Source of the DNA: a virus
DNA length: 12,033 nt
Virus genome (UHGV): UHGV-0311374
Strand: one strand, 5' to 3'
In this document: one piece after another, positions 1 to 12,033 of the stretch
Position numbering within the stretch: position 1 is the stretch's first letter
How the letters are laid out: every line of letters starts with the position of its first letter
Program-made: the position numbers and the translations under genes
Notes under the pieces: generated by a model
What the model saw: the letters and a program-made list of their open reading frames with translations, nothing else
Databases searched by the model: none
Told to the model about the DNA's origin: nothing

Positions 1-15
1 CGGCGCTGATAGTGA

Positions 16-195
16 TTATTCTGATTCTTTGGCCTTGCGACGCTGGCGGTATTCAACTTCCCGCTTTAATGCAGCTGTAACAAACTGCCCTGTACTTTCG
101 CCGGGCATTTTTACCGCCTCAACATTGTTCATAACTTCATGTGGAACCCTTGCCGCAACTGTTTGTGATTTTGCGTTTACTGCTTTTGTCGCCAT
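16..195 (-). CDS. Putative small DNA-binding regulator, ribbon-helix-helix-like (59 aa from ATG at 195; GTG at 204 would give 62 aa)
   Basis: Minus-strand ORF MATKAVNAKSQTVAARVPHEVMNNVEAVKMPGESTGQFVTAALKREVEYRQRRKAKESE; pattern of a short N-terminal strand (TVAARV) followed by two short helices and a basic tail resembles Arc/CopG-type RHH proteins; diverges from an operator-rich intergenic region. Fold assignment is by eye only. Confidence 0.4.
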   Translation of the reverse strand: MATKAVNAKSQTVAARVPHEVMNNVEAVKMPGESTGQFVTAALKREVEYRQRRKAKESE

Positions 196-245
196 GTTGA
201 GCACCCTTCATAAAAAACAAATGCAGTATGCAGGAAAAAAAATAA

Positions 246-297
246 GTGTTCAACACTTGACGTGTTTAACACCTCGATTTAAATTGGTGTTCAACAC
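246..297. promoter_or_regulatory. Three copies of 11-bp palindrome GTGTTNAACAC (246-256, 262-272, 287-297) overlapping putative divergent promoters
   Basis: GTGTTCAACAC at 246-256 and 287-297, GTGTTTAACAC at 262-272, read directly. Rightward -35-like TTGACG at 257-262 with a 17-nt spacer to -10-like TAAATT at 280-285; on the other strand TTGAAC (inside the first palindrome) lies 17 nt from CATACT, pointing toward the leftward gene. Promoter calls are inferred from weak consensus matches. Confidence 0.5.
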
Positions 298-394
298 CTT
301 ATTAAGGCAAGGTGTAGAAACGACGAAACCCCGCACTGTAGGAGCAGTAACGGGGCTTCTAACCACCAACGATAACGAGAGTATCGAGGTAGCT

Positions 395-598
395 ATGTTA
401 AATCATACCACACACCCGCAAGGGCGGGACTCGCACAACCTGAATAAATACATCTGGCGTTTTATCGCCCTGAGCACCGCACAACCGCGCGTAATTCACA
501 TCGTGGCCACCAGCGAACAGGAAGCGCGTCAGCAATCTCCTGATGGCTGCGTGATGGTATTCGCCGCCCGTATTCGTCAGGGGTCACATCATGCGTAA
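395..598 (+). CDS. Icd-like small protein (host cell division inhibitor Icd family-like), 67 aa
   Basis: ATG at 395 preceded by GAGG about 7 nt upstream; product ends ...YIWRFIALSTAQPRVIHIVATSEQEARQQSPDGCVMVFAARIRQGSHHA, which matches my recollection of Icd-like proteins of P4-like and cryptic prophage elements. The longer 29..598 ORF is rejected because its 5' part overlaps the operator/promoter region and the opposite-strand regulator. Confidence 0.5.
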   Translation: MLNHTTHPQGRDSHNLNKYIWRFIALSTAQPRVIHIVATSEQEARQQSPDGCVMVFAARIRQGSHHA

Positions 599-884
599 AA
601 ACCGCTTGCAAAAAATTATCACGGGGCTGTATGCTTCCCCCGTCGCCCACATGGCGACCGGGTTTGACAGCCTGAATACTACAGCGGACAGCCGCTTACA
701 TTCCGATATGCGGTTTTTTTGTGTCCGTAAACCTACCCATACCCGCATTATGGCGGGGCGTAACGGGGGAGCCTTTGCGCTCGCTGGTTCCTGTAGTGCC
801 AGTCTGTCAACCCTGTTACGTCTCGCCACCATGTTTGACAGCGTAGTAGCGAGACTCCTTAATTTCACTACAGGAGCCTTTCAC

Positions 885-1055
885 ATGGCTGTATTCACAC
901 GCCCTTATTTTGTCTGGCGCTTTATGCAGTGCCACCACAGCAACATCGATGTATTCACCGTTACCGCTGCCACTGAGCGCGAAGCACGTGCACAGCTGCC
1001 GCACGCACATCTTATTTTTGTCGCCCGTATTCGTCAGGGGGTGTTCCATGCCTGA
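885..1055 (+). CDS. Icd-like small protein, paralog of 395..598, 56 aa
   Basis: ATG at 885 with AGGAG 8 nt upstream; product MAVFTRPYFVWRFMQCHHSNIDVFTVTAATEREARAQLPHAHLIFVARIRQGVFHA aligns along its length with the C-terminal region of the 395..598 product (WRF...EARxQ...FxARIRQGxxHA). Confidence 0.5.
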   Translation: MAVFTRPYFVWRFMQCHHSNIDVFTVTAATEREARAQLPHAHLIFVARIRQGVFHA

Positions 1056-1368
1056 CATGACCAATTACCAGTACCTGATTAATCCGCATTTTAACTGTGA
1101 GCATGATATTGCTAAAAAGGTTTATTCCGCTGCGGATGGGGCTACTGACAATATATCAATGGCTGTTTCGTCAATTGGTAGCCTGATGTGGTATGCGTCA
1201 GAAAATAAGGAATATGACGAAAAGGCCATGCGCATTGATATGGGTAATATCGGTTTGTTACTGGCAATGCTTGGACAGTTTAATATTTCGTTACGGTGCA
1301 CCATTGAAAATGCCACAGATGCATTAAATGCCATAAAGAAAGCGAATACTGATTCAAATCGGGGATAA
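1048..1368 (+). CDS. Hypothetical protein, 106 aa, AT-rich cargo gene
   Basis: ATG at 1048 overlaps the stop of the previous gene (ATGCCTGA), with a G-rich SD-like run upstream; markedly AT-richer than the flanking genes; no family recognised. Confidence 0.5.
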   Translation: MPDMTNYQYLINPHFNCEHDIAKKVYSAADGATDNISMAVSSIGSLMWYASENKEYDEKAMRIDMGNIGLLLAMLGQFNISLRCTIENATDALNAIKKANTDSNRG

Positions 1369-1374
1369 ATAATC

Positions 1375-1674
1375 ATGAGAACATATTTATCTGGCTTGAC
1401 TGCCAGCGGTTATGCACACCCAAAAATTATCCCAGGCGCTATTTATCTGGATAAGAACGGTAACAGAGTAACGGTAAAAGAACTGATGTTTGACCGTGTG
1501 TATTTTATTCGTGATGGCTATTCATTTCATAGTTCGCTGAACGTGGAGATCTTTATTAGCAGATTCAGGCGGGAAATCCCGCCTTCCAGAAATAACCATG
1601 TGCCATGTATGGATGTTGATAAAAAACTACAGGAACTGAAAAACATGATTGCCGCGTGGAGAGAGCAGAAATGA
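1375..1674 (+). CDS. Hypothetical small protein, 99 aa (possibly DUF4222-like)
   Basis: ATG at 1375 with GGGGA upstream; stop overlaps the primase start (ATGA at 1671-1674); motif YLDKNGNRVTVKELMFDRVYFIRDGY resembles what I recall of small DUF4222 proteins found next to satellite primases; AT-rich. Confidence 0.5.
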   Translation: MRTYLSGLTASGYAHPKIIPGAIYLDKNGNRVTVKELMFDRVYFIRDGYSFHSSLNVEIFISRFRREIPPSRNNHVPCMDVDKKLQELKNMIAAWREQK

Positions 1675-3794
1675 AAAAAGCGCCAAATTTAAAACACCAG
1701 CCACGTGACAAAATGACGGAAGTCATCATTTTTGCGGGTAGTGATGCGTGGGCACATGCGAAGCAGTGGCAGGAACAGGACGGGCGACTGGCTGGCGATA
1801 ACGTGCCTCCTGTCTGGCTTGGAGAGCAACAACTTGCCGAACTGGATAAGCTGCAAATTGTGCCGGAAGGCCGAAAATCAGTACGCATATTCAGGGCCGG
1901 ACATCTTGAGCCAGTAATGATCAAGGCGATTGGTCAGAAGCTGGCGGCGGCAGGCGTACAGGATGCAAATTTTTACCCTGATGGAATGCACGGTCAGGAG
2001 GTGGAGAACTGGCGCGAATATCTGGCCCGTGAGCGGCAGAATCTTTCTGATGGTCTGGTTATTGAGTTTCCGGTAAAGAAAAAAGATACCGGAAGTCATA
2101 GCGATGACGAATTAAAGCCACGCGTTGAAAGTCGCGCCGATGGTGTTTTCTGGGTAACGCCCAAAGTGGATAAGCAGTCAGGCGAAATTATCCGGCCTGA
2201 GACGTGGTTATGTTCTCCGCTTGAACTACTGGGAACGGGGACGATCGGTAAAGAGCATTACCGCGTGATGCGCTGGAAAAAAACCGCAAACCATGAAGTC
2301 ATCACAATGGCGATCCCGTGTGGTGGTATCGGCGACCGTGACGGCTGGCGGTTACTTAAAGATCACGGGCTGAACGTGACAACCAACGGCAAATACAGGG
2401 CAATCCTGGCGGACTGGATGCAGTTAAGCGGAAGCCATGAGGAATGGCAGTTAAGCACAACAACGGGCTGGCATTTTGGCGCGTACATCATGCCGGACGG
2501 TTCGATCATTGGTGATTCTGAAAAACCGATCCTGTTTACCGGAAAAAGCGCCGCGATTAACGGTTATTCCGTGGCGGGTACGGCGGAGGGCTGGCGCGAG
2601 AGTGTGGCGCGGCTGGCTGGCGGTAATGCCTCAATGATGCTGGGTGTGGCAACGTCACTGGCAGCGCCTTTAATTGGCCTTGTGGGTGCTGACGGCTTCG
2701 GGGTGCATCTTTTCGAACAGTCATCGGCAGGTAAGACCACCACGCAGAACATCGCATCAAGTTTATGGGGAGAGCCGGACGCGCAGCGGCTGACCTGGTA
2801 CGGCACGGCGTTAGGTATTGCCAATGAGGCCGAGGCCCATAATGACGGGCTTTTACCACTGGATGAGATAGGCCAGGCCGGAAATGCGCGGGAAGTGTCA
2901 ACGTCTGCTTATACGCTGTTTAACGGTTCAGGGAAATTGCAGGGGGCGAAGGATGGCGGCAACAGGGAGATCAAACACTGGCGAACGGTGGCAATCAGCA
3001 CCGGAGAAATGGACGTTGAGACATTCCTCAAAAGTGAGGGGATAAAAGTTAAGGCGGGGCAGCTTGTCCGACTGCTTAACGTTCCGATGGAAAAAGCCAC
3101 GAAATTTCACGAATACAGCAACGGTAAGGAACATGCTGACGCGTTAAAGGATGCCTGGACAGCAAATCACGGGGCGGCGGGTCGTGAGTGGGTTAAATGG
3201 CTGGCAGGCCACCAGCAGGAGGCAAAGGACACGGTAAGGGAATGCCGCGAACGGTGGCGCAACCTGATACCGGAGAGTTACGGCGAGCAGGTCCACCGCG
3301 TGGGTGAACGTTTCGCCATACTGGAGGCCGCGCTTGTGCTTTCCTGTCATGTAACTGGCTGGGTCGTGCAGGAATGCCGCGACGCGATACAGTATAACTT
3401 TAATGCCTGGGTGAAGGAGTTCGGCACGGGTAACAGGGAATTTAAACAGATGGTTGAACAGGCTGAGGCGTTTTTGTCGTCGTTTGGGTTTAGCCGCTAC
3501 CTTCCGTACCCCAATACAGATGAGCGTGATTTACCGATTAAAGAGCTTGCCGGATACAGAAAAGGGAGCATTCGCAACGAAGATGACGAGATGCGCTATT
3601 ACACGTTCCCGCACGTGTTTGAGAGTGAGATAGCGAAGGGATTTAATCCGGCGCATTTTGCGCGTGCCCTGGATGCTGCCGGAATGCTGGAGAAGGGAAG
3701 CGATCGCCGATACAAAAAAAAGGCGCTGGGCAAGATTGGGGGTAAGCAGCATGTTTTTTACGTGCTGATGTTCCAGCCTGATGATGAAGATTAA
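1671..3794 (+). CDS. Replication initiation protein, primase/helicase-like (P4 alpha / PICI Pri-Rep type), 707 aa
   Basis: Long ORF; ATG at 1671 preceded by GGAGAG (the track's 1656 start is an upstream GTG); Walker A-like motif SSAGKTT in FEQSSAGKTTTQNIASSLWG; sits immediately upstream of an iteron array, as expected for a satellite or plasmid-type initiator. Confidence 0.8.
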   Translation: MKKAPNLKHQPRDKMTEVIIFAGSDAWAHAKQWQEQDGRLAGDNVPPVWLGEQQLAELDKLQIVPEGRKSVRIFRAGHLEPVMIKAIGQKLAAAGVQDANFYPDGMHGQEVENWREYLARERQNLSDGLVIEFPVKKKDTGSHSDDELKPRVESRADGVFWVTPKVDKQSGEIIRPETWLCSPLELLGTGTIGKEHYRVMRWKKTANHEVITMAIPCGGIGDRDGWRLLKDHGLNVTTNGKYRAILADWMQLSGSHEEWQLSTTTGWHFGAYIMPDGSIIGDSEKPILFTGKSAAINGYSVAGTAEGWRESVARLAGGNASMMLGVATSLAAPLIGLVGADGFGVHLFEQSSAGKTTTQNIASSLWGEPDAQRLTWYGTALGIANEAEAHNDGLLPLDEIGQAGNAREVSTSAYTLFNGSGKLQGAKDGGNREIKHWRTVAISTGEMDVETFLKSEGIKVKAGQLVRLLNVPMEKATKFHEYSNGKEHADALKDAWTANHGAAGREWVKWLAGHQQEAKDTVRECRERWRNLIPESYGEQVHRVGERFAILEAALVLSCHVTGWVVQECRDAIQYNFNAWVKEFGTGNREFKQMVEQAEAFLSSFGFSRYLPYPNTDERDLPIKELAGYRKGSIRNEDDEMRYYTFPHVFESEIAKGFNPAHFARALDAAGMLEKGSDRRYKKKALGKIGGKQHVFYVLMFQPDDED

Positions 3795-3816
3795 TCCCCT
3801 GTGTGAGAAAAAAAAT

Positions 3817-4154
3817 TGCGGGTTATGCGGGTTATCCTGTGTATAAGTGTATTAAGTGCATGAATATAAAGGAAACCAATAACCCGCACGTAACCCGCAA
3901 AAGGGCATTTATAACCCGCAAAAGCACGATTATAACCCGCAGGCGAATAACTGAAGTAACACCGGACAGTCATGCGTAACCCGCAGAAAAAACCCCGTTT
4001 GCGGGTTATTTTGAGCGTTTTGCGGGTTACGTGGTGAGCAAATAATAAACAGGGTGTTTTGCAAAATACTGATATAAAAGGATAAAAAATGGTTAGCACG
4101 CTAAGATAACCCAATAACCCGCATAACCCGCACATGTTTCTATATATATATATA
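3817..4154. repeat. Iteron array and AT-rich tract, putative origin of replication
   Basis: 9-bp TAACCCGCA in forward orientation at 3880, 3891, 3912, 3933, 3977, 4115, 4124 (degenerate ATAACCCAA at 4106) and as reverse complement TGCGGGTTA at 3817, 3826, 4000, 4021; followed by (TA)7 at 4141-4154; directly downstream of the primase gene. Confidence 0.75.
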
Positions 4155-4168
4155 AATTGAGGTGGCAA

Positions 4169-4420
4169 ATGACCAGAACACGCAGAGACAGAACAGAGCC
4201 AAAATATAAAGCGTTAGACATGACTGAGCACACCTTAAAGGTGGCAATCAGAACGATAGACCGCCACACGCGGGAAGGATACGCGAAGGAACATCCCGAC
4301 CTGATAAGCGCATTCATGACCACGGCGGCGGCAAACTTTTCCACGCTGACAGAACGGGATATTGCCGAAGCGGAACAGGTAACAACCATCAACGTTAAAA
4401 CCGGAGAGCAGACAGCATGA
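4169..4420 (+). CDS. Hypothetical protein, 83 aa
   Basis: ATG at 4169 with GAGGTG 5 nt upstream (the track's 4157 start is TTG); stop overlaps the next start (ATGA at 4417-4420); no family recognised. Confidence 0.5.
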   Translation: MTRTRRDRTEPKYKALDMTEHTLKVAIRTIDRHTREGYAKEHPDLISAFMTTAAANFSTLTERDIAEAEQVTTINVKTGEQTA

Positions 4421-4827
4421 CAGCACAGATAGCAGCTTACGGGCGGCTGGTGGACGACCCGCAGGTAAAACAGACCAGTAAGGGCACACCGATGACGCTG
4501 GCGCGTATGGCGGTATCGTTGCCATGTAGTCAGGCGCAGGATGGGCAGGCGACGTTATGGCTATCGGTCATCGCATTTGGTAAGCAGGCCGACTTCCTGG
4601 CTAAACATCAAAAAGGCGACGTTGCCAGCGTATCCGGCACGATGCAGGTCAGCCAGTGGACCGGACAGAACGGGGAAACGCGGCAGGGTTATCAGGTTAT
4701 TGCAGACAGCGTAATCAGTGCCCGTGCGGCACGTCCTGGCGGGAACAGACGCAAAACCACAGGCACACAGGGTAATCAGCCACCAGCGGGAGGCGATGAC
4801 CCTTACGGTGATGATATTCAGTTCTGA
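4417..4827 (+). CDS. ssb: Single-stranded DNA-binding protein (SSB)-like, 136 aa
   Basis: N-terminal IAAYGRLVDDPQVKQ and central WLSVIAFGKQADFLAKHQKGDVASVSGTMQVSQWTGQNGETRQGYQVIADSV parallel the OB-fold region of E. coli SSB; Gly/Pro-rich linker; acidic C-terminal tail DDPYGDDIQF resembles the SSB DDDIPF tip. Confidence 0.7.
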   Translation: MTAQIAAYGRLVDDPQVKQTSKGTPMTLARMAVSLPCSQAQDGQATLWLSVIAFGKQADFLAKHQKGDVASVSGTMQVSQWTGQNGETRQGYQVIADSVISARAARPGGNRRKTTGTQGNQPPAGGDDPYGDDIQF

Positions 4828-4837
4828 GGGGGTGACG

Positions 4838-5110
4838 ATGGTACATGACCGCATAGCGGAGGAACTCGAGGCAAAAGGCTTTTACCGGAGGGCGTCGGCG
4901 CGATGGGGTGAAGTCATGCTGCTGGTGGAGACAGACAAGGAACGGCATCAGGTTACGATGCGACGGCTGGAATGTTCCAGGAAGGCACAGAAGCCACCGG
5001 AGCCGCCGGATAACTTCGGAGACCTGAGAAAGGCAGTAGATCGCACTTATGCTGAAATGGGTATAGATGGTGTAAGCGATGAAATATGGCGTAATTACCC
5101 AGACAGCTAA
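4838..5110 (+). CDS. PerC-family-like transcriptional regulator, 90 aa
   Basis: ATG at 4838 with GAGGGGG upstream; N-terminus MVHDRIAEELEAKGFYRRASARWGEVM resembles the conserved N-terminal region of PerC-type activators as I recall it; followed by a terminator. Confidence 0.5.
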   Translation: MVHDRIAEELEAKGFYRRASARWGEVMLLVETDKERHQVTMRRLECSRKAQKPPEPPDNFGDLRKAVDRTYAEMGIDGVSDEIWRNYPDS

Positions 5111-5115
5111 TCAAC

Positions 5116-5138
5116 AGCCGGAGCAATCCGGCTTTTTG
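5116..5138 (+). terminator. Rho-independent terminator-like hairpin
   Basis: AGCCGGA (5116-5122), loop GCAA, TCCGGCT (5127-5133), then TTTT, 6 nt after the stop at 5108-5110. Confidence 0.6.
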
Positions 5139-5359
5139 TCATTTTTTGTAAATTATTTGTTCGTGGTTGTTCCACGTTGTTCACTGACAGGATCGGCATA
5201 TTTTACCCGAACTGAATCATGAGTATTCTCGCCCGTGGTGCCAGGACGCTGGGGCCACTTTCCCGCCTGTTAATGTGCTCGCCAATATTCATTACCAGGC
5301 GGGAAAACGATCGGTGCGATTGCTGATTTCCTTATGAAAAACGGTTGAGTTTTTGCCGC

Positions 5360-5396
5360 GTCCTGGAGTTCCTTACTTAACCCCAGGACTTTTTTT
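5360..5396 (+). promoter_or_regulatory. Hairpin plus T7 run abutting the capsid start codon; the only SD-like AGGA lies in its 3' arm
   Basis: GTCCTGG (5360-5366) pairs with CCAGGAC (5383-5389) around a 16-nt loop, followed by TTTTTTT (5390-5396) and ATG at 5397. Confidence 0.35.
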
Positions 5397-6554
5397 ATGC
5401 CGAGAATAATCGAATTACGCCAGCAGAAAACCGCCATTAAAAATCAGATGCGCGACATGCTGGAGAACGCGGAAAAAGAAAACCGCAGCCTTAACGATGC
5501 TGAGGGCGCAAAATTTGACGAATTACGCGCTAAAGCTGAATCACTCGATAAAGACATCTCCCGCCTTGAGGCCGTTGCTGACGAAGAGCGCAGTAAACCA
5601 GGCAAAAACAGCCAGACCACTGACCCCGCCGAACTACGTCACTACATTCTGACAGGTGAAACCAGCGCATTGAGTACAGGCGTTCCCGCTGATGGTGGTT
5701 ATACCGTTATCCCCGAACTGAACACCGAAATCATGCGAATGCTGACGGATGAATCCACCATGCGCCGCATCTGTACCGTGAAGAAAATCAGCAGCAACGA
5801 GTTTAAGCAGCTTGTTTCCGCTGGCGGTGCGACCGTTAACCACGGTGAAGAGGGTAAGGCACGCGAACAGACCAGCACCCCGCAGATTAACGAGGTGAGC
5901 ATTAAGCTGTATCCGGTCTATGCGTACCCGCGCACCACGCAGGAAATCGTGGATTTTTCCGATGTGGACATCCTTTCATGGCTGACGGGCGAGATTGGCG
6001 ACACCTTCACGGAAACCGAAGAAAGCGATCTGGTTGTGGGCGACGGTGACAAAAAAGCAAAAGGCTTTTTATCCGTACCCCGTGCAGAGAAGAACGACAA
6101 AGAGCGTGATTTTGGTACGTTGCAGGTAATTAAACCTTCCGAATCTCTGGCGTGGACATCTGCGGACCCGCTGATCGACCTGAAATTTGCATTACGTAAA
6201 AAATACCGCAAAAACGCGGTCTGGGTGGTTAACTCCACGACGGCGGCAAAACTCCAGAAGGTGAAGAACGCGAACGGTGATTACATCTGGCGTGACCGTT
6301 TACAGGCGGGTGATCCTGATACGTTGCTGGGCCTTCCGGTCGAATATCTGGAGTTTATGCCTGATAACGTTATTGCCCTGGGTGACTTCAAACGCGGTTA
6401 CTACATTGTTGATCACGAAACAGGTGTTCGCACCAGACCGGACAACCTCACAGAGCCGGGCTTCATCAAAATTTTCACGCAGAAATATTTAGGCGGTGGC
6501 GTGGTGGATTCGAACGCGATCAAGATTCTGGAACTGCCACAGGACGACGATTAA
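5397..6554 (+). CDS. Major capsid protein, HK97 fold, with N-terminal coiled-coil delta/scaffold domain, 385 aa
   Basis: N-terminus MPRIIELRQQKTAIKNQMRDMLENAEKENRSLNDAEGAKFDELRAKAESLDKDISRLEA is typical of a delta domain; GGYTVIPELNTEIMRMLTDESTMRRICTVKK matches the conserved HK97-family capsid region; followed by protease and portal genes. Confidence 0.85.
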   Translation: MPRIIELRQQKTAIKNQMRDMLENAEKENRSLNDAEGAKFDELRAKAESLDKDISRLEAVADEERSKPGKNSQTTDPAELRHYILTGETSALSTGVPADGGYTVIPELNTEIMRMLTDESTMRRICTVKKISSNEFKQLVSAGGATVNHGEEGKAREQTSTPQINEVSIKLYPVYAYPRTTQEIVDFSDVDILSWLTGEIGDTFTETEESDLVVGDGDKKAKGFLSVPRAEKNDKERDFGTLQVIKPSESLAWTSADPLIDLKFALRKKYRKNAVWVVNSTTAAKLQKVKNANGDYIWRDRLQAGDPDTLLGLPVEYLEFMPDNVIALGDFKRGYYIVDHETGVRTRPDNLTEPGFIKIFTQKYLGGGVVDSNAIKILELPQDDD

Positions 6555-6564
6555 CAGCATACAG

Positions 6565-6593
6565 AAGGGGCTTAAAAGCCCCTTTAGTGTTTT
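6565..6593 (+). terminator. Terminator-like hairpin after the capsid gene
   Basis: AAGGGGCTT / AAGCCCCTT palindrome (6565-6584) followed by TAGTGTTTT; located between the capsid stop (6552-6554) and the protease start. Confidence 0.5.
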
Positions 6594-7166
6594 ATGGGTG
6601 AAAAAATTATGAAGAGTATGGAAATCCGGTCATCGGAAATCACCACCAGCGCCAGCAACACGCTTACAGGCTACGTTGTTCGCTGGGATAACCTTTCAGA
6701 GCTGCTATGGGGGGAGTTTTACGAAAAATTCCAGCGGGGAGCGTTTACTGAATGGCTTGCGGCGGGTAATGACGTTCGCGGCCTGTATGAGCATGACCAC
6801 AGCATGTTGCTGGGGCGTACCCGTTCCGGCACGCTGAAACTGGAAGAGGACGAAACAGGGTTACGCTTTGAACTGACGCCACCGGATACCAGTACAGGGC
6901 GTGACGTTATCGAACTGGTTAAGCGTGGGGACATCTCGGGGATGAGCTTTGGCTTTCGCTCCCGCAAGGATGTATGGGATACCACAACAGATCCATGCGT
7001 GCGCACCGTGCTGGTGGCGGAACTGTACGAAATTACCGTTACATCGGTACCGGCTTACCCCGATTCCGGCGTGGAGCTGGCCCGCCGTTCCCTGTATGAG
7101 CAGCACCCCGAAAAAATGCCGCGTGCGGATAATCGCCGCTGGTGGGCGGATTTAGCGGGGGTGTGA
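6594..7166 (+). CDS. Prohead maturation serine protease, HK97 family, 190 aa (alternative start ATG 6609)
   Basis: GYVVRWDNLSE, GAFTEWL, YEHDHSMLLGRT, LKLEEDETGLRF and ISGMSFGF match the pattern of HK97-type prohead proteases. Confidence 0.85.
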   Translation: MGEKIMKSMEIRSSEITTSASNTLTGYVVRWDNLSELLWGEFYEKFQRGAFTEWLAAGNDVRGLYEHDHSMLLGRTRSGTLKLEEDETGLRFELTPPDTSTGRDVIELVKRGDISGMSFGFRSRKDVWDTTTDPCVRTVLVAELYEITVTSVPAYPDSGVELARRSLYEQHPEKMPRADNRRWWADLAGV

Positions 7167-7167
7167 T

Positions 7168-8379
7168 ATGTGGCCTTTCAGAAGAAAAAAAGAGCAGCGC
7201 AGCATGACGCTTGATGAGTTTATGGCGCTGGCTGGCACATCGAACACGGGGGCGGGTGAGTACGTATCATCGGGGACAGCGGAATCACTGCCCGCCGTCA
7301 TGAACGCCGTCACGGTCATCTCTGAGGCGGTGGCTACCATGCCGTGTTACCTGTACCTGGTACGCAATGAGAAGGGGAAGGAGGCCCGAGAGTGGCTTGA
7401 TTCTCATCCGGTCGATCACATCCTCAACGAGCGCCCGAACTCGTGGCAGACTCCCTACCAGTTTAAGCGAATGATGATCCGCCACTGCCTGTTAAACGGT
7501 AATGCTTATGCGGTGATTCAGTGGGGGCGTGATGGTTTTCCGGTCGCTTTGCATCCTTACCCGCCGCAGTCGGTGAACGTTGAGCAGACAGGTGAGCATA
7601 ACTGGCGCTACTGCATCACTGACGCCTACACCGGAAACACCCGCAACTATTTACCGTGGGAGGTTCTCCACCTTCGTTACTCCACGGATGACGGTTTTAT
7701 GGGGCGCTCACCTGTAACCATCTGCCGCGAATCGCTGGGGCTTGGGCTGGCCCAACAACGCCACGGCGCGAGCGTGATGCGTGATGGCATGATGGCGGCA
7801 GGGGTTATCACGTCAGGCGAATGGCTGGACGGCGTGAAGGGCAAACAGGCATTAGCCGCGCTGGAACGCTACAAAGGGGCCAGAAACGCCGGAAAAACGC
7901 CCATCCTTGAAGGGGGTATGAGCTATCAGCAGCTGGGCATGAGTAATCAGGATGCTGAATGGCTGGCCTCCCGTCGCTTCACCATTGAAGACATCGCCCG
8001 AATGTTCAACGTCTCGCCGATTTTTTTGCAGGAATACAGCAACAGCACCTACAGCAATTTCAGCGAGGCAAGCCGCGCATTTCTCACCATGACGATGCGC
8101 CCGTGGCTGGCGAACTTTGAGCAGCAGATAAAAAACGCCCTGCTGGTGGCCTCGCCTGTACCTGGTATCCGGTATCAGGTTGAGTTTGACAGCGCGGACC
8201 TGTTACGGGCCACACCTGGCGAACGCTTTGCCACCTATGAACGCGGCATCAAATCCGGCGTTATGTGCCCGAACGAAGCCCGCGAACGTGAAGGGCTGTC
8301 CCCGCGTGATGGTGGTGATGAGTTCAGCCAGGCATGGAAACAGGAAGTAAAAATCAGCGAGGGAGAAAAACAGGAATGA
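7168..8379 (+). CDS. Portal protein, HK97 family, 403 aa
   Basis: About 400-aa ORF immediately downstream of the protease, with one nucleotide between stop and start; size, position and sequence character fit HK97-family portals. Confidence 0.8.
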   Translation: MWPFRRKKEQRSMTLDEFMALAGTSNTGAGEYVSSGTAESLPAVMNAVTVISEAVATMPCYLYLVRNEKGKEAREWLDSHPVDHILNERPNSWQTPYQFKRMMIRHCLLNGNAYAVIQWGRDGFPVALHPYPPQSVNVEQTGEHNWRYCITDAYTGNTRNYLPWEVLHLRYSTDDGFMGRSPVTICRESLGLGLAQQRHGASVMRDGMMAAGVITSGEWLDGVKGKQALAALERYKGARNAGKTPILEGGMSYQQLGMSNQDAEWLASRRFTIEDIARMFNVSPIFLQEYSNSTYSNFSEASRAFLTMTMRPWLANFEQQIKNALLVASPVPGIRYQVEFDSADLLRATPGERFATYERGIKSGVMCPNEAREREGLSPRDGGDEFSQAWKQEVKISEGEKQE

Positions 8380-8714
8380 ACATAGGGCGACTGCGTGACA
8401 GGGTAACGATTCAGACCCTGAAACAGACCAGAGCCATGACGGGCGAAATACTCGAAACGTGGGTGGACGGTCACACACTCTGGGCAAGCGTGAACATGAT
8501 CAGCAGCAAGGAGGCCATTTCATCGGGTGTAGAACTGGCGACTGGAACGGTAAGGGTATGGATACGCTACAGGAAGGACATCAACGCCACCAGCCGGATA
8601 AAGGTCAATACGGGGCCGCTGGCGGGGCTTGTACTGAATATCATCGGGCAGCCGCTGCCGGATGCCGCCAGGACACGCCTTGAAATTCTTTGTCGTGAGG
8701 GCGCGGAAAAATGA
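8376..8714 (+). CDS. Head-tail adaptor / head closure protein, 112 aa
   Basis: ATG at 8376 overlaps the portal stop (ATGA); product MNIGRLRDRVTIQ...LWASVNMISSKEA...VRVWIRYRKDINATSRI fits the head-tail joining family pattern. Confidence 0.75.
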   Translation: MNIGRLRDRVTIQTLKQTRAMTGEILETWVDGHTLWASVNMISSKEAISSGVELATGTVRVWIRYRKDINATSRIKVNTGPLAGLVLNIIGQPLPDAARTRLEILCREGAEK

Positions 8715-9007
8715 CAGAAGAACTTATCACCCTGGAAGAAGTGAAACTCCATTGCCGCATCGATGGCGATGAGGAAGACCAGTTAATCAGCGGATACATT
8801 GCCGCATCGCTTGAGGCGTGCCAGATACACATAGGCAGGCGCTTTGATGACGGGCTGGAGTTCACGCCAGCCATAAAGATTGGCTGCATGATGTTTATCG
8901 CTCACCTGTATGAGAATCGCCAGATTGTCGCGGATAACGCAAAAACACGCGTACCCATGACGATTGGCGCACTCTGGACGGCTTACCGTGATGTGGGGGT
9001 GTACTGA
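8711..9007 (+). CDS. Head-tail connector protein (gp6-like), 98 aa
   Basis: ATGA overlap with the upstream gene; LEEVKLHCRIDGDEEDQLISGYIAAS...IAHLYENRQ matches the gp6-like connector family pattern. Confidence 0.75.
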   Translation: MTEELITLEEVKLHCRIDGDEEDQLISGYIAASLEACQIHIGRRFDDGLEFTPAIKIGCMMFIAHLYENRQIVADNAKTRVPMTIGALWTAYRDVGVY

Positions 9008-9447
9008 TGCCGTGGCAACCATTAAGACGATGTACAGAACCAGGCTGCAACAGGCGAGTTAAGTCCGGCAAGTGTGAGGAGCACAGACGCAGCGCACGCC
9101 AGCAGCAGGACAGCCGGAGAGGCAGCAGCAGGGAGCGAGGGTATACGAGGCAGTGGGAGAAATACCGCGCCATGTATCTGAGTAAAAACCCGTTATGTGC
9201 GCATTGCCTGGAAAAAGGAATATACACGCCCGCCGTGGTGGTGGATCACATTATCCCCATCGATGGCGGTAATGATGTTCTCTTCTGGCCTGAGTGGAAT
9301 CATCAGCCATTGTGCCAGGCGTGTCATAACCAGAAAACGAAATGGCTTGATCCGGCAACAAAAAGCAAGCGTGCCGCAGGTGGATTTCATGAAGAGGAAG
9401 AACGGGCCGCTAACCGCAATAACTGGATGTATGACGCTGATGAATGA
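9007..9447 (+). CDS. HNH endonuclease (terminase-associated), 146 aa
   Basis: TGATG overlap with the upstream gene; Cys-rich N-terminus (CTEPGCNRRVKSGKCEEH) and HNH core CAHCLEKG...VVDHIIPIDGGNDVLFWPEWNHQPLCQACHNQK; sits just upstream of terS/terL as in HK97-like cos phages. Confidence 0.85.
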   Translation: MPWQPLRRCTEPGCNRRVKSGKCEEHRRSARQQQDSRRGSSRERGYTRQWEKYRAMYLSKNPLCAHCLEKGIYTPAVVVDHIIPIDGGNDVLFWPEWNHQPLCQACHNQKTKWLDPATKSKRAAGGFHEEEERAANRNNWMYDADE

Positions 9448-9736
9448 GCTGGAACAAAACCGCCTTATCCGTGGACTTATAAGGCAGCGTGACGCATGGA
9501 AGACACAGGAAACAGGGCATAAAGATAAAGCGTCAGGACGCGCAGAACGCATCACAGCGACGCGATTAACCGACCGTGACCGCGAGGTTATGGAATGTTT
9601 CCGCAATCGCTGATGAGGTAGCCGGACGGGGTGGGGGGAGTTTTCAGGACGAACCCGACCCCGCCCAGAACCGACCGCCTCCTCAAATTTTTATGCACGG
9701 GAATTTTTTGAAAAATAATCTGGCGAAAAAATAAGC

Positions 9737-10093
9737 ATGGCAAGACCACCGAAAGCCCCCGCCTACCTGGATGACATCGCCGTGAAGCAGTGGCGGGAAA
9801 AATCGCGGCAGCTTGCGGAACGGGGAGACCTGACCCCCGCCGACTGGAGCAATCTGGAACTGTATTGTGTCAACTACTCCATTTACCGGAAAGCCGTCGC
9901 AGACCTTGCGGCGCGCGGGTTCAGCATTGTTAACAGTCAGGGCGGCGAGAGCAGAAACCCCGCATTAAGCGCGAAATCAGACGCTGAAAGGGTGATGATA
10001 AAAATGGCCTCCTTGCTCGGTTTTGACCCGATAAGCCGTCGTAAAAATCCACCGGAAACAGAAGAAGAGGACGAGCTTGACCGCCTGGAATAA
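9737..10093 (+). CDS. terS: Terminase small subunit (P27-family-like), 118 aa
   Basis: Product fits the P27-type small terminase pattern (W...LTPADWSNLELYCVNYSIYRKA...SRNPALSA...LLGFDPISRRK); directly upstream of and overlapping the large terminase. Confidence 0.8.
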   Translation: MARPPKAPAYLDDIAVKQWREKSRQLAERGDLTPADWSNLELYCVNYSIYRKAVADLAARGFSIVNSQGGESRNPALSAKSDAERVMIKMASLLGFDPISRRKNPPETEEEDELDRLE

Positions 10094-11738
10094 GTACGCA
10101 GAAGACGTAAAAACGGGCAAAATTCCGGCCTGTAAACGGCTGAAACAGGCCGTTAAACGGTACTTTTCGGACCTTAAAAACCCCCTTTATACGTTCGAAC
10201 GTGAGGCCGTGGAGCGGTTTATTGCCTTTTCCAGGGTGTGCCCGCACGTAAAAGGGCCGATGCGTGGCAGACCCATTGAGCTGGAGCCGTGGCAGCAGTT
10301 CGCCTTTGCGTGCATCCTCGGCTTTAAGGTTAAGGCCACCGGACGGCGCAAATACACGAGCGCCTTTATCGAAGTGCCGCGCAAAAATGCGAAATCCACG
10401 ACCGCCGCGATTCTGGCTAACTGGTTTCTGATTATGGAGAACGGGCAGCAGGATATCTACACCGCAGCGGTGAGCCGTGACCAGGCGCGGATCGTTTTTG
10501 ATGATGCGCGTCAGATGTGCCTTTTATCCCGACCGTTACGCAGGCGGGTGAATATTCAGGCCCACAAGGTGATGCACCCGAAAAGCAACAGCCTGTTAAA
10601 GCCGCTGGCAGCAAAAGCGGCAACCATCGAGGGAACAAACCCCAGCCTTTCCATCGTGGACGAATACCACCTACACCCCGATAACGGCGTTTATTCCGCG
10701 CTTGAGCTGGGGATGGGCGCACGTCCCGAAGGGCTGTTATTTGCCATTACTACATCGGGCAGTAACGTCGTTTCAGCCTGTAAACAGCACTATGATTATT
10801 GCTGCCAGATCCTGGACGGCGAAGAGGTCAACGATTCAATTTTTGTACTGATTTACGAACTGGACGACGAAAACGAGGTTGATGATCCGGCGATGTGGAT
10901 AAAGGCTAACCCTAACATCGATGTTTCCGTCGATCGTGAAAAACTGGCCTCAACCATCCAGAAAGCGCGGGGTATTCCGTCGCAGTGGGTGGAGATGATG
11001 ACAAAGCGATTTAATATCTGGTGCCAGGGGGCTACCCCGTGGATGGGTAACGGCGCATGGGCTGAGTGTGCCGGAACGTTCACGGAGGAAGATTTACACG
11101 GCCAGGAGTGTTACGCGGGGCTGGACTTATCATCAACCAGCGATATTTCCAGCGTGTGCTATGCCTTTCCGGTCGGTAAAACCATTATGCTGGTTTCCCG
11201 TCACTATCTGCCGGAATTTCAGCTACAGAACCCCGCCAATAAAAACCGCGCTGTCTATCGCCAGTGGGCTAAAGCAGGCTGGATACGCACAACGCCTGGC
11301 GACTGCATTGATTACGACCGGATCAGAGATGACATCATGCAGGACGCGGAGAAATTTAATATCAGGCTGGTGGGCTTTGATACGTGGAACGCCACGCATC
11401 TCAGGACGCAATTACAGGGGGCAGGTTTTGAGGTGGAGCCGTTCCCGCAAACCTACCTCAGATTCAGTCCGGCGGCGAAATCGTTCGAAGTTTTTGTTAA
11501 CCGCAGGGTGATTGTGCATCGTGGCGATCCGGTGCTGTCTTGGTCGATGAGTAACGTCGTGATGCAGAGTGACGCGAACGCCAATATCAAGCCGAACAAG
11601 AAAAAATCACCGAACAAGATAGACCCGAGCGTGGCGGCGCTGATGGCGTTTGGTACATTCCAGGCAGAGCATGAGGATTTTGCTTTTGATATAAGCGACA
11701 GCCACCGCCAGAAACTGGAAGAATTTAGCGGGGTGTAA
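10077..11738 (+). CDS. terL: Terminase large subunit, 553 aa, apparent TTG start overlapping terS by 17 nt
   Basis: N-terminus WNKYAEDVKTGKIPACKRLKQAVKRYFSDL and the long ATPase/nuclease-sized ORF; the first in-frame ATG (10260) would remove this conserved N-terminal region, so the TTG at 10077 or an unconventional initiation is implied. Confidence 0.85.
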   Translation: MTAWNKYAEDVKTGKIPACKRLKQAVKRYFSDLKNPLYTFEREAVERFIAFSRVCPHVKGPMRGRPIELEPWQQFAFACILGFKVKATGRRKYTSAFIEVPRKNAKSTTAAILANWFLIMENGQQDIYTAAVSRDQARIVFDDARQMCLLSRPLRRRVNIQAHKVMHPKSNSLLKPLAAKAATIEGTNPSLSIVDEYHLHPDNGVYSALELGMGARPEGLLFAITTSGSNVVSACKQHYDYCCQILDGEEVNDSIFVLIYELDDENEVDDPAMWIKANPNIDVSVDREKLASTIQKARGIPSQWVEMMTKRFNIWCQGATPWMGNGAWAECAGTFTEEDLHGQECYAGLDLSSTSDISSVCYAFPVGKTIMLVSRHYLPEFQLQNPANKNRAVYRQWAKAGWIRTTPGDCIDYDRIRDDIMQDAEKFNIRLVGFDTWNATHLRTQLQGAGFEVEPFPQTYLRFSPAAKSFEVFVNRRVIVHRGDPVLSWSMSNVVMQSDANANIKPNKKKSPNKIDPSVAALMAFGTFQAEHEDFAFDISDSHRQKLEEFSGV

Positions 11739-11751
11739 TGAGGTCAGCAGC

Positions 11752-12033
11752 ATGACAGAAGCCGAAATAACGGGATTAATCCGCCGCGTTGCCGGAATCA
11801 GCCAGCAGGCTGACGAACAGGCCACGCAGCCGGACAGCGTGACAGCCGAAAACTATGCGCGTGTTGTTGCTGAGGTGATGCGCCGTGATGGTATCCAGCT
11901 TAATGATGTGGATATGCGCAACATACGGATCCGCGTTCTTGAAATGCTGGCCTACCGTCGCCGCGTGCAGACGTACAGGGAAAAAGCAAAAATAACGTAC
12001 CAGTGGAAGAAGCCGGAGCGATTACGGCGGTAA
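11752..12033 (+). CDS. Hypothetical protein, 93 aa
   Basis: ATG at 11752 with GAGG 8 nt upstream; complete ORF whose stop is the last codon of the window; no family recognised. Confidence 0.45.
   Translation: MTEAEITGLIRRVAGISQQADEQATQPDSVTAENYARVVAEVMRRDGIQLNDVDMRNIRIRVLEMLAYRRRVQTYREKAKITYQWKKPERLRR

Follow-up and report, generated by a model that had tools for sequence, protein, structure and literature searches.

The window, as we call the whole 12,033-bp stretch analysed (UHGV-0311374), carries all of its large ORFs on the plus strand. The products recognized with Pfam are a DUF927 primase, SSB, an HK97-type capsid protein, a prohead protease, a portal, head-completion and connector proteins, HNH, TerS and TerL, and a Pfam and ORF survey found no tail genes within the 12,033-bp window. 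Bases 1-394 are 99.5% identical to E. coli IAI39, in which an integrase and an AlpA-type regulator precede the same gene string; the IAI39 locus lies between roxA and phoQ and ends at phoQ, and there, as in related loci, alpA is convergent with the small leftward gene considered below. Because the window and its IAI39 relative show the gene set described in 10.1101/2022.09.08.507074, that is, a primase together with the element's own capsid, protease, portal, connectors, HNH, TerS and TerL and no tail genes, the window is by gene content a capsid-forming PICI (cf-PICI). For EcCIEDL933, induction and transfer depend on a helper phage and on AlpA (10.1101/2022.09.08.507074). Of 5,426 complete E. 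coli genomes, 568 (~10%) have a place where 80% or more of the control module, in the version seen in the window, is covered.

At the left end of the window, a short minus-strand gene diverges from the plus-strand operon, and the region between them contains two predicted promoters and three candidate operators:

16..195, minus strand: YlcI/YnfO-family gene of 59 aa (ATG at 195, stop at 16-18), encoding a predicted RHH DNA-binding protein and candidate repressor
225..253, minus strand: predicted leftward promoter P_L of the RHH gene (-35 TTGAAC at 253..248, 17 nt, -10 CATACT at 230..225)
246..256: candidate operator O1, GTGTTCAACAC, abutting the rightward -35 on its upstream side and containing the leftward -35 TTGAAC
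257..285, plus strand: predicted rightward promoter P_R (TTGACG at 257-262, 17 nt, TAAATT at 280-285)
262..272: candidate operator O2, GTGTTTAACAC, inside the 17-nt spacer of P_R
287..297: candidate operator O3, GTGTTCAACAC, beginning 2 nt past the -10 and covering the expected start site of P_R

The palindrome GTGTTNAACAC has exactly three exact matches in the 12,033-bp window, at 246-256, 262-272 and 287-297. Its expected count is 0.01, and none of 200 dinucleotide shuffles reached three copies. There are no copies with one mismatch anywhere in the window, and allowing two mismatches adds three further sites, which is the chance level. One of these operator-like sequences, ATGTTGAGCAC at 194-204, lies over the start codon of the RHH gene; L002 does not share it.

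In a promoter scan, P_R was the only sigma70-like plus-strand site in positions 1-700, and no other plus-strand promoter-like site was found between 380 and 1700. P_R heads the string of Icd, C4 RNA, primase and capsid genes. P_L, with 8 of 12 consensus matches, narrowly misses the threshold of the scan and was identified by reading the sequence; it is weaker than P_R, and its -10 aligns with a TATACT that is conserved in nearly all related loci. We also considered the palindromes as iterons or as a packaging site, and set both ideas aside because the register of the repeats with the -35 and -10 hexamers is fixed in every class of related locus.

The leftward ORF at 16..195 is, judged from its relatives, a real gene, and its homologues all begin MATKAVNAKS. 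The 59-aa product matches the YlcI/YnfO family (NCBIfam NF041551) over residues 9-50 with 59.7 bits, against a cutoff of 30, and RefSeq labels the IAI39 and CFT073 orthologues as members of this family, a small one with 78 clusters at 50% identity among 1.8 billion representatives. A search of the literature found no published function for YlcI/YnfO/DUF3950. In Pfam the window protein has no RHH match at E<=0.1, its sole match, Med10, being spurious; in the PDB there was no match by sequence or profile search or with Foldseek. Distant relatives do give weak Pfam matches, to RHH_1 (0.0029), CopG_antitoxin (0.00046), PSK_trans_fac (0.00029) and also RHH_5. An AlphaFold (AF2) monomer model (pLDDT 81.7) contains confident helices at 19-28 and 35-58, joined by the turn P31-G32-E33-S34-T35, in which G32, S34 and T35 are invariant in 27 homologues and which conforms to the G-x-S/T/N turn of RHH proteins. 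The best structural matches of the model are the RHH proteins and antitoxins CopG, omega, ParD and TacA, at 9-18% identity. We infer the N-terminal strand, because the inter-subunit ribbon forms only in the dimer and the monomer model lacks it. An RHH fold is thus likely on the strength of the model, with residues 10-16 (SQTVAAR) as the putative recognition segment.

The preliminary description had placed palindromes at 246, 262 and 287, over the -35 of a leftward promoter and over the spacer and downstream edge of a rightward one, beside a leftward RHH-like gene. Every coordinate proved accurate and all three repeats are exact copies of GTGTTNAACAC, with O1 holding TTGAAC, O2 in the spacer and O3 past the -10. 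As for the gene product, the model resembles RHH domains and the turn is present, but the window protein itself has no RHH family match.

Some relatives of the protein are long forms of ~100-110 aa (L037 1516-1821 and L039 1516-1821, both E. coli, and P0087, P0089, P0082 and P0096), in which a helical hairpin is inserted between helix B and the basic C-terminal tail; this hairpin could be an extra oligomerization or sensor element. Natural tandem RHH fusions were sought for folding as pseudo-dimers, but the two-stretch matches turned out to be these long forms and not tandems.

We compared the control region across 35 loci encoding relatives in Enterobacterales genomes, with several further E. 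coli loci and nine added by exact protein look-up. Across the ~35 related Enterobacterales loci the layout is kept at fixed offsets while the sequence of the repeat varies by class. One operator copy immediately adjoins TTGAC, between -76 and -78 relative to the start codon of the RHH gene, in all 29 loci tabulated. A second copy, in direct or inverted orientation, lies 21-25 bp further, over the start site at -98 to -103, in nearly all loci. In most classes other than that of the window, a third copy is found at about -32, immediately past the TATACT of the leftward promoter. The window lineage lacks the -32 copy and instead has O1 at -61, an offset shared by L001, L002, L006 and L047; Kosakonia and Klebsiella loci have copies at both -32 and -61. 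The hexamer elements TTGAC and TAnnnT recur at the same register in related loci. In Klebsiella, locus L033 combines this promoter-operator layout with a YlcI-like variant of the protein (IRFPHE...NFSAWV). In L004, L005 and L024, three of the fetched loci, a homologue is encoded but the layout is absent, and L015 and L025 have each lost a site.

All operator copies within a locus belong to the same class, and they change together with the N-terminal segment of the protein. The classes, given as residues 10-16 followed by the operator, are:

SQT[VLI]AAR: GTGTTNAACAC
S[KR]KLEAR: GTGTCAGCCAC
SKRFDVR and SKKIDVR: GTGTCNGACAC
SQK[LV]Q[AT]R: GTGGA[CT]TCCAC
SQKIQAR in two loci (L029, L031): related TGGA-N3-CA sites
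SQKMSAR: CTGGCACCCA
SQ[SA]LK[SA]R: GTGTGGCCCAC
SQSVTAR: GTGTAAGACAC
SQLTTVR: GTGTGTTTCA

The outer GTG...CAC and Arg16 are nearly constant, and the variation is in the inner bases and in residues 11-15; some operator classes are imperfect palindromes. Related satellites carry the protein-plus-target cassette in at least ten specificities. The window's own motif, GTGTTNAACAC, occurs in 4 of 42 loci, where it is confined to the control region, and all four of these loci encode SQT[VLI]AAR.

For four loci not used in deriving the class rule, P0040 (E. coli), P0054 (Salmonella), P0035 (Klebsiella) and P0037 (Proteus), the operator was predicted blind from the protein, correctly in every case. The window and E. 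coli L037 form a natural recombinant pair, with identity of 100% at 1-30, 33-73% at 61-300 and 90-100% at 301-570. The exchanged block of ~250 bp comprises RHH residues 1-48, the operators and both promoters, with no other gene inside, and the flanks of the exchanged E. coli cassette are otherwise near-identical. The first downstream ORF does not track operator class. The Icd-like ORF, which carries the PHROG label 'transcriptional repressor', was rejected as the binder: in 30-nt windows the Icd1 region of the window and L037 is 83-100% identical, yet the operators differ. Among the protein columns, residue 14 tells most about the operator core (z 8.2). Divergence in the rest of the protein, however, correlates with operator distance (r 0.60) no less well than residues 10-16 do (r 0.42), and a partial Mantel test to single out residues 10-16 was not significant (p 0.11), so that these sequence comparisons show protein and operators to be inherited and replaced as one unit and do not show which residues read the bases.

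The features downstream of P_R are as follows:

293..394, plus strand: structured 5' leader, with hairpin 1 at 294-315, the GC-rich hairpin 2 at 325-359 and hairpin 3 at 365-390
395..598, plus strand: first Icd-like ORF, 67 aa (NF033153, 71.8 bits), the first gene of the rightward operon
629..678, plus strand: a1/b1-type C4 target (Rfam RF03163, 46.8 bits; gathering score 46.7)
746..833, plus strand: C4-type antisense (immunity) RNA, a P1 c4 homologue (Rfam RF01695, 72.3 bits; gathering score 45)
885..1055, plus strand: second Icd-like ORF, 56 aa (NF033153, 56.7 bits)

The leader, with a minimum free energy of -30.3 kcal/mol (z -2.3), presents a Shine-Dalgarno in the loop of hairpin 3. Of 19 consensus pairs in an alignment of 22 loci, 13 have compensatory changes; the structure is conserved and the sequence is not, and no Rfam family matches positions 293-394. 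A conserved UCUAACCACAAC follows hairpin 2, and CCA pairs with the start-codon region. The loop of hairpin 2, GCACUGUAGGAG (335-346), can pair at 12 of 12 positions, three of them G-U, with a loop of the C4 RNA, UUCCUGUAGUGC (~787-798); it is a possible third C4 target upstream of the first Icd-like ORF, although the match may be due to chance.

In most related loci, too, the operon begins with an Icd-like ORF. Over ~654-843, which includes b1 and the C4 RNA, the window matches the c4 region in phages P1 and D6 at ~80% DNA identity, and cross-talk with P1-like phages through this stretch is a possibility. The C4 RNA is complementary, through its loop, to CACUACAGGAG (868-878), the Shine-Dalgarno of the second Icd-like ORF, and also to UGUUUGACAGCG (831-842) further upstream; both are therefore read as a2/b2-type targets. 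The C4 RNA in its entirety and its targets fall inside a 154-aa ORF (591-1055) that RefSeq labels 'Icd-like' in relatives. Because its Icd-like match is confined to residues 107-149, the real second Icd-like gene probably starts at the ATG at 885. With no other promoter-like site between 380 and 1700, P_R is, as far as the sequence can tell, the head of an RNA immunity module of the P1 immI or P4 type, followed by the primase.

What is directly observed is the set of sites, how they are arranged and conserved, and how they co-vary with the protein; from this we infer a fold, DNA binding, a sign of regulation and a role in island silence. Our preferred reading, to which we assign a probability of roughly 70%, is that the 59-aa product is an autoregulated RHH repressor acting at the three GTGTTNAACAC operators. 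RHH dimers would occupy all three sites. Occupation of O2 in the spacer and O3 at the start site would block RNA polymerase at P_R and so silence the string that runs from the Icd-like ORF, the C4 RNA and the second Icd-like ORF through DUF4222, primase, SSB, capsid, protease, portal and HNH to TerS and TerL; occupation of O1, which holds the -35 of P_L, would give negative autoregulation. The N-terminal half of the protein and its operators would form a ~250-bp specificity cassette whose exchange among Gram-negative PICIs creates distinct 'immunity' classes. The block would most likely be lifted downstream of AlpA, the published activator. Read-through or interference from an AlpA-activated promoter is conceivable as the route of induction, though speculative; we found no informative terminators between alpA and the RHH gene. 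When searched against the PDB, the PICI AlpA has a sole match, 8c3t, an 'AlpA family phage regulatory protein' (E 2.5e-6).

The preliminary description had proposed an RHH-like regulator with operators on divergent promoters, serving as an 'induction checkpoint' for a rightward replication and packaging operon. The co-variation, the fixed geometry and the four successful predictions strengthen the first part, in which binding is predicted. The second part finds partial support: the operators lie on the promoter heading that operon, but P_R first drives the C4/Icd module, and the published inducer is AlpA.

The C4 layer complicates the simple reading as a switch, because tight repression of P_R would stop C4 synthesis too. 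The protein might instead be a feedback or set-point regulator like Arc or Cro, with silence enforced mainly by the C4 RNA and released by AlpA. Several observations fit this view: P_R is the only promoter-like site ahead of the C4 RNA and its targets, the small gene has a weak promoter of its own that is apparently autoregulated, and EcCICFT073 is induced by AlpA alone. In P4, moreover, the CI RNA is processed from a constitutive early transcript. However, with one operator copy right on the spacer and another on the start site, the arrangement resembles tight repression and not tuning, and the gene is divergent, as is that of Mnt, and does not lie inside the operon it would control, as do those of Arc and Cro. 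We therefore regard a set-point role as unlikely, though deserving of weight.

Helper phages control PICI induction, and a host or helper-phage factor could read the sites, with the small gene no more than their neighbour. A single host factor is excluded by the presence of at least five operator classes within E. coli alone. Searches of 50,697 phage records returned neither a homologue of the 59-aa protein (tblastn) nor a match to the window's control region (blastn). Because the RHH gene is also the only gene inside the exchanged cassette, we think it very improbable that either kind of factor is the reader.

AlpA is a DNA-binding protein required for the expression of downstream PICI genes, and the palindromes could in principle be the sites at which it activates P_R directly. 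Operator class is, however, uncoupled from AlpA sequence in both directions. AlpA is identical or near-identical in L031, L029 and L017/L022, yet these loci represent three operator classes, and the CFT073 and IAI39 proteins are ~93% identical with different operators; conversely, the AlpAs of the four GTGTTNAACAC loci are only 31-65% identical. In addition, alpA lies outside the exchanged cassette, and the spacer and +1 are positions for a repressor and not for an activator. Direct action of AlpA at these sites therefore has very little to recommend it. We give equally little credence to an antitoxin-like autoregulator of a leftward two-gene module, comprising the RHH gene and a downstream small ORF, that would overlap P_R by accident. 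In its favour, RHH antitoxins are the best structural matches and a small ORF does follow the RHH gene on the same strand in IAI39 and CFT073. But this partner shows no conservation, alpA being the next gene in Xenorhabdus; conservation is highest for the sites on P_R and not for those on the protein's own promoter; and the window lineage has lost even the copy at the leftward start site.

The proposed RHH repressor and its operators can be compared with several known systems. The closest in layout is P22 immI (Mnt/Arc, with divergent Pant/Pmnt), in which a small RHH protein is divergent from the operon it controls, short symmetric operators lie over the -35/-10 of the target promoter and over the protein's own promoter, and an antisense RNA forms a second layer. 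The window likewise has a divergent small predicted RHH gene, symmetric sites on both promoters and an antisense RNA. In contrast to P22, however, the 59-aa protein has no detectable homology to Mnt or Arc (no PDB or Pfam match), there are three dispersed 11-bp sites in place of one 17-21-bp operator, and the operon encodes Icd, C4 and primase and not an antirepressor. In content the closest system is P1 immI (C1-controlled Op51/P51, c4, icd, ant), with which the window shares an a1/b1 target, a C4 RNA that is ~80% identical, a2/b2 over the next Shine-Dalgarno and Icd-like ORFs; unlike in P1, the window promoter carries three palindromes, and an RHH cassette would take the place of the C1 operator. 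A primase lies downstream as in P4, whose immunity is based on CI RNA.

In Stl proteins, which are larger and of the helix-turn-helix type, one domain binds a phage protein, and repression is thereby released. By contrast, the 59-aa protein shows no homology to Stl and is too short to include a sensor domain, and in Gram-negative PICIs induction goes through AlpA. The parallel with Stl/Rpr of SaPIs is a functional analogy: a regulator divergent from a satellite replication and packaging operon and acting on divergent promoters (PMC6092414). CopG, omega, ParD and TacA, the structural matches, are small dimeric autoregulators that act through short repeats; the similarity is one of fold only, and their genomic role differs. 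Members of the window protein's own family, NF041551, include YlcI and YnfO (DUF3950) of the K-12 cryptic prophages DLP12 and Qin. Unlike the window gene, K-12 ylcI (L042, MG1655 580251-581379) is divergent from nohD, with the DLP12 cos between them, and lacks a comparable operator layout; in lambdoid prophages, for this reason, the family may serve another purpose.

EcCICFT073, the prototype PICI (L041, E. coli CFT073, NC_004431.1 1380473-1381052), also contains the divergent YlcI/YnfO-operator-Icd module. Its YlcI/YnfO gene, C_RS30120, is divergent from the Icd-like gene (C_RS30120 and C_RS30125 are later-series RefSeq locus tags), and its operator, GTGGGCCACAC, is found in the spacer and at +1, with a degenerate copy past the TATACT. 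According to PMC6092414, EcCICFT073 induction requires AlpA as an activator and overexpressing AlpA is enough to trigger excision and replication; that paper calls the contrast with Gram-positive islands a mystery. AlpA was still treated as the sole master regulator in 2025 (PMC11773190), and PMC10111431 records C4/isrK-type immunity RNAs in Gram-negative PICIs but mentions no protein repressor. In the searchable literature we found no description of an EcCICFT073 repressor or of this module, and nothing linking the YlcI/YnfO family or any RHH protein to Gram-negative PICIs.

The module would be of the classical repressor-operator kind, widespread and, in the searchable literature, undescribed. 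In a bolder reading, which we hold to be less likely than not, YlcI/YnfO RHH proteins are unrecognized repressors of Gram-negative PICIs, both classical (EcCICFT073) and capsid-forming, encoded in ~250-bp cassettes of ten or more hetero-immune classes, with AlpA overriding the lock. If this is true, Gram-negative PICIs have a repressor layer after all, analogous to the Stl of Gram-positive islands. The module bears on a stated gap in satellite biology: a possible repressor layer in these elements, the means by which AlpA would overcome it, and the possibility that the operator classes define immunity groups among satellites in the same cell. For the uncharacterized YlcI/YnfO (DUF3950) family it suggests a function that can be tested, and the classes offer a natural series linking types of residues 10-16 to operator sequences that could be used to study RHH recognition.

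In two Salmonella loci (L045/L046, 467-1375), the operon headed by this RHH-operator module opens with a KilA-N protein and not with an Icd-like ORF; the cassette therefore combines with different downstream modules. Between alpA and the main module, some E. coli satellites contain a further small RHH-like gene, distinct from the first (VSTHKNERRGNPPFQFRL...) (L038 831-1010 and 1010-1200; L043 2185-2364; L001 11537-11759). This gene has its own palindrome-rich region (TGTGTATATACACA), a copy of the leader hairpins and a truncated Icd-like ORF, and the set looks like a tandem or remnant control module.

Follow-up and report, generated by a model that had tools for sequence, protein, structure and literature searches.

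A P1 immI-type C4–icd cassette behind a second Icd-like gene in a probable phage-satellite early operon

In the satellite P4, a small CI RNA derived from the operon transcript pairs with seqA and seqC, located up- and downstream, and silences the replication genes of the satellite itself. CI makes transcription of an untranslated leader end prematurely, and no Icd ORF is involved. In phage P1, C4 blocks the expression of icd and ant, and icd is itself needed for ant expression (PMC8198154; P1 GenBank annotation). In Gifsy-1 of Salmonella, orf45 is translated across a region yielding the processed stable RNA STnc1160, coupling to anrP depends on this translation, and orf45 is conserved in nucleotide but variable in amino-acid sequence (PMC4825925, in which the comparison with P4 immunity is also discussed). 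A paper on cf-PICIs describes their regulation via alpA and mentions neither icd nor an antisense RNA (bioRxiv 10.1101/2022.09.08.507074).

The window analyzed here is the whole 12,033-nt stretch of the UHGV virus genome UHGV-0311374, near the left end of which two Icd-like genes, icd1 and icd2, flank a 286-bp spacer. In the best explanation, which we regard as probable, the early (replication) operon of a phage satellite of the capsid-forming PICI type begins with this region, and a resident icd1 is followed by an inserted, RNA-gated C4–icd2 cassette of the P1 immI type. The observations behind it are the identities of the RNA and protein families, the complementarity to a ribosome-binding site (RBS), a three-way covariation, the presence or absence of the cassette among relatives, and a spacer that carries no coding signature. 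While the C4/icd system of P1 is known, its variant in a satellite early operon, behind a second Icd-like gene, is new.

Two Icd-like genes in a satellite-type operon

16–204, minus strand: YlcI/YnfO family gene, 62 aa, divergent (NCBIfam NF041551, 59.5 bits)
245–299, no strand: operator-like palindromes, three 11-bp GTGTT(C/T)AACAC (repeat family D1/D3)
321–358, plus strand: conserved 5′-UTR hairpin, followed by UCUAACCA(C/A)CAACG
395–598, plus strand: icd1, Icd-like protein, 67 aa (profile NF033153)
885–1055, plus strand: icd2, Icd-like protein, 56 aa, counterpart of P1 icd (profile NF033153)
1048–1368, plus strand: orf106, variable cargo gene, 106 aa (phrog_15327, function unknown)
1375–1674, plus strand: DUF4222 protein gene (Pfam and PHROG matches)
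1656–3794, plus strand: DUF927 primase gene (Pfam and PHROG matches)

The preliminary description had placed the pair at the head of a satellite operon, which is supported by the cf-PICI gene set downstream: the window encodes the DUF927 primase, SSB, PerC, capsid, protease, portal, connector, HNH, TerS, and TerL, and 88% of its length aligns with O157:H7 elements at 96–97% identity. An integrase and an HTH regulator are seen upstream in relatives of 96–97% identity, outside the 12-kb window; these relatives end directly after TerL and one ORF, and the window itself covers the primase and the head and packaging genes. A sigma-70-like promoter (TTGACG 257–262, 17-nt spacer, TAAATT 280–285) is flanked and overlapped by the palindromes, and in relatives an operator-like repeat is again present threefold, with a different sequence. 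The YlcI/YnfO homolog of relatives receives the same annotation from PGAP, and because the gene adjoins the operator-like repeats, its product is a candidate repressor of the early promoter. At the other end, the ATG of orf106 overlaps the icd2 stop (ATGCCTGA), and orf106 therefore occupies the place of P1 ant1. Its product does not resemble P1 Ant1 and matches no Pfam or NCBIfam family, no Ant homolog was found 3′ of icd2, and the slot after icd2 holds at least seven unrelated genes in relatives.

That the two genes are Icd-like paralogs, as proposed from the letters of the DNA, agrees with a profile search, in which both products lie well above the curated cut-off (25 bits) of NCBIfam NF033153 phage_ICD_like (icd1, 71.8 bits, E = 3.6e-20; icd2, 56.7 bits, E = 1.8e-15). 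The conserved C-terminal core described earlier (WRF...EAR...ARIRQG) is common to both, with 20/49 residues identical (41%, E = 1e-11) by pairwise BLASTP, and the genes are also connected at the DNA level, by 13- and 24-nt repeats. Identity to P1 Icd is 54% over 46 aa for icd2 and 36% for icd1. Pfam has no family for the products of icd1, icd2, or orf106, and the PHROGs label for the Icd families is 'transcriptional repressor', which we suspect to be a legacy of the old annotation of c4 as a protein ('c4: CDS' in X15639). The AF2 model of the icd2 product has a β-β-α-β arrangement (pLDDT 80); a Foldseek comparison with the PDB gave no significant fold match (best E = 0.36), and no target or mechanism can therefore be inferred from the fold.

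Both genes form the 3′ ends of longer ORFs, 29–598 (189 aa, TTG start) and 591–1055 (154 aa), as had been noted, and the short forms starting at 395 and 885 are indeed the best supported. In the long ORFs, the NF033153 match is limited to the C-terminal ~48 residues. Each short form has a Shine–Dalgarno sequence, read from the sequence, before its ATG (GAGG 386–389 for icd1; AGGAG 872–876 for icd2), the icd2 ATG is homologous to the P1 icd start, and PGAP calls the icd1 homolog in a 67-aa form in the O157 element and in a 65-aa form in the related E. coli element L001. The arrangement had also been called unusual, but the spacer with its flanking Icd-like genes is found in 142/5426 complete E. 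coli genomes (~2.6%), mostly annotated as 'Icd-like protein (x2)'. E. coli ZH063, for instance, carries the element with a spacer of 99.7% identity.

C4 RNA and its target sites in the spacer

606–635, plus strand: candidate internal promoter, TTGCAA, 18-nt spacer, TATGCT; position homologous to P1c4 (formerly P51b)
629–678, plus strand: c4-a1b1 element (Rfam RF03163, 46.8 bits)
746–833, plus strand: C4 antisense RNA (Rfam RF01695, 72.3 bits)
835–878, plus strand: C4 target region in the icd2 leader, with a2 TTGACAG at 835–841 and b2 CACUACAGGAGCC at 866–878

The spacer had been described as structured, and it does fold strongly (minimum free energy (MFE) −110.5 kcal/mol vs −88.7 ± 5.1 for shuffles, z = −4.3), but the structure is not an anonymous one, being composed of Rfam C4 and c4-a1b1. 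The RF01695 match spans the full model (positions 1–87/87), and its 72.3 bits exceed the gathering score of 45. The DNA of the C4 region is ~80% identical to phage P1 c4/immI, and the annotated a1, b1, c4, a2, b2, and icd of P1 map site for site onto the spacer and icd2. By homology to the 77-nt C4 of P1, the mature RNA is predicted at ~752–830, and processing to such a stable RNA would be expected by analogy. C4 folds as in the C4 family (MFE −45.4 kcal/mol), with a tRNA-like long terminal stem (read from the sequence), the b′ loop at 786–798 (GGUUCCUGUAGUG), a′ CUGUCAA at 804–810, and a 3′ end GCCACCA. Upstream, the RF03163 score is marginal (46.8 bits, 0.1 bit over the gathering score of 46.7); a1 (TTGACAG, 664–670) and b1 (ACTACAG, 678–684) are placed by alignment to the annotated P1 sites, and a T7 run lies 3′ of them at 713–719. 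An isrK match at 642–720 is sub-threshold (35 bits vs a gathering score of 50), whereas relatives give full matches.

Downstream of C4, b2 overlaps the icd2 Shine–Dalgarno AGGAG. It forms an inverted repeat (I8) with the b′ loop, 12/13 complementary, with a pairing energy of −23.4 kcal/mol, and a′ pairs with a2 (the inverted repeat I13 also lies in the target region); for the upstream sites, the values are −17.8 kcal/mol for a′:a1 and −14.6 kcal/mol for b′:b1. The defining arrangement of C4, in which b′ and a′ are complementary to downstream b2 and a2 and b2 covers the RBS of the next ORF, is present. With the spacer consisting of C4 and its a1/b1 and a2/b2 sites, icd2 is read as a leader gene under translational repression, in a cassette of the P1 immI type. 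A TTGnnn, 17–18-nt spacer, TATnnT element stands at the P1c4 position in every lineage compared. In the window, this candidate promoter matches only 8/12 consensus positions, which accounts for its absence from the promoter-scan output, and it may be active by analogy with P1.

In the proposed mechanism, C4 would be excised from the transcript, as RNase P does in P1, and its b′ and a′ would pair with b2 and a2, occluding the Shine–Dalgarno of icd2. With icd2 untranslated, the translationally coupled orf106 would also remain untranslated, and polarity, as in P1, would lead to less transcription into the DUF4222 and primase genes. The a1 and b1 sites may act as decoys, and the cassette may fire from its own weak candidate promoter. 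Lying upstream of the cassette with no C4 target, icd1 would be expressed whenever the operator-controlled main promoter fires.

The gene icd1 appears to be resident in the satellite early operon as its first gene, free of C4 control. Control of icd1 by C4 was considered and rejected, as the icd1 RBS lacks complementarity (only −6.0 and −3.3 kcal/mol with b′ and a′) and is constant, near-identical among relatives with different b′ types. Also rejected was the 5′-UTR hairpin at 321–358 as a third, general C4 target. Its loop CACUGUAGG could pair with b′ via two G-U pairs (−15.5 kcal/mol), but it does not co-vary with b′; this hairpin is also found in relatives whose b′ loops are unrelated, and its other variants fail to match their own b′. 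The hairpin is present in all satellite-type relatives, with compensatory changes in the stem. Separately, its loop shares an 11-nt identity with the b2 and Shine–Dalgarno segment of another cassette type (L141).

Covariation, reading frames, and cassette boundaries

Across 14 specificity types, b1, b′, and b2 co-vary three ways in a sample of 64 IMG/VR loci, taken from an 18-mer scan of IMG/VR, plus P1. Self pairing consists of 7–10 nt of perfect Watson–Crick complementarity, non-self pairing of 6 nt or fewer. The b′ of one other type, for example, contains CCAGAUG. At least eight of the b-site types are satellite-borne, and the total of 14 includes those of P1-like phages. A 14-mer scan of genome contigs returned chance matches from unrelated phyla. 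For C4 specificity, the types are a clean series of naturally occurring compensatory mutations. The spacer has 16% variable sites, compared with 35–50% in the genes, and its variation is clustered in the b1, b′, and b2 blocks. By codon position, variable sites number 20/17/36 in icd1, an excess at the third position, and 16/15/28 in icd2; in the spacer, read in the frame of the long ORF, they number 15/18/12, with no third-position bias.

These counts and the clustering in base-pairing blocks weigh against translation of the 154-aa ORF, which would require re-initiation at ATG 591 and read-through of a1b1 and C4, giving an N-terminally extended Icd2. On main-promoter transcripts, the spacer would in that case serve as mRNA and as RNA precursor alike, and Icd2 made by this route would escape C4 control. 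ATG 591 overlaps the icd1 stop (ATGCGTAA), an overlap that also starts the next annotated gene in the C4-less O157 element, and the frame from this ATG to icd2 is open in 15/16 satellite variants, a small set of closely related sequences, and in L151 runs through three C4 copies. The extended form is annotated by PGAP in the related E. coli element L001, and Gifsy-1 orf45 is a precedent for translation across a processed-RNA region (PMC4825925). Nevertheless, a 1-nt deletion breaks the long frame in one locus (L181), an in-frame stop lies just 5′ of icd in most P1-type loci, the Icd profile leaves all but the last ~48 residues uncovered, ATG 591 would be absent from transcripts of the candidate internal promoter, and 56-aa forms are likewise annotated in NCBI. 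Taken together, we consider translation of the 154-aa product unlikely, and the C4-gated 56-aa Icd2 is preferred. Since the frame is open from ATG 591 through C4, ribosomes coming from icd1 could nonetheless bypass or disturb C4 control on main-promoter transcripts. The matter has a practical side: in RefSeq/PGAP, icd2 of L001 is called as a 154-aa protein lying over the unannotated C4 RNA and its targets, and if a protein extension of this kind is C4 RNA, transposon insertions in it could have hit the RNA and not a domain of the protein.

The limits of the cassette coincide with a direct repeat:
560–583, plus strand: left copy, 24 nt, icd1 3′ end, encoding F-A-A-R-I-R-Q-G
1017–1040, plus strand: right copy, 24 nt, icd2 3′ end

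The two copies (repeat D4) are 92% identical and 457 nt apart, start to start, and the 457-bp unit comprises the candidate promoter, a1b1, C4, a2b2, and icd2. In E. coli E110019, an element of 97% identity is missing precisely the inter-repeat DNA, so that icd1 is joined to orf106, and the O157:H7 element carries icd1 only. Chimeric icd1/icd2 proteins are present in the databases, and C4 and icd2 travel together as one cassette. Judged from sequence comparison, the 24-nt repeats at the icd 3′ ends appear to be the recombination boundaries at which the 457-bp C4–icd2 cassette is gained or lost.

The exact absence of the cassette in E110019, together with the greater closeness of icd2 to P1 Icd (54%) than to icd1 (41%), argues for acquisition of a cassette rather than the local tandem duplication suggested earlier. 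The alternative view, that a cell-division inhibitor gene was simply duplicated in tandem and retained for dosage or to serve two targets, the spacer structure being functionally incidental, could draw on the shared WRF...EAR...ARIRQG core and the 13- and 24-nt DNA repeats. It would leave out of account, however, that the spacer holds a C4 RNA matched over its full length and at a high score, the targets of which co-vary with it, that P1 Icd is nearer to icd2 than icd1 is, that C4 and icd2 move as a unit present or absent between 97%-identical elements, and that the spacer is better conserved than the genes. We regard it as highly improbable.

Possible roles and comparison with known systems

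The anatomy of the preferred C4-gated cassette is also compatible with a toxin-like role, in which C4/icd2 would be a type I toxin–antitoxin or abortive-infection-like module, with Icd2 as a growth-arrest effector silenced by C4. An infecting phage would perturb the RNA balance and release Icd2, and the outcome would be superinfection exclusion, not replication control. P1 Icd, named after this phenotype, is an inhibitor of cell division (Riedel et al. 1993, cited in PMC8198154), and a prophage locus of ECOR61 that may hold the same cassette, with an Icd-like gene and a primase, causes growth arrest that is triggered by a phage accessory gene and lost when the Icd-like gene is removed (bioRxiv 10.1101/2023.04.06.535777). 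The hypervariability of the cargo slot 3′ of icd2, resembling that of accessory or defense regions, points the same way. On the other hand, all six linked genes were needed in ECOR61 and the reconstituted effect was weak (bioRxiv 10.1101/2023.04.06.535777), and an icd1 without antisense control would be odd for a toxin. Such a role is accordingly doubtful, though worth bearing in mind.

A more far-reaching, speculative, and on balance improbable idea is that cf-PICI satellites carry exchangeable, serial C4–icd 'RNA lock' cassettes (one to three) that together make up an RNA immunity or incompatibility code, with a dual-function RNA and with the extended Icd as the ECOR61 effector. If so, each lock would gate a different hypervariable cargo gene and then the replication genes; the code would act among co-resident satellites and P1-like phage-plasmids; and the ORF from the icd1 stop to icd2 would be both coding sequence and antisense precursor, its own translation deciding the folding of C4. 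Returning to the C4-gated reading, an antisense-RNA gate placed before cargo and replication genes is a candidate further layer of control in cf-PICIs, and its presence in some cf-PICIs and precise absence in 97%-identical ones provide a natural isogenic pair for comparison.

In gene order and probably in element type, a close counterpart is the cf-PICI EcCIEDL933 (bioRxiv 10.1101/2022.09.08.507074). The order in the O157:H7 cf-PICI is int, HTH regulator, YlcI/YnfO, icd1, small ORFs, DUF4222, and DUF927 primase, followed by SSB, PerC, capsid, protease, portal, connectors, HNH, TerS, and TerL. The difference lies behind icd1, where EcCIEDL933/O157 has three small hypothetical genes and no C4, icd2, or orf106. 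With P4 immunity, the locus would share the principle of a satellite silencing its own replication genes via a processed small RNA with complementary flanking sites; the present element is probably of the cf-PICI type, not P4-like, and an Rfam search of the window found no P4 CI-type family.

Similarity to isrK–orf45–anrP of Gifsy-1 consists in an IsrK-like a1b1 RNA upstream (sub-threshold here, 35 bits), an ORF over the processed-RNA region, taken to correspond to C4, and translational coupling to a downstream effector (PMC4825925). STnc1160 is probably a C4 homolog, given the isrK-then-C4 order in relatives. In contrast to the situation here, the upstream sRNA of Gifsy-1 is an activator of orf45/anrP translation, and the orf45 product does not belong with the Icd-like proteins, whereas in the window an Icd-like ORF with its own b2-masked RBS lies 3′ of the RNA.

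With P1/P7 immI, the locus shares the C4 family (~80% DNA identity), the site order a1, b1, C4, a2, b2, a b2 that covers the RBS of the Icd-like ORF, the overlap of the Icd stop with the start of the next gene (ant1 in P1), a promoter-like element at the P1c4/P51b position, and specificity that resides in the b sites (cf. P1/P7 heteroimmunity). The differences from P1 begin upstream, since homology starts only at ~632: the window has no C1 operator, and the GTGTT(C/T)AACAC repeats at 245–299 are found instead. In place of an Ant homolog, there is an unrelated 106-aa cargo in a variable slot, and the 56-aa Icd2 is without the C-terminal tail of P1 Icd. The b specificity also differs, b′ being UCCUGUAGUG here and UCACUAAC in P1. 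Finally, unlike immI, the cassette is situated within a satellite replication operon, behind icd1 and ahead of the genes for the DUF4222 protein and the primase, and relatives bear arrays of two or three C4 copies.

Two Icd-like genes flanking a C4 antisense RNA

The two Icd-like genes, icd1 and icd2, are the short 3′ forms of two long ORFs in the six-frame list, as the preliminary description had noticed, and the SD and ATG pair that it placed before each can be read in the sequence.

Open reading frames
29-598, plus strand: long ORF, 189 aa, TTG start
591-1055, plus strand: long ORF, 154 aa
395-598, plus strand: icd1, 67 aa, 3′ part of ORF 29-598; SD GAGG at 386-389, ATG at 395
885-1055, plus strand: icd2, 56 aa, 3′ part of ORF 591-1055; SD AGGAG at 872-876, ATG at 885

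The proposed Icd-like relationship is confirmed by a profile search with NCBIfam NF033153 'phage_ICD_like' (cut-off 25 bits), which matches icd1 at 71.8 bits and icd2 at 56.7 bits and, within the 189-aa and 154-aa ORFs, only the last ~48 residues; a Pfam search with both products returned no family. In a pairwise alignment, 49 residues of the two products show 41% identity (E 1e-11). For Icd2, AF2 predicts a β-β-α-β fold (pLDDT 80.3) with no significant neighbor in the PDB. PHROGs names the Icd-like families phrog_6196 and phrog_1743 'transcriptional repressor', a label that is probably misleading and may go back to the years before 1990, when c4 was annotated as a protein repressor; a 'c4: CDS' feature persists in GenBank X15639.

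The 286-bp spacer between the genes contains a full-length C4, a phage antisense RNA, together with its target sites, the latter and the predicted mature C4 being placed by alignment to the P1 annotation.

RNA features and target sites
629-678, plus strand: c4-a1b1, Rfam 46.8 bits (gathering score 46.7)
664-670, plus strand: a1, TTGACAG
678-684, plus strand: b1, ACTACAG
746-833, plus strand: full-length C4 antisense RNA, Rfam 72.3 bits (gathering score 45)
about 752-830, plus strand: predicted mature C4
835-841, plus strand: a2, TTGACAG
866-878, plus strand: b2, CACTACAGGAGCC

When window positions 200-1400 were compared with the phage collection, DNA similarity was found only in about 654-843; there the window matches the c4 region of P1, D6, SJ46, and related phage-plasmids at 78-82% identity. 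The P1 record, in which a1, b1, c4, a2, b2, icd, and ant1 are annotated, supplies the site names, and its sites transfer one for one to the window; b2 overlaps the SD of icd2, whose ATG aligns with that of P1 icd. Independently, a repeat finder recovered the complementary arms 786-798/866-878 (12/13), 661-674/800-813, and 804-815/830-841. Duplex energies are −23.4 (b′:b2), −14.6 (b′:b1), −17.8 (a′:a1), and −8.9 kcal/mol (a′:a2), and the icd1 RBS reaches only −6.0 kcal/mol with b′ and only −3.3 kcal/mol with a′.

The segment between b1 and C4 (684-728, GCGGACAGCCGC...GCGGUUUUUUUGUGUCCGU) is kept, also in P1, and has two alternative folds, one a small hairpin with U7 after it, resembling a terminator, the other an enclosing helix, CGGACA/UGUCCG. 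The segment may act as an attenuator at which either a short a1b1 RNA results or transcription continues into C4, a choice to which the two isoforms of IsrK may be likened.

Covariation of the pairing sites and coding constraint

Related loci (n = 64) were drawn from IMG/VR by an 18-nt C4 core pattern; a 14-mer scan of genome_contigs gave chance matches only. When the b blocks of the C4-region alignment are tabulated, b1, b′, and b2 vary jointly in 14 specificity types, the window type having b′ UCCUGUAGUG and b2 CACUACAGGA, and the P1 type b′ UCACUAAC and b2 GUUAGUGA. Pairing within a type is perfect, over 7-10 nt between b′ and b2 and over 7-8 nt between b′ and b1; with the b2 or b1 of any other type, no b′ pairs over more than 6 nt. 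This joint variation is strong evidence for functional pairing and demonstrates that its specificity diversifies. Diversification of C4 specificity is already known from P1 and P7.

The same variation bears on which ORFs are translated, for which variable sites were counted by codon position.

Variable sites at codon positions 1/2/3 among 16 distinct satellite sequences
icd1 domain: 20/17/36; 50% of sites vary
icd2: 16/15/28; 35% of sites vary
spacer in the frame of the 154-aa ORF: 15/18/12; 16% of sites vary

The variable spacer sites cluster in the blocks b1, b′, and b2. By these counts and this clustering, the spacer evolves as RNA rather than as protein. It is unlikely, albeit conceivable, that ribosomes on transcripts from the main promoter cross the C4 region while translating the 154-aa ORF. 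ATG 591 overlaps the icd1 stop (ATGCGTAA), the next annotated gene of the O157:H7 element begins at the equivalent overlap, the frame into icd2 is open in 15 of the 16 satellite variants, and orf45 of Gifsy-1 is translated through sequence from which a stable RNA, STnc1160, is processed (PMC4825925), which would correspond to C4; however, the spacer lacks the third-position excess of the icd genes, a 1-nt deletion breaks the long frame in one relative (L181), and most P1-type loci have an in-frame stop directly 5′ of icd. The short icd1 is further favored by what precedes it upstream of 395, namely only promoter, operators, and a 5′-UTR hairpin, in sequence that is highly variable and contains indels. 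PGAP annotates icd1 in its short form and icd2 in the related locus L001 as 154 aa, and NCBI also holds 56-aa forms of the latter.

Gain and loss of the cassette

That the second gene arose by local tandem duplication, as had been proposed, is contradicted by the alignments, in which icd2 is nearer to P1 Icd (54% identity) than to icd1 (41%), and by the gain and loss of the unit as a cassette; icd1 and P1 Icd share 36%. The whole window is 96-97% identical to E. coli elements of the cf-PICI (capsid-forming phage satellite) type, including those of O157:H7; the O157 element has icd1 alone, and its homology to the window stops just past the icd1 stop. In the element of strain E110019 (L188 4272-4935, 97.4% identity), icd1 is joined directly to a homolog of orf106, the gene after icd2, and what is missing is exactly the 457 bp of C4-icd2 DNA between two direct repeats of 24 nt (560-583 and 1017-1040, spacing 457 nt), which are the icd 3′ ends in their conserved part. 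Chimeric proteins that combine an icd1 N-terminus with an icd2 body, as well as other combinations, are present in the databases. Since the gap in E110019 ends at the repeats and such chimeras exist, the unit, comprising a candidate promoter, a1b1, C4, a2b2, and icd2, is gained or lost through recombination between icd genes. The E110019 element, with orf106 coupled straight to icd1, is a natural cassette-less control; its single Icd-like gene is given 116 aa by PGAP, again extended upstream over the 5′ UTR.

The candidate promoter (plus strand; TTGCAA at 606-611, TATGCT at 630-635) sits where P1 has its promoter P1c4 (formerly P51b); at this place all lineages have TTGnnn, a 17-18-nt spacer, and TATnnT. 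A transcription start near 642 would fit the sub-threshold isrK match beginning there.

Large P1-like contigs have, by the Icd HMM, a single icd 3′ of C4, whereas 15 smaller satellite-like loci, L001, and the window have an Icd-like gene on each side. Two full-scoring C4 RNAs stand in series in L134 (10284-10951), L141 (2766-3429), L156 (3235-3898), and L162 (2801-3467), and three in L151 (845-1876), so that, within this family of C4-icd cassette arrays, the window shows the simplest form; an isrK-model match often precedes C4 in these relatives. The a-site specificity differs between C4 copies (e.g., GGCUAA vs. UGUCAA). In L151, the copies are spaced 342 and 357 nt apart, each a multiple of 3, one open frame of 723 codons crosses all three, and between copies there is a P1-type icd start in truncated form (MVNANPC).

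The arrangement had been called unusual, but it is not rare, because 142 of 5426 complete E. coli genomes have spacer and flanks (at ≥80% coverage in 112), mostly annotated 'Icd-like (x2)'. Sequence like icd1 alone occurs in 1418 genomes.

The satellite operon and its likeness to known systems

Features of the surrounding operon
16-204, minus strand: divergent YlcI/YnfO-family gene, 62 aa
245-299: three 11-bp palindromes GTGTT(C/T)AACAC, bracketing the −35, spacer, and start of a sigma-70-like early promoter
321-358, plus strand: icd1 5′-UTR hairpin, conserved throughout the satellite-type relatives, where changes in the stem are compensatory
4838-5110: PerC-family activator, between the SSB and capsid genes, 152 bits

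In relatives, the palindrome sequence varies by element, with three copies each time (e.g., GTGTAAGACAC, GTGGCTGACAC), and together with the YlcI/YnfO gene it resembles an immunity module of repressor and operator that can be exchanged. The hairpin, followed by UCUAACCA(C/A)CAACG (conserved region 321-374), had no match in Rfam. Its loop, ACUGUAGGAGC, shares an 11-nt identity with b2 and SD of another cassette type (L141) and can form a duplex with b′ of the window that includes two G-U pairs (−15.5 kcal/mol); as a third C4 target it was rejected, having failed the covariation test.

The slot after icd2 holds the antirepressor gene in P1-like phages and at least seven unrelated small ORFs in satellites, translationally coupled to icd2. 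Here it holds orf106, which has no similarity to P1 Ant1 and belongs to no known family, with no match in NCBIfam or Pfam. Between otherwise alike cassettes, the gene at 1048-1368 and at the matching slot of L130, L134, L136, L162, L180, and L151 is wholly different, and the slot resembles an accessory or counter-defence hotspot.

On the model of P1 (GenBank annotation and the summary in PMC8198154), C4 would be released from the operon transcript and mask the icd2 RBS through b′/b2 and a′/a2 pairing; with icd2 untranslated, the coupled orf106 would be untranslated too, and polarity would reduce transcription of the replication genes downstream. The a1/b1 sites on the same transcript would compete for C4, perhaps in the form of a short RNA like IsrK that stops at the T7 run (713-719), and icd1 would be free of C4 control. 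ECOR61 offers a functional lead, if its locus is indeed the same cassette.

Icd was already known from P1. The C4 and c4-a1b1 families were described by Weinberg et al. 2010 (PMC2864571); in the literature searched, no description was found of cassette placement in cf-PICI early operons, of Ant giving way to variable cargo, of C4 arrays with one to three copies, or of icd-bounded insertion/deletion. The cf-PICI paper assigns induction to alpA and mentions neither icd nor antisense RNA (bioRxiv 10.1101/2022.09.08.507074). Downstream of the cassette come, in order, DUF4222, DUF927 primase, SSB, PerC, capsid, prohead protease, portal, connector, HNH, TerS, and TerL. The PerC-family protein could be the satellite's activator of late genes, its gene occupying the same position in the O157 cf-PICI, and the layout downstream of the cassette agrees with that of the cf-PICI EcCIEDL933.

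Follow-up and report, generated by a model that had tools for sequence, protein, structure and literature searches.

The C4 RNA of phages P1 and P7 and the CI RNA of satellite P4 belong to one Rfam family of antisense RNAs (C4, RF01695; gathering threshold 45 bits). Full repression of ant in P1 requires C4 (PMC8198154), and both C4 and CI are processed by RNase P (PMC5499578). P4 termination proceeds through pairing of CI with seqA and seqC (PMC4825925), and the logic of CI, seqA, eta and kil is laid out in PMC10111431. The mechanism of IsrK, together with a stated homology to P4 SeqA, has also been described (PMC4825925). C4 and isrK matches have been reported in Gram-negative and helper-embedded PICIs, between the integration and replication genes, where they were read as an immunity RNA inside an eta-like gene (PMC10111431, 2023). 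The RNA family, the P1 and P4 mechanisms and the presence in Gram-negative PICIs are all published, and the locus presented here leaves current understanding unchanged.

The window is the whole stretch of DNA that was analysed, 12,033 nt of UHGV virus genome UHGV-0311374. Its positions 591-1055 are very probably an antisense-RNA immunity cassette of the P1 C4 / P4 CI family that stands first in the early (replication) operon of an E. coli satellite island with capsid genes. The C4/CI-type locus is real, probably functional, and of an already described type (P1 C4, P4 CI). Its features are collected in Table 1.

Table 1. Features of the cassette and its flanks, in window coordinates
Feature	Position	Strand	Remarks
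icd-like gene 1 (67 aa), upstream	395..598	+	41% identity to icd-like gene 2; aligns with P1 Icd
Long open frame, 154 codons	591..1055	+	Crosses leader and C4 RNA gene, ends as icd-like gene 2
Putative promoter of leader/C4 transcript	606..635	+	TTGCAA, 18-nt spacer, TATGCT
Leader hairpin 1 (GTCGCC/GGCGAC)	642..658	+	First hairpin of c4-a1b1 / isrK motif
Leader hairpin 2	659..674	+	Shows a1 in its loop
a1 target TTGACAG	664..670	+	Loop of leader hairpin 2; within first GTTTGACAGC copy
b1 target ACTACAG	678..684	+	Complementary to b' loop of RNA
Weak terminator-like hairpin and U7	690..720	+	Stem 690-695 with 710-715, T7 714-720; 3' hairpin of isrK model; counterpart in P1
C4/CI-family antisense RNA gene	746..833	+	Rfam RF01695, fold, P1 c4 identity, stem pairing in homologues
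Predicted mature RNA, 77 nt	752..828	+	Ends ...GCCA; homology with annotated 77-nt P1 C4
b' recognition loop	789..798	+	Core CTGTAGT 791-797; second internal hairpin of RNA
a' recognition element CTGTCAA	804..810	+	Single-stranded linker of RNA
a2 target TTGACAG	835..841	+	7 nt past predicted RNA 3' end; within second GTTTGACAGC copy
b2 target CACTACAGGA	866..875	+	ACTACAG 867-873; 10 contiguous pairs with 789-798
icd-like gene 2 (56 aa)	885..1055	+	First translated gene past RNA; 50% identity to P1 Icd
GCCCGTATTCGTCAGGGG, second copy	1021..1038	+	3' end of icd; first copy 562-579

The RNA gene is matched by the Rfam C4 model at 746-833 (+) over model positions 1-87 of 87, with 72.3 bits and an E value of 7.3e-13. 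With the P4 CI RNA this model gives 74.9 bits, and so the resemblance to P4 immunity is one of homology, not analogy. An earlier, sequence-only reading of the stretch had proposed a P4-like control at the RNA level; these two scores, together with the common layout and the nested ORF, support it. Upstream, the Rfam c4-a1b1 motif (RF03163) matches 629-678 with 46.8 bits (E = 2e-9), barely over its threshold of 46.7, and the match is backed by compensatory changes at 4 of the 6 pairs of leader hairpin 1, which is paired in 100% of cells among 14 distinct sequences. The 190 nt at 654-843 are 80-82% identical in DNA to the c4 loci of P1 and D6, which have been defined by experiment, and the order in the GenBank P1 record (a1, b1, C4, a2, b2, icd) is the order here, the two aligning column for column. 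Judged by sequence, the closest relative is the C4 of phage P1 (80% identity), not P4. The Rfam E values and the fold z-score place the locus far beyond chance expectation.

The 88-nt RNA folds with -46 kcal/mol (z = -5.65). Its minimum-energy fold is a long closing stem around two hairpins and a single-stranded linker, as the C4 family requires. Among 14 distinct homologues the stems are 90-100% paired, and both the closing stem and hairpin 1 contain compensatory pairs. The RNA is tRNA-like, with two exposed recognition elements, b' and a', and with ACCA at 828-831 after its acceptor-like stem. The predicted ends were placed via alignment to the annotated P1 C4; by analogy with C4 and CI, a stable RNA of about 77 nt is predicted to arise when RNase P processes a longer transcript.

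Both recognition elements have targets upstream and downstream of the RNA, and all six a and b sites are exact 7-nt matches. Site b2 overlaps the Shine-Dalgarno sequence of icd-like gene 2 (GGAG, 873-876; start at 885). The a set had already been noticed correctly from the letters alone: the direct repeat GTTTGACAGC is exact in both copies (662-671 and 833-842), and CTGTCAA at 804-810 is the exact complement of TTGACAG in either one. The b set (ACTACAG at 678-684 and 867-873, CTGTAGT at 791-797) and the RNA gene itself had been missed. Nor is the complementary element a free strand that chooses between hairpins, as had been supposed; its place is the single-stranded linker of an RNA that is tRNA-like, stable and predicted to be processed. 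Words within one mismatch of GTTTGACAGC are expected 0.68 times over the whole window.

In 15 of 15 related loci the a copies are mutually exact and the b copies likewise, with 2 a alleles and 9 b alleles. The three copies of each set co-vary across these loci, and complementarity is broken in none. The b':b2 duplex shows compensatory change at 7 of its 10 pairs; as many as 4 pair types occur at one position, and 97% of cells are paired. For b1:b' the figures are 6 of 7 pairs and 100% of cells; the pairings a1:a' and a':a2 are each kept in 100% with compensatory change at 2 of 7. Overall 97.7-98.1% of cells are paired, versus 34-47% when the partner column is slid, and the observed covariation score was matched by 0 of 500 shuffles. 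In an 11-locus cross matrix the cognate duplexes (-19.5 to -24.8 kcal/mol) were always best. The a and b pairings are maintained through compensatory change in every homologue examined, and the allele table (9 b, 2 a, always matched) is a clear natural case of three-site co-evolution that would set immunity specificity. The a site is common to the island, P1 and D6, and the b site is private to the island. Since the b allele is ACTACAG here versus GTTAGTG in P1 and GATTGTG in P7, a different immunity specificity is predicted.

The leader in front of the RNA gene has a putative promoter whose -10 is column-aligned with the annotated -10 (TATAGT) of P1 promoter P1c4/P51b. With 8 of 12 consensus matches it falls under the threshold of the promoter scan. 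The scan for promoters and terminators found neither it nor the leader terminator, whose loop is longer than the 8 nt that the scan allows. A weak hairpin with a T run had been proposed near 690-719, and it is there: stem and loop at 690-715 (6 pairs, 14-nt loop, -7.5 kcal/mol), T7 at 714-720, the whole kept in 15 of 15 aligned homologues with stem core and T run invariant. This element shows no covariation and is therefore conserved, not proven.

A different role for the leader is suggested by the isrK model (RF01394), which aligns across 642-720, terminator included. The locus could be an activating switch of the IsrK type, in which the full-length transcript is inactive through pairing of a1/b1 with a'/b' in cis, and the short leader RNA 642-720, which would end at the hairpin and U-run, accumulate and carry a1/b1, competes for this pairing in trans and activates downstream translation, for a net positive effect as with Gifsy-1 IsrK. 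The repeats would then serve mutually exclusive structures in cis, close to the picture given by the sequence-only reading. In the minimum-energy fold of 640-900 the a1:a' and b1:b' pairings do form in cis; among related satellites some loci exceed the isrK gathering threshold of 50 bits, as does the leader of P4 (52-62 bits; 60.8 for P4), and the mechanism and its SeqA homology are published (PMC4825925). The window itself scores only 35 bits, however, and its 80% identity is to P1, whose C4 represses. Moreover, b2, lying on the ribosome-binding site, covaries as strongly as b1, which fits a repressing antisense RNA and is needless for a pure cis switch. We consider such a switch unlikely as the account of the locus; activation of the IsrK kind and repression by C4 are not mutually exclusive.

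A further reading looks beyond the single island. The alleles, two for a and at least nine for b, occur in mixed combinations, and C4-icd cassettes might form one exchangeable, combinatorial system of immunity specificity shared by P1-type phage-plasmids and satellite islands, with cross-talk between a satellite RNA and a co-resident phage. We hold this to be decidedly improbable. If it were true, half-site pairing could let a satellite dampen icd-ant expression of a P1-like phage, and the phage leader RNA could titrate the satellite repressor and so induce the satellite. A search for a phage with the a and b specificity of the window found none, the best phage match to 783-876 being D6 (87%) with another b allele. 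One 32-kb E. coli plasmid record turned up in this search with an exact match of 64 nt.

Further candidate parts within the window were considered. ACTACAGGAA at 1626-1635, in the DUF4222 gene and 36 nt before the primase start, is a perfect 10-nt complement of the b' loop and could be a second direct target in the replication operon; a third exact copy of GTTTGACAGC lies at 8184-8193 in the portal gene. Both words are also present in islands without a C4 cassette; they therefore show no co-evolution with the RNA and are probably due to chance. A conserved hairpin at 330-354, in the 5' UTR of icd-like gene 1, contains CTGTAG, which resembles b'. It was rejected as a part of the system: it is unchanged in FWSEC7 despite a different b allele there, nearly the same (CTGTTG) in the C4-less O157 island, and different in ZH063, an E. 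coli strain that has the b allele of the window and matches it with 99.7% identity over 590-900.

On the 3' side of the cassette come a 106-aa ORF that Pfam does not match, DUF4222 and a DUF927 primase-helicase. SSB, PerC and a complete set of head and packaging genes come next, and each head and packaging gene has a Pfam match (capsid, protease, portal, head-tail connector, HNH, TerS, TerL). Homologous islands have an integrase at one edge, host genes at the other and no tail genes. This gene content fits a capsid-forming PICI, that is, an integrase-bearing, tail-less island of about 15 kb with its own head and packaging genes. No Ant/KilA/Bro domain was found in the genes after icd-like gene 2, and a search of the whole window for the C1 operator ATTGCTCTAATAAATTT, allowing up to 3 mismatches, gave no match; with both the ant gene and the C1 operator missing, the P1 circuit does not transfer whole.

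Within the island family the cassette is variable in its presence. The two copies of the 18-bp repeat GCCCGTATTCGTCAGGGG flank the C4-icd cassette of about 440 bp, and the nearest islands (E110019, O157:H7), 96-97% identical elsewhere, are entirely without it: there, window position 583 is joined straight to about 1022 and no C4 match is found. Because it is missing from the closest relatives, the cassette is dispensable for the life cycle of the island and may do no more than modulate it. At 95% identity or more it occurs in only about 16 complete E. coli genomes. Nor is the RNA an obligate partner of icd-like genes, since 10 other icd-like loci of Enterobacterales have no C4 match at the gathering threshold. 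This patchy distribution and the repeat at the bounds would also suit an inactive remnant, recombined in from a P1-like element or another satellite, that regulates nothing and owes its complementarity to recent insertion. We judge that very improbable in view of six perfect recognition sites, an intact RNA fold and an open long frame. The b allele of the window, moreover, was found in no phage record and yet has changed consistently at three separate sites; since it differs from all others at all three, selection on pairing within satellite lineages is required.

The stretch between the two Icd-like genes had been taken for a spacer, and it is not one: the open frame 591-1055 crosses it in phase with icd-like gene 2. 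The stop codon of icd-like gene 1 (596-598) overlaps the ATG of this frame (591) within ATGCGTAA, which suggests translational coupling from icd-like gene 1 to the long frame. The frame has 0 stops, versus 3 and 7 in the other two frames, and is open in 11 of 11 satellite loci (P4 included) and closed in 7 of 7 phage-type loci; in P1, P7 and D6 the closure lies 33-42 nt upstream of icd. In FWSEC7 and 07_3636 it survives compensating -1/+1 indels that rewrite about 30 aa. Only 1.9% of dinucleotide shuffles are stop-free in the long frame; since some are, its openness could come partly from descent instead of selection. The P4 counterpart is open for 456 nt upstream of the 65-aa kil. In our view 591-1055 corresponds to P4 eta, at whose end kil is nested, and icd-like gene 2 corresponds to P1 icd and P4 kil. 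BLASTP gave no alignment between icd-like protein 2 and P4 Kil; in a multiple alignment the conserved motifs of the former line up with Kil at 25% identity. This protein homology being weak, the P4 case rests on the RNA and the architecture.

RefSeq names the homologues 'host cell division inhibitor Icd-like protein', and Pfam has no match in the icd-like proteins, the 98-aa N-terminal extension, ORF 16-204 or ORF 1048-1368. That 591-1055 simply encodes a 154-aa Icd-like protein with incidental repeats, as its open frame and the PGAP annotation of the homologous frame ('Icd-like protein' or a pseudogene of one) might propose, is scarcely credible, given N-terminal 98 aa that have no Pfam domain, about 30 codons read in another frame in the two strains with indels while the frame stays open, the same nucleotides being non-coding in P1, P7 and D6, the strong covariance-model matches with RNA-RNA covariation, and a pattern opposite to the expected one of amino-acid purifying selection (residues 1-98) with silent variation breaking RNA pairs.

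For the C4/CI-type cassette we propose a mechanism whose dynamic steps are all carried over by homology from P1 and P4. A weak constitutive promoter at about 606-635 would produce the leader transcript, and part of these transcripts would end at the hairpin and U-run at 690-720. Transcripts that read through would be cut by RNase P and trimmed to the stable RNA of about 77 nt (752-828). This RNA would pair with a2/b2 and a1/b1, on the same or on a newly arriving copy of the element, and pairing would block translation of icd-like gene 2. Rho would then prematurely terminate the untranslated message, so that orf106, DUF4222 and the DUF927 primase-helicase stay off. By analogy with P4, termination by blocked translation upstream of the replication genes is likely, and the gene order, with DUF4222 and the DUF927 primase downstream, is consistent with it. 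The specificity of immunity would be fixed by the combination of a and b sequences. When transcription comes from an upstream promoter at about 257-285, ribosomes leaving icd-like gene 1 may re-initiate at the ATG at 591 and, using the long frame, read on through the leader and the RNA gene, as in P4 eta; the translated transcript would override RNA-dependent termination and turn the operon on.

In comparison with the immI region of P1 and P7, the order a1, b1, terminator-like hairpin, RNA (b', a'), a2, b2 with the Shine-Dalgarno sequence, and icd is common to both, and P1 and the island have the same TTGACAG a allele and the same mature RNA length of 77 nt (predicted here). The phage region has the antirepressor gene ant after icd, to which it is translationally coupled, and a C1 operator that overlaps the upstream promoter, whereas the island has replication genes in that place and is without such an operator. 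The RNA gene of P1, P7 and D6 is not crossed by a long frame, and that of the island is; P1 is a phage-plasmid, the island chromosomal and integrative.

P4 shares with the island the two-by-two layout of targets around the RNA, in which the distal target of P4 covers the ribosome-binding site of kil, and a long frame whose start lies 5' of the internal promoter, overlapping the stop codon of the gene before. Its RNA locus likewise heads a primase-encoding operon; the primase of the island is of the DUF927 type, a difference from P4. In primary sequence P4 is far from the island and alignable only via the covariance model. The spacing from leader to RNA is 25 nt in the island and about 107 nt in P4, the coupled upstream gene is icd-like in the island and an alpA/vis homologue in P4, and the island encodes capsid, portal and terminase, which P4 does not.

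The IsrK/STnc1160 locus of Gifsy-1 in Salmonella resembles the island: its leader has two hairpins plus a terminator, and the C4-like region behind it is part of a translated frame that is coupled to the next gene. The short leader RNA of Gifsy-1 activates an antirepressor, whereas the anatomy of the island, with b2 on the Shine-Dalgarno sequence and near-identity to P1, points to repression of the icd-like and replication genes.

The 2023 account of PICIs (PMC10111431) treats the C4 and isrK matches in one sentence, without analysis of targets, covariation, alleles or frame, and the present island was analysed for all four. Set beside these systems, a stretch that carries the label "Icd-like protein" or pseudogene in RefSeq consists mainly of an RNA gene and its target sites, and a capsid-forming island family gains a candidate switch for its replication operon. 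The contrast between a frame that is open in satellites and closed in phages widens the "translate through to override" logic of P4 eta to more satellites.

The stretch between the two Icd-like genes encodes an RNA of the C4 antisense family, with the family fold. An Rfam scan of the whole window gave three matches, all inside the region singled out by the sequence-only reading: C4 antisense RNA (RF01695; 746-833, + strand, 72.3 bits against a gathering threshold of 45, E 7e-13, full model length), the a1/b1 target motif of C4 (RF03163; 629-678, 46.8 bits against a threshold of 46.7) and, sub-threshold, isrK (RF01394; 642-720, 35 bits against 50), the last taking in a hairpin and T run. RNA folding, proposed earlier as a check, recovered the C4-family shape for the 88-nt stretch, a long closing stem around two hairpins and a single-stranded linker, at -46 kcal/mol (z = -5.65; 0 of 200 shuffles as good). 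DNA identity of 654-843 is 80% to the phage P1 c4 region and 82% to phage D6. The window aligns column for column with the annotated c4 elements of P1, whose GenBank order is promoters P2c4/P1c4, a1, b1, the 77-nt C4 RNA, a2, b2, icd and ant. In the P1 nomenclature used below, a1 and b1 are leader targets, a' and b' lie in the RNA and a2 and b2 are downstream targets.

Anatomy of the C4 locus in the window, in P1 nomenclature
Feature	Coordinates	Description
Leader hairpin 1	642-658	GTCGCC/GGCGAC
Leader hairpin 2	659-674	a1 displayed in loop
a1	664-670	TTGACAG
b1	678-684	ACTACAG
Terminator-like hairpin and U7	690-720	weak
RNA gene	746-833	Rfam match
Predicted mature RNA	752-828	77 nt, 3' end ...GCCA; placed from the annotated ends of P1 C4
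b'	791-797, extendable to 789-798	CTGTAGT, in the second hairpin's loop
a'	804-810	CTGTCAA, in the linker
a2	835-841	TTGACAG
b2	866-875	CACTACAGGA; contiguous 10-pair helix with 789-798; overlap with GGAG 873-876
icd-like gene 2	ATG 885	Shine-Dalgarno overlapped by b2

The observation that led here is confirmed. Copies of GTTTGACAGC do occur at 662-671 and 833-842 (chance expectation, allowing at most one mismatch, 0.68 matches in the whole window), CTGTCAA is exactly complementary to the TTGACAG core in both, and the weak hairpin pairs 690-695 with 710-715 (6 pairs, 14-nt loop, -7.5 kcal/mol), with seven T at 714-720. This description caught the a trio of the RNA-level elements and overlooked the b trio entirely, along with the RNA gene. 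Its interpretation as P4-style RNA control is supported and was understated: the P4 CI RNA matches the same C4 model (74.9 bits, with 60.8 bits for the P4 leader on isrK), so the resemblance is homology rather than mere analogy. A third exact copy of GTTTGACAGC, at 8184-8193 within the portal gene, is kept whether or not an island has the C4 cassette (ZH063, E110019, O157:H7) and so does not co-evolve with the RNA.

Comparison covered 18 loci, seven of phage type (P1, P7, D6 and four related contigs) and 11 of satellite type (P4 plus ten satellite loci in the chromosomes of E. coli and Escherichia sp.). All six recognition sites are present and covary. In all 15 loci alignable with P1 the three a copies are identical within the locus, as are the three b copies; across these loci a takes two forms (TTGACAG, TTAGCAG) and b nine (ACTACAG, GTTAGTG, GATTGTG, ACTTACG, GACAAAG, ACTTTGG, AAATTGG, GTTAGAG, AATCAAG). 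Counted in alignment A3, which holds 14 distinct sequences, both sides had changed in 7 of 10 b':b2 pairs (at most four pair types per position, 97% of cells paired), in 6 of 7 b1:b' pairs, and in 2 of 7 pairs for each of a':a2 and a1:a', with 100% of cells paired in these last three helices. Overall, 97.7-98.1% of the structure is paired; sliding the partners by 1-3 columns lowers this to 34-47%, and the covariation score was reached by 0 of 500 shuffles.

A duplex-energy cross matrix of 11 loci placed the cognate pair best in every row (-19.5 to -24.8 kcal/mol, against -4 to -18 for non-cognate pairs); the RNA of the window gives -24.8 kcal/mol on its own targets and -10.9 on those of P1. 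The island has its a site in common with P1; its own b site, together with the cognate-first energies, predicts a separate immunity specificity. Its b allele (ACTACAG) was found in no phage record searched.

Two further b'-related sequences were noted. Within the DUF4222 gene, ACTACAGGAA at 1626-1635 is perfectly complementary, over 10 nt, to the C4 b' loop (788-797); the primase ATG at 1671 follows 36 nt later. The E110019 island has this sequence too but no C4 cassette, so the match is probably coincidence; a second RNA target in the replication operon is conceivable. A conserved hairpin, CCCCG...CGGGG, at 327-357 in the icd-like 1 5' UTR displays a b'-like CTGTAG in its loop; it was rejected as part of the C4 system, since in related islands it does not vary along with the b allele.

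The supposed spacer between the Icd-like genes is crossed by an open reading frame, 591-1055 (154 codons), in phase with icd-like 2 (885-1055), its ATG overlapping the icd-like 1 stop in ATGCGTAA. Over 591-884 this frame is free of stops, where the other two have 3 and 7; a stop-free frame arose in 1.9% of dinucleotide shuffles. Every one of the 11 satellite-type loci (P4 among them) keeps the icd/kil frame open across RNA gene and leader, for 330-1488 nt upstream, and the other frames close within 12-174 nt. All seven phage-type loci have 2-6 stops in the leader/RNA region, the frame closing 18-42 nt upstream of icd. In FWSEC7 and 07_3636 (L021 2502-2966 and L022 2468-2932), indels of -1 (terminator loop) and +1 (b' loop) put about 30 codons in a different frame, still open; RefSeq labels both loci 'frameshifted' pseudogenes. 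The conserved property of the long frame is translatability, not peptide. P4 has the same arrangement, kil (65 aa, reproduced here) being the end of eta. As summarized where PMC10111431 cites Forti et al. 1999, eta has its start upstream of the constitutive internal promoter and is coupled in translation to the gene before it; translation of eta prevents immunity-dependent termination.

In ZH063 (L002 13212-13661) and other RefSeq homologues, PGAP annotates the RNA-crossing frame as 'Icd-like protein' or pseudogene, with no ncRNA at these loci, so the C4 RNA is hidden under protein annotation in RefSeq. The 07_3636 locus carries two complete leader and C4 modules in tandem, the first (1950-2229) of P4 sequence type and the second (2506-2710) of P1 type; the P4-type module is contained in a 550-aa 'Icd-like protein' frame open 1488 nt upstream of the icd-like end.

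b2 overlaps the ribosome-binding site of icd-like 2, which is nested in the open frame. From what is known of P1 and P4, we propose that transcription would begin at a weak putative promoter, 606-635, which has 8 of 12 consensus matches, was not called by the promoter scan, and has a -10 hexamer, TATGCT, aligned with the annotated -10 TATAGT of P1 P51b. A fraction of transcripts would end at 720, and the mature RNA would be released by RNase P processing, as described for C4/CI-type RNA (PMC5499578). Pairing with a2/b2 would block icd-like translation, leading to Rho-dependent termination and silent replication genes, with the a/b combination as specificity determinant. Where transcripts begin at an upstream promoter, translation through the long frame would override this block. 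The candidate counterpart of the upstream PLL promoter of P4 is a sigma-70-type promoter-like site, TTGACG-17-TAAATT, at 257-285, between icd-like 1 and a divergent YlcI/YnfO-like gene (minus strand, 16-204); in four related islands the -35 region of this site is conserved, with TTGA invariant.

An IsrK-type positive switch, in which a short leader RNA relieves inhibitory cis pairing (PMC4825925), may coexist with repression. In the minimum-energy fold of 640-900, a1:a' and b1:b' are paired in cis. The covarying b2 on the Shine-Dalgarno and the near-identity to P1, however, make repression the likelier main mode. An inactive remnant is unlikely, the sites being perfect and the fold intact, and a purely coding role is excluded as sole explanation.

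The window is a capsid-forming PICI-like island. Downstream of the cassette come a 106-aa ORF, DUF4222, DUF927 primase-helicase, SSB and PerC, then capsid, prohead protease, portal, head completion, connector, HNH, TerS and TerL genes. In ZH063 the homologous island is flanked by uvrB and bioD; it begins on the left with an integrase and has no tail genes. The closest islands overall, E110019 and O157:H7 (96-97% identity), have no C4 match and lack the cassette; E110019 and O157:H7 (MB41-1) join window 583 straight to ~1022. This junction is marked by an 18-bp direct repeat, GCCCGTATTCGTCAGGGG, which bounds the C4-icd cassette (562-579 and 1021-1038) and is the conserved 3' end of icd-like genes, both of those here included. 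Since cassette-less islands are joined at this repeat, the C4-icd unit appears to be an accessory, mobile cassette that islands gain or lose when icd 3' ends recombine.

The island is mosaic: the window encodes a DUF927-type primase-helicase of ~710 aa (1656-3794) and ZH063 a different 582-aa 'DNA primase family protein' (L002 14197-15945), although their C4 cassettes are 99.7% identical. The cassette or part of it is also on a record deposited as a plasmid, CP088587.1 (H113, E. coli, 32.6 kb), where 64 nt at 21279-21342, annotated under an Icd-like protein, are 100% identical to window 799-862 (3' half of C4, a2 and spacer). Two short contigs of a MAG, 'Bacillota bacterium' OH_SBlB_19 (L011 and L014), bear enterobacterial P1-like and P4-like c4-icd modules and are probably mis-binned or contaminant sequence.

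The locus is P1-like in sequence and P4-like in architecture and downstream cargo. Of the features that define the C4 RNA family and P4-type nested-gene architecture, it shows those we tested; it falls short of the isrK score threshold. It differs from P1 immI, whose ant gene and C1 operator were not found in the window. The layout of P4 in its own sequence is alike (GTGAGAA twice, TCACAGG twice, both complements within CI), with the distal b site just upstream of the kil start. Rfam C4 and isrK profiles match several Gram-negative PICIs and helper-embedded PICIs, read as P4-like immunity RNAs inside eta-like genes (2023, PMC10111431). With these essentials already described, our locus adds a member to a known kind of system; what is added here is a catalogue of alleles, the division of satellite from phage loci by frame openness, the indels that restore the frame, and the limits of the cassette.

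Follow-up and report, generated by a model that had tools for sequence, protein, structure and literature searches.

EcCIEDL933, an island of Escherichia coli O157:H7 EDL933, is the prototype of those phage-inducible chromosomal islands (PICIs) that are capsid-forming (cf-PICIs) (10.1101/2022.09.08.507074). Each of its head and packaging genes is required for transfer and not for replication, its heads are small, with a T=4 capsid of 47.5 nm, from the helper only tail genes are needed, and tail compatibility is set by adaptor and connector (10.1101/2022.09.08.507074; 10.1101/2025.02.11.637232). Proteobacterial cf-PICIs are reported to have the gene order capsid-protease-portal...HNH-terS-terL (10.1101/2022.09.08.507074), and a cf-PICI may have a left half identical to that of a PICI (10.1101/2022.09.08.507074; PMC10085698). 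Several Gram-negative PICIs are reported to contain matches to the Rfam families C4 and isrK (PMC10111431).

Here we analyse a stretch of 12,033 nucleotides (UHGV-0311374, hereafter the window) that, with a probability of about 0.93, is the central 12 kb of an E. coli cf-PICI from the EcCIEDL933 lineage with a full length of approximately 14.9 kb. As a cf-PICI the element is already known and common. Class assignment followed the SatelliteFinder model for cf-PICIs, which has 11 core components and forbids tails and holins (PMC10085698).

Gene content compared with EcCIEDL933

Window positions 1716-12033 are 96.7% identical to positions 1684092-1694760 of EDL933, and this EDL933 locus, an island of 15.4 kb that lies between roxA and phoQ and has int, alpA and rep, is EcCIEDL933. 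The window and EcCIEDL933 (Alqurainy et al., 10.1101/2022.09.08.507074; He et al., 10.1101/2025.02.11.637232) share gene order from the DUF4222 gene to the last ORF. Proteins that have a counterpart in the prototype are, from the initiator onwards, 88-100% identical to it: protease, gp6-like adaptor and TerS each reach 100%, and the last ORF (88%), the HNH endonuclease (89.7%) and the closure protein (92.9%) are the most diverged, their compatibility with the remaining parts being assumed. Deposited phages share little with the window, as only four records have any of its DNA, at no more than 16% coverage and approximately 78% identity.

The replication module consists of the following features.

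1671..3794 (+): replication initiator ('pri-rep'), 707 aa, with a Toprim-like N-terminal domain, DUF927 helicase and Cch-type C-terminal HTH
3817..4160 (no strand): replication origin, with 11 copies of TAACCCGCA in both orientations followed by (AT)n, from a repeat count
4169..4420 (+): hypothetical protein, 83 aa (PHROG 1231, unknown function, E 3e-51)
4417..4827 (+): single-stranded DNA-binding protein (Pfam SSB, E 4e-17; TIGR00621)
4838..5110 (+): homologue of PerC-family transcriptional activators (Pfam PerC, E 2e-44; PHROG 994)

Identity between the initiator and Rep of EcCIEDL933 is 96.9%. The confident domain of the initiator is its SaPI Rep / SCCmec Cch-type helicase (Pfam DUF927, E 1e-48), with a weak Cch HTH match at the C-terminus. 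The initial annotation had called it primase-type; an initiator with a DUF927 helicase stands, while the primase label depends on a fold match that is Toprim-like and moderate in strength. The iteron origin that the same annotation placed beside the initiator is real: all 11 copies of the 9-mer TAACCCGCA lie within 3817-4132, where 0.11 would be expected by chance in the whole window, and are followed by the (AT)n stretch at 4134-4160. The iteron region is part of a BLAST segment 97% identical to EcCIEDL933.

The genes for head and packaging lie downstream.

5397..6554 (+): HK97-fold major capsid protein, 385 aa (Pfam Phage_capsid, E 2e-61; TIGR01554, major_cap_HK97)
6594..7166 (+): prohead serine protease, S78 (Pfam Peptidase_S78, E 3e-48)
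7168..8379 (+): portal protein (Pfam Phage_portal, E 9e-91; TIGR01537, portal_HK97; matches to PDB portals)
8376..8714 (+): head closure / head-tail joining protein (Pfam Phage_HCP, E 8e-21; PHROG 'head closure Hc1')
8711..9007 (+): gp6-like head-tail connector / adaptor (Pfam Phage_connect_1, E 8e-12; PHROG 'head-tail adaptor Ad1')
9007..9447 (+): HNH endonuclease, packaging accessory (Pfam HNH, E 9e-8)
9431..9613 (+): small conserved protein, 60 aa (PHROG 3173), 96.7% identical to EDL933
9614..9736 (no strand): conserved intergenic region, putative cos site, with 97% mean column identity among five islands
9737..10093 (+): small terminase TerS, P27 family (Pfam Terminase_4, E 1e-23; TIGR01558, sm_term_P27)
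10077..11738 (+): large terminase TerL, TTG start (Pfam TerL_ATPase, E 1e-25; TerL_nuclease, E 2e-50), 98.2% identical to EcCIEDL933
11752..12033 (+): last island ORF, 93 aa, unknown function (PHROG 1561), the last gene before the chromosome in five relatives

The capsid protein matches the solved PDB chain 9gyi_B at 380 of its 385 residues, the five differences being exactly those that separate it from the EDL933 protein, and four of the five fall before residue 93. In EcCIEDL933 the mature major capsid protein begins at residue 93, its N-terminal segment being removed on maturation, and mutation of 'gene 1792' severely cut transfer (10.1101/2022.09.08.507074; 10.1101/2025.02.11.637232). By gene order the 60-aa protein is probably the homologue of that gene. 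The region behind it is probably the cos site, given its conservation, its place between HNH and terS and the linear 16.5 kb record LR881103.1, whose ends lie in 9614-9736, the right end aligning to window position 9650. HK97-like phages usually have the order HNH-cos-terS, and Kala et al. are said to have described, in 2014, HNH-dependent packaging in HK97-like cos phages.

All 18 reading frames are intact, with no internal stop. The set of genes initially proposed, from initiator and origin through capsid to TerL, was borne out: the named genes lie at the positions first given for them, on one strand, with strong profile matches, and searches with Pfam and NCBIfam profiles confirmed the capsid, portal and terminase assignments. 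Tail, lysis and integrase genes had been reported as missing from the window, and indeed Pfam, PHROGs, NCBIfam and PADLOC returned no tail, baseplate, holin, endolysin or integrase family for any of its ORFs. Of the cf-PICI components, the window thus holds a pri-rep gene with adjacent origin, its own capsid, protease, portal and two head-tail joining proteins, and its own HNH, TerS and TerL, in the order capsid-protease-portal-connectors followed by hnh-terS-terL, which is the order of proteobacterial cf-PICIs.

The same modules place the element among better known systems. Going by its relatives for int and alpA, it would have in common with classical Gram-negative PICIs such as EcCICFT073 the int-alpA-pri-rep-ori layout and AlpA-mediated, helper-dependent induction; those islands use helper capsid proteins and helper TerL, whereas here capsid, protease, portal, joining proteins, HNH, TerS and TerL are all encoded by the element itself. 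With HK97-like cos phages (HK97, HK106) it shares an HK97-fold capsid with protease maturation, a portal, gp6-type and head-closure proteins, a P27-family TerS, a TerL and an accessory HNH beside a putative cos site. It differs from them in being without tail, lysis and lysogeny-repressor modules, in a genome one third the size, and in a rearranged order with capsid-protease-portal before HNH-terS-terL; the phage capsid is T=7 as against T=4, the latter value being measured on EcCIEDL933.

Flanks, relatives and alternative readings

The window ends short of int, alpA and both att ends, and the mobility of this copy is therefore known by proxy. Its own flanks being unseen, those of five relatives (L001-L005), 96-99.8% identical, were read. 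All five have an integrase and alpA at the left of the island, and in each the last island ORF is followed by phoQ, or by a tqsA remnant and mdtJ, the island ending approximately 0.5 kb past the last window ORF. The closest copy (L005, 99.78% identical) has island bounds at 5918-20857, int at 6021-7250 and alpA at 7625-7813 (Pfam Phage_AlpA, E 6e-19). It is integrated in tqsA, with pntB and a tqsA remnant on its left and a tqsA remnant and mdtJ on its right, in contrast to the prototype at roxA/phoQ, a second site at which equal island content occurs. Island size is 14.9 kb in both L005 and L004. In E. coli, 107 complete genomes match the window with a coverage of at least 80%.

These data bear on what else the window might be. 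Its head and packaging genes are phage-derived and the window alone says nothing of sequence past 12033, so that it could be read as a decayed HK97-like prophage whose tail and lysis genes were deleted, leaving the head module as a non-functional remnant. Against this, all 18 frames are intact, the gene order is that reported for proteobacterial cf-PICIs, the near-identical prototype works experimentally, and the same content of approximately 15 kb, delimited by int at its left and by chromosomal genes at its right, is found again at two different integration sites and in the 107 complete E. coli genomes. A tail or lysis gene immediately downstream would have marked an ordinary prophage, and in the five relatives, as a proxy for the window, the next gene is chromosomal; no contiguous tail, lysis or lysogeny modules accompany the head module in the window or in the relatives' flanks, which leads us to reject an HK97-like prophage, complete or defective. 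The remnant reading is largely refuted and very improbable.

A classical PICI or P4-like satellite that remodels helper capsids has a negligible chance of being the right description. What speaks for it is the left half, since alpA-type regulation (in the relatives), Icd-like ORFs with a C4 RNA, pri-rep, iterons and SSB are of a kind that classical Gram-negative PICIs have too, and the RNA is similar to P4 CI; yet the element itself encodes capsid, protease, portal, adaptor, connector and TerL. An own portal, adaptor and connector are forbidden components of the SatelliteFinder model of classical PICIs (PMC10085698), and as all three are present gene content refutes that class. As to P4-like satellites, the sid, psu, delta and alpha-type primase-helicase families were not matched, only the C4/CI-type RNA being in common, and Pfam and PHROGs searches of the window found no Sid, Psu or Delta-like or other capsid-size redirection protein.

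It is also conceivable, but unlikely, that this is a genuine cf-PICI copy that can no longer be mobilised, owing to a defect in its regulatory region, att or cos, or to incompatibility of HNH or closure protein. The unseen flanks, the 88-93% identity of HNH, closure protein and last ORF to the prototype, and decay among the relatives (IS5 inserted in terL of L003, frameshifts in L002 and L005) would fit such a copy; the window, however, has no broken coding frame, its putative cos region is conserved and its origin iterons are intact. A cf-PICI, rather than a prophage or a capsid-remodelling satellite, had been proposed at the outset, and identity to EcCIEDL933, gene content and the relatives' flanks together support that proposal.

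Expected life cycle of the island

The steps below derive from experiments on the near-identical prototype EcCIEDL933, and not on this allele. From the 88-100% protein identity to it we infer that the island would build its own small capsids, package only itself and depend on a helper for tails only. A helper phage would trigger alpA and the island would excise, after which the initiator would fire the iteron origin. The island capsid protein, cut by the island protease, would assemble on the island portal into small T=4 heads of approximately 47 nm, which would hold 15 kb and would not accommodate a phage genome of 40 kb. Island TerS, TerL and HNH would cut and package island concatemers at the cos site, probably 9614-9736, and the two joining proteins would attach a helper-made siphovirus tail. 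Since the gp6-like protein is identical and the closure protein 93% identical to those of EcCIEDL933, compatible tails are probably HK106-like.

Left arm and control of induction

The left arm (window 1-1715) is replaced with respect to EcCIEDL933; its features, and those of a stretch upstream of the head operon, are as follows.

16..195 (-): small divergently transcribed regulator, 59 aa, with clean translation, in the variable left arm
395..598 (+): first Icd-like ORF, 67 aa (NCBIfam phage_ICD_like; PHROG 6196)
629..678 (+): upstream a1/b1 target sites of a C4 antisense RNA (Rfam RF03163, 46.8 bits, gathering score 46.7)
746..833 (+): C4-type antisense RNA of the P1 c4 / P4 CI family (Rfam RF01695)
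885..1055 (+): second Icd-like ORF, 56 aa (phage_ICD_like), with a 56-aa product called in the closest copy (L005)
1048..1368 (+): hypothetical protein, 106 aa (PHROG 15327, unknown function, E 9e-71)
1375..1674 (+): DUF4222 protein, 99 aa (Pfam PF13973, E 8e-17)
5116..5182 (+): terminator-like hairpin (5116-5133, terminator scan), then phased TTGTT boxes (5158-5182, repeat and pattern search)

The variant arm thus has a minus-strand YlcI/YnfO-type gene, two Icd-like ORFs, the C4 RNA with its targets and the 106-aa ORF, whereas that of EDL933 has one Icd-like ORF and several other small ORFs. The 59-aa regulator gave no significant Pfam match; PGAP calls the YlcI/YnfO family at the homologous position of IAI39 (L011, 13016-13195, minus strand), and a protein of that family is also annotated in the matching region of L002 and L003. 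Gene callers extend the first Icd-like ORF upstream to 353 aa, probably an artefact: phage_ICD_like (NCBIfam) covers residues 305-348 only of that frame and PHROG 6196 residues 263-352, and in IAI39 PGAP calls the short form of 204 nt. For the second Icd-like ORF PGAP annotates a longer frame, 591-1055, which would cross the C4 RNA; phage_ICD_like covers residues 107-149 of the 154-aa frame, and a Shine-Dalgarno sequence and ATG are found at 871-887. The stop of the DUF4222 gene overlaps the initiator start, and its product is only 29% identical to the EcCIEDL933 counterpart.

The C4 RNA matches its model over the full length at 72.3 bits (gathering score 45, E 7e-13) and folds with an energy of -46 kcal/mol (z -5.65); in EDL933 no match to it was found even at E<=1. 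An isrK-like hairpin with a T-run overlaps the upstream targets at 642-720 (RF01394 isrK, 35 bits, under the gathering score). The C4 loop at 786-798 is complementary over 13 nt to 866-878, which cover the AGGAG before the ATG at 885. In phage P1 the corresponding arrangement is c4-icd-ant, and in P4 the CI RNA controls the replication operon. This left arm recalls both, in that a full-length C4-family RNA has upstream a1/b1 targets and the downstream target covers the ribosome binding site of an Icd-like ORF heading the replication genes; it differs from P4 in having no sid, psu or delta and a replication protein of another type, and the role of the RNA here is putative.

Between perC and the capsid gene EDL933 has an additional stretch of approximately 330 bp with a 74-aa ORF, which is absent here. 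Phased TTGTT boxes, found upstream of the capsid gene, are also present between int and alpA and close to the island's right end. As putative sites of one Xis/AlpA-type protein, they could couple excision to activation of the head operon.

As the left arm (1-1715) differs from that of EcCIEDL933, the control of induction may differ too. We tentatively suggest, as a possibility rather than the expected outcome, a C4/CI-style antisense switch on replication, absent from EcCIEDL933, together with a YlcI/YnfO-type repressor, and, separately, the TTGTT boxes as Xis/AlpA-type sites. The C4 RNA (746-833) would occlude the ribosome binding site of the second Icd-like ORF (866-878) and, by polarity, would also silence the downstream DUF4222-initiator operon, the divergent YlcI/YnfO-type repressor acting on top of this switch. 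If so, induction, immunity or helper range of the island would depart from the AlpA-only model.

Gene content and identity with EcCIEDL933

The window encodes an autonomous replication module (initiator, iterons and SSB) together with a full head and packaging module, and has neither tail nor lysis genes. As the initial annotation had it, the genes run in one long co-directional series on the + strand; internal stops are absent from all frames in the window. Profile searches confirmed all of its gene assignments, namely initiator, capsid, protease, portal, adaptor, connector, HNH, terS and terL. These are listed below with their protein identity to EcCIEDL933, the prototype capsid-forming PICI (cf-PICI) from E. 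coli O157:H7 EDL933.

Genes from the initiator to the last ORF: coordinates, strand, profile matches and protein identity to EcCIEDL933
1671-3794, +, initiator: DUF927 (E 1e-48) and a weak Cch-type HTH, both Pfam; 96.9%
between initiator and capsid, +: 83-aa ORF, SSB and PerC homologue (the latter two by Pfam)
5397-6554, +, capsid: Phage_capsid, NCBIfam major_cap_HK97; 98.7%
6594-7166, +, protease: Peptidase_S78; 100%
7168-8379, +, portal: Phage_portal, NCBIfam portal_HK97; 99.0%
8376-8714, +, closure: Phage_HCP; 92.9%
8711-9007, +, gp6-like adaptor: Phage_connect_1; 100%
9007-9447, +, HNH: HNH; 89.7%
between HNH and terS, +: 60-aa ORF; 96.7%
9737-10093, +, terS: Terminase_4, NCBIfam sm_term_P27; 100%
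10077-11738, +, terL: TerL ATPase and nuclease; 98.2%
11752-12033, +: last ORF; 88.2%

No ORF in the window matched a tail, lysis or integrase family in Pfam, PHROGs or NCBIfam, in agreement with the initial annotation, and the profile libraries including PADLOC gave no match to defence families either; PADLOC recognised no defence system among ten small proteins, and the window holds no tRNA. The iteron origin proposed next to the initiator is borne out by eleven copies of TAACCCGCA in both orientations, all inside 3817-4132 and followed by an (AT)n tract, where 0.11 copies would be expected by chance in the whole window. Promoter (8 sites vs 10.6 expected) and terminator (18 vs 14.3 expected) scans of the window were not above chance; the former identified no promoter for the head operon and the latter included two strong intergenic hairpins at 5116-5133 and 6564-6585.

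A megablast of the window against 5426 complete E. coli genomes matched parts of it in 1963, with a coverage of at least 80% in 107. The best match among these genomes has 97% identity, and the metagenome contig L005 reaches 99.78% across the entire window. Window 1716-12033 is 96.7% identical at the DNA level to EDL933 1684092-1694760, an island between roxA and phoQ that contains, in order, an integrase, an AlpA-type regulator, small ORFs, DUF4222, DUF927, SSB, PerC, capsid, protease, portal, closure, connector, HNH, a small ORF, terS, terL and the last ORF, directly followed by phoQ. This locus is the element published as EcCIEDL933, described as a prototype cf-PICI of 15.4 kb with int, alpA, rep and all head and packaging genes but without tail genes (10.1101/2022.09.08.507074). 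EDL933 has some 330 bp between perC and capsid (L001 9418-9749) that the window (5114-5137), L005 and L004, another relative with readable flanks, all lack; this DNA contains a hypothetical ORF of 74 aa as well as a trigger factor annotation on a frameshifted fragment.

Of the 385 residues of the window's capsid protein, 380 are the same in PDB chain 9gyi_B. Since the EDL933 protein departs from that of the window at precisely the other five positions, 9GYI was taken as the EcCIEDL933 capsid. All but one of these five precede residue 93, at which the mature EcCIEDL933 capsid protein starts. After that of EcCIEDL933, the solved capsid proteins nearest in sequence come from the Rhodobacter capsulatus gene transfer agent (6tb9 and 6tba, E ~2e-46) and not from a classical coliphage.

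Island boundaries, relatives and class

The window starts after alpA, and its final bases are the stop codon of the last ORF of the island. Searching for proteins identical to the initiator retrieved contigs that carry this island too. It occupies different chromosomal sites in L005 (in tqsA, with pntB and mdtJ as neighbours) and in L004 (98.6% identical; roxA/phoQ), and the homology of the two spans L005 5918-20857, from which an island of about 14.9 kb follows. In L005 the integrase gene lies at 6021-7250 and the AlpA gene at 7625-7813. The island ends have imperfect direct repeats of 73-75 nt that contain GGTGTAGTCACTGGTGTAGTCA, with most of the repeat sequence inside the island, and form candidate att sites.

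The initial annotation favoured a cf-PICI over a prophage or a classical satellite, and named tail genes immediately downstream as the mark of an ordinary prophage. With the relatives as proxy for the window's own flank, none was found in any relative with a readable flank; since the last ORF of L005, and likewise of E110019 and NMBU-W12E19, is followed by nothing more than a non-coding stretch of about 0.5 kb, this search does not refute the cf-PICI reading. The element departs from the prophage definition in having no tail or lysis genes, from that of a classical PICI in having portal, adaptor and connector, and from that of a P4-like satellite in having no sid, psu or delta. Nine of the 11 core components of the SatelliteFinder cf-PICI model, which excludes tails and holins, lie within the window (definition in PMC10085698), and the missing two, int and alpA, are found just outside the window region in all close relatives. 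Gene content and the 96.7% identity to EcCIEDL933 support the cf-PICI reading. The element is of an already known kind, a close allele of the prototype.

Among deposited phage records, just four have any DNA in common with the window, and their coverage does not exceed 16%. Among the relatives, E. coli NMBU-W12E19 has an IS5 that interrupts terL (L003 18469-19457) in an island otherwise 97% identical, a case of packaging-module decay. The 16548-bp record LR881103.1 was deposited under the name 'Escherichia phage vB_KppS-Ant', as a phage that came from a prophage after induction. It is laid out like a cf-PICI in both gene content and order: it encodes integrase, primase, capsid, protease, portal, two joining proteins and an ORF in the HNH position, and the linear sequence opens with terS-terL. 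Its 765-aa ORF after terL is annotated in the record as a tape measure protein, which would be unusual for a satellite.

Left arm and initiator

Window 1-1715 has no DNA-level homology to EDL933. Its features are as follows.

Features of the left arm: coordinates, strand and description
16-195, -: 59-aa ORF, annotated as YlcI/YnfO family in relatives
200 bp: divergent control region with the window's only + strand promoter-like match
395-598, +: Icd-like ORF, by family match
629-678, +: c4-a1b1 targets (Rfam), upstream of the C4 RNA
746-833, +: full-length C4 antisense RNA (Rfam, 72 bits; fold z -5.65)
start at 885, +: second Icd-like ORF, with AGGAG within a 13-nt stretch complementary to a C4 loop
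after the second Icd-like ORF, +: 106-aa ORF, then DUF4222

A complete C4-type module (629-878), flanked by the two Icd-like ORFs, precedes the replication genes, and its predicted downstream C4 target (866-878) covers the ribosome-binding site of the second Icd-like ORF. EcCIEDL933 lacks this module: neither C4 nor isrK was matched on the EDL933 left arm by Rfam at E<=1, so the C4 RNA is not universal in this lineage. In the window the isrK match is below the Rfam gathering score. Two longer + strand ORFs drawn by gene callers, of 353 aa (2-598) and 154 aa (591-1055), are probably over-extended, since their Icd-like family matches are confined to the C-terminal 45-90 residues and the frame of the latter crosses the C4 RNA. 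This mosaic module is widespread in E. coli, with parts in 1489 genomes and at least 80% in none. The one mildly new angle is the swapped left arm with its C4-type RNA; C4 and isrK matches have been reported previously in Gram-negative PICIs (PMC10111431).

The 'primase-type initiator' of the initial annotation stands as a replication initiator, its confident domain being a DUF927 helicase, akin to the SCCmec Cch helicase (5dgk; NCBIfam Cch1) as well as to a SaPI protein (8tch, E 2.5e-13); the primase part needs qualifying. The first 220 residues have no Pfam match. The N-terminal domain is modelled as Toprim-like, with any such activity putative, and the canonical Toprim glutamate and DxD were not present when the sequence was inspected by eye. 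Homologues of this part, often named 'DNA primase' at NCBI, are carried on at least four helicase/primase modules (D5_N/DUF5906, AAA_25, Toprim_3 and DUF927), and the IAI39 cf-PICI combines the window's left arm with an initiator of such a different type. Residues 1-127 (window 1671-2051) form a compact domain without Pfam family that is common to E. coli satellite initiators with different helicase modules.

Packaging, tail use and significance

We infer that the cos site lies in 9614-9736, between the 60-aa ORF and terS, because its columns average 97% identity when five islands are aligned, HK97-like phages show an HNH-cos-terS arrangement, and the ends of LR881103.1, a linear record of 16.5 kb, fall in the corresponding interval, the right one aligning to window 9650. 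TTGTT boxes with a 10-bp period are found at 5158-5182, just after the PerC terminator and some 215 bp ahead of the capsid gene. The identical 15-mer, TTGTTCCACGTTGTT, is found again towards the island's right end (L005 20751-20765), and the stretch separating int from alpA has four copies that are phased but degenerate (L005 7298-7342, - strand). The pattern has 7 matches vs 0.98 expected, and the boxes may be binding sites for an Xis/AlpA-type protein.

If the element behaves as EcCIEDL933 did in experiments, alpA would mediate induction by the helper phage, and each island head and packaging gene would be needed for transfer, not for replication. Transfer would survive helper capsid mutants and be abolished by helper tail mutants. 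The island heads would be small, with island and phage DNA going into separate, size-specific heads, and DNA-filled tail-less heads would be released that could join free tails later. The capsid of EcCIEDL933 measures 47.5 nm and has T=4 architecture, its protein is matured by proteolysis, and tail fit is set by adaptor and connector, a pair that works with HK106 but not HK022 tails (10.1101/2022.09.08.507074, 10.1101/2025.02.11.637232). Because its gp6-like protein is identical and its closure protein 93% identical to those of EcCIEDL933, the window element is likely compatible with HK106-type tails.

The cf-PICI family is reported in about 13% of Enterobacteriaceae genomes (PMC10085698) and is important as a class. 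To this the window adds nothing new, being one more allele of the best-studied member; it is a clean positive control, its class having been recognised correctly from raw sequence in the initial annotation.

Follow-up and report, generated by a model that had tools for sequence, protein, structure and literature searches.

The DNA analysed here, a stretch of 12,033 bp to which we refer as the window, is by Pfam and PHROG assignments a capsid-forming phage-inducible chromosomal island (cf-PICI) of the EcCIEDL933-like kind. Its gene set combines the island's own capsid, protease, portal, connectors, HNH, TerS and TerL with a PICI replication module, while tail and lysis genes are absent from the same Pfam and PHROG assignments; the integrase end of the island falls outside the window. 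Along the + strand, a DUF4222 protein and a DUF927 protein of 707–712 aa (1656–3794) precede a repeat region, a phrog_1231 protein and SSB, after which come PerC, an HK97-type capsid, protease, portal, a head closure protein, an adaptor, HNH, TerS and TerL. The window matches islands in many E. coli genomes, O157:H7 included, at about 97% identity, and its repeat region is 96.7% identical in strain EDL933, the carrier of the prototype cf-PICI EcCIEDL933. Replication of EcCIEDL933 after helper-phage induction has been reported (10.1101/2022.09.08.507074).

The DUF927 protein is the predicted initiator, here called Pri-Rep or Rep; its reading frame opens at 1656 and its first ATG, at 1671, gives a protein of 707 residues. 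The first gene downstream of the repeats (4169–4420, + strand) encodes an 83-aa protein of phrog_1231, function unknown, and is followed by ssb (4417–4827, + strand); both are replication-module neighbours that lie outside the origin described below. The reading frame of the next gene, for a PerC-family transcriptional activator (4718–5110, + strand; Pfam E 1.6e-44), overlaps the end of ssb, and the activator is encoded by the satellite itself. Upstream of the replication genes, Rfam recognises a C4 antisense RNA (RF01695, 72 bits) and its a1/b1 target element (RF03163) at 629–678 and 746–833 (+ strand), where relatives annotate an Icd-like cell-division inhibitor. The pair is an antisense immunity module of the P1/P7/P4 type within a cf-PICI.

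Repeats between the initiator gene and the next gene

The gap of 374 bp between the Pri-Rep stop at 3794 and the next start codon at 4169 (3795–4168) is occupied by repeats over its whole length. The 9-mer TAACCCGCA is present in 11 exact copies and one degenerate copy, all within 3817–4132, the first of them 23 bp past the rep stop. Exact copies start at 3880, 3891, 3912, 3933, 3977, 4115 and 4124 on the + strand and at 3817, 3826, 4000 and 4021 on the − strand; the twelfth reads TAACCCAAT at 4106–4114, where relatives read TAACCCGCT, and the tally by orientation is 7 or 8 copies on the + strand and 4 on the − strand. A preliminary description of this DNA had reported about 12 copies in both orientations at 3817–4154, together with a (TA)7 tract. 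Its coordinates and its count are correct, and the tract lies exactly at 4141–4154.

Chance does not account for this density. About 0.003 exact copies would be expected in 374 bp, and in 200 dinucleotide-preserving shuffles the number of matches with at most one mismatch averaged 3.1 and peaked at 8, none of the 200 reaching 12. Outside the region, the 12,033-bp window holds no exact copy, and its sole other match with at most one mismatch (at 1080) is unrelated. Abutting pairs are spaced 9 bp from start to start and the others 11, 21, 21 and 21 bp, 21 bp being two helical turns, and the iteron arms form nested inverted repeats. In relatives, RefSeq annotates no gene within the gap; Rfam has no family within the repeat region, and IHF, Fis and GATC motifs follow no conserved pattern across loci. 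Two ORFs that overlap the repeats (3791–4168, − strand; 3803–3979, + strand) were rejected as genes, being unannotated in relatives, where 2-bp steps of the TA run and 1-bp indels would break their frames.

The predicted origin consists of two six-iteron modules, A (3817–3941) and B (3977–4156). The left arm of module A is a pair of abutting inverted iterons on the − strand (3817–3825 and 3826–3834), kept in position and orientation in all relatives; it is separated by a 45-bp spacer of 69% AT (3835–3879) from a right arm of four direct iterons (3880–3941, + strand; starts 3880, 3891, 3912 and 3933) at spacings of 11, 21 and 21 bp, which recur in most loci of other genera. The left arm of module B (3977–4029) comprises one direct iteron (3977–3985) and two inverted ones (4000–4008 and 4021–4029) 21 bp apart. 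A 76-bp spacer of 66% AT (4030–4105) then leads to a right arm of three abutting direct iterons (4106–4132, + strand), the degenerate copy followed by 4115–4123 and 4124–4132, a triplet found in most module-B copies. Module B closes with the T-rich/TATATA element CATGTTTCTATATATATATATAAA (4133–4156, 87.5% AT), which contains the (TA)7 tract. In both modules, iterons of opposite orientation thus flank an AT-rich spacer with at least two per side, as in origins of the SaPI type. A Rep hexamer has six C-terminal domains, as many as a module has iterons; a link between the modules and hexamer loading is speculation.

Low duplex stability and the T-rich/TATATA element

Ranked by nearest-neighbour energy, the four least stable 30-mers of the window include three from the repeat region. 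The least stable of all (4132–4161) overlaps the TA tract, the second (4062–4091) lies in the module-B spacer and the fourth (3842–3871) in the module-A spacer, the 69% and 66% AT of the two spacers comparing with 47.6% for the window as a whole. A GTTTTGYWTATATA-type element begins 3–4 nt past the last iteron in 15 of 15 module-B copies, across iteron classes, and its TATMTA core is recognisable in 14 of the 15; the TA run itself has between five and seven units, (TA)5-7, in E. coli relatives. Judged by this comparison, the TA tract is a lineage-specific, length-variable expansion of the conserved GTTTTGYWTATATA element. Since the T-rich/TATATA element is independent of iteron class, its distribution suggests that the C-terminal domain of Rep does not read it, and it may be a candidate unwinding or priming site. 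The preliminary description had named the TA tract as the DNA-unwinding element. That role is plausible, but the tract is not singled out, because it is one of three low-stability segments and a length-variable expansion.

A single DnaA-box-like site in the region, TGTGTATAA at 3838–3846, is a relaxed match (TTWTNCACA) that adjoins the inverted iteron pair within the module-A spacer. In one related locus (L005, ~2648–2656) the site reads a perfect TGTGGATAA, and it is not conserved across other genera. A scan for terminators gave one terminator-like hairpin, on the empty − strand and within chance expectation.

Conservation in relatives and other genera

The gap of strain E6474 (L003) is 85% identical overall to that of the window, with all 11 iterons exact and in register. 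Against this relative, 2 of 108 iteron bases are changed as compared with 52 of 239 spacer bases (Fisher p = 1.3e-7), a pattern by which the iterons are judged to be under purifying selection. To look further afield, we fetched twelve loci whose Rep homologues are 55–75% identical to that of the window, from E. albertii, Winslowiella, Cedecea, Rahnella, Pantoea, Citrobacter, Pectobacterium, Tenebrionibacter, Apirhabdus and one metagenome-assembled Enterobacteriaceae genome. Eleven of the twelve carry 10–12 copies of a 9-mer right after rep, in essentially a 2+4+3+3 order, and the E. albertii locus has module A only. Counted over all related loci, the position directly 3′ of the initiator gene recurs in at least 20.

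The shared layout begins about 25 bp past the stop with two abutting inverted copies, continues with an AT-rich spacer of 45–65 bp and four direct copies spaced mostly 11, 21 and 21 bp, and after a gap resumes with one direct and two inverted copies, an AT-rich spacer of 45–85 bp, three abutting direct copies and an element of the GTTTTGYWTATATA form. Minor departures are seen in a few loci, where the number of copies or the direction of the first iteron of module B is different. The 9-mer itself varies from locus to locus, being TAACCCACW, TGAACCACG, TGAACCAAC, TGAACCGRM or TGGGAYAAG. That the layout is kept while the word changes argues that the sites are read by a protein evolving with them.

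In two of the loci, the rep frame is broken by frameshifts (L025, Apirhabdus, several at 1446–3195; L023, Pantoea rodasii, at ~3100–3160), and the iteron arrays downstream are complete, that of L025 with 12 exact copies; the frameshifts are either errors of sequencing or a sign that the islands are decaying while their origin stays intact. From phage and plasmid collections, the Rep–ori cassette is essentially missing. The 3′ end of rep and the origin were matched at 69% identity in OR845527.1 ('Escherichia phage ECO95 1-6-1', O157:H7 host), an unannotated record of 2,183 bp that probably represents a piece of a satellite submitted under a phage name.

The Pri-Rep initiator

Residues 173–440 of Pri-Rep form a DUF927 helicase core (Pfam DUF927, E 1e-48). 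The protein matches PDB entry 8tch, 'Pathogenicity island protein' (E 2.5e-13), as well as SCCmec Cch (5dgk) and, weakly and far under the model cutoff, NCBIfam Cch1 (E 3e-10). On account of these matches we group it with the self-loading helicases of SaPI Rep and Cch, and from its sequence it would be a helicase of this Rep/Cch type. Among PHROG families, it matches phrog_1139, 'DNA primase' (E 8e-190). Matches to the N-terminal ~150 residues are confined to PHROG families of that name, and Pfam and NCBIfam searches with the N-terminal 180 residues gave no match, so the 'primase' label of this part comes from PHROG family names only. The gene upstream of the repeats, earlier called a primase gene, encodes a fused primase-helicase initiator (Pri-Rep), in which it is the DUF927 helicase core that can be recognised.

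The last ~110 residues of Rep (3453–3791, + strand) are the candidate iteron-recognition domain, delimited by a drop of identity in the E. albertii Rep and by clustering with iteron class, as set out below. The searches made for a winged-helix fold in this domain did not confirm one. Pfam HTH_56, the HTH of Cch, reaches 23.8 bits against it, for a cutoff of 26.2, and is matched by 4 of 15 members; 15 such domains, run as a profile against the PDB, gave chance matches only, and AlphaFold models were unusable (pLDDT 39.7 from the single sequence and 45.5 from a 22-sequence alignment). A protein-database search with the domain found just 25 proteins, fragments for the most part.

Covariation of iteron class with the Rep C-terminus

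The E. albertii Rep (L014) is 88–100% identical to the window Rep over residues 180–540 and 83% over 540–600; for the two terminal 60-aa bins the values are 40% and 31%. Its iteron, CTTGTCCCA, is unrelated to that of the window. The reverse is seen in the Reps of Winslowiella and Tenebrionibacter, where the core is just 50–83% identical, the C-terminus 63–70%, and the iteron, TAACCCAC, nearly as in the window. An identity matrix of the last 125 Rep residues clusters exactly by iteron class, and over 18 Rep–ori pairs, the recombinant E. albertii locus included, iteron class covaries with the last ~110–125 residues. From these comparisons we infer that the C-terminal ~110 residues of Rep, not the rest of the protein, set iteron specificity.

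A further check, counted among the 18 pairs, came from NZ_CP148430.1 (L031), a 12.1-kb circular E. coli record in which a TGAACCAAC-class C-terminus is paired with six copies of TGAACCAAC. The record was deposited as a non-mobilizable plasmid; on it are an integrase gene, Icd-like, DUF4222 and PerC genes, and a Toprim+DUF927 Rep accompanied by the six TGAACCAAC iterons, and it looks like an excised circular satellite-like island rather than a plasmid.

Other E. coli islands place unrelated cassettes in the same slot, from the DUF4222 gene to phrog_1231/ssb. Some hold a RepA-family helicase with AAAGTGGG or AAAGTGAGG repeats and others a P4-family primase with GGTAGAYA repeats, and AACCCGC is absent from the slot in islands of both these kinds. 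The DUF4222 protein (WP_000770163.1) is identical in islands of all three repeat types and the gene downstream of the slot is ~96% identical in DNA across them; because the neighbours are near-identical across unrelated initiators and iterons, they are not the specificity factor. Within the islands that carry the RepA-family helicase (L007–L010 and L012), the gap after the helicase holds two iteron variants, AAAGTGGG(C) and AAAGTGAGG, which suggests a second, independent case of initiator–iteron coevolution in this slot.

These exchanges also bear on what the repeats are not. In an island with a different packaging module (major capsid protein, decoration protein and TerS), the Rep–ori cassette is 99% identical to that of the window. 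The preliminary description had considered the origin a likely determinant of helper specificity, a proposal that finds no support: the same cassette occurs with different packaging modules, and unrelated cassettes occur between the same flanking genes. Helper dependence of cf-PICIs has instead been assigned to induction, packaging and tail supply (10.1101/2025.02.11.637232). A role of the repeats in packaging (as a cos/pac site) or in partition we regard as extremely improbable. Repeated protein-binding sites are known at pac and par sites and module B stands at the island end in some islands, but the repeats are 99% identical beside a different capsid and small-terminase module, and they covary with Rep rather than with terminase. 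The island is integrative, and the scanned window proteins included none recognised as being of the partition type.

Module B in other positions

Module B is found beside module A in the window and elsewhere in several related islands. In five loci (L004, L005, L014, L030 and L032), only module A follows rep and ssb comes directly next, whereas in one (L017) the two modules are ~170 bp apart. In CREC-2, 10035776-3 and SCU-105, module B lies 8.2–10.6 kb downstream, at the right end of the island, in the form of three inverted copies, an AT-rich stretch and three direct copies with the TA element. In the 300 E. coli genomes found to carry it, module B was 95–99% identical to that of the window in 117 and 60–90% identical in 183, the sampled cases of the lower band being mostly of the right-end type. 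Islands located between cspD and clpS, which have a P4-family primase as initiator and separate CTGTCTACC iterons that go with it (the island type of F11/HG994850, with CTGTCTACC/GGTAGAYA iterons), carry module B at their right end too, and module B is likewise present in one island with a truncated primase.

The right-end copies (TAACCCGC iterons, three inverted and three direct, with the TA element), a feature of many E. coli islands, were located at 12976–13180 in L027, at 15590–15800 in L026, at ~9480–9660 in L028, L029 and L030, and in L013, and are followed by ~100 bp of common sequence. More short direct repeats are present near right ends, TTGTTCGT two to three times and GTGTGGTCAGTT or GGTGTAGTTAAT twice (L026 ~15990–16080; L027 ~13440–13500); these may be arm sites of an integrase or excisionase.

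Because module B also lies 8–10 kb from rep and in islands with an initiator of another family, its role in initiation is uncertain. A possible reading, which we hold to be clearly the lesser one, is that module A alone is the true origin. Module B and its TA element would then be a cis-acting accessory bound by the same Rep, either an enhancer like crr of P4 or an iteron cluster for copy control or handcuffing, rather than a place where initiation happens. P4 has an ori and a distant crr, and P1, F and RK2 carry additional control iterons. The loci with module A alone after rep, the copies of module B at the right end or ~170 bp from A, and the presence of module B in a P4-primase island with a different origin of its own all fit this reading, but module B has the full anatomy of an origin together with the least stable DNA of the window, and it tracks the C-terminal domain of Rep in the same way as module A. 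An accessory role for module B would in any case refine the main explanation, with which it is compatible.

In another rival reading, the repeats would serve transcription: a regulator would use them as operators, the TA tract would supply the −10 of a promoter that drives ssb, perC and the packaging genes, and the region would be a control region rather than an origin. A TATAAAT/TATATA run does lie 14–28 bp before the next start codon, and Rep proteins often autoregulate via their iterons. A consensus scan of 3600–4500 for sigma-70-like promoters (−35/−10, 16–18 bp apart), however, found 0 sites against 1.1 expected; module B and the TA element are retained at island ends with no island gene after them; and the repeat word tracks the initiator family and its C-terminal domain while the downstream genes stay constant. 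A purely transcriptional role is very unlikely.

Discussion

In this study, we relate a dense repeat array in a cf-PICI to the initiator encoded beside it. We put at roughly 85% the probability that the gap at 3795–4168 is the Rep-dependent vegetative replication origin of this cf-PICI, of the SaPI/PICI type, a reading built on sequence comparison. It is carried by what was computed here: that the repeats exist and are under selection, how they are laid out, how they covary with the C-terminus of Rep, and where the DNA is of low stability. The reported replication of EcCIEDL933 on induction lends it indirect support, the repeat region there being 96.7% identical. The core of the earlier proposal, an initiator-bound iteron origin 3′ of the replication gene, thereby gains from the selection on the iterons, the layout kept across genera, the C-terminal covariation and the low duplex stability, in the form of a predicted rather than a demonstrated origin.

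In the mechanism that we would propose, Pri-Rep is a hexameric helicase of the DUF927/MCM-like kind that loads itself and bears a primase-like region at its N-terminus. The last ~110 residues of the protein would bind the 9-bp iterons TAACCCGCA, and Rep assembled on the iterons would melt at least one of three segments, spacer A, spacer B or the T-rich/(TA)n element. Rep would then load itself as the helicase and subsequently prime, and the host polymerase and the island SSB would complete replication, the whole following induction by the helper phage. In this scheme we infer the binding, the melting and the exact start site, and each six-iteron module may take one hexamer.

The mobility of module B invites a bolder version, namely that the origin is truly bipartite and built of two portable modules, with six iterons apiece to suit a single Rep hexamer. 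We think this improbable on the present comparisons. If it were true, module B with the T-rich/TATATA element would be a movable cis-acting replication element, found beside A, 8–10 kb off or as an orphan. An island with an unrelated initiator and an orphan module B could then rely for replication in trans on the Rep that a co-resident DUF927 satellite supplies, which would amount to one satellite parasitising another.

With the origin reading, the replicon of EcCIEDL933-type islands is resolved to the base: it has 12 iterons in two modules, and three segments that are candidates for melting. The words TAACCCGCA, TAACCCACW, TGAACCACG, TGAACCAAC, TGAACCGRM and TGGGAYAAG are natural specificity variants for studies of how helicase initiators recognise DNA, and TAACCCGCA, TAACCCACA, TGAACCAAC and TGGGACAAG are iteron DNAs suited to comparing Rep recognition. 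The analysis may have practical use in annotating satellite origins and in building satellite-based vectors, and it leaves the current picture of PICI biology unchanged.

Several known systems share parts of this design. The alpha protein of P4 is reportedly, in work by Flensburg and Calendar from 1987 and by Ziegelin and co-workers from 1993 and 1995, a primase-helicase initiator whose C-terminus binds short iterons. Like the P4 ori and crr, the window family has two iteron clusters able to lie kilobases apart on a small satellite genome. Alpha is, in contrast, a P4-family primase with an SF3 helicase where the window initiator is of the DUF927 kind, and iteron sequence and layout differ. The origin is therefore not of the P4 ori/crr type, P4-family primases in the same slot using other iterons.

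The Vibrio PLE RepA origin and the origins of iteron plasmids (P1, F, RK2, pSC101) likewise have initiator-specific iterons beside AT-rich DNA, and the possible host DnaA box at 3838–3846 is a further likeness. Their initiators, however, are unrelated, being RepA_N or Rep_3 winged-helix proteins that recruit host DnaB, and plasmid iterons are direct repeats of 17–22 bp whereas those of the window are 9 bp long and occur in both orientations. With 9-bp iterons, a helicase initiator and one relaxed DnaA-box match, the origin does not belong with the Rep_3/RepA plasmid type.

Close in anatomy are the SaPI origins, which have 6–12 iterons immediately downstream of rep, an AT-rich centre and at least two oppositely directed iterons per side, read by a C-terminal winged-helix domain of Rep (PMC9371898). 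SaPIbov1, SaPI1 and SaPI5 share with the window the 3′ placement, the AT-rich centre, the opposed iterons and the helicase initiator, and in SaPIs it is the Rep C-terminal domain that gives iteron specificity, in agreement with the covariation found in the window family. The window differs in having iterons of 9 bp, as against 5–6 bp in SaPI, and in having two complete modules (6+6) with a conserved T-rich/TATATA element in a Gram-negative host.

Within the same element class, the origins of Gram-negative PICIs (EcCICFT073 and others; Fillol-Salom et al. 2018, PMC6092414) occupy the same position; SaPI and Gram-negative PICI origins both sit just 3′ of rep/pri-rep (PMC6092414; PMC9371898), and a pri-rep-ori segment of another E. 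coli PICI is described there as driving plasmid replication (PMC6092414). The accessible text of PMC6092414 makes no mention of a two-module structure or of a split A/B arrangement. That origins of this kind lie 3′ of pri-rep in Gram-positive and Gram-negative PICIs is already known (PMC6092414), and to this our comparison makes incremental additions: a two-module layout shared across genera, specificity mapped to the C-terminal domain of Rep, and a module B that can move or stand as an orphan.

Follow-up and report, generated by a model that had tools for sequence, protein, structure and literature searches.

Background

EcCIEDL933, also known as CP-933C, O-island 51 (OI-51) or Sakai Sp7, is the prototype of the capsid-forming PICIs (cf-PICIs) and belongs to E. 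coli O157:H7. The gene alpA is needed for its induction and transfer (10.1101/2022.09.08.507074). Moreover, induction that depends on a helper phage and on AlpA, as well as the formation of small capsids carrying helper tails, have been shown for this island, which is a different allele from the one analysed here (10.1101/2022.09.08.507074). AlpA turns on the PICI genes downstream as well as its own promoter (PMC6092414). Both an SSB and PchE were previously annotated in OI-51, PchE being the name given to its PerC-like gene (PMC3378721).

In the EDL933 chromosome the island is located between roxA and phoQ, and the annotated locus contains, 5' of the DUF927 primase gene, an integrase gene, a gene of the AlpA HTH type, small genes and a DUF4222 gene. 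Other related islands are the classical E. coli PICIs (EcCICFT073 type) and the islands with a lambda-type capsid and TerS, such as the one of O157:H7 SS52. They have AlpA and the series orf83-ssb(-perC) after replicase and origin in common with the island described here, and the SS52 island shares its attachment site with the EcCIEDL933-type island. Nevertheless, their packaging module is a different one, with a lambda-like capsid, a decoration protein and TerS.

LEE1 is the promoter activated by PerC and by PchA-C. Regarding PchE, which belongs to group 3, it has little or no effect on ler/LEE1 (PMC6265319, PMC5931665, PMC11773190), and it represses csgD/curli and promotes flagella (PMC6265319, PMC7369912).

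Here we analyse a stretch of DNA of 12,033 nucleotides from the virus genome UHGV-0311374 (the window), focusing on three genes located between its replication origin and its capsid operon, for which an earlier note, made from the sequence, had proposed functions.

Results

The window and EcCIEDL933

The window is an E. coli cf-PICI of the EcCIEDL933 type. Its nucleotide identity to EcCIEDL933 is ~97%, and the region of the three genes matches positions 1686076-1688227 of E. coli O157:H7 EDL933 with 97.6% identity and the same gene order. In both islands a DUF4222/RgdR-like gene, the DUF927 primase gene and the iteron ori are followed by orf83, ssb, perC and the capsid operon, which is ordered capsid, protease, portal, connectors, HNH, TerS and TerL. 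We considered as a cf-PICI an element of satellite size that has its own capsid, protease, portal, head-tail connectors, HNH, TerS and TerL, without tail or lysis genes; according to the EDL933 annotation, these packaging genes correspond to the ORFs at 5397-11738. The DUF927 pri-rep gene (1656-3794) and the iteron ori are also inside the window, which stops short of the island's right-hand end; it does not include int and alpA, both of which the ~97% identical island of EDL933 carries. The protein alleles of the window are present in E. coli assemblies.

Comparing the proteins with those of EcCIEDL933, 134 of the 136 residues of SSB, 89 of the 90 of PerC and 380 of the 385 of the capsid protein are identical, whereas for orf83 the identity is merely 73/83. 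There are other differences between both islands. In EcCIEDL933, perC is separated from the capsid control region by a cassette of ~350 bp, consisting of a gene of 74 aa with a copy of the orf83-ssb-perC terminator on either side, and the window is without it. The RgdR homologue of EcCIEDL933 has RGD where that of the window has PGA, and the SSB tip is DGIPF in EcCIEDL933 and DDIQF in the window.

All three genes carry a RefSeq annotation. We found many alleles of each of them and much of the variation between ssb alleles was synonymous, therefore orf83, ssb and perC are real genes under constraint. They are already annotated genes of a well-studied satellite, and as such the finding is an ordinary one that was already known. 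The features of the region are collected in Table 1.

Table 1. Features of the region from the replication origin to the capsid gene (positions in the window)
Feature	Position	Strand	Evidence or remarks
Replication origin, with 11 exact TAACCCGCA iterons of both orientations around an AT-rich stretch	3817-4132	.	Iteron count against shuffles
AT-rich (TA)n run, directly 5' of the orf83 ribosome-binding site	4141-4157	.	Sequence
orf83	4169-4420	+	ORF; 83 aa
ssb; product with OB fold (residues 5-99), short linker and acidic tip DDPYGDDIQF (rare P135Q)	4417-4827	+	ORF; 136 aa; PF00436, TIGR00621
perC; family member orthologous to the group 3 Pch gene pchE of E. coli O157:H7	4838-5110	+	ORF; 90 aa; PF06069; 89/90 identity
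Intrinsic terminator: 7-bp GC-rich stem, GCAA loop, T-runs	5116-5150	+	-12.6 kcal/mol, z -3.45; closes orf83-ssb-perC
Control box of the capsid operon: TTTTGTAAATTAT, then three direct TTGTTC repeats with 10-nt spacing	5144-5182	+	Conserved across cf-PICIs
Hairpin in the capsid-operon leader, GACG loop	5235-5258	+	Conserved; two sequence types differ by three compensatory pairs
HK97-type major capsid gene, first of the packaging operon	5397-6554	+	380/385 identical to the EcCIEDL933 capsid protein

Three packed genes at the end of the replication module

Positions 4169-5110 are the distal end of the replication module, formed by three co-oriented and tightly packed genes after the primase-helicase gene and the origin. 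The three ORFs were found on the + strand exactly where the earlier note had placed them, and the layout that it described, from the origin through the three genes and the terminator to the capsid operon, was recovered as well, with the iterons located and the terminator hairpin with its T-run placed at 5116-5133. The TGA stop of orf83 overlaps the ATG of ssb (ATGA at 4417-4420), and the ATG of perC, which is preceded by the strong Shine-Dalgarno sequence GGGGGTGA, is 10 nt past the ssb stop. Between perC and the capsid gene there is an intergenic region of 286 nt (5111-5396). A sigma-70 scan of the + strand found a promoter neither for the three-gene unit nor for the capsid operon, and an Rfam scan of 3800-5400 gave no match to an RNA family.

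Regarding the origin, when one mismatch was allowed the iteron TAACCCGCA was observed 12 times, against a mean of 3.1 in shuffled sequences, and none of the 200 shuffles reached 12. The layout of iterons and AT-rich DNA matches the PICI ori organisation reported before (PMC6092414).

Profile searches of all three products confirmed the SSB and PerC families that had been suggested from the sequence, and assigned the 83-aa product to phrog_1231 only.

A divergent SSB

The ssb product was above the cutoffs of both PF00436 (E 4.2e-17, 62.6 bits, cutoff 26) and TIGR00621 (57.7 bits, cutoff 53.95), and its closest solved relatives were the SSBs of Thermotoga and Thermus, E. coli SSB being matched with an E of 2e-6. 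As the E. coli chromosomal SSB, it belongs to the OB-fold SSB family and has an acidic C-terminal tip ending in Phe. However, the identity between them is 26% (BLASTP), the window protein has 136 aa and a much shorter linker compared with the 178 aa of E. coli SSB, and it is encoded by a satellite beside its own origin.

In E. coli SSB the residues W40, W54, F60 and W88 contact ssDNA, and H55, the position of ssb-1, is at the tetramer interface. In the BLASTP alignment with the E. coli reference, whose sequence was checked against 1eqq, W48, F54 and W81 of the window SSB align with W54, F60 and W88, which means that three of the four ssDNA-contacting aromatics are kept; the equivalent of W40 is missing owing to a shorter loop, and that of H55 is Leu. 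Judged by profiles and alignment, this protein belongs genuinely to the bacterial-type SSBs, although it has diverged.

The SSB tip allele

The consensus SSB tip, D-D-D-I-P-F, docks into partner proteins. The C-terminus of the window SSB is ...GDDPYGDDIQF, where the acidic residues, Ile and the terminal Phe are present and Gln replaces the penultimate Pro. Its sole differences from the SSB of EcCIEDL933 are G133D and P135Q, and the latter is a single-nucleotide allele (CCG to CAG). The earlier note had taken this non-canonical ending as a sign of a private SSB. Actually, DDIQF is real in the window, but the tip of the family is canonical, with the consensus D-[D/G/N]-I-P-F. The ending IPF was present in 101 of the 108 full-length representatives of 90% clusters, and among 71 distinct IMG/VR contexts we counted 59 IPF (~83%), 10 ISF and just 2 IQF. 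The exact SSB protein of the window was found on 16 contigs of the protein collection, and one other member of its cluster on 421. We rejected DDIQF as a family trait on these counts; P135Q is an allele-level variant.

Position 135 corresponds to P176 of E. coli SSB. The mutation ssb-113 (P176S) of the latter weakens partner binding and impairs chi binding and replication (PMC3045619). The window SSB has Gln where ssb-113 has Ser, and the natural Ser alleles at position 135 of the satellite SSBs reproduce the ssb-113 change. By analogy, P135Q should weaken the contacts between the tip and its pocket. The altered partner interactions that had been proposed are therefore a fair hypothesis for the allele of the window, which is changed at the ssb-113 position, although they do not extend to the family.

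Among 54 ssb nucleotide alleles D132, I134 and F136 were invariant, and positions 133 (D/G/N) and 135 (P/S/Q) varied. When a neighbour-joining tree was made from the rest of ssb, the Ser and Gln states appeared scattered over it, on very short branches and in islands that recombine freely. This scatter would fit recurrent mutation, although it is not a proof of it.

One explanation of such a pattern is that the SSB serves mainly for interference or counter-defence and not for replication. With IQF or ISF, a crippled tip, the protein would cover ssDNA and recruit no host partners, or it would sequester or evade factors that recognise the SSB tip, and helper-phage replication or host immunity would be affected. 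The polymorphism precisely at 133 and 135 among invariant neighbours, the scattered Ser and Gln alleles and the impaired chi binding of the change that the Ser allele reproduces (PMC3045619) would agree with it. Nevertheless, ~83% of the distinct contexts retain the canonical IPF, other ssb codons are equally polymorphic, and with short branches and rife recombination the apparent recurrence may be an exchange of 3' ends. Furthermore, a PADLOC search gave no match, and the gene adjoins the origin and the replicase, as expected of a replication protein. We consider a role in interference, and the effects on helper or immunity that it would bring, highly unlikely. It is also doubtful, although somewhat less so, that the penultimate residue, for which Pro, Ser and Gln alleles are found on several backgrounds among near-identical E. 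coli PICI SSBs, is a natural tuning point at which selection weakens or re-targets the docking to host or helper proteins. If this were true, the satellite SSB would be a selective ssDNA coat and not a full hub protein. The reading that we prefer for this gene is that of a replication protein.

The orf83 family

The earlier note had left the 83-aa product unassigned, and the searches gave no functional family. Its sole profile match was phrog_1231 (3e-51), of unknown function, and no family was found in Pfam, NCBIfam or PADLOC, nor in Pfam for its distant relatives. By profile search we collected 620 small proteins among the 50%-identity representatives, with the shared core ID..FGxGYAKxHPELIxAFMxTAA; they are phrog_1231-like and unnamed, and annotation was found on none of the 620. 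The AlphaFold2 model obtained with a diverse alignment (pLDDT 85) is a helical hairpin of two long helices; an earlier model from a less diverse alignment was poor (pLDDT 59). The Foldseek search of the model against PDB and BFVD gave just insignificant or uncharacterised matches. The identification of orf83 with RgdR was also considered and rejected, RgdR being the DUF4222 protein encoded farther upstream.

In order to know the context of these genes, we compared ~250 related loci, whose modules were typed by tblastn, and the counts given here were made on 100 distinct loci. In 95 of these 100 loci, all of them from E. coli satellites, orf83 precedes ssb. The pair combines with three replicases (the DUF927 primase, a primase of another family and a RepA-type helicase) and with two unrelated packaging modules, namely the HK97-type cf-PICI operon and a lambda-like set of capsid, decoration protein and TerS. 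The profile-based locus scan for orf83 yielded close relatives only. The contexts of the distant relatives were short or heterogeneous and without linkage to ssb; for instance, in the distant satellite L176 an orf83 relative lies between alpA and the DUF927 primase gene. Thus, orf83 encodes a helical protein that is conserved; its translation is coupled to that of ssb, and in the satellites of E. coli the two genes nearly always go together. The coupling to ssb suggests a role associated with replication, and most likely orf83 is a replication or regulatory accessory.

The packing of the three genes, which share one terminator and abut the iterons, could also be understood as one unit that controls the origin. 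The orf83 product would be, for example, an adaptor for loading SSB or the primase, and PerC a regulator of firing or copy number. The translational coupling of orf83 and ssb and their co-occurrence in 95/100 loci are in line with such a unit. However, PerC is dispensable in 38 of the 100 loci with the same orf83-ssb pair, the trio is found with three unrelated replicases, each of which is expected to have its own origin, and the distant orf83 relatives, as the one of L176, occur without ssb. A common origin-control unit appears extremely unlikely to us. The preferred reading keeps orf83 and SSB linked to replication and sets PerC apart.

PerC is PchE

The identification of a PerC-like protein was correct, as PF06069 is matched end to end (E 5e-45, 152.1 bits, cutoff 22.6; residues 1-89 on profile positions 1-89 of 90). 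The protein is identical in 89 of 90 residues to WP_000233299.1 of EDL933, encoded in CP-933C, and both the island and the position within it match. There is no material difference from PchE of enterohaemorrhagic E. coli, which is one residue off, occupies the same island position and belongs to the Pfam family PerC; by this identity and position, the perC product of the window is PchE. A structure search gave no solved relative of PerC. We also observed a weak similarity of PerC to the ANR family (E 0.006), below the cutoff.

In the loci compared, PerC follows ssb in 27 of the 29 HK97-type loci, 35 of the 64 lambda-type loci and none of the 7 others. A gene for ProQ/FinO is found in its place in two loci (L003 and L143), and in Shigella flexneri a deletion joins the first 25 codons of SSB to the C-terminus of PerC. 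The exact PerC protein of the window is present in five lambda-type loci, so that the identical allele occurs with both packaging types. Moreover, we searched for cf-PICIs of other genera through the capsid protein and found them in Rosenbergiella, Citrobacter, Erwinia and Gilliamella (66-74% capsid identity), with no PerC within 7 kb on either side of the capsid gene start.

These data bear on the idea of the earlier note that the PerC-like protein is the late activator of the island, which would turn on a promoter in 5111-5396 and so drive the capsid/packaging operon. Proteins of the PerC family are transcriptional activators (PF06069), perC is directly upstream of the packaging module and PerC is present in those 27 of 29 E. 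coli HK97-type loci carrying the window-type SSB. An activator is also plausible because the + strand of the intergenic region has no sigma-70-like promoter. Nevertheless, the identical PerC allele is linked to a lambda-type packaging module with an unrelated upstream region, and PerC is absent or replaced by ProQ/FinO while the capsid control region is unchanged, although the PerC-less examples from E. coli and Shigella include decayed islands (in L003 the capsid gene is a pseudogene, and L006 is what a deletion left behind). In the four other genera both operon and control box are retained with no PerC. In addition, pchE has a basal expression without induction and drops 2-7-fold upon SOS or prophage induction (PMC6265319, PMC5931665), and the repeats of the control region are common to the region upstream of alpA, the demonstrated master activator (PMC6092414; 10.1101/2022.09.08.507074). 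The comparison with related islands thus argues against PerC switching on the capsid genes: the late-activator idea is disfavoured, not refuted, and we regard it as improbable. The near-constancy of PerC in the E. coli cf-PICIs, which were sampled through the window-type SSB, could reflect function rather than linkage.

The control region of the capsid operon

The control box (Table 1) occurs once per cf-PICI in 6 genera, 217-253 nt 5' of the capsid gene and regardless of which gene precedes it, and all the cf-PICIs compared have the invariant sequence TTTGTAA[A/T]T[T/A]AT. In most of them direct repeats spaced by 10 nt follow, which are more variable. Three TTGTTC copies are present in the window, at 5157-5182, and in EDL933, L003 and Shigella, and two copies with a wider spacing in L002; three of the other genera have repeats of the TACCC type, and in Gilliamella there are no obvious repeats. 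A hairpin with three compensatory pairs is also common to the control regions of these cf-PICIs. The upstream region of the lambda-type and SS52 islands is unrelated, without the TTTTGTAAATTAT/TTGTTC box.

The TTGTTC array recurs in inverted orientation ~270 nt upstream of alpA in EcCIEDL933, L003 and L006. Since the repeats are common to the upstream region of alpA, the capsid operon is probably governed by AlpA, which would be a better candidate than PerC. As a lead for future work, AlpA, and not PerC, might drive the capsid operon of cf-PICIs directly through the TTGTTC repeats. These repeats are missing before the packaging genes of a lambda-type island whose AlpA and PerC are the same. 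We also looked for covariation between AlpA and the repeats in the cf-PICIs with TACCC repeats (L007-L009), and no alpA gene was present in the flanks examined. The array is found as well near the right end of EcCIEDL933 and L006, with a shorter match there in L003; given these copies near the island ends, the repeats could instead serve Int or an excisionase as sites of recombination.

Discussion

The region is the end of the replication module of a cf-PICI, and we consider it likely that SSB and orf83 are linked to replication, that PchE is a regulator carried as optional cargo, in a slot of variable content that separates the replication module from the packaging one, and that the capsid operon is controlled separately. 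We infer the roles of SSB and orf83 from position and homology. According to this model, AlpA expression triggered by the helper would lead to transcription that crosses the primase gene and the origin and continues into orf83-ssb-perC. After this AlpA-dependent induction, the SSB would coat the ssDNA that arises when the primase-helicase of the island fires the adjacent origin, and its acidic tip would recruit the host replisome and repair partners, a link to host enzymes that the P135Q allele may weaken. PchE would act on host genes rather than on the capsid operon of the island, modulating in the lysogen the surface and motility genes of the host (repression of csgD/curli, flagella), and the capsid operon would be switched on separately through the TTGTTC box.

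The useful outcome is thus a negative one, as the idea of PerC as a late activator misfits the comparative data and the conserved control region points to AlpA. The leads that remain are modest, namely the tip polymorphism of the SSB, the AlpA-type repeats at the capsid operon and the widespread unnamed family of orf83. If the AlpA-type repeats and the ssb-113-like tip polymorphism were confirmed, they would bring a modest gain in our knowledge of the timing of capsid expression in satellites and of how their replication is coupled to the host.

Mosaicism of the satellites and the region around ssb

The E. coli satellites that carry this orf83-ssb cassette (L018-L175, which are IMG/VR contigs, and L001-L005) are strongly mosaic. 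We found three replicase types alongside orf83-ssb, namely a DUF927 primase, another primase and a RepA-type helicase, and these are freely combined with two packaging modules, even within one attachment site, roxA/phoQ, as EDL933 and strain SS52 illustrate.

Regarding SSB itself, a comparison of the window gene (4417-4827) with some 115 related loci shows that the tip of the protein varies at residues 133 (D/G/N) and 135 (P/S/Q), with residues 132, 134 and 136 invariant. The alleles with serine at position 135 carry the substitution known from the laboratory mutation ssb-113.

In some capsid-forming islands (cf-PICIs) the place that PerC has in the window is taken by a gene of the ProQ/FinO family, and therefore the slot after ssb gathers differing small regulators. 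The ssb-perC pair has also been altered in two loci. The Shigella flexneri island encodes a chimera of 53 aa, in which the first 25 residues of SSB are joined to the C-terminus of PerC as the remnant of a deletion, and in L093, another related locus, SSB is read through into PerC to give an ORF of 230 aa. Both are products of decay or rearrangement of the pair.

Coordinates of the features in the window and in related loci (L001, EcCIEDL933; L006, Shigella flexneri)
Feature	Window	Related loci	Remarks
a1/b1 target of C4	629-678		Rfam match; overlaps an isrK-like match
C4 antisense RNA	746-833		Rfam match, 72 bits
99-aa DUF4222 protein gene	1375-1674		Homologue of RgdR (ECs1581)
Site of ~350-bp cassette	~5111-5135	L001 10396-10790	Present in EcCIEDL933, absent from the window
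Capsid control box	5144-5182	L001 10796-10833; also L002, L003, L006-L010	Conserved 5' of the HK97-type capsid gene
Leader hairpin, GACG loop	5235-5258		Conserved in the capsid-operon leader
Two strong leader hairpins	5259-5306 and 5360-5396		In the capsid leader
ProQ/FinO-family RNA-chaperone gene		L003 5850-6380; also L143	In place of the window's PerC
ssb-perC chimera		L006 6173-6334	Deletion product
Further TTGTTC arrays		L001 4545-4575 (inverted), 18395-18420; L003 ~630-660; L006 ~1075-1101, 14203

Early region

An Icd-like ORF immediately precedes the C4 RNA and its target, and together they form a P1/P7-type immunity/antisense module in the early region of the island. RgdR is the LEE regulator of OI-51; the EDL933 protein has the RGD motif to which it owes its name at residues 20-22, whereas the window homologue has PGA. 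In strain ED1a a CGD variant is inactive, and by analogy the window protein may fail to activate type III secretion.

Control of the capsid operon

The control box is kept in cf-PICIs of six genera, in one copy per island and independently of the identity of the preceding gene. Its invariant part is the TTTGTAAATTAT motif, followed in most islands by direct repeats at 10-nt spacing, which are TTGTTC (three copies) in E. coli and Shigella and of the TACCC type in Rosenbergiella, Citrobacter and Erwinia; the Gilliamella box shows no obvious direct repeats. Directly 5' of the box, cf-PICIs of five genera have homologues of a 74-aa gene (MPMKFDEILKQRDKYH...), which belongs to no Pfam family. This gene is carried by the ~350-bp cassette that EcCIEDL933 has and the window lacks, and in EDL933 it is flanked on either side by a copy of the perC terminator.

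Downstream of the box, the inner stem of the GACG-loop hairpin is CCAG/CTGG in the window versus CUCA/UGAG in five other islands, that is, three compensatory pairs, from two sequence types only. As for the two strong hairpins, the first, at -23.5 kcal/mol (z -5.3), is formed by an inverted repeat of 17 nt, and the second is a stem followed by T7, which ends at the capsid ATG and encloses the sole AGGA Shine-Dalgarno-like sequence. Together they may act in attenuation or in masking of translation.

L001, L003 and L006 each have the TTGTTC array of the box a second time, around 270 nt 5' of alpA, and a third site lies near the right end of L001 and L006, L003 having a shorter match at 12845. The occurrence of the array at the capsid box, upstream of alpA and near the right end suggests one common DNA-binding protein at all these sites, with an AlpA/excisionase-like protein or Int as the candidate.

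Follow-up and report, generated by a model that had tools for sequence, protein, structure and literature searches.

A conserved module with a putative promoter and a candidate leader RNA precedes the capsid operon of phage-inducible chromosomal islands that form capsids

Phage-inducible chromosomal islands that form capsids (cf-PICIs) are unusual satellites, which make their own DNA-filled capsids even without a helper and borrow tails from many phages, a way of life that lets them spread across species. In non-lysogens they produce DNA-filled, tail-less capsids, and overexpression of alpA alone drives the reproduction of EcCIEDL933 (10.1101/2025.02.11.637232). In the island EcCICFT073, AlpA activates its own promoter (PMC6092414). 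At the attL/PintS region of KplE1 (CPS-53), the TorI sites are the target of a small winged-helix excisionase, which is a transcriptional regulator too (PMC2951348). Vis of P4, a member of the AlpA family, is an excisionase as well as a regulator of the late promoters Psid and PLL (Polo et al. 1996, as reported in PMC2603039). We found no paper describing the capsid-operon promoter considered here or the way in which cf-PICIs switch their capsid operon on, and capsid-operon transcription was not found in the literature on OI-51/CP-933C, PchE and RgdR.

The stretch of DNA analysed here (12,033 nucleotides, called the window) represents an EcCIEDL933-like cf-PICI. Its Pfam matches comprise a PICI-type primase/replication module, the island's own capsid and, 3' of the capsid gene, protease, portal, connectors, HNH, TerS and TerL; tail and lysis genes are absent across the window. 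The segment 5111-5396 lies between perC (pchE-like) and the HK97-type capsid gene, the first of a packaging operon of 6.5 kb (Table 1). From the end of perC to the start of the capsid gene (5080-5420), the window is 99.7% identical to an O157:H7 island, which carries at the matching locus the cf-PICI gene set with int and alpA upstream. The counterpart of perC in O157 relatives is annotated as a PerC family regulator.

With moderate confidence, which applies to control region, activator and attenuator taken together, we propose that this segment is a satellite-own, self-contained control region of the packaging (late) operon. The module is real, conserved and satellite-specific and holds an undescribed candidate leader RNA; its mechanism we infer from the sequence. 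One layout, with terminator, 12-bp box, three decamers, putative weak sigma70 promoter, hairpins H1 and H2 and the final hairpin in 5' to 3' order, is kept in more than 170 related loci. As judged from sequence comparison, hundreds of Enterobacterales islands share the module, OI-51 of O157:H7 among them. No counterpart of the region occurs among 50,697 phage records, and its origin as a phage late promoter was rejected on this ground. A preliminary description of the same DNA had already proposed a dedicated control region for the capsid/packaging operon, and this proposal is borne out, with a terminator insulating the region from upstream genes.

Table 1. Features of the capsid-operon control region and its flanking genes (window coordinates)
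Feature	Position	Strand	Remarks
perC/pchE-like gene (PerC family, 90 aa)	4838..5110	+	Pfam PF06069, E = 1.6e-44; last gene of upstream operon
Intrinsic terminator of perC (replication/perC) operon	5116..5138	+	Stem 5116-5122 / 5127-5133, then T-run (terminator scan)
Conserved 12-bp box TTTGTAAATTAT	5145..5156	+	173/180 related loci, at most 2 mismatches
Three head-to-tail decamers TTGTTCNNNN	5157..5186	+	Candidate binding array for an excisionase-like protein, AlpA likeliest
Inferred late promoter	5202..5229	+	-35 TTTACC 5202-5207, 16-bp spacer, -10 TATTCT 5224-5229
Hairpin H1 (GACG loop)	5235..5258	+	Inferred transcript 5' end; MFE folds
Hairpin H2 (inverted repeat of the preliminary description)	5259..5306	+	17-nt arms, 14-nt loop; MFE folds
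Small hairpin H3	5309..5328	+	Low confidence; predicted in MFE folds
GCGTCCTGG, 3' partner of long-range (antiterminator) pairing and 5' arm of final hairpin	5358..5366	+
Final hairpin 5360-5389 with U7 5390-5396	5360..5396	+	Terminator-like; masks SD AGGA 5385-5388
HK97-type major capsid gene	5397..6554	+	Pfam PF05065, E = 1.7e-61; first packaging-operon gene

The upstream terminator, rightly placed in the preliminary description, has the stem AGCCGGA/TCCGGCT of 7 pairs (5 GC) with a loop of 4, followed by TTTTTGTCATTTTTT. A GC-rich stem-loop with a direct U-tract is thus found at 5116-5133, and again at 5360-5389. In O157:H7, the perC-operon terminator hairpin is present in duplicate, flanking a 74-aa gene that is missing from the window. 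The 12-bp box directly 5' of the decamers was missed at first reading; it is a further and more conserved element. It stands 76-78 nt upstream of H1 in 167 of the 173 loci that carry it, and a sequence profile made from class B alone, one of two leader classes, matches the window at 5142-5222 (E = 3.9e-6). No further convincing copies of the box were detected elsewhere in the elements; used to seek further leader classes among the fetched loci, the box gave chance matches only. Inspected by eye, box and decamers contain no match to IHF, CRP, LexA or TGT-N12-ACA (Ogr/Delta) sites and bear only a partial ArcA-like resemblance.

The decamers TTGTTCGTGG, TTGTTCCACG and TTGTTCACTG are present just as previously reported. 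Only one place in the window has an exact hexamer three times over at 10-bp spacing, and 0 of 300 dinucleotide-preserving shuffles have one. The decamers are invariant in nearly all class-A variants and centred at about -77, -67 and -57 relative to the inferred start. In the O157 element, the space between int and alpA holds an array in inverted orientation that agrees with them at 24 of 26 positions, and TTGTTC arrays are found in the att arms and the int-alpA spacer of both O157 and CFT073 islands. The att sites lie outside the window, and their arm arrays were read from the complete relatives L004 and L305, in which the att core has TTGTTC-type triplets beside it and the int-alpA interval holds 5-6 units. 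Arrays of at least three head-to-tail repeats at about one helical turn, with related arrays in an att arm, are the mark of excisionases or RDFs (Xis, TorI, Vis, AlpA), and both traits are found, the second in these complete relatives. The recurrence of TTGTTC copies in their att arms and ahead of alpA makes AlpA the leading candidate for the protein binding the decamers.

A further trait of such arrays, a site that tracks the protein variant, was not observed: AlpA allele and decamer type are not related one-to-one, so that specificity covariation between them was rejected. The TTGTTC triplet accompanies at least 4 AlpA clades, and several types of decamer are seen with one AlpA clade. Loci with other (non-TTGTTC) decamers gave no second copy of the late array, in TTACCC-type loci no arrays of their type were found elsewhere, and in L195 and L199 the repeats beside alpA are unlike the late decamers.

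This loose coupling favours a reading in which promoter and leader are as described here and AlpA does not bind the repeats; candidates in its place are the arm-binding domain of the integrase, a host response regulator of the ArcA/OmpR type, which reads 10-11-bp direct repeats, or no specific protein, the phased T-rich DNA acting through its curvature. We regard it as somewhat unlikely. The island integrase does have an arm DNA-binding domain (PF13356), TTGTTC arrays lie on both sides of the att core, TTACCC-type units of some lineages resemble the arm sites of KplE1 IntS, and the box is unchanged among islands whose AlpA and Int proteins differ widely. Box and first decamer together also match what we take to be the ArcA direct-repeat consensus at 12 of 16 positions; the spacing, however, is 10 bp here and 11 bp for ArcA. 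We know of no precedent for an integrase as activator of late genes. Against all these binders, activation of island transcription has been shown for no island protein except AlpA, and a six-unit array of EcCICFT073 falls within its int-alpA region, which is AlpA-responsive by experiment (PMC6092414).

Several other regulators were considered and rejected. PerC as the repeat binder is contradicted by 9 class-B loci that have TTGTTC arrays without PerC, by EcCICFT073, which has PerC and neither box nor decamers, and by a predicted PerC model that is TPR-like helical, with no HTH. Genes immediately upstream of the region (phrog_1957, PerC, ProQ/FinO, membrane proteins and others) are too variable for a cognate regulator. 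The Pseudomonas AlpA antiterminator, a larger protein of 21Q-like fold whose HTH is C-terminal, is unrelated to the 62-aa PICI AlpA (PMC9371919), which disqualifies it as a model.

The preliminary description saw no convincing sigma70 promoter, a view that comparison of relatives does not support. The window's TTTACC-16-TATTCT agrees with the consensus at 8 of 12 positions (the sigma70 promoter scan had its cut-off at 9/12). In 111 unique relatives, a TTTAC(C/A/T)-16-TAT..T pair nevertheless keeps a fixed distance from box and H1. Over these 111 unique promoter regions, conservation of the -35 TTT is 90% or more, and a TA(T/C)NNT hexamer is located at -11..-6 from H1 in 108 of them. Matching elements are carried by L002, L003 and L126-L128. 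Transcripts probably start at about 5235-5237. One observation counts against our explanation: in the window lineage, the third TTGTTC (5177-5182) can be read as a -35, followed after 16 bp by TATTTT (5199-5204). The earlier idea of an activator-dependent or antiterminated late promoter survives in part; a weak promoter below a repeat array fits dependence on an activator, and a competing antiterminator pairing exists, while the promoter-like pair had been overlooked.

The putative transcript is predicted to fold into a series of hairpins. The whole leader reaches -74.8 kcal/mol (z = -5.1). In 28 aligned leaders, 92.8% of cells are paired, compared with 85.4% in shuffles, of which 0/500 reach the observed value; when pair partners are slid, pairing drops to about 40%. 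H1, likewise missed at first reading, has an invariant GACG loop in these 28 sequences, and 4 of its 9 pairs are changed on both sides between class A and class B. The perfect 11-nt inverted repeat 5259-5269 / 5296-5306, correctly noted before, is by itself marginal against chance (reached in 2/40 shuffles). It extends to arms of 17 nt (5259-5275 / 5290-5306; 16/17 complementary), and its reality follows from conservation with compensatory changes: among the 28 leaders, 9 of 10 basal pairs show such changes, and the hairpin is retained although its sequence is completely different among lineages. Rather than standing alone as an operator-like element, the inverted repeat makes up hairpin H2 of the transcribed leader. 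H3 is not conserved in L002 or class B.

A covariance model built from class B only picks window 5235-5330 as its top match in 75 kb (16.8 bits, E about 0.005), its first position aligning to 5235; it does not detect L002 or L129, a relative from Gilliamella. The L129 leader is too diverged for alignment. In Rfam 15, no match was found to 5111-5400 at E up to 1, nor to class-B or diverged leaders. The leader is therefore a candidate new structured RNA, present in no RNA catalogue. A leader peptide was considered and dismissed: the candidate ORF from 5220 is not conserved in L002, where its ATG is replaced by GTG, and substitutions between the window and L002 have no third-codon-position bias, which argues against any conserved leader peptide. 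Antisense action of an island C4/isrK-like RNA was likewise rejected, its complementarity with the window not exceeding that of shuffles; C4 homologues occur in only 7 loci.

The final hairpin (-14.1 kcal/mol, z = -3.6) is, as the preliminary description stated, followed by T7 just before the capsid ATG at 5397 and has in its 3' arm the SD-like AGGA, 8 nt ahead of the ATG. L002 retains the hairpin with an altered upper stem and T8, and class-A variants show G-C to G-U and A.C to A-U changes. Undetected until now was the complementarity (9/9) of 5358-5366 with 5241-5249 in H1. Since H1 can pair with the 5' arm of the final hairpin, the leader RNA has two mutually exclusive folds. The long-range pairing is the MFE for transcripts ending at 5366-5378, and the terminator fold takes over from 5384-5389. 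Across 28 sequences the six aligned pairs of the long-range pairing are 98% paired, and 2 compensatory changes distinguish class A from class B; this covariation rests on two lineages only and at the DNA level would equally describe an inverted repeat. A terminator (5360-5389) opposed by a mutually exclusive upstream pairing (5241-5249:5358-5366) that covaries between lineages is the arrangement of an attenuator. A sensing input for it was not identified: the leader ORF at 5220 is unconserved, there is no aptamer match, and pairing with the island C4 RNA is not significant. The possible translational control of the capsid gene that had been suggested fits these data, since the final hairpin combines terminator features with the SD in its 3' arm and a competing pairing exists.

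In the mechanism we favour, transcription would start only when an excisionase-like activator encoded by the island occupies the TTGTTC repeats. The activator would most likely be AlpA, and synthesis of capsids would be tied to induction of the island, not to a late signal of a helper phage. When H1 and the final hairpin form, the transcript would end at U7 with its SD masked; when 5241-5249 pairs with 5358-5366, polymerase would read through and the SD would be free. A nascent leader partitioned between these two folds would thereby act as an attenuator, setting or gating the output of the operon. The bias between folds might come from a protein, from the speed of RNA polymerase, or from nothing at all. 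The antiterminator fold of the full-length RNA is less stable than the terminator fold by 10 kcal/mol, which implies that read-through would depend on kinetics or a factor. Class B, to which most relatives belong, has no U-tract, and control by termination would for this reason be specific to the window lineage; masking of the SD and complementarity to H1 are the only traits general across relatives.

Both the stability of the terminator fold and the missing U-tract of class B would also suit hairpins without any switching role. H1 and H2 would then do no more than stabilise a long mRNA at its 5' end, as 5'-terminal stem-loops do for example in ompA, and the final hairpin with U7 would be a leaky terminator or a translational enhancer; the complementarity between H1 and the final hairpin would be incidental, or a DNA-level inverted-repeat operator. 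We consider this combined reading unlikely. It gains from the class-B final hairpin, which covaries little (1/9 pairs changed on both sides), and from the fact that complementarity alone cannot separate RNA pairing from a DNA inverted repeat. It has to face, however, that neither GACG nor its partner CGTC varies among 28 diverse leaders while the flanks change in concert between lineages, and that both classes place the partner segment in the 5' half of the hairpin that holds the SD. The two segments are 74 to 101 nt apart with no helical phasing, which argues against DNA looping. Moreover, the antiterminator is the predicted fold exactly in that part of transcription which precedes emergence of the terminator 3' arm.

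A more far-reaching variant is that the leader belongs to a new, satellite-specific class of cis-regulatory RNA, in which H1 docks an island-encoded factor; the freed 5241-5249 would then open the terminator/SD hairpin, and production of capsids would be gated after transcription start. In the window lineage the factor could be PerC, whose gene stands immediately upstream of the leader in 46/46 class-A and 6/105 class-B islands and whose predicted fold is a helical hairpin of a protein- or RNA-interaction type, not an HTH. We hold this variant to be quite improbable. Were it true, control of satellite late operons would be the native job of the PerC/Pch family of virulence regulators. The module also gives the poorly understood PerC/PchE encoded next to it a possible native target.

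A promoter, a leader of roughly 160 nt and a terminator ahead of the first late gene recall pR'-tR' of lambda, and a helper phage might accordingly act at this region, through a late activator on the repeats or through a Q-type antiterminator that carries polymerase past two terminators. The related classical island EcCICFT073 indeed has a strong promoter with an immediate terminator hairpin ahead of its capsid gene, and induction of islands by helpers is documented (PMC6092414). The same work, however, mapped induction to the expression of alpA, and cf-PICIs fill capsids in non-lysogens, where overexpression of alpA is enough (10.1101/2025.02.11.637232). The promoter here is weak, not strong and constitutive; a -10-like pause element is missing from the initial transcribed GUGGUGCCAGG, as is any TAnnnT-like element from 5235-5250, so that of the features of a Q-dependent (qut-type) late promoter the downstream terminator alone is present. 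The absence of the region from the 50,697 phage records speaks against helper action too, and we judge it very unlikely. The proposal in the preliminary description that a helper-phage signal is sensed at the capsid leader is not sustained by these observations; such sensing is unlikely because cf-PICIs make capsids without a helper phage.

Control of the capsid operon is pinned by these results to a module of 250 bp whose mutable parts (box, repeats, promoter, H1, long-range pairing, terminator) make the question directly testable. The module is at the same time a sequence signature for finding such satellites.

Among described systems, the TorI sites of KplE1 (CAGTTCGTCA, TGGTTCGCTT, CAGATCGTTG) are similar to the decamers in being three, head-to-tail and phased at 10 bp, with a GTTCG-type core and a promoter beside them. 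TorI, which falls below the threshold of the Pfam AlpA family, is a repressor whose sites lie inside attL, directly against the -35 of the integrase promoter; the array described here, in contrast, lies about 20 bp upstream of the capsid-operon -35, at a distance of 7 kb from the att site, and its expected role is activation. P4 Vis provides the parallel of a satellite AlpA-family protein regulating a promoter of capsid-related genes, a comparison drawn from literature and not from sequence similarity. The P4 late promoters depend mainly on Ogr/Delta at TGT-N12-ACA, a site absent here on reading the sequence. P4 has no capsid genes of its own, and we know of no leader of this kind in it. With the put RNA of HK022, a cis-acting antiterminator which we take to consist of two adjacent stem-loops, the layout shares two hairpins side by side, here H1 and H2, at the 5' end of a long phage-type operon transcript, and terminators downstream. 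Function of put depends on specific features of its stem-loops, whereas H2 has no conserved sequence.

At this locus, as in the lambdoid system of pR', 6S RNA, tR' and Q, the first late or structural gene follows closely on a promoter, a leader that is short and non-coding, and an intrinsic terminator. The differences are that the promoter here is weak and placed below a repeat array, that neither a Q-binding element nor a sigma-dependent pause signal can be recognised, that a helper factor is not required (10.1101/2025.02.11.637232) and that the leader has an antiterminator pairing of its own. Compared with classical transcription attenuators and riboswitch expression platforms, built of terminator, antiterminator and anti-antiterminator, the leader has no conserved leader peptide, recognisable ligand-binding aptamer or Rfam match. 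It shares with them three helices that exclude one another and stand in the right order, H1, the pairing 5241-5249:5358-5366 and the terminator, and the SD contained in the 3' arm of the terminator.

Genes with family matches to DUF4222, DUF927 primase, SSB and PerC occupy the window upstream of positions 5111-5396. Beyond the capsid gene lie genes for prohead protease, portal, head-completion and connector proteins, HNH endonuclease, TerS and TerL. The stretch from perC to the capsid gene (5080-5420) is 99.7% identical to an island located between roxA and phoQ of E. coli O157:H7, whose gene set is that of the capsid-forming phage-inducible chromosomal island (cf-PICI) EcCIEDL933, or O-island 51. 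This gene set and identity define 5111-5396 as the junction of the replication/accessory and packaging modules of a cf-PICI. Between the genes for HNH endonuclease and TerS lies a 290-bp non-coding gap (9447-9737), where HNH-dependent HK97-like packaging systems usually have their cos site. Segment 629-833 is a predicted P1/P4-type immunity RNA module of the island, with a C4 antisense RNA (746-833; RF01695, 72 bits), its a1/b1 target element (629-678; RF03163) and, beside the C4 RNA, a below-threshold isrK-like match (642-720). A C4-type RNA module is likewise present in the diverged E. coli island ZH063 (L002, 1784-1988).

The region or its first part is matched in 778 of 5,426 complete E. 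coli genomes, the whole region in 360. O157:H7 and Shigella copies contain an extra 354 bp between perC and the repeats, encoding a 74-aa phrog_1957 protein. Two near-identical terminators flank this segment (6031-6400 in the O157:H7 locus L001), and the window (5111-5140) presents the deleted form, which suggests that recombination between these terminators deleted the segment. No gene lies directly upstream of the box more often than phrog_1957, found there in 64 of 93 long loci. ZH063 retains all elements at ~74% identity. E. coli satellites (L003) and islands of Citrobacter, Erwinia and Rosenbergiella, with capsids 66-74% identical, have the upstream part in common with the window and a different leader sequence; these leaders are termed class B, and those of the window's lineage class A. 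At least 120 IMG/VR contigs match an exact 19-mer of the class-B hairpin H1, the majority of the listed matches being 15-17 kb long; the listed matches include 111 unique leaders, and because these loci were gathered by motifs, conservation of H1 inside class B is by construction. Among 50,697 phage records, leaders of either class were found in none except three satellite-like records, and no Rfam family matched the window, class-B or diverged leaders.

The perC gene precedes 46 of 46 class-A leaders versus 6 of 105 in class B. According to its AlphaFold model (pLDDT 82.5), the PerC/PchE-like product is all-helical, has TPR-like hairpins as best structural matches and contains no HTH; it probably acts via protein contacts, not as a sequence-specific DNA binder. 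A RefSeq pseudogene of O157:H7 ("trigger factor, frameshifted"; L001 6000-6115, ~window 5080-5195), spanning the perC 3' end and the terminator, looks like an annotation artefact. A 47-aa ORF at 5079-5222 has no family match.

Features of the control region in window coordinates and of the att sites in the coordinates of their own loci
Feature	Position	Neighbourhood
PerC-family gene	4838-5110	upstream of 286 non-coding bases
Box TTTGTAAATTAT	5145-5156	3' of terminator
Three decamers	5157-5186	followed by 15-nt spacer
Putative -35, TTTACC	5202-5207	16 bp to -10
Putative -10, TATTCT	5224-5229	5-nt spacer before H1
Hairpin H1	5235-5258	adjoins H2
Hairpin H2	5259-5306	followed by linker
Final hairpin	5360-5389	followed by U7 and ATG
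HK97-type capsid gene	5397-6554	directly 3' of 286 non-coding bases
attL/attR, CFT073 island (L305)	3330-3410 and 14555-14630
attL/attR, O157 island (L004)	~1797 and ~17034

A terminator scan recovered the terminator of the preliminary description as a hairpin at 5116-5133 (7 pairs) with a T-run. The three TTGTTC decamers were confirmed; nowhere else in the window does an exact hexamer recur three times with 10-bp spacing (0/300 dinucleotide-preserving shuffles). The inverted repeat exists as described, its arms extending to 17 nt (5259-5275 / 5290-5306); since 2 of 40 shuffles reach a perfect 11-nt arm, it is the comparison between loci, not the window itself, that makes the repeat significant. 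The final hairpin (-14.1 kcal/mol, z = -3.6), followed by T7 and the ATG, indeed holds the AGGA (5385-5388) in its 3' arm.

The absence of a convincing sigma70 promoter, stated earlier, is probably wrong. The distance from box to H1 is 76-78 nt in 167 of 173 loci. In 111 unique promoter regions, conservation of the -35 TTT is at least 90% and a TA(T/C)NNT hexamer lies at -11..-6 from H1 in 108; a sequence profile built solely on class B matches window 5142-5222 (E = 3.9e-6). This positional conservation places the putative late promoter at 5202-5229, from which transcription would start at ~5235-5237, at the first base of H1. An alternative placement of the promoter is possible in the window's lineage, with the third TTGTTC as -35, 16 bp and TATTTT at 5199-5204; this arrangement is not common to class B. 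In many class-B islands (for example L126 3965-4000, L127 and L128) a terminator-like hairpin (CCCCTGTCTCTGACGGGGG plus TTTTCTTT) has the third decamer, TTACCCC, as its 5' arm and a T-run overlapping the -35 region, so that in these islands the terminator of the upstream operon is placed 3' of the repeats, not 5'.

The transcribed leader is predicted to be a conserved structured RNA. That of the window folds at -74.8 kcal/mol (z = -5.1), which no shuffle equals. RNAalifold recovers H1 and H2, the latter being the inverted repeat, from a MAFFT alignment of 28 diverse leaders. On this alignment, itself not fitted to structure, paired cells reach 92.8% versus 85.4% in shuffles (0/500 as high) and fall to ~40% with partners slid; changes on both sides affect 9 of 10 pairs in H2 and 4 of 9 in H1. 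The sequence of H2 is unrelated between lineages; a long hairpin is nonetheless present in every one. For a covariance model built solely from 22 class-B leaders, the best match in 75 kb is window 5235-5330 (16.8 bits, E ~0.005 by rough calibration), with H1 aligned from 5235 and H2 at 5259-5306. The small hairpin H3 (5309-5328) is not conserved among relatives. Class-B leaders commonly have an unstructured, C-rich segment (e.g. CCUCCCCUCCAAGCGCU) in the linker from H2 to the final hairpin, which the window's class-A leader lacks; the L003 segment includes GCUCCCCCG, a complement of the a' element in the window-type C4 RNA. Such segments may be Rho-loading or antisense target sites.

The 5' arm and loop of H1 with one further base (5241-5249, CCAGGACGC) can pair without mismatch with the 5' arm of the final hairpin (5358-5366, GCGTCCTGG); AGACGTGA and TCACGTCT are the class-B counterparts. 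All 28 sequences have the core GACG:CGTC unchanged, and from one class to the other its flanking pairs change together (A-U to G-C, U-A to C-G), a covariation of two lineages only. The partner of H1 always lies within the 5' half of the SD-holding hairpin. The two segments lie 74 to 101 nt apart, a spread that shows no helical phasing and favours RNA pairing over DNA looping. The long-range helix is the minimum-energy fold of transcripts ending at 5366-5378; H1 plus the terminator hairpin are preferred from 5384-5389 onward, by 10 kcal/mol at full length. The geometry is that of an attenuator, with H1 as anti-antiterminator, an antiterminator, and a terminator also masking the SD, between which the nascent RNA would switch. 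Predicted SD masking and H1 complementarity are general to both classes; termination control would be lineage-specific, because only the window's lineage has the U-tract. The proposal that the promoter depends on an activator and that control also acts at termination and translation is reasonable and gains comparative support, termination control being narrowed to one lineage. No conserved leader peptide was found between the window and ZH063, nor any significant pairing of the leader with the island's C4 RNA.

The best candidate for binding the TTGTTC repeats is AlpA, the excisionase-like island protein. The late decamers match, at 24 of 26 positions, an inverted array in the int-alpA interval of the O157 island; TTGTTC-type triplets are also found next to the att core at each end, and the int-alpA spacer of EcCICFT073 has six inverted units. 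In EcCICFT073, AlpA stimulates transcription from its own promoter and is required for induction (PMC6092414). The TorI excisionase of KplE1 binds sites of GTTCG type, of which three, with 2 nt between them, lie beside a -35 (PMC2951348); the K-12 sites read CAGTTCGTCA TGGTTCGCTT CAGATCGTTG, with core and phasing equal to the window's decamers. P4 Vis, of the AlpA family, is described as excisionase and late-promoter regulator in references within PMC2603039, and alpA overexpression drives EcCIEDL933 reproduction (10.1101/2025.02.11.637232). The AlpA assignment is weakened by several observations: AlpA allele and decamer type do not correspond one-to-one, no second copy of the late array was found in lineages with other decamer types, repeats beside alpA differ from the late repeats in L195 and L199, and the invariant box lacks a candidate binder. 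The att-proximal arrays could instead be bound by the island integrase, which has an arm-binding domain. cf-PICIs make filled capsids in non-lysogens (10.1101/2025.02.11.637232), and the suggested sensing of a helper phage at this region conflicts with published biology (PMC6092414; 10.1101/2025.02.11.637232).

Different 10-11-bp tandem arrays (GACACGTAAT, GGTTCATNNN, CTATTGTCNN) lie upstream of alpA in other PICIs (L195 ~3184-3330 and L199 ~724-930); it seems general for alpA to be preceded by a repeat array, the sequence of which is specific to the lineage. The CFT073 and O157 islands have a common att core, GTGCAACGATCGGTGTAGTTAATGGTGTAGT, with doubled GGTGTAGTTAAT, and the triplets preceding it at both ends are diverged. 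If crossover takes place in this core, the roxA-side triplet would lie outside the island, hinting at a remnant of an earlier insertion.

Late control is organised differently in EcCICFT073, the classical PICI that occupies the same chromosomal site in E. coli CFT073 (L305 10860-10965). Its near-consensus promoter (TTGCTC-16-TATAAT) is directly followed by a hairpin (ATAACTGGATG..CATCCAGTTAT) with T6; next come the SD of a small gene and, beyond that gene, a capsid-like gene. This promoter-proximal terminator layout is suggestive of antitermination control. No description of the region studied here was found in the literature searched, and we rate it as a late control module that is conserved, specific to satellites and fitted with a structured leader that is undescribed. 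It does not qualify as a Q-dependent promoter, nor does it have the sensing element found in classical attenuators. The order of promoter, leader and terminator recalls lambdoid pR'-tR', and in its proposed working the region resembles excisionase-regulated promoters (KplE1 PintS, P4 Psid/PLL) joined to an attenuator-type leader.

Follow-up and report, generated by a model that had tools for sequence, protein, structure and literature searches.

The 12,033-nt stretch analysed here (the window) belongs to a capsid-forming phage-inducible chromosomal island (cf-PICI) of the EcCIEDL933 type. The island encodes its own capsid, protease, portal, connectors, HNH endonuclease, terS and terL and carries no tail or lysis genes; a cf-PICI is also defined by an island size of 10-18 kb, and the ends of this island fall outside the 12,033-nt window. 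The packaging module runs in the order capsid, protease, portal, head closure, adaptor, HNH, small ORF, terS and terL, and the genes bearing on the present analysis are as follows.

1656-3794, plus strand: DUF927 primase
5397-6554, plus strand: major capsid protein
6594-7166, plus strand: prohead protease
7168-8379, plus strand: portal
8334-8714, plus strand: head closure protein
8711-9007, plus strand: head-tail adaptor
9007-9447, plus strand: HNH endonuclease with N-terminal zinc ribbon (CxxxxC...CxxH); Pfam HNH, E 9.4e-8; phrog_144, E 7e-43
9431-9613, plus strand: 60-aa small basic protein (phrog_3173)
9737-10093, plus strand: small terminase (terS) of the P27 family (Terminase_4); PF05119, E 1.3e-23; TIGR01558, E 1.9e-16; phrog_83
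10077-11738, plus strand: large terminase (terL), HK97-like ATPase and nuclease; PF03354, PF20441

Of 5,426 complete E. coli genomes, 514 carry the region 9000-10100, with identities of 80-99% and in every case on the chromosome, and the closest relative, EC100 (98% identical), harbors a ~15-kb island with an integrase that is inserted in tqsA. It has been shown that cf-PICIs need their own packaging genes, package only themselves and take only tails from the helper phage (10.1101/2022.09.08.507074), and the packaged cf-PICI DNA has been reported to possess cohesive ends (10.1101/2025.02.11.637232). Within the literature searched, the cos site of a cf-PICI is assumed but nowhere mapped. Downstream of terL, an ORF at 11752-12033 runs off the end of the window; no family in NCBIfam matches it, and its EC100 counterpart is labelled hypothetical. 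In the record of vB_KppS-Ant (LR881103), a 2.3-kb gene right after terL (2036-4333) bears the annotation 'tail length tape measure protein'; this is surprising, since a cf-PICI satellite is said to encode no tail.

An earlier note on this DNA had proposed a candidate cos or packaging site between the HNH gene and terS, in a gap of 290 bp that might also express an unannotated 60-aa ORF. The borders of the gap are correct, with HNH ending at 9447 and terS starting at 9737, but the interval is not empty. The ORF at 9431-9613, whose translation begins MTLMNELEQNRLIRGLIRQRD..., overlaps the HNH stop by 17 nt and gives a full-length hit to phrog_3173 (E 1.8e-35; residues 4-60 aligned with positions 1-57 of the 57-position profile). 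The median dN/dS of the ORF is 0.42, with values below 1 in 1,232 of 1,232 pairs, both other frames contain stops, and the reading frame is kept over ~10 genera together with the invariant C-terminus RDRE.xE.FRNR. Judged by these signatures of sequence evolution, the 60-aa ORF is a genuine gene that evolves under purifying selection, and the non-coding gap therefore shrinks to 9614-9736, that is, 123 bp. The ORF is also not unannotated, as RefSeq relatives list it as 'hypothetical protein'. It is matched by no Pfam or NCBIfam family and is absent from the Xenorhabdus and Pasteurellaceae islands. Two alternative ORFs, at 9576-9734 (plus strand) and 9588-9749 (minus strand), were discarded, as neither matched a family.

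Acinetobacter phage AbIPP1 (442-660) and phage HK97 (447-698; unannotated in NC_002167) each hold a small ORF between HNH and cos. Kinship of the 60-aa ORF with these genes was rejected, because they share no sequence similarity; it is the slot that is conserved, not the gene. For EcCIEDL933, mutating 'hypothetical gene 1792' lowered island transfer (EcCIEDL933 paper). The 60-aa ORF may correspond to this gene, with the ORF at 11752-12033 being the other candidate.

To delineate the elements of the gap, we used three sets of relatives: sequences retrieved by DNA similarity, 107 non-redundant viral contigs found by motif, and 80 loci from species-representative genomes chosen by TerS protein similarity alone. 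The TerS-only selection was included because it avoids the circularity of motif-based sampling. The same layout was seen in all three sets, and also in phages HK97 and AbIPP1. It comprises the following elements, given without strand.

9628-9650: G-run block, consisting of the G-run GGGGTGGGGG, two variable bases and GTTTTCAGGAC; near-invariant, with a T/A stretch ending in GAC
9651-9667: spacer, variable in sequence and conserved in length; entropy 0.7-1.7 bits per column
9668-9692: predicted nicking core, passing from GC-rich to AT, GAACCGACCGCCTCCTCAAATTTTT; consensus GAACCGCC..CC.CTCAAATTTTT; highly conserved
9693-9717: GC box and T6 tract, candidate TerS-binding (cosB-like) element, ATGCACGGGAATTTTTTGAAAAATA; consensus AYGCACGG..ATTTTTTTGAAAATAA; high conservation
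9718-9736: stretch before the terS start, poorly conserved

The core is located 39-82 nt upstream of terS in 75 of the 80 TerS-selected loci, which cover Enterobacterales, Orbales and Pasteurellales; of the five exceptions, two are contig ends, two are Pasteurellaceae loci whose upstream region differs, and one is a Shigella copy. Where both elements are present, the G-run (allowing up to two substitutions) lies 53-57 bp upstream of the core in all but one of the TerS-selected loci (75/76). The G-run block is invariant in 7/7 similarity-retrieved sequences, down to an overall identity of 69%, and recurs in the Pasteurella islands, AbIPP1 and HK97. The Pasteurella islands, with a TerS 66% identical and no small ORF, retain all elements, GC box and T-tract included. 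Within the window, the G-run pattern GGGGNGGGGG is matched once, compared to 0.14 matches expected, and at least one match appeared in 25 of 200 shuffles. As this count is not beyond chance, the significance of the G-run rests on its conservation.

Individual genomes show further changes at the site. In Shigella flexneri SFBU1023, a 103-bp deletion (equivalent to 9666-9768) between CCCCGCC repeats (9659-9665 and 9762-9768) took the cos core and the terS start, such that the island cannot be mobilised. In Xenorhabdus hominickii, the G-run upstream of terS has grown to five GGGGTA units, and each Xenorhabdus genome carries several island copies, frequently located at contig ends (in X. innexi, at least six contigs hold one). 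The window also contains AACCGACCG, 9 nt long, as a direct repeat, at 9568-9576 within the small ORF and at 9669-9677 within the cos core; relatives do not have it as a repeat, and it is probably due to chance.

The earlier note had singled out a G-run, GGACGGGGTGGGGGGAG (9624-9640), and a C-run, CCCGACCCCGCCCAGAACCGACCGCC (9654-9679), followed by an AT-rich stretch, and inspection of the sequence confirmed both positions and the AT-rich stretch behind the C-run. The G-run and the first part of the C-run form a 13-nt inverted repeat with 11 of 13 positions matching (9624-9636 / 9654-9666) around a 17-nt loop, and the minimum-free-energy fold pairs the two runs. The repeat could be read as a hairpin, formed in RNA or in single-stranded DNA, by which transcription would be terminated or attenuated on its way from the small ORF into terS. 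Such a role is nevertheless very unlikely. A terminator-like site was not found, there being no T-run behind the stem, the z-score of the fold is only -1.7, and Rfam returned no match. Over 86 non-identical relatives, the complementarity of the G-run to downstream DNA amounted to 7.1 pairs vs 6.6 pairs in composition-matched shuffles (median p 0.51). Moreover, the 3' arm sits in the variable spacer, while the G-run is invariant, and terS and terL need to be expressed from the same operon. The hairpin is thus real in the window but lineage-specific, and we rejected a terminator or structured RNA as the function of the gap.

The AT block (9680-9717) has an entropy of 0.31, which corresponds to the level of non-synonymous codon positions, compared to 0.84-1.07 at third codon positions. 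Its AT-richness, its location immediately before terS and a TTGAAA within it would also suit a mere promoter, operator or translation-initiation region serving terS-terL, in which case the packaging site would reside elsewhere in the island. We regard this explanation as quite unlikely, given that no sigma-70-like promoter was found on the plus strand and that the 19 nt right before the terS start, the expected place of a ribosome site, are the least conserved (entropy 1.07 over 9720-9736). Furthermore, the distance from core to terS varies between 39 and 82 nt, while that from core to G-run is fixed, and the same layout marks the mapped cos of HK97; the contig termini described below also fall in the region of AT block and core. 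The sole promoter-like site in 9300-9900 is a minus-strand sigma-70-like TTGCCA-17-GATTAT (9743-9715) that points from terS into the cos site.

Assigning this region to cos also bears on the annotation of terS. Related islands often have terS entries of 165 aa instead of 118, with 47 codons added upstream, across the cut site. A 1-nt length difference in GAAAA(A)TAA opens the terS frame over cos, which leads gene callers to extend terS. In the window, the upstream frame is closed by a TAA at 9716-9718 (relevant stretch 9596-9736). The cos prediction hence reveals a common annotation error, in which terS is stretched over the cos site.

We compared the gap with the cos site of HK97, which yields 10-nt 3' overhangs (PMC9410871). 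HK97 DNA is cut between -1 and +1, and its TerS binds +15..+29 via T16, the C:G pair 21 and an A-tract (10.1101/2023.07.17.549218; PMC11331095). With +1 set as base 1 of the HK97 record, the right end of the phage reads ...GGGCAGGGGGGGGG-N29-GACCGCCGCCAAA and its left end GTTTGAATTTAACGCTAACCCGATTTTTTTAG.... The island TerL is homologous to HK97 gp2 (27% identity over 506 aligned positions, E 8e-47) and its HNH protein to gp74 (41% identity, E 2e-18), and, as in HK97, the site is located between HNH and terS-terL, just upstream of terS. Both share the order G-run, ~40 nt, ACCGCC..., cut, AT-rich segment, GC box and T-tract, at almost the same spacing. From G-run to T-tract, ten systems align near-ungapped, namely five enterobacterial island lineages, two Pasteurellales islands, the window, AbIPP1 and HK97. 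The pairwise alignment of the window with HK97 reached z = 4.5, yet some shuffles and control segments score equally, so that this comparison is only suggestive. We also built a weight matrix from 40 non-identical TerS-selected cf-PICI gaps. Its top sites were the HK97 cos (best of 5.9 kb) and the AbIPP1 gap, both in register, with a null rate of 4-6e-6 per position (3.1 million positions) and no such score in 5,000 composition-matched shuffles; in absolute terms the matrix scores are negative, and the DNA similarity to HK97 is modest. By alignment and by weight matrix alike, -1/+1 of HK97 maps to 9681/9682. The homology of TerL and HNH is accompanied by in-register DNA similarity at the site itself.

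The positions of the two nicks can be approached from the enzymes. The island HNH aligns over its full length, zinc ribbon included, with the HNH nickase of GVE2 (PDB 5H0M, E 1.9e-17). GVE2 HNHE and several cos-adjacent phage HNH proteins nick CG/GT (the slash marking the nick), opposite AC^CG, and the nicking specificity of HK97 gp74 itself was reported as undetermined (PMC3592412). In the ten aligned systems, ACC is invariant, at 9670-9672 in the window and -12..-10 in HK97. The full ACCG is found at 9670-9673 and -12..-9, respectively; in 17 of 75 lineages the fourth base reads A instead, and the Xenorhabdus group shows a shift of 1 nt. Combining a bottom-strand nick at AC^CG with the top-strand cut of HK97 between -1 and +1 gives exactly the 10-nt 3' overhang of the phage, CGCCGCCAAA. 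By analogy, the island would be nicked between 9671 and 9672 on the bottom strand and between 9681 and 9682 on the top strand, resulting in a predicted 10-nt 3' cohesive end CGACCGCCTC (9672-9681) and a predicted left end beginning at 9682 with CTCAAATTTT.... We consider it likely, though with some reserve, that these exact positions apply to this island. The HNH protein is predicted to make the bottom-strand nick and TerL the top-strand nick. An ACCR motif is found exactly where nicking would yield the 10-nt overhang, and the island HNH resembles the zinc-ribbon HNH nickases encoded beside cos and terminase genes, such as N.phiGamma and GVE2 HNHE (PMC3592412, PMC5304195); the characterised members come from phages of Gram-positive hosts, and nicking by the island enzyme is predicted. 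Further downstream, the GC box and T6 tract coincide with the position aligned with the HK97 TerS site (+15..+29), corresponding to 9696-9710 and including the A/T tract. On this sequence basis, the segment 9693-9717 is the best candidate for the TerS-binding site.

The nick prediction had been set down before a test on natural termini was found. Only two motif-containing viral contigs truly end within the gap. One of these, the 15,518-nt metagenome contig IMGVR_UViG_3300022664_000095, ends ...CAAGGCAC, equivalent to 9671, and starts CTCAAATTTTTACGC..., equivalent to 9682 and, in the TerS-based scan, 60 nt upstream of terS. Its two ends do not overlap. In 43 of 43 integrated relatives having both flanks, exactly 10 nt separate the two contig-end points, most often CACCCGCCCC. 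A linear genome whose 10-nt 3' overhangs went in end repair would look like this contig. The terminus evidence comes from this single metagenome contig of a related island, for which sample type and library preparation are not given, and no second contig with exact termini was found among E. coli-type viral contigs or bulk metagenome contigs.

Packaging by a headful (pac) mechanism, without a defined cohesive-end site, would be an alternative, as many satellites have small terminases that act at pac sites. Nothing specific speaks for it here. HNH-dependent cos systems are recognised by an HK97-like TerL encoded together with an HNH partner, as in this island, and cohesive ends have been reported for cf-PICIs. 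The linear contig of the relative has precise ends and no terminal overlap, unlike the circular permutation and terminal redundancy, with no fixed right end, that characterise headful packaging. In the light of these points, headful packaging of this island is extremely unlikely.

Breaks within the gap, off the predicted termini, occur in two virion-derived sequences as well, namely vB_KppS-Ant and the island portion of P12620-1. vB_KppS-Ant ends at the equivalent of 9650, reading ...GGTTTTCAGGAC, precisely where the G-run block stops, and its first base corresponds to 9724. Since the G-run block is in addition the most invariant portion of the gap, it might be taken as the cut site itself, leaving the downstream core only for TerS binding or terS expression. 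However, the start of vB_KppS-Ant lies 69 nt further on than the integrated relatives require, and this shortfall indicates that sequence was lost rather than an end marked. The ends of the metagenome contig flank 10 nt at the core, away from the G-run, and the mapped HK97 cut lies 43-56 bp downstream of the G-run. Cleavage at the G-run block is therefore improbable, and we retain the core as the predicted cut site.

Several other record ends proved uninformative. 'Klebsiella phage P12620-1' (PQ569648.1, 106.5 kb) holds a cf-PICI at 90.6-106.5 kb in packaged permutation, bounded by codon 2 of terS and by the small-ORF end, and joined to unrelated DNA. The record looks like a chimeric assembly, and its end was rejected as a terminus owing to the chimeric join at terS codon 2. 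The end of the AbIPP1 record was set aside because the record had been re-oriented to begin at terS, and apparent contig ends within the gap in L028, L055, L115 and L128 turned out to be storage-chunk boundaries instead.

With its gene context, the conservation and spacing of its elements, the HK97 register and the termini of a relative flanking 10 nt, the segment 9628-9717 is very probably a cos site belonging to the island itself, an HNH-dependent one of the HK97 type. Such a feature, laid out like the HK97 cos, is to be expected here, and only the nucleotide-level detail is new. The placement of cos between HNH and terS, put forward in the earlier note, is thus supported by the conserved layout, the HK97 register and the contig termini of the relative. 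Its reading of the G-run and C-run as cos has to be split: the second half of the C-run is the predicted cohesive end (9672-9681), whereas the first half belongs to the variable spacer. The G-run represents a subsite on the upstream side, conserved and ~44 bp away from the closer of the two nicks, but not itself the cut site, and the probable TerS site is contained in the AT-rich stretch. The stretch 9620-9680, which had been proposed for deletion, covers the G-run and most of the cohesive end and excludes the probable TerS site.

The comparison with HK97 also discloses differences. The two cos sites are only about half identical in sequence, and the overhang inferred for the island, CGACCGCCTC, has the same length of 10 nt as that of HK97, CGCCGCCAAA, but not its sequence. 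A different small gene is placed between HNH and cos, and the island's element belongs to a satellite without tail genes. The island TerS is a P27/Terminase_4 protein that showed no sequence or profile similarity to HK97 TerS (gp1). The two proteins probably share the same fold, as the five best PDB matches of the predicted island TerS structure are all HK97 TerS chains (TM 0.51-0.59, probability up to 0.99), with weak E-values (0.08-1.2) and a model pLDDT of 72.

These differences bear on the privacy of packaging. HK106 and HK446, the helper phages of EcCIEDL933, carry the HK97 cos at 96-98% identity. Helper and island sites have a common layout, while their overhangs and TerS-site sequences differ, which upholds the suggestion of the earlier note that the island possesses a private cos. 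Because cos, overhang, TerS site and TerS itself all differ, we propose that each machinery would package only its own DNA, in keeping with published work according to which helper and island packaging exclude each other.

Seen against other systems, the site resembles the three-part cosQ-cosN-cosB arrangement of lambda, in which the nicking site is flanked upstream by an element that the translocating motor reaches first and downstream by a region for TerS binding next to terS (PMC13595911). Lambda, in contrast, has a gpNu1-type TerS, no HNH partner and a 12-nt 5' overhang, compared to the predicted 3' overhang of the island, which moreover has an HNH partner, an unrelated TerS family and no R-site repeats. 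With a P27 TerS, an HNH gene and an architecture matching HK97, the site is not of the lambda type. As in P4, cos-type SaPIs and Rpp-type PICIs, a satellite-borne packaging signal secures the satellite's own encapsidation (10.1101/2022.09.08.507074). Those satellites borrow the helper cos or redirect the helper terminase, whereas the present island would rely on its own TerS, TerL and HNH.

We infer that this island behaves like its contig relative, and likewise which protein cuts which strand, where TerS is placed and what the G-run does. Upon induction by a helper phage, the island DNA would be replicated as concatemers. TerS (P27) would bind the GC box and T-tract just downstream of the cut (~9693-9717) and recruit TerL and HNH. 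The bottom strand would be nicked at AC^CG (9671/9672), most likely by the zinc-ribbon HNH, and the top strand 10 nt away (9681/9682), most likely by TerL, and both nicks together would generate the 10-nt 3' cohesive end CGACCGCCTC. Packaging should then start at the terS side, cross the island and stop at the next cos, where the G-run block (9628-9650), fixed ~44 bp from the nick, would be encountered first. The block occupies a cosQ-like position. Tentatively, the G-run ~44 bp upstream of the nick might be an undescribed subsite of HK97-type cos, read by TerL-HNH or acting like cosQ in termination, in combination with HNH cutting the bottom and TerL the top strand. We offer this combined proposal as a possibility less favored than the assignment of the cos site itself.

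If true, the G-run subsite would be common to phages and satellites with TerS proteins that are dissimilar in sequence. Likewise, the location of AC^CR exactly 10 nt from the top-strand cut would point toward a division of labour between HNH and TerL, a question raised but unsettled in the HK97 field. The predicted cos makes two experiments direct, namely testing helper/satellite exclusion by swapping cos and assigning strands in HNH-dependent terminases, and its nucleotide-level definition should be useful for minimal packaging substrates in cf-PICI-based DNA delivery. For the islands themselves, the site matters because cf-PICIs move from one species to another in capsids of their own, filled with no DNA but theirs.
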